In this document: positions 1 through 20,124 of the stretch, one piece after another | Numbering within the stretch: the stretch's first letter is position 1 | Layout: each line of letters starts with the position of its first letter | NCBI RefSeq assembly: GCF_001276715.1 | Contig: NZ_LIUQ01000077.1 | Location: 3,476-23,599 of the forward strand | Origin: Planktothricoides sp. SR001 | Lineage (GTDB): Bacteria; Cyanobacteriota; Cyanobacteriia; Cyanobacteriales; Laspinemataceae | DNA length: 20,124 bases | Reading direction: 5' to 3' | Notes under the pieces: model-generated | Database searches by the model: none | What the model was told of the DNA's origin: nothing | The model's input: the letters and a program-made list of their open reading frames with translations, nothing else | Translations under genes and position numbers: made by a program

Positions 1-21
1 ACACCCTACACCCTACACCCC
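1..21. repeat. Heptamer tandem repeat (ACACCCT x3), truncated at the window edge
   Basis: Direct reading: acaccct acaccct acacccc. This is STRR-like short tandem repeat typical of filamentous cyanobacteria. Confidence 0.5.
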
Positions 22-32
22 TGCCCCTCTCC

Positions 33-434
33 TTAACCCAAGAATGATTTTACCAGCAGATACAAAGGCGGTAACAGCAAACATCCCGCCACCGTAATCG
101 CCGCAAAAGATGAAATCAGCACTGCTGCTGCTGCACAATCTTTGGCAATTTTAGCGAGTTGGTGGTACGTTTGCTCAACGGTGAGATCGACTAATGACTC
201 AATGGCAGTATTCAAAAGTTCCATTGCCAACACCGCCCCAATAGTCAGAGTAATAATAGAAATTTCCACCAAACTCACTTGCAAAAAAACACCCAGGGCA
301 ATTGCCGTGGAACCAATAATCACATGGATCCGAAAATTGCGTTGGGTGTTAAAGGCATACTGTACGCCTTCCCAGGCATATTTAAAACTAACAAAAAGGT
401 TACTGGCTACTTTCCAGGAAAATTCCCGTTTCAT
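33..434 (-). CDS. dgkA: Diacylglycerol kinase, prokaryotic DgkA family. An in-frame upstream extension to 638 is possible.
   Basis: The translation from the internal Met at 434 ('MKREFSWKVASNLFVSFKYAWEGVQYAFNTQ...ELLNTAIESLVDLT...LAKIAKDCAAAAVLIS') matches E. coli DgkA blocks (GYSWKGLRAAW; EILNSAIEAVVDRI; RAKDMGSAAVLIA) with 3 TM helices. The 68-aa in-frame N-terminal extension is S/R/P-rich low complexity and is probably not translated. The gene lies downstream of ybeY, the conserved ybeY-dgkA arrangement. Confidence 0.75.
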   Translation of the reverse strand: MKREFSWKVASNLFVSFKYAWEGVQYAFNTQRNFRIHVIIGSTAIALGVFLQVSLVEISIITLTIGAVLAMELLNTAIESLVDLTVEQTYHQLAKIAKDCAAAAVLISSFAAITVAGCLLLPPLYLLVKSFLG

Positions 435-689
435 TTTGGCTGTATCAGGCGATCGCCCCCAAGAAGTATTGAATTGTGGCTGTGAGTCTTGCCGTAGTTC
501 TGGTCGTGAGTCGTGATGTTTTGCGGCTGCTTCAACAGATGGCGCCGGGGAAAATCGCGATGTAGGGGTGATACGCGCATCACCCCTACTGTTTCCATTG
601 TTGCTGGCAGACGACTTATCGCGTTGATCTAGGGTCATGGCTTTAAAAGCATCTCTATAGGCTATTGGGTCTATCTTAATTAACCCAGT

Positions 690-1232
690 CTATATGCTGC
701 TATCAGTAATATAAGTGTCCTGGGGACCGAAAACTGTCAAACCAACCGCCTGAAGCAAAATTTCTTGTTGCTCCAGCATCTCGGTTAAACTTTCTTCATC
801 CGGGTGATCCCAGCCCAACAGGTGCAACAAGCCATGAGCTGCTAACCAAGCCAATTCGGTGGTTAAAGAATGCCCTTGTTTTTCCGCTTGTCGCTGGGCA
901 GTTTCCACGGAAATCACAATATCACCCAGATAAAGAGGAATCTCCGATATTAACTCATCCGGCTGAGGGCAATTTACCTCTAAAGCCGCAAACGATAACA
1001 CATCAGTGGGTTTATCTTGCTGACGGTACTGGCAATTTAGATGTTGAATTTCCTCATCGTCACTCAGACGTAACGTTAACTCATATCCCGATGCTTGGGG
1101 CAAGTCCGCTTCAAGGCGATCGCACCAAATTTCTAACCAATTTTGCCAAGTTTCCAGATCGATAGTTTTGTCAGGAATTCTTGAAATTTCGGTTTCCCAG
1201 AAATTGTCCTGCACATTAATTTCTAAATTCAT
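690..1232 (-). CDS. ybeY: Endoribonuclease YbeY (rRNA maturation factor). The alternative upstream Met at 1274 gives 194 aa.
   Basis: It has the C-terminal metal-binding motif '[14 protein letters not shown]' (H-x3-H-x5-H, UPF0054). Its ~180 aa size fits YbeY, which typically starts 'MNLEINVQD...'. Confidence 0.85.
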
Positions 1233-1288
1233 CGAGGGTTTTGTTACTCCTGCATCCGTTACCAGTACCGTCATGTCACCGACCTAAA

Positions 1289-1507
1289 TCATCGACCTAA
1301 ATAGGCAACCCCAACCAGAAATGCTAACAGACCAATGGTTGTTAGCGCAAAATGCTTTAAAGAGGTTCTGCCTTTTCGCACCATATTTCGCATCGCGAGT
1401 TTGACATAACTCGGTGGCGGTTCTTGGGTTGCGGGGTTTGCCTCTGTCCCAGGGGCAACGGTTTGATTTTCTACGGTGATTTCTTCAGAAGAAGATGGTT
1501 GACTCAT
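1289..1507 (-). CDS. Small hypothetical protein with a C-terminal TM anchor. The longer ORF call to 1675 runs into the repeat tract.
   Basis: The 72-aa ORF starts at the ATG at 1507, 'MSQPSSSEEITVENQTVAP...KHFALTTIGLLAFLVGVAYLGR', and ends 14 nt before the ybeY start, so it may be co-transcribed. It has no recognisable family. The upstream in-frame part of the 128-aa ORF is low-complexity translation of TG-rich repeats. Confidence 0.35.
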   Translation of the reverse strand: MSQPSSSEEITVENQTVAPGTEANPATQEPPPSYVKLAMRNMVRKGRTSLKHFALTTIGLLAFLVGVAYLGR

Positions 1508-1537
1508 TGATTGATCTCGATCGGGATAAAGGATAAT

Positions 1538-1730
1538 TTGGTTGTTTGTTGATTGTTGTTTGTTGATTGTTGTTTGTTGTTGGTTGATTGTTGTTTGTTG
1601 ATTGTTGGTGGGTAGGGATTCTATTGTTGGTGGTTGACAAACAACAAACAACAAAGAACTAAGAACAAACAACAATCAACCAAAGAATCCCTACCCAACA
1701 AACAACAAATAACAAACAACAATCAACTAA
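1538..1730. repeat. Mirror-symmetric short tandem repeat tract: TTGTTTG/TTGATTG repeats followed by their complement AACAAAC/CAATCAA repeats, with embedded inverted 13-mers gggtagggattct (1610-1622) and agaatccctaccc (~1684-1696)
   Basis: Direct reading of the sequence. The tract is largely self-complementary and could form a long hairpin or cruciform. It lies immediately 3' of the prfB stop (1727-1729). Confidence 0.8.
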
Positions 1731-2843
1731 TTATTTACAGCGATTTGATTTTCCTGACGGAGATAGGCTTCAATAAAATCATCGATTTCCCCATTCATCA
1801 CATCAGTAATCGCGGTGGTTTCTACGCTAGTGCGTAAGTCTTTTACCAGTTGATAGGGATGAAAGACATAGTTACGAATTTGGTTGCCCCAAGCTGCTTC
1901 TACCATATCGCCGCGAATTTCGGCAATTTCCGCTGCTCGTTGTTCTTGGGCAATCACCAATAATTTAGCTTTCAAGAGGGTGAGGGCTTTTTCTTTGTTT
2001 TGCAACTGCGATCGCTCCTGGGAACAACGCACTGCCAAACCTGTGGGTACATGAACTACCCGCACGGCGGTTTCTACCTTGTTCACATTTTGCCCGCCTT
2101 TGCCCCCAGACCGCGAGGTGGTAATCTCCAAATCCTTATCGGGAATGTCCAATTGCACCGAGTGATCCAGAATGGGCATCACTTCCACCCCGGCAAAGCT
2201 AGTCTGTCTTTTGCCGTTGGCATTAAATGGCGAAATTCTCACCAATCGATGAGTGCCTTTTTCTGCTTTCAGATAGCCATAAGCATAGCGCCCTTCTATT
2301 TCCAAAGTAGCGGATTTCAGTCCCGCTTCATCTCCTTCGGAAATTTCCATCAAATGCACTTTATAGCCTTGGTTTTCACCCCAACGGGTGTACATTCGCA
2401 GCAACATTTCTGCCCAATCCTGAGCATCGGTGCCCCCAGCGCCTGCATTAATCGTCAAAACAGCCCCACTTTCGTCATAAAGACCAGAGAGTAACTGTTC
2501 CAACTCCCAGCGATCGAGTTCGTGATTTAGCTGAGTAATATTGGTGTGGGCTTCACTCGCTAACGATTCATCATTTTCTAGTTCCAGAAGTTCAAAAATC
2601 GCTTTTGTATCTTCTAAGCGATTTTTCCAGCGGTAATACTGCTCTAGATGTGACTTGAGGTCATTGAGTTCTTGCATCAACTGTTGAGCATTGGCTTGGT
2701 CATCCCAGAAGTCGGATTGGGCTGCCAGTTGCTCTAAGTCGTGAATTTTTGCGTTTAAGGCGGGAATGTCAAAGATAGTCCTGGGTTTTCCCCAGGCGAT
2801 TCGACAGGGTTTCGACTTCGCGTTTAATGTCTACCAATTCCAT
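1727..2843 (-). CDS. prfB: Peptide chain release factor 2 with a programmed +1 ribosomal frameshift (frame 0: 2843..2772, in-frame TGA at 2771..2769; shift to +1 at CTT-T|GAC; +1 frame: 2770..1727)
   Basis: The downstream ORF carries the GGQ motif ('[17 protein letters not shown]') and RF2-type body. The upstream frame-0 ATG at 2843 encodes '[24 protein letters not shown]' and ends in TGA. The site 'AGGA C TAT CTT TGA C' is essentially identical to the E. coli prfB shift site (AGGGGG UAU CUU UGA C). The six-frame ORF track only reports the post-shift part from a TTG at 2680. Confidence 0.9.
2769..2790 (-). promoter_or_regulatory. prfB autoregulatory +1 frameshift cassette: SD-like AGGA, slippery CUU, in-frame UGA followed by C
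   Basis: The minus strand reads ...CCCAGGACTATCTTTGAC... The UGA-C is a weak stop context, and an internal Shine-Dalgarno-like element sits 4 nt upstream of CUU. Confidence 0.85.
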
Positions 2844-3055
2844 AAGCTTCAAGAAATCTAATGAACCTCTTTTGTCTTTATTATAAGGAATTTACCATGA
2901 GCGATCGCACCTAATTGATTCAATGACAAGAAAAAATTCTCTCCAACGCGATCTTATTTTTGCCCGCTAGTGAGCGGGACGCCGGGGAGCCAGGGCGCCG
3001 GGGAGCAGAGGCGAAAGAATTTGGCTAATGCGATCGCTCCCGGTGGTGAAGCTTT

Positions 3056-3088
3056 GTCAATAAAAAGGACAAGGCCAAAACCTTGTCC
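3056..3088 (-). terminator. Rho-independent terminator for the BI-1/YccA-family gene
   Basis: The hairpin ggacaagg-ccaaaa-ccttgtcc (3067-3088) is followed on the minus strand by ctttttattg. Confidence 0.6.
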
Positions 3089-3131
3089 CGCGATCGCTAA
3101 TGGGCGATTAATTACGGATTAATTGCGCGAA

Positions 3132-3860
3132 TTAATTCCGACGATTCAACGCAATCAACAACCGCAGAATAAACACAAACAGGTTGATATAGGTCAAATA
3201 CATTGACAACGCCGCACTGAGATACTGGTTATTGCGGTAAGTGCGAGGCAGAACATAAAAATCCACCACGGCACAACCACAAAACAACAGCACCCCAATC
3301 CCAGAAATGCCAATTTCTAGCCAGGTGGGGGTATAAATGCCAAAAAAGCTCAACACAAACTGGCTTAAAATCACCACCACCAGAGCAATTAACCCTAATT
3401 GGACTGTTTGGGTCAAAGCCATTCCGTCTTCATCAGAAATATTTGACCCAATTTGACGGGCGGCAATAAAGGTGACACCGCAGCCCAAGGCGGCAATTCC
3501 TACCCCTTCAATACCTACCCCCTGGGTACTCAGGGCTACATAGACCAAGCCGGACAAAGTGTAGCCGGACAGCAGGCTATAGGTGGCTAACAGAGGCAGG
3601 GCGACGCTATTGTTGGCTTTTTCGGCTACTCCACGCACGATGAAAAACAGCACCAACTCCAGAATTAACGCACCCCAGAAGGTGGTCATAAACATTCCCG
3701 GATTGGTCTGTAGCACATTCAAACCGCCATAGGTTCCCAGGGCGGTTAAAATTAGACCGCCGCCCACAAATGGCAAGGCTTTGGCGATTACCTGGGGGCC
3801 GACCAGAGATTGCCCTCTGGCGTTATCGATCGCTTCACGGAAATTACTGGTATTGCTCAT
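3132..3860 (-). CDS. Bax inhibitor-1/YccA family integral membrane protein (putative FtsH modulator)
   Basis: It is ~240 aa with about 7 predicted TM helices. The C-terminal block 'ALSMYLTYINLFVFILRLLIALNRR' matches the BI-1/YccA C-terminal signature (E. coli YccA 'TVSLYVSLYNIFVSLLSILG'). Confidence 0.65.
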   Translation of the reverse strand: MSNTSNFREAIDNARGQSLVGPQVIAKALPFVGGGLILTALGTYGGLNVLQTNPGMFMTTFWGALILELVLFFIVRGVAEKANNSVALPLLATYSLLSGYTLSGLVYVALSTQGVGIEGVGIAALGCGVTFIAARQIGSNISDEDGMALTQTVQLGLIALVVVILSQFVLSFFGIYTPTWLEIGISGIGVLLFCGCAVVDFYVLPRTYRNNQYLSAALSMYLTYINLFVFILRLLIALNRRN

Positions 3861-4137
3861 ATCCGTTTTTGATGGTTAATTGACATCTATGTTTTTATAT
3901 ATTAGACCTCTGGCAAAATACCGGCATGGATCCCACCCAACCATTAAAAAGGCTTTCTTGTCTATTTTCTATTGCTTGAACCAGAAATATCCGCAAGGGC
4001 GAACCATGACCGTAAGCAATTTCTGTTTTTAACCATATTATTATTATCCCTGTTTTGGAGATGATTGTTGATGGCTTGAAAAAAACTGAGTAAAAAAATT
4101 TAAGCAAAAGATACCGGAGATGGAGGAATAAGCGGTT

Positions 4138-4944
4138 TTGGCACAATCAAATATAAATCAACCTGAATTAGTCGGCGATCGCCCCTCGGAGGCTGTACCG
4201 AAACTAGCAGCGATCGCCCTAAGCAAAAAATTTGCTCAATTGTCAGTATTAGAAAACATTAATTTTCAAGTTGATGCCAATGAATTTGTCTGTATTGTCG
4301 GGGCATCCGGTTGTGGAAAATCGACTTTACTGAATATTATTGCTGGATTGATGTCGCCCACTTCTGGACAAGTGTTATTAGATGGCGAAATAGTTTTCGG
4401 GCCGGGGTCAGACCGAGGGATGATTTTTCAAAATTATTCCCTATTTCCTTGGTTAACCGTGGCGGATAATATCGGCTTTGGTTTAGAACTTAGAAAAATA
4501 TCTTCGGCAGAAAAAAAAGACCGAATTAATTATTTTTTAGAGGTGGTAGGTTTAAGCAAATTTGCCCAAGCTTATCCCAAAGAACTGTCTGGAGGGATGA
4601 AACAAAGAGTGGCGATCGCCCGGTCTTTAGCCAATCAACCAGAAGTGTTATTAATGGATGAGCCTTTTGGGGCATTAGATGCCCAAACCAAGGAACAAAT
4701 GCAGCAATTTCTCTTGCAACTCTGGCAGCAAACCCACACCACCATTTTAATGATTACTCACGATGTTGAGGAAGCCATATTTCTGTCCCAAAGAATTTAT
4801 GTAATGACCGACAATCCCGGTAAAATTAAACAAGAAATTCCCATCACATTGCCTGGAGAGCGTGATTTAGAGATGAAACTTTCCCCGGAATTTCTGGAAA
4901 TTAAAAAAACAGTGATTCACTCACTGCGCGGTGTATCTCCGTGA
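4138..4944 (+). CDS. ABC transporter ATP-binding protein, NitT/TauT (nitrate/sulfonate/bicarbonate) family
   Basis: It has Walker A 'GASGCGKSTLL', signature 'LSGGMKQRVAIARSL', Walker B 'LLMDEPFGALD' and H-loop 'ITHD'. The probable TTG start has GGAGGA 14 nt upstream. No permease or substrate-binding gene is adjacent. Confidence 0.85.
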   Translation: MAQSNINQPELVGDRPSEAVPKLAAIALSKKFAQLSVLENINFQVDANEFVCIVGASGCGKSTLLNIIAGLMSPTSGQVLLDGEIVFGPGSDRGMIFQNYSLFPWLTVADNIGFGLELRKISSAEKKDRINYFLEVVGLSKFAQAYPKELSGGMKQRVAIARSLANQPEVLLMDEPFGALDAQTKEQMQQFLLQLWQQTHTTILMITHDVEEAIFLSQRIYVMTDNPGKIKQEIPITLPGERDLEMKLSPEFLEIKKTVIHSLRGVSP

Positions 4945-5025
4945 AAAATTTAATCTATTAATTATCGAAAAAATGTAATTAATGGTATAATTAAATCATT
5001 CCAAATTCAATAATTTTTAATCAAG

Positions 5026-5910
5026 ATGACTCAGATAAAATATCCAGTAAAAAAGGCAGTAATTCCAGCGGCTGGGTTTGGCACCCGACTCTTTCCCGCT
5101 ACCAAGGCAGTGAAAAAAGAACTGTTTCCCATTATAGACCGGCAAGGGCAAGCCAAACCCGTAATTTTAGCCCTGGTTGAAGAAATGATTGATGCCGGAA
5201 TTGAAGAAATTGGGATTGTAGTTCAACCCGGCGATCGCGCCATATTTGCGGATTTTTTTCACCAAACCCCAGAATATTTTGCTAAACTATCTCAGGAAAA
5301 TCAAGCATATAGCCAATTAATCCAAGAAATAGGCGATCGCATCACCTTTTTGACCCAAGAAACCCAAGATGGATTTGGTCATTGTGTGTATTGTGCCAAA
5401 GACTGGGTAAATAACCAGCCGTTTTTGCTTTCTTTGGGGGATCATGTTTATCTCTCAGACACAGATATTTCTTGTGCGCGGCAACTCTTAAATATTTATG
5501 AACAAACCGGGACAAGTGTAGTGGGATTAACGGTGACTGCCGCTGAAGAAATTCATCACTGTGGTTGTGTGGCTGGAACCTGGCAAGAGTCGAACACTTT
5601 ATTATCCGTGACTGAACTTGCTGAAAAGCCAGATTTAGAATATGCCAGAAAACATTTATCTATAGAAGGTATCCCTCAAGATTCATTTCTCACCATATTC
5701 GGCCTTTATGTGTTAAACCCCAGAATTTTTGACTATTTAGAAGCGAATATTACCCAGAATATTCGGGAACGGGGTGAATTTCAACTCACCTCTTGTTTAG
5801 AACAATTACGTCAAGCAGAAGGAATGCTCGGATATCTGGTAAAAGGACGGTCTTTTGATATCGGTAGACCAGATGCTTATAGACAAACTCTGATTGATTT
5901 TCGTGATTGA
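5026..5910 (+). CDS. galU: UTP--glucose-1-phosphate uridylyltransferase (GalU-type sugar nucleotidyltransferase)
   Basis: The N-terminal motif 'KKAVIPAAGFGTRLFPATKAVKKELFPIID' matches GalU '[30 protein letters not shown]'. The ~294 aa length also fits. Confidence 0.8.
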   Translation: MTQIKYPVKKAVIPAAGFGTRLFPATKAVKKELFPIIDRQGQAKPVILALVEEMIDAGIEEIGIVVQPGDRAIFADFFHQTPEYFAKLSQENQAYSQLIQEIGDRITFLTQETQDGFGHCVYCAKDWVNNQPFLLSLGDHVYLSDTDISCARQLLNIYEQTGTSVVGLTVTAAEEIHHCGCVAGTWQESNTLLSVTELAEKPDLEYARKHLSIEGIPQDSFLTIFGLYVLNPRIFDYLEANITQNIRERGEFQLTSCLEQLRQAEGMLGYLVKGRSFDIGRPDAYRQTLIDFRD

Positions 5911-5935
5911 TTTTCGGGCTAGTTAAACTACCTAG

Positions 5936-6260
5936 AAACCAGAGCCGAGAAACCGGGTTTCTACGAGCGCTTTCACAGTAGGGGCGACGAGCGCATTCGC
6001 CCCTACATATCCACAACAGAAACCCGGTTATTTCGGGGACAAAAAAGCGCGATCGCCTACCCTGAACCGAGAAACGGGGTTTCTTTTTTGGTTTCTAGGG
6101 GCGACGAGCGCATTCGCCCCTACATATTCACCACAGAAACCCGGTTTCTTTGCTTGGGGGAAATGAGCGATCGCCTGTAACTCAGAAACCAAATTTTTAC
6201 CCCTGATTTAGGTCAATAGCCCAAAATGAAATGATCCGAAAACCCGGTTTTTTAGGTTTG
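5936..6260. repeat. Cluster of three MITE-like nested palindromic elements: outer inverted repeats agaaaccgggtttct, inner hairpin ggggcgacgagcgcattcgcccc
   Basis: The 30-nt core taggggcgacgagcgcattcgcccctacata occurs identically at 5979-6008 and 6097-6126. The terminal inverted repeats gaaaccgggtttc / gaaacccggtttc flank each unit. A third degenerate unit lies at 6184-6255. The tail ctttgcttggggg is shared with the 8397-8580 cluster. Confidence 0.8.
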
Positions 6261-6271
6261 TGTTTAATCAA

Positions 6272-7375
6272 TCAATTAACTCCTGCTAGTTCTGCGGCTT
6301 GAATTTTTAAAACATTCTGCAAAATATCAAAAAATGTCTGTTTGACCTTCAAGAGTAAGGTGCAATTTTCAGCATCCAGGGTTAGGGATTTAAACCACAA
6401 CTCACAGGTTTCTCTGAGGGTTTCGAGGTGTTGACAGAGGAGATTGGGAGCCAATTCTTTGGCACTCTGTTCTAGGATTTGGGGAGTAGATTGGAGTTGA
6501 TGGGTGAGGGTGAGGGTGTGAGGATTGTCTCCTGGGTTTTCAGATGAGGATGGGGGGATGGCAGTGATTTGCCATTGGTCGTTGGTGTCCAGTTCAATAA
6601 TGCCCTGTTGAGCGGCACGTTTTAGGAGGGCGCAACAACGAGCATGGGTGGCTTGAACACGATAAAGGCTATCAGCCGGAGTGGGTTGTCCGGCGGTGCT
6701 AATATTAATCGGAGCAACGCCGGTTAAAGGAACGCGGAAACTGTGCCAACGCAGCGCATCCATACCGATCTCTTTGATGAGTTCATCCGTGGCGATGTCG
6801 GGAATAGGATGGATTTTTTGGCTGGGTTTGTGAAAGGCGTAGAGTTTGATCGGTTGAACGATGATGAATTGAAATTGCTCTTTGGTGTAGCCCAAGCATT
6901 GCATCGCGGCATTGATAAGAACATCATATTTGCCATAGTTAGAGGGACGTAAAACGATGATTTTGTCGCAATGTTCTTGCAGAATTTGATCATAAATAGC
7001 AAGGTCTTTTAGGAGTTGGGTATATTCGCCGTTACGGTGTTGGAGAACTCTGTCGCAGTCGTCCCTAAAGTCGGCTGTTTTGATAAACCAGTCTTTGGGT
7101 TCGTCTTTGAGGGTGGTTTGTTCGATATCGGGGGGTAAGTCGGCGGCGAACTGGCGCGACATCGAGGCTTGGTAGATTTTGGAATGGGTTTTGAGGGTTT
7201 TAAGGAAGGTTTCGGGGTTGGGGGTTGGTTTGGGAGGGGCGATCGGGGTGTGGTTGGTTTGTTGGAGTAGGCTTTTGAAGGTGCCGGTGAAGGTAAAGCG
7301 CAGATCGGCTGATGAGGTGAGTTGCTCTGGGCGGATGGGTAGAGTATCGAGGTAGGTTAGGTGTGGTTTGGTCAT
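6272..7375 (-). CDS. DALR anticodon-binding domain protein: an arginyl-tRNA synthetase C-terminal-half paralog with an unrelated Pro-rich N-terminus
   Basis: 'IIVLRPSNYGKYDVLINAAMQCLGYTKEQFQFIIVQPIKLY' matches ArgRS 'YVLGADHHGYIPRLKAAAKAMG...VLLIQLVNLY'. 'GMDALRWHSF' is the DALR motif itself. 'SLYRVQATHARCCALLKRA' matches 'PVYYVQYAHARICSILRKA'. There is no HIGH/KMSKS catalytic N-terminal half. Confidence 0.7.
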   Translation of the reverse strand: MTKPHLTYLDTLPIRPEQLTSSADLRFTFTGTFKSLLQQTNHTPIAPPKPTPNPETFLKTLKTHSKIYQASMSRQFAADLPPDIEQTTLKDEPKDWFIKTADFRDDCDRVLQHRNGEYTQLLKDLAIYDQILQEHCDKIIVLRPSNYGKYDVLINAAMQCLGYTKEQFQFIIVQPIKLYAFHKPSQKIHPIPDIATDELIKEIGMDALRWHSFRVPLTGVAPINISTAGQPTPADSLYRVQATHARCCALLKRAAQQGIIELDTNDQWQITAIPPSSSENPGDNPHTLTLTHQLQSTPQILEQSAKELAPNLLCQHLETLRETCELWFKSLTLDAENCTLLLKVKQTFFDILQNVLKIQAAELAGVN

Positions 7376-7517
7376 AGCGAAGTTTTGGGGTGATGAGGGT
7401 TAGGTCGGATCAACTTTCTATTTTTTTGTTTGGTGAGCCTCTTGCCTGTGGCCTATTTTGCCTTGATTTAAGATATAACTGGACTAGACCAGTCGTACAA
7501 TTTTGTCAGGAGGTTGA

Positions 7518-7778
7518 TTGATGAATAAAATTACCGTAGAAGAAATTACTCAAGATTTGAACTACTATCTTCAACGGGCAAAAGCTGGAGAAAGTTTTGT
7601 GATTTTTCAAGCAGACCAACCTATTGCTAAAATTATTTCGGCTAAATCTGAGGGTGTTTTAGAGGCTTTTGATGATTTTCGCTCCAGAATTATTTCAGAA
7701 GGAATTGATTTAGATGGCGATGAAATCTTTGCTGATGTTCGGGACTACACCCCGACTACTGAAAAACCTTGCTGGTGA
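7518..7778 (+). CDS. Type II antitoxin, Phd/YefM (prevent-host-death)-like
   Basis: It is 86 aa with an 'MNKITVEEITQDLNYYLQRAKAGESFVI' N-terminus like Phd/YefM antitoxins. Its stop overlaps the toxin start (TGATG). Confidence 0.65.
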   Translation: MMNKITVEEITQDLNYYLQRAKAGESFVIFQADQPIAKIISAKSEGVLEAFDDFRSRIISEGIDLDGDEIFADVRDYTPTTEKPCW

Positions 7779-13678: not shown

Positions 13679-16327
13679 TTAATTTTCCAAGGTTAAGAGT
13701 TTTTGCCAATCAGTGATCGCCGAATCTGGCCACATCCAATTGTTAGCTAAAGCATTCGGTTGAAAATCACTTGCCGCTAATTTCATCACCATCTTTCTTT
13801 GCTTGGTCGCTTTACTTAATAAAACGTTTTTTTCCTCTGGGGAAACTCCCTCGCTAGATTTCATCATCACTAATGCTAAACCGGCATAAGCGGTCAAGGC
13901 TTCAGGATGATCTAAGGCTTGGGTGGGTTCGAGTAATGTCACCACTTTTAACCACATATCCGAAGCTAAATCGAGATTGCCTTCCGCGTAATAAGCAAAG
14001 GCTAAGGCATTGGCATAAAAGGTAGAATTGGAGTCACTTTTTACGGAGGATTCCCAAAACCGTCGAGCATCACTCACACTATAATCTTTGTTGCCAGTTT
14101 GCACAAATTGCCAAGCTAACCGACCAGAAAGAAAGTTAATTTCTGGAGTATTTTTTTTCTGGTTAGGCACCGCTTCTAAGGTGGCTTTTGCTTGTGGCAA
14201 TGCCCCGCGATCCAGTAATAAATTTACGGCAATAACTCCCTCGGATAATTTCCCTTGGGCAAAATTTTCAATGGCGATCGCGGATAACTCTGGAGTGCTG
14301 GCTTTCTGCAACGGATTCGGTTTTTCCTTAGTGGGTTCAGAAATGGGTTCAGAAGTGGCTAAACCCCGATCTTCCGTGACCGAACTGGTGGATAAAGATG
14401 TGCTGGTTTGAGGACGCGATCGCCAAAACCCGATCGCCCCAGCGAATAGGGCGATCGCCAGAAAACTGATGACCCCAAACCTCCACCTAAAAGCTTTGTG
14501 ACTTTTTGCCGGTTTTGCTAAGGCATCAGAATTGAATGCTGATGATTTCGCTTTCGGTGATGATATTGTTGATTTCGTCTGGGAGTTTTTCTCAGTCAAT
14601 TGACTTTCCCCGGCAACTGCTTTAAAAATTTCTTCCACGTCGTCAACTTCACTTTCATATCCGAGAATATGGGGCAAAAATTCATCTTTTGCAGATAGTT
14701 TCCCCGGTTTAGCTTCAGCAGATCCGAGTTTGCCAAGTCCTAACTCACTAAAAATATCAGAAACTAAAGATTCGGCGTCATTATCCGCTGCTTCTCCTAA
14801 GTCATAATCTAAAAATTCATGCTCGTCCTCATCTTCTATTTCCTCATCGAGGAATTCATCCTCACCCTCTAGTAATTCCTCATCCGAGAGTCGGAAAAAA
14901 TGATCATCATCATCGTCCCTATCATATCCTAAATCATCTTCTAAATCATCTGGGTCAGAGGGAGAAAATCGCCACAAAAAAGCGTCGCTATTACTATTGG
15001 GTTTTCGGGGAATATCCCTCAACTGCAATCGCGAATTGGGCATCGGTCGGGGGGGAATAAACAACTCCGTATCATTGCTGGGTTGCTGAGTCAAATACCC
15101 TTGATATTTCTCATGTAAATAAAGCACAGGTAGCGCCCAATACAACTGATCGGAACCGTAGGTAGACATCAATCCTTGTCTCGCCCGATTTAAACTCAAA
15201 TCTACAGGATAACCTTGTTTCAAGTTGTAGTAAAATAAGCGAGTTAAGGTCAAAGCCACCTGATCGGGAATGCGTTCGGCCATTGCCAAAACCGCCGGAA
15301 TCCCTCGATTGACCAGCACTTCGGCTAAATTACGGTGATTATTTGTTTCCGGCGTTTCCACTTTGGCGCTATGGGTACTCCGACAAGAGTTAAACACTGC
15401 TAGGTGAATGCCATTATTGACTAATAATCCGGCTAAATCATCGCCATTTAAAACTTCACCTAATCCCGTTTGTTGATTGACTAAATACAGTTCGCCCCCT
15501 CTAGAACCCAGGTTACTATGACCGGCGTAATGTAATACATGATAAGAATTTTGTTCGAGAACTTGGGTCAGCTTTTTTCGGTCGGGATGTTCGAGAATGT
15601 CTAATTCAATTTGGGGCAAAGGTGTATTTCCCCAAGTGCCATTAGTTGTCGGTTTTTTTAGTTCGGCTTTGAGGGCGTTTGCTTCTTGTTTTAAGGCTAA
15701 ATTTGCTTGATCTGTTGGTGCCGCTACGACCATTAAAATTTTCAACGGGCTGCTCGGTGGCGGGGGTAAAATTAATGATGATAAACTAGGTTGATAACGA
15801 GAAAAAATTACATCTTTGCCCGTGGCAATGGGGCGACTGTCTTCGTGGATCACTTCCCAAGGAAGACGGGGCAAAATACTGTCTTTTAGTCCTAAACGTA
15901 AGCGTAATACGGCCCCTTGGTTATGAGCGATCGCCTGTGCGGAGGTAAGGCGATCGCGCAGATCCCCTTGAAACAATGCCTCATACATTTCTCGACCCAG
16001 ATCCACCAGAGTGCGAATGTGAAAACGACTAGAAATCACCGCCACATCCCCATCTCCGGGCACAGTTTCCTCGTCCGTATCCCCGTGAGTATCATAAAGA
16101 ACATCATCTTCCAGAGACGCCGATAAACCATACCCGTGCCACAAACCGGCCACCGAGTCATCCATCAAGCGGCTGGCTTGTTCCAGCCATTCTTCCACCG
16201 GGAAAATCACCTGCTCTTCCGCAGGCAATACTCCTTTGGGTGACTCTTCGGTTCGCACCAGATAATGATTTTTTTCCCGGTTAATCGGGGTAATGGACAG
16301 ATGTAACTCTTCAAATTTTTGGCTCAC
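13679..16327 (-). CDS. CHAT-domain (caspase-like) protease with acidic linker, single TM helix and C-terminal TPR-like region
   Basis: The CHAT catalytic dyad context is 'HVLHYAGHS' (His) and 'LAVFNSCRS' (Cys), and the CHAT domain starts 'KILMVVAAPTDQANL'. A D/E-rich linker follows ('DDDDDHFF...EDEDEHEF'). The predicted TM is 'FGVISFLAIALFAGAIGFW'. The C-terminal ~240 aa carry TPR-like repeats ('YANALAFAYYAEGNLDLASDMW'). Confidence 0.8.
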   Translation of the reverse strand: MSQKFEELHLSITPINREKNHYLVRTEESPKGVLPAEEQVIFPVEEWLEQASRLMDDSVAGLWHGYGLSASLEDDVLYDTHGDTDEETVPGDGDVAVISSRFHIRTLVDLGREMYEALFQGDLRDRLTSAQAIAHNQGAVLRLRLGLKDSILPRLPWEVIHEDSRPIATGKDVIFSRYQPSLSSLILPPPPSSPLKILMVVAAPTDQANLALKQEANALKAELKKPTTNGTWGNTPLPQIELDILEHPDRKKLTQVLEQNSYHVLHYAGHSNLGSRGGELYLVNQQTGLGEVLNGDDLAGLLVNNGIHLAVFNSCRSTHSAKVETPETNNHRNLAEVLVNRGIPAVLAMAERIPDQVALTLTRLFYYNLKQGYPVDLSLNRARQGLMSTYGSDQLYWALPVLYLHEKYQGYLTQQPSNDTELFIPPRPMPNSRLQLRDIPRKPNSNSDAFLWRFSPSDPDDLEDDLGYDRDDDDDHFFRLSDEELLEGEDEFLDEEIEDEDEHEFLDYDLGEAADNDAESLVSDIFSELGLGKLGSAEAKPGKLSAKDEFLPHILGYESEVDDVEEIFKAVAGESQLTEKNSQTKSTISSPKAKSSAFNSDALAKPAKSHKAFRWRFGVISFLAIALFAGAIGFWRSRPQTSTSLSTSSVTEDRGLATSEPISEPTKEKPNPLQKASTPELSAIAIENFAQGKLSEGVIAVNLLLDRGALPQAKATLEAVPNQKKNTPEINFLSGRLAWQFVQTGNKDYSVSDARRFWESSVKSDSNSTFYANALAFAYYAEGNLDLASDMWLKVVTLLEPTQALDHPEALTAYAGLALVMMKSSEGVSPEEKNVLLSKATKQRKMVMKLAASDFQPNALANNWMWPDSAITDWQKLLTLEN

Positions 16328-16477
16328 AATTTTACTGCACTCCTGTCGATCGCCTGGTTTTTTCTAAAGTTGTTCTAAGGTCTTGTCCACTTGACTCGGT
16401 GTTCAAGATCGATCGTATTCTTCTTTACTCTAGTGAAATATTCCGGAAGTGACTACATTGATACCTATTGTTAATTG

Positions 16478-16597
16478 TTCTTGGTTATTGGTTATTGGTT
16501 GTGTCAGTCAAATAACTAATAACCAATAACCAACAATAATTGTTAATTGTTATTGGTTATTGGTTATTGGTTGTGTCAGCCAAATAACCATCAACCA
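16478..16597. repeat. Heptamer tandem repeats (TTGGTTA and complement AACCAAT; AACCATC x3) forming long hairpins
   Basis: ttggttattggttattggttg...taaccaataaccaacaa arms are complementary. A second copy follows, and the tract ends with aaccatc x3 abutting the murF stop codon. Confidence 0.8.
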
Positions 16598-17980
16598 TCA
16601 ACCATCAGCGATAAACTTTTGCACCACTTGATTTAGTTGGACGGAATGAGAGGCTTTAAAGAGAATGCGATCGCCTGATAGGACGAATTCTTTTAAGCGT
16701 TGAGCCAGGAAATCTAAGGCATTGGGTTGGCTGGTATCTAAAATTTCCATAAAAGGTAAATCCCCCGCGCCAACGGCCATAGCCTCCGCTTCGGCCAGGT
16801 CAGCAAAAATAAATAGAGCATCGACCCCTAAGTCATGGGCGATCGCCCCCACTTGCTGATGGAATTCCAGCGATCGCTCTCCCAACTCCTTCATGGTTCC
16901 CAAAACGGCGATATGACGATTGCCGGGAGTTTCCATCAACAGATGCAACGCAGCGGTCATCGATTCTAACCCAGCATTATAAGTTTCATCCAAAACCACA
17001 ATATCATTGGCCAACTGATAACGCTTGGATCTGCCTTCGGGAAGATTCACCGCCAAACCCTCAGTCAGCGGTTGCCAACTGATACCGAGAACCCGGGCTA
17101 CCGCTAAAGCCGCCAGGTAATTCAGAGCATTATGACGCCCAACCAGGGGTAGGGGCAACTCAAACCCTTGCACTTGCAAGATTTCTGAATTGAGCAGTTC
17201 GCCCCGTAGTTCCCCGGATTCTAATCCATAAGTGAGGGTTTTGCCTTCCCAGACCGTAGCCGCAGTCTTGATTAAGCGGGAGTTATCGTGATTGAGAATT
17301 GCCCAACCATCCGCCATCGTCATCTTTTCTAAGAGTTCGCATTTGGCGGCTGCGATCGCTGCTTCAGAACCGAGTAATTCAATATGGGCTGTTCCCACAT
17401 TGGTAATCACCCCAATGGTCGGATTAGCAATTTCCGTCAGTTCGGCAATTTGTCCGGCACCACGCATGGCCATTTCGATCACCGCGTACTGATGCTCGGA
17501 AGTTAAGCCCAAGAGGGTTTTGGGCACGCCGATTTCGTTGTTGTAATTTTTTTCCGTTTTCAGCACCTTGCCTTGGGTGCCTAATACCGCAGCAATCAAC
17601 TCCTTGGTGGTGGTTTTGCCCACGGAACCCGTCACCCCAATCACGGGAATCTCAAATTGCTCCCGCCACCAATGGGCGATCGCCTGATAAGCTTTCAGGG
17701 TATCGCGCACCACCAACAGTGGCATCGTCGGATCTGTCGCGTCATAGTCCCGATCCACAATAGCCGCGATCGCGCCCTTCTGCAAAGCCGCAGCCACAAA
17801 CTGATGCCCATCAAACTGAGTGCCGCGAAATGCCAGGAACACCTCCTCTGGCTGTAATATCCGGGTATCTGTACAAACCCCGGTAGCGGGAAGAAGCCTG
17901 ATATCTTCGGAGACATTGACCGCATCCGCATCCAACAGAGCAATTAATCGATCTATCGTGACAGAAAAAGACATGATCAT
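16598..17980 (-). CDS. murF: UDP-N-acetylmuramoyl-tripeptide--D-alanyl-D-alanine ligase
   Basis: The P-loop 'GVTGSVGKTTTKE' and 'NYNNEIGVP' are MurF hallmarks. The N-terminus 'CTDTRILQPEEVFLAFRGTQFDGHQF' matches MurF 'TDSR.L.PGDLFVAL.GE.FDGH'. Confidence 0.9.
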   Translation of the reverse strand: MIMSFSVTIDRLIALLDADAVNVSEDIRLLPATGVCTDTRILQPEEVFLAFRGTQFDGHQFVAAALQKGAIAAIVDRDYDATDPTMPLLVVRDTLKAYQAIAHWWREQFEIPVIGVTGSVGKTTTKELIAAVLGTQGKVLKTEKNYNNEIGVPKTLLGLTSEHQYAVIEMAMRGAGQIAELTEIANPTIGVITNVGTAHIELLGSEAAIAAAKCELLEKMTMADGWAILNHDNSRLIKTAATVWEGKTLTYGLESGELRGELLNSEILQVQGFELPLPLVGRHNALNYLAALAVARVLGISWQPLTEGLAVNLPEGRSKRYQLANDIVVLDETYNAGLESMTAALHLLMETPGNRHIAVLGTMKELGERSLEFHQQVGAIAHDLGVDALFIFADLAEAEAMAVGAGDLPFMEILDTSQPNALDFLAQRLKEFVLSGDRILFKASHSVQLNQVVQKFIADG

Positions 17981-18077
17981 TCGGTAAGAGATTGGCTAAG
18001 ATGATGTCATTATGCCAAGGGGTTGCCCCATATCAGCAATTATGATTCACCGATGATGGGTGAAACAGAGGATCACC

Positions 18078-18170
18078 ATGAACGACACTATCACCCCGAT
18101 AAAAGTTCAAAAAAAGCTACGAAAAATCAACGGTTTTACCCTTGTAACCGATGAGTTACAAGGCTTTTAA
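18078..18170 (+). CDS. Candidate small ORF (30 aa, MNDTITPIKVQKKLRKINGFTLVTDELQGF) with RBS and terminator
   Basis: GAGGA lies 5 nt upstream of the ATG. The stop TAA is embedded in the hairpin cccttgtaac-cgatgag-ttacaagg, followed by cttttaatttt. It is divergent from murF. Confidence 0.25.
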   Translation: MNDTITPIKVQKKLRKINGFTLVTDELQGF

Positions 18171-18177
18171 TTTTATT

Positions 18178-18226
18178 AGGTGGCGGTGCAAGTGGCGGTG
18201 TAGGTGGCGGTGTAGGTGGCGGTGAT
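18178..18226. repeat. 12-mer tandem repeat (GGTGGCGGTG[C/T]A[A/G]GT x ~4) immediately 3' of the stop of the 18226..18756 gene
   Basis: Direct reading: ggtggcggtgcaagtggcggtgtaggtggcggtgtaggtggcggtg. Confidence 0.8.
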
Positions 18227-18756
18227 TATGCCCGTGCAAAATCCCCGGCCCCGGCCCCGGAATTTTCCTGAGACTTGCTATCCCGGTCAAACCAGAAATC
18301 AAAAATCTGATCCACGTCTATGCCGTCAAACTTGGGCACGGCACAATAGTGGCGGATAGCATCGGCCCCCGTTCCCACCCGGCACGCATATTTTTTCTGG
18401 CAGCCAATGAGATCCAAAATGACATTGATGCGATCGCCCGTCTTAACCGGGAGCCCCCGGCCAAATGTCTCTACAAACTCATCTGGGTTTAACCTGGCAA
18501 CGGTATCGGTGAGGAACGGATCGTTATAGGCGAAATTTTCACCCGTCAAAAACCGGGATAAGCCCTTGTCAAAAAGCACCGATAAGTATGCTTGTCTGAG
18601 ACTGACTGCATACTTGCTGATTTCATGGTCAAGGCACTGAGTTTTAGAGGTAAAAGTCTGGACTTGTTTAGCATCGTGAGACACGGCAAAAGCTTTACCA
18701 ATGGTCAGGTAATACAGCAGTTGTAACGGTCGGAAACAACCGTGATCATCAGCCAT
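18226..18756 (-). CDS. Hypothetical protein (176 aa), Gly/Ala-rich C-terminus
   Basis: The ORF has no recognisable motifs. It is separated by 35 nt and a frame change from the next upstream ORF. It could be an independent gene or the 3' part of a disrupted gene. Confidence 0.45.
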   Translation of the reverse strand: MADDHGCFRPLQLLYYLTIGKAFAVSHDAKQVQTFTSKTQCLDHEISKYAVSLRQAYLSVLFDKGLSRFLTGENFAYNDPFLTDTVARLNPDEFVETFGRGLPVKTGDRINVILDLIGCQKKYACRVGTGADAIRHYCAVPKFDGIDVDQIFDFWFDRDSKSQENSGAGAGDFARA

Positions 18757-18791
18757 GATTAAAGCCTTAGAACAATAGCCATAAGTTCTAA

Positions 18792-19289
18792 CTAAATTCC
18801 CCGTTGTTTATACCGTTGAGGCTTAGTTTTTGCCACGGCATTATTAAGGGTTTTTAATTCATCATCAGAGGGATTCTCAGTGGCATCAATCTCGCTGACT
18901 TCAGCATCATAAGCCGCATTTCTAATCTCTCTGATTTCAGTATCATGCACCTTTACAGGGTCAACATAGTGGCACCGATGACCGTCGGAAGTCAGCAACC
19001 ATTCTAAATTTTCCCGGTAAGCACTTAACCCTAAATTGCTACGGGCTACAGACTCACAGTAAGCATAAAATAACCCATTATCTAAAGCGGGAAAATCTTT
19101 GAGAAAAGATTGCATTCTCTTTTTGTTGGTTTGTAAGCAATGCTTAACCTGATCCGATGATAACGCACCACCAAATTTCATATATGTAGCGTTACCTGAT
19201 TTTGGGAGCCAGATATGCCGGTCAACGGGCCAGCGATACCGTGCCACAAATTGAGCGACTGACTGAACATATTCAACGCTATAAACCAC
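18792..19289 (-). CDS. Hypothetical protein (165 aa)
   Basis: The ORF contains a P-loop-like 'LPKSGNAT', a weak resemblance to sulfotransferase PAPS-binding 'PKSGTT'. No confident family assignment is possible. Confidence 0.45.
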   Translation of the reverse strand: MVYSVEYVQSVAQFVARYRWPVDRHIWLPKSGNATYMKFGGALSSDQVKHCLQTNKKRMQSFLKDFPALDNGLFYAYCESVARSNLGLSAYRENLEWLLTSDGHRCHYVDPVKVHDTEIREIRNAAYDAEVSEIDATENPSDDELKTLNNAVAKTKPQRYKQRGI

Positions 19290-19699
19290 ATAAAAACCGT
19301 GATAAACAAGTCATTATTAATACTAAAAATTTTGTATAAAACACTGGAATAAATAACTAATTTTTATTCGCTTAAATTGCCTAGTTTACTTAATATAAAA
19401 TAGGCTTTATAATCACGTTATTTAATTAACATTATTAAAGTCAATTAAGCAAACTTAAATTTGACAATAAAGTGATAATATAGTGGCATTTTTTTGGCCA
19501 TAATACAAGGACTTAATCTTCTGGATACCGCAGAATAAAAATACGCAATTACCTTTTGAAAAGCGAGGTTTACACTCTGCTAACAGTCTGTATGGGTTGT
19601 TTTATTGGTAAATAAAAAAATCCATAATTCAGACTTATCAAACTTCTAATTATTTTGGATTTATTAACGCTACATCTGACTTGCCTAATTCAGCCATTT

Positions 19700-20124
19700 T
19701 TATAAAAAACTAAATGGAAAAATCAGATAAGTCAGCGTCAGCCAAATAAATTTTTGAAGCGTTTTGACTATCTTAAGCTGAGTCATAATTTCAGCCCGTT
19801 TTTTTCTAAAATACTTAGTATCAGCGTGTAATAAGTGATTTAAAACTTGTTCAGACTCATCAACAACCAAAAGACAACCGTCAAGGTAATTATCAACCGT
19901 CAGGTCAATTTTAGCTTTAGAATTAGGATGTAAAGAATCAATACACAGTCCTAAGCCAAAATATAAAGCCTCTAACCAATCTTTTTTAGAGGTCATCTCA
20001 TTGAGAAATTGAATCCCAAAACTGTCGCATAAGTGGGACATTAATTGCACTATGTGCCCTAGCACAATCACTTTATGACCTGCTTTTATGGCGTCACTGA
20101 CTATCTGGGAAAGTGTCCAAGTTT
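19700..20124 (-). CDS. Hypothetical protein, 3' part of a gene that continues past the window end
   Basis: The reading frame stays open upstream of the GTG at 20071 to the window edge ('...TWTLSQIVSDAIKAGHKVIVLGHIVQLMSH...'). The region is AT-rich. Confidence 0.45.
   Translation of the reverse strand, partial: TWTLSQIVSDAIKAGHKVIVLGHIVQLMSHLCDSFGIQFLNEMTSKKDWLEALYFGLGLCIDSLHPNSKAKIDLTVDNYLDGCLLVVDESEQVLNHLLHADTKYFRKKRAEIMTQLKIVKTLQKFIWLTLTYLIFPFSFL

What the first reader, a model, noticed from the sequence alone, without database searches (positions are those of the whole stretch)
6272..7375. Catalytically truncated arginyl-tRNA synthetase paralog with a DALR anticodon-binding domain and a novel N-terminus
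The C-terminal ~260 aa align with the second half of ArgRS. This includes the literal DALR motif and the 'YVQ.AHAR.CS.LRKA' anticodon-binding helix. The HIGH-containing catalytic N-terminal half is replaced by a ~110-aa Pro-rich region of unknown affinity. Such a protein could bind tRNA-Arg without charging it, as a regulator, a tRNA-modifying adaptor or a decoy. It sits in a mobile-looking block beside a VapC PIN RNase, and many VapC toxins cleave specific tRNAs. Co-localisation of a tRNA-anticodon-binding module with a PIN toxin is suggestive.
Basis: partly seen in the sequence, partly recalled or inferred. Interest (0 to 1): 0.55.

Follow-up and report, generated by a model that had tools for sequence, protein, structure and literature searches.

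The report
Dead arginyl-tRNA synthetase copy from toxin loci
The gene is an intact, well-conserved but catalytically dead relative of arginyl-tRNA synthetase, from a small family found only in filamentous cyanobacteria, where it normally sits right after a giant secreted toxin gene; the copy here is a stray one whose neighbouring VapC toxin looks incidental.

Summary

It is not a broken argS. More than 115 cyanobacterial homologues share its length and start, and no sequence encoding the ArgRS N-terminal half lies in the window.

It cannot charge tRNA. The HIGH motif, the GADHH motif, the MSK loop and the N-terminal D-loop-reading domain are all absent. Most residues that are invariant in the ArgRS anticodon-binding domain are replaced. 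So binding of tRNA-Arg is unproven.

The N-terminus is folded. It is probably a degenerate first half of the Rossmann fold rather than a novel appendage.

The informative context is not VapC. In about 24 of 33 loci from other genomes, the gene lies directly downstream of a 1,400-2,900-aa polymorphic toxin gene whose tips vary (EndoU, AHH, nucleotidyltransferase). Two of these loci are four-gene cassettes on mobilisable plasmids.

The window copy is a stand-alone one. A vapBC cassette separates it from a decayed stub of a second copy.

My best reading is a non-catalytic binding partner of the toxin system. I found no publication on this family.

The parts
6272..7375 (-). Intact gene for a 367-aa catalytically inactive ArgRS-like protein. 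It is identical to Planktothricoides sp. SR001 AM228_26455, which public sources label 'hypothetical protein' or 'DALR anticodon-binding domain-containing protein'.
7106..7375 (-). N-terminal region, aa 1-90. It is folded as beta-alpha-beta-alpha-beta and is probably a degenerate first half of the Rossmann fold. 'SSADLR' (aa 21-26, nt 7298-7315) sits where ArgRS has H-x-G-H-x-R. The only proline-rich stretch is aa 43-54.
6680..7105 (-). aa 91-232: the second half of the ArgRS catalytic domain plus the stem-contact fold. This is the most conserved part of the family. ArgRS 'GADHH' is replaced by 'RPSNY'. The MSK loop is replaced by 'HKPSQKIHP' (aa 182-190, nt 6806-6832).
   Evidence: hhalign. 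Column-by-column comparison with ArgRS. 74% mean identity to the window protein, against 47-48% for the flanking parts.
6749..6760 (-). Literal D-A-L-R motif, aa 206-209.
   Evidence: Sequence. It aligns with ArgRS D405/A406/R408 and is kept in 90-99% of the family.
6365..6658 (-). Pfam DALR_1 anticodon-binding domain match, aa 240-337, including the helix YRVQATHARCCALLKRA (aa 238-254, nt 6614-6664). The domain is acidic and most ArgRS-invariant residues are substituted.
   Evidence: Pfam. Substitutions. Charge.
7376..7517 (.). Divergent intergenic region between the ArgRS-like gene and vapB. The stretch around 7440-7500 is shared with the two closest 'orphan' loci (L001, L002), so it probably holds the gene's own promoter.
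   Evidence: Alignment A5. blastn. Promoter-like hexamers are at chance level.
7518..8197 (+). vapBC-type toxin-antitoxin cassette: antitoxin at 7518-7778 and PIN-domain toxin at 7769-8197. It lies between the intact gene and the stub.
   Evidence: Pfam PIN E=3.9e-6 and a weak Phd/YefM match. vapB is 80% identical in L001, where vapC is truncated.
8205..8322 (-). Decayed 5' stub (start region plus about 30 codons) of a second ArgRS-like gene. It reads *TKPQQTYLDRPPIHPA*ITTFTDLRYVF, with the start codon lost and in-frame stops.
   Evidence: Direct repeat with 7288-7404 at 75-76% identity. blastn and translation.
5930..6270 (.). Block of short palindromic repeats (AGAAACCCGGTTTCT type and GCGATCGC) downstream of the gene. 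A matching block lies at about 8323-8590 on the other side.
   Evidence: the repeat finder.

Best explanation
Shown:
- The gene encodes an intact ArgRS-derived pseudo-enzyme under purifying selection.
- It keeps the class I synthetase fold and the DALR helical domain.
- It has lost the HIGH motif, the GADHH motif, the MSK loop, the N-terminal D-loop-reading domain and the large insertion domain. It therefore cannot activate arginine or charge tRNA.
- It belongs to a small, tight family confined to (mostly filamentous) cyanobacteria.
- The family's usual genomic place is immediately downstream of, and on the same strand as, a giant secreted polymorphic toxin gene. That toxin has a conserved core of about 1,100 aa (leishmanolysin-like HExxH region, LysM, PPC, apolipoprotein-like helices) and interchangeable C-terminal toxin tips. 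An S2P/M50 intramembrane protease and an HlyD-like protein are often nearby.
- The window copy is a stand-alone copy with no toxin gene within 20 kb. It sits in a scarred, repeat-flanked spot where a vapBC cassette separates it from the decayed stub of another copy.

Inferred:
- The protein works by binding rather than by catalysis, in the producer's cytoplasm, as a constant partner of the conserved part of the toxin system.
- The most likely role is to keep the toxin or a shared toxin-handling step harmless inside the cell, that is, a generic immunity-like or escort role. That would also explain why toxin-less 'orphan' copies such as this one are kept.
- Whether its ligand is a protein or a tRNA-like RNA is open. 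The adjacency to VapC is incidental.
For: Identity and fold:

Loss of catalysis:
- 25 of the 53 ArgRS columns that are at least 85% conserved in the aligned half are changed. These include Y318->Q, G342/D344/H345 and M385/S386/R388/G390.
- The gene scores 67.8 bits on TIGR00456. Genuine ArgRS fragments of similar span score 170-258 bits.

Real gene, not a wreck:
- More than 115 homologues share the start and length, with 17 invariant residues.
- No ArgRS N-terminal coding remnant occurs in the window or in the 33 other loci.

Tight clade:
- Only 11 representatives score E<1e-30 among 1.84 billion proteins. The next hits are full-length ArgRS.
- No viral contigs carry it.

Toxin linkage:
- The giant gene lies directly upstream in about 24 of 33 genome loci, with gaps of 32-250 bp in 12 of the 18 measured pairs.
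- Giant-gene homologues carry variable AHH, EndoU, RNase-A-like and Ntox30 toxin domains, and also subtilase and leishmanolysin peptidase domains.
- A SUKH-type immunity ORF lies between the toxin gene and the ArgRS-like gene in L005.
- The same four-gene cassette occurs on two mobilisable plasmids.

Constant partner:
- The ArgRS-like protein tree follows taxonomy, not toxin-tip type.

Orphan copy:
- tblastn finds no giant gene, M50 protease or other cluster genes in the window.
- Stub and vapBC cassette.

Acidity:
- Acidic character is typical of binding/neutralising proteins: median pI 5.28, and net charge -8 for the DALR domain.
Against: - No experiment or interaction prediction links the protein physically to the toxin. 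Gene order is the only evidence.
- Classical immunity proteins are small and vary with the toxin tip. This protein is large, and at 50-77% identity it is about as conserved as the toxin core.
- Some loci already carry a separate candidate immunity ORF (L005, L010, L018).
- The strongest conservation lies in the former active-site region, where many polar residues are invariant (D108, Q112, R143, H182, E198, N224). That could mean a new small-molecule ligand or even a new catalytic activity rather than plain binding.
- The DALR motif and R246 are kept, so RNA binding is not excluded.
- I could not check whether Planktothricoides carries the giant toxin or a canonical argS elsewhere in its genome.
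Confidence: 0.6

Rival explanations
1. The protein binds tRNA-Arg through its DALR domain without charging it. It acts as a decoy, protector or adaptor that works together with, or against, the neighbouring VapC PIN RNase.
For: The DALR_1 domain is present. The DALR motif, Q241 and R246 are largely retained. The stem-contact fold is highly conserved. VapBC lies next to the gene here, and vapB also does in Spirulina subsalsa. DALRD3 is a precedent for a non-catalytic DALR protein that binds specific tRNA-Arg species (PMC7237682).
Against: The A20-reading N-terminal domain is absent. ArgRS-invariant residues of the anticodon domain and the C-terminal Met are replaced. The domain is acidic and is the less conserved half. 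vapC is intact only in the window, is fragmentary in L001 and L002, and is absent from the other loci; L002 has MazEF instead. No tRNA gene is consistently nearby and there is none in the window.
Confidence: 0.15
2. It is the cognate, tip-specific immunity protein of the upstream polymorphic toxin, and neutralises a particular nuclease or RNase domain.
For: It occupies the canonical slot immediately after the toxin gene. No ORF of 40 aa or more intervenes in L011 (EndoU tip) or L014 (AHH tip). It is acidic. Orphan copies exist, as they do for immunity genes.
Against: The same protein follows toxins with EndoU, AHH, nucleotidyltransferase and several unrelated tips. Its phylogeny tracks taxonomy rather than tip type. 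Separate candidate immunity ORFs, one of them SUKH-type, lie between the toxin gene and this gene in other loci.
Confidence: 0.1
3. It is a sensor or regulator. The remnant arginine/tRNA pocket senses arginine or uncharged tRNA and tunes expression or release of the toxin.
For: Part of the arginine pocket survives, with D124 aligned to ArgRS D322 (its role in binding the guanidinium group is from my own knowledge of yeast ArgRS). The former active-site region is the most conserved part.
Against: There is no DNA-binding or signalling output domain. No conserved RNA element lies upstream. Half of the pocket is changed (Y318->Q; the HIGH side is unrecognisable).
Confidence: 0.1
4. It is a pseudogenised or fragmentary argS: the C-terminal half of the housekeeping gene after a frameshift or truncation.
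For: It aligns only with the second half of ArgRS.
Against: The start, length and N-terminal sequence are conserved in more than 115 homologues across several cyanobacterial orders. No ArgRS N-terminal coding sequence lies upstream. True ArgRS fragments score 170-258 bits on TIGR00456, against 67.8 here. Copies occur on plasmids of strains with complete genomes, and one is annotated argS_2.
Confidence: 0.02

Closest known systems
Arginyl-tRNA synthetase (ArgRS, class Ia; TIGR00456; PDB 3fnr, 1iq0, 1bs2/1f7u, 2zue/2zuf, 5b63)
   Different: No N-terminal Add-1 domain, no HIGH, no GADHH, no MSK loop, and no large insertion between the Rossmann halves. The C-terminal Met and most invariant residues of the anticodon domain are replaced. 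367 aa instead of about 560-600. Scores far below the family cut-off.
DALRD3 (vertebrate DALR-domain protein, partner of the METTL2 m3C methyltransferase; PMC7237682)
   Same: A non-catalytic protein with a C-terminal DALR domain and an N-terminal part that lacks recognisable synthetase motifs. It is thought to derive from an ArgRS duplicate, and it works as a binding subunit for another protein.
   Different: DALRD3 is restricted to vertebrates and its partner is a tRNA methyltransferase. No methyltransferase occurs in the conserved cyanobacterial neighbourhood. I did not test direct sequence relatedness. tRNA binding is demonstrated for DALRD3 but not here.
NrtL, 'ArgS-related anticodon-binding protein' (NCBIfam NF045898)
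   Same: Another curated bacterial family of short ArgRS-related, non-synthetase proteins. There is a weak match over aa 185-324.
   Different: 46.4 bits against a cut-off of 340, so this gene is not a member. I found no literature on NrtL in the searchable library.
Extra aaRS copies encoded in antibiotic gene clusters as self-immunity (for example resistant ArgRS in tiarin/trifolitoxin-like clusters; bioRxiv 10.64898/2025.12.02.691738)
   Same: A synthetase-derived gene placed next to a toxin or antibiotic determinant and proposed to protect the producer.
   Different: Those copies are full-length, active, resistant enzymes that replace the target. This protein is catalytically dead and could protect only as a decoy or binder. 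The toxin here is a giant protein, not a modified peptide.
Polymorphic toxin systems (Zhang et al. 2012, PMC3482391)
   Same: The upstream giant proteins fit the definition: a conserved N-terminal and central part, variable C-terminal AHH, EndoU, RNase-A-like or Ntox30 tips, and SUKH-type immunity ORFs.
   Different: That survey does not contain the words 'arginyl' or 'anticodon', and its few mentions of 'synthetase' concern other enzymes. So it describes no ArgRS-like component and no S2P/M50-linked export route. A large downstream protein that stays constant regardless of toxin tip is not part of the described scheme.

Membership tests
Arginyl-tRNA synthetase (TIGR00456 argS) | Whole-protein score at or above the curated cut-off (261.65 bits) | tested here: not met
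   67.8 bits. True ArgRS C-terminal fragments score 170-258 bits.
Arginyl-tRNA synthetase (TIGR00456 argS) | HIGH signature in the first Rossmann half | tested here: not met
   No HIGH in the sequence. The best candidate position reads SSADLR. ArgRS E121/S124/N126/P127/G129 have no aligned counterpart.
Arginyl-tRNA synthetase (TIGR00456 argS) | GADHH motif and MSK(R)-type loop in the second Rossmann half | tested here: not met
   G342/D344/H345 become P/N(T)/Y. M385/S386 are unaligned. R388/G390 become P/Q.
Arginyl-tRNA synthetase (TIGR00456 argS) | N-terminal Add-1 domain that reads D-loop A20 | tested here: not met
   The protein begins at about the position of the Rossmann fold. No match to ArgRS residues 1-120.
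Arginyl-tRNA synthetase (TIGR00456 argS) | Class I Rossmann fold plus C-terminal helical anticodon-binding domain | tested here: met
Pfam DALR_1 (PF05746) | Score above the gathering threshold (22.3 bits) | tested here: met
   38.8 bits, E=1.1e-9, aa 240-337 matching profile positions 1-85 of 117.
NrtL (NCBIfam NF045898) | Score above the equivalog cut-off (340 bits) | tested here: not met
   46.4 bits.
DALRD3-like tRNA-targeting adaptor | Specific binding of tRNA-Arg isoacceptors | not testable with these tools
   Needs biochemistry. Indirect indicators are unfavourable: substituted anticodon-domain residues and an acidic domain.
DALRD3-like tRNA-targeting adaptor | A partner tRNA-modifying enzyme, encoded nearby or interacting | tested here: not met
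   The recurring neighbours that were annotated include no tRNA-modifying enzyme. They are the giant toxin, an M50 protease, an HlyD-like protein, PEP-CTERM proteins, toxin-antitoxin pairs and several small proteins without family matches.
Polymorphic-toxin immunity protein | Encoded immediately downstream of the toxin gene | tested here: met
   Same strand, with gaps of 32-250 bp in 12 of the 18 measured pairs. No intervening ORF in L011 and L014. Not met in this window, which has no toxin gene.
Polymorphic-toxin immunity protein | Co-varies with the C-terminal toxin domain | tested here: not met
   The same family follows EndoU, AHH, nucleotidyltransferase and unrelated tips. Its tree follows taxonomy.
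VapBC-associated factor | Conserved co-localisation with an intact VapC | tested here: not met
   vapC is intact only in the window, fragmentary in L001 and L002, and absent from the other loci.

The most novel reading that the evidence does not exclude
A synthetase fossil has been recruited as a universal, tip-independent safety or handling subunit of a cyanobacterial giant polymorphic toxin system. One possibility is a decoy that mimics ArgRS or a tRNA-binding surface and so holds the toxin, or a shared activation or entry module, inactive in the producer. Orphan copies like the one in this window would then give toxin-less strains protection against their neighbours. This would be the first aaRS-derived component of an inter-bacterial toxin system, and a new class of broad-spectrum immunity.
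Probability: 0.25. Interest if true: 0.8.

Novelty: new variant of a known kind. Interest (0 to 1): 0.58.

Why it matters
Catalytically dead synthetase paralogues are known to take on new jobs; HisZ (from my own knowledge) and DALRD3 are examples. None has been tied to inter-bacterial toxin systems.

Here a structurally confident pseudo-ArgRS is fixed next to giant polymorphic toxins across Nostocales, Oscillatoriales, Spirulinales and Pseudanabaena-type cyanobacteria. Compact mobilisable plasmid cassettes are among these loci.

This gives three things:
- a concrete, testable hypothesis for an unannotated family that databases mislabel as 'arginyl-tRNA synthetase' or attach to the GO term for arginyl-tRNA aminoacylation;
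- a marker gene for finding a poorly described toxin system in bloom- and mat-forming cyanobacteria;
- a case study of which parts of a synthetase survive after catalysis is lost. Here the old active-site half is more constrained than the anticodon domain.

For this window specifically, the suggested VapC/tRNA story is most likely a coincidence of neighbourhood.

Tried and rejected
- NrtL. Two literature searches gave nothing relevant. The short ArgRS-like proteins from the representative search turned out to be fragments of real ArgRS, not NrtL.
- Origin of the paralogue. The best-scoring ArgRS relatives carry almost no names; the one named is a Mycoplasmoidaceae MAG. So I could neither infer a cyanobacterial origin nor obtain a cyanobacterial ArgRS query.
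- Canonical argS in Planktothricoides. I could not test this.
- afdb50 fold search. The library was unavailable.
- Delagoutte et al. 2000 (tRNA contact residues). The paper is not held, so residue-level anticodon contacts were not mapped.
- tRNA genes or known RNA families near the gene. None was consistent across loci, and Rfam found nothing in the window.
- Conserved RNA structure upstream of the gene. Only an A/C-rich stretch of about 30 nt before the ATG is conserved.
- PADLOC. The ArgRS-like protein matches no known or candidate anti-phage defence protein.
- Viral contigs. No relatives.
- PDB profile search with the toxin core, looking for a hidden tRNase such as colicin D. Only weak leishmanolysin, LysM, PPC and apolipoprotein-like matches appeared.
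- Promoter and terminator scan. Counts were at chance level.
- Idea that the MVP gene replaces the giant toxin. Rejected: BLAST clustering did not group the MVP ORF with any ORF from the other loci, and the giant proteins scanned show no Vault domains.
Full report
**1. The observation**

The ORF is exactly as described: 6272..7375 on the minus strand, ATG start, 367 aa. It is 100% identical to a protein of Planktothricoides sp. SR001 (AM228_26455), which therefore names the source organism.

- Pfam DALR_1 matches aa 240-337 above its threshold (38.8 against 22.3 bits).
- The NCBIfam argS model matches aa 63-357 to profile positions 257-559 of 569, but with only 67.8 bits against a cut-off of 261.65.
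- A profile of 115 family members against a profile of 34 full-length ArgRS gives probability 100%, E=1.2e-40, aligning aa 91-364 with ArgRS 289-561.
- The literal DALR motif (aa 206-209) and the helix YRVQATHARCCALLKRA (aa 238-254) are present.
- A VapC PIN protein with its antitoxin lies divergently upstream.

The factual core of the finding is correct.

**2. Not a pseudogene**

More than 115 homologues are 340-395 aa long, 50-77% identical, and cover 91-100% of the query, including the same MTKP... start. Seventeen residues are invariant.

tblastn with six full-length ArgRS against the window and 33 related loci matches only ArgRS positions from about 295 onward. Nothing encodes an N-terminal half anywhere.

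Real ArgRS gene fragments of similar span score 170-258 bits on the argS model, against 67.8 here. This is a long-diverged paralogue, not a recent wreck.

A search of 1.84 billion representative proteins finds only 11 at E<1e-30: four full-length clusters plus fragments. The scores then drop to ordinary full-length ArgRS at about 113 bits. The family is small and tight. All organism names are cyanobacteria, apart from one 5.7-kb contig of a metagenome bin labelled Roseivirgaceae. No viral contig carries it.

**3. What is kept and what is lost**

In the aligned half, 53 ArgRS columns are at least 85% conserved. The family keeps 28 of them.

Kept:
- the GDD.DRV..DG..T...D segment, including D124, which aligns with ArgRS D322;
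- the DALR motif;
- Q241, R246 and P310.

Lost:
- Y318->Q;
- K329;
- G342/D344/H345 (GADHH becomes RPxxY);
- the MSK-type loop (M385/S386/R388/G390);
- D423;
- in the anticodon domain, N434->D, Y438->R, Y441->S/A, E478, Y519, R535 and the invariant C-terminal Met.

The replacements are themselves conserved within the family. This looks like a change of function rather than decay. With HIGH also absent, aminoacylation is excluded.

**4. The N-terminus**

- Only aa 43-54 is Pro-rich.
- The first 90 aa are conserved in the family, with R26, L37 and Y68 conserved in at least 90% of members or invariant.
- They are predicted to fold as strand 5-10, helix 30-39, strand 42-45, helix 54-61, strand 67-70. 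That is the order of a Rossmann first half.
- When aa 1-72 alone are compared with the ArgRS profile, the single local match is aa 10-62 against ArgRS 124-177. This is exactly beta1, the HIGH loop, alphaA and beta2, with R26 on the Arg of HxGHxR. The statistics are weak (E=0.039, probability 1.3%).

I infer, with moderate confidence, that the N-terminus is the degenerate first Rossmann half, with the Add-1 domain and the large insertion deleted. The tools gave no residue-level superposition.

**5. Where the constraint lies**

Mean identity to the window protein is 74% for aa 91-232 (the dead catalytic half plus the stem-contact fold). It is 47-48% for the N-terminus and for the DALR domain. 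The DALR domain also has a variable indel at aa 257-285.

The family is acidic: median pI 5.28. Its DALR domain has median pI 4.9 and net charge -8, against 6.65 and 0 in ArgRS.

In bacteria, A20 in the D-loop is the main arginine identity element (PMC9976931). From my own knowledge, the Add-1 domain is what reads it, and that domain is missing here. Together these facts weaken, but do not exclude, the idea that the protein is a module for recognising tRNA-Arg.

**6. Genomic context in other genomes**

A scan of one genome per species returned 33 loci. ORF clustering shows a giant gene (1,400-2,900 aa) immediately upstream on the same strand in about 24 of them. Gaps are 32-250 bp in 12 of the 18 measured pairs.

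The giant proteins share a core of about 1,100 aa at 55-79% identity. The core holds an HELLHGLGF metalloprotease-like motif, LysM, PPC-type domains, an E/R-rich coiled coil and apolipoprotein-like helices.

Their homologues carry variable domains: the toxin domains AHH, EndoU, RNase-A-like and Ntox30, and also the peptidase domains subtilase, leishmanolysin and M23. Within the fetched loci the last 100-270 aa differ:
- EndoU in L010 and L011;
- AHH in L014;
- a nucleotidyltransferase in L018;
- unrelated tails elsewhere.

This is the architecture of polymorphic toxins (PMC3482391).

In L005 a SUKH-type ORF, the classic immunity family, sits between the toxin gene and the ArgRS-like gene. L010 and L018 have ORFs of 126-129 aa in that position. 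L011 and L014 have no ORF of 40 aa or more there.

Other recurring neighbours:
- an S2P/M50 intramembrane protease related to RiPP-maturation HExxH proteases;
- an HlyD-like protein;
- PEP-CTERM proteins.

On two mobilisable plasmids (Calothrix sp. PCC 6303 pCAL6303.03 and Nostoc sp. HK-01 plasmid2) the unit is a compact four-gene cassette: S2P protease, small membrane protein, giant protein, ArgRS-like protein. The Nostoc copy is annotated argS_2, which implies another argS in that genome.

The tree of the ArgRS-like proteins follows taxonomy (Nostocales cluster, Microcoleus cluster), not toxin-tip type. The protein is therefore a constant partner of the conserved part of the system, not a tip-specific immunity protein.

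**7. The window itself**

None of the cluster genes is present in the 20 kb. The flanks are housekeeping genes: a diacylglycerol kinase, YbeY, a peptide chain release factor, an ABC-transporter ATPase, a nucleotidyltransferase, cytochrome c and a Mur ligase.

The 117 nt that span the gene's start (7288-7404) are repeated at 75-76% identity at 8205-8322. Translated, the second copy reads *TKPQQTYLDRPPIHPA*ITTFTDLRYVF. This is a decayed 5' stub of another allele of the same gene.

The vapBC cassette lies exactly between the stub and the intact gene. Blocks of short palindromic repeats flank the whole segment.

The two closest relatives are Spirulina subsalsa (L001) and Phormidium sp. CCY1219 (L002).
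- L001 keeps vapB at 80% identity but only 44 codons of vapC.
- L002 keeps a 30-codon vapC remnant and has a MazEF-type pair next to the gene.
- Both have a PEP-CTERM protein upstream, of the kind that lies beside the ArgRS-like gene in fuller clusters (between it and the giant gene in L020-L022).

But the VapC association belongs to one subclade and is decaying there. That argues against a shared function.

**8. Mechanism**

Shown: a folded, conserved, non-catalytic ArgRS derivative that is genetically coupled to a giant polymorphic toxin system, plus stand-alone copies.

Inferred: it acts by binding in the cytoplasm, as a constant partner of the conserved part of the toxin system. The role would be generic protection or escort, which also gives a reason to keep orphan copies.

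I put about 0.6 on this overall statement. Most of the uncertainty lies in the mechanistic part.

Rivals:
- tRNA-Arg adaptor or decoy linked to VapC (0.15);
- tip-specific immunity protein (0.1);
- arginine or tRNA sensor (0.1);
- pseudogene (0.02).

**9. Comparison with known families, and novelty**

- It is not an ArgRS. Four defining features were tested and not met.
- It is not NrtL (46 against 340 bits).
- It meets the Pfam DALR_1 threshold.
- It resembles DALRD3 in concept, as a dead ArgRS-like binding subunit, but without a methyltransferase partner.
- It also echoes the extra ArgRS copies that protect producers of ArgRS inhibitors. Those copies are active enzymes.

Searches of the paper library found nothing on this cyanobacterial family or on an ArgRS-like component of polymorphic toxin systems.

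I rate it a new variant of a known kind (a synthetase-derived pseudo-enzyme) in an unreported context, and of moderate to good interest.

Noticed in passing
window 8580-11204 (-): An 874-aa bacterial homologue of the eukaryotic Major Vault Protein (four Vault repeats, Vault_2/3/4 and the MVP shoulder domain). It lies directly upstream of, and on the same strand as, the decayed ArgRS-like stub. No MVP occurs next to the family in the 33 other loci.
   Followed up: partly
window 8205-8322 (-): A decayed 5' stub of a second ArgRS-like gene, 75% identical to 7288-7404, with the start codon lost and in-frame stops. It is evidence of gene replacement or insertion by the vapBC block.
   Followed up: yes
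window 11573-12537 (-): An overlapping gene pair: DUF6932 (which matches the PADLOC candidate defence protein PDC-M63A) followed by an HTH_3 protein. It is a possible toxin-antitoxin or defence module.
   Followed up: no
window 13679-16327 (-): An 882-aa CHAT-domain (caspase-like) protein with a weak SAVED_CHAT match in PADLOC. A small cNMP-binding protein lies next to it at 13205-13588.
   Followed up: no
window 5930-6270 and 8323-8590: Dense arrays of short palindromic repeats (AGAAACCCGGTTTCT type) and HIP1-like GCGATCGC sites bracket the ArgRS-like/vapBC segment. They generate spurious ORFs with recurring 'RNPVS' and 'ETRFL' peptides.
   Followed up: partly
L034 4834-13029 (Calothrix sp. 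PCC 6303 plasmid pCAL6303.03); L035 5379-12996 (Nostoc sp. HK-01 plasmid2): The same four-gene cassette sits on two MOBV-type mobilisable plasmids: S2P/M50 protease, small PEP-CTERM-like membrane protein, giant toxin-like protein, ArgRS-like protein. The Nostoc copy is mis-annotated as 'argS_2 arginyl-tRNA synthetase'.
   Followed up: partly
L003 1006-9750; L006 4317-9353; L012 9926-11071: Several loci show the giant gene or the ArgRS-like gene split into pieces. In L003 opposite-strand ORFs lie between the pieces, and in L006 and L012 the genes look frameshifted. This could be real decay or assembly error in metagenome bins.
   Followed up: no
L017 5052-8768 and L016 1776-4061: In some Nostoc loci the giant core protein is replaced by other large proteins: subtilase + SH3 + lipase_3, or M50 + lipase_3. 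Two small unknown ORFs (106 and 141 aa) follow, and then the ArgRS-like gene. The ArgRS-like gene may therefore partner more than one kind of large secreted protein.
   Followed up: no
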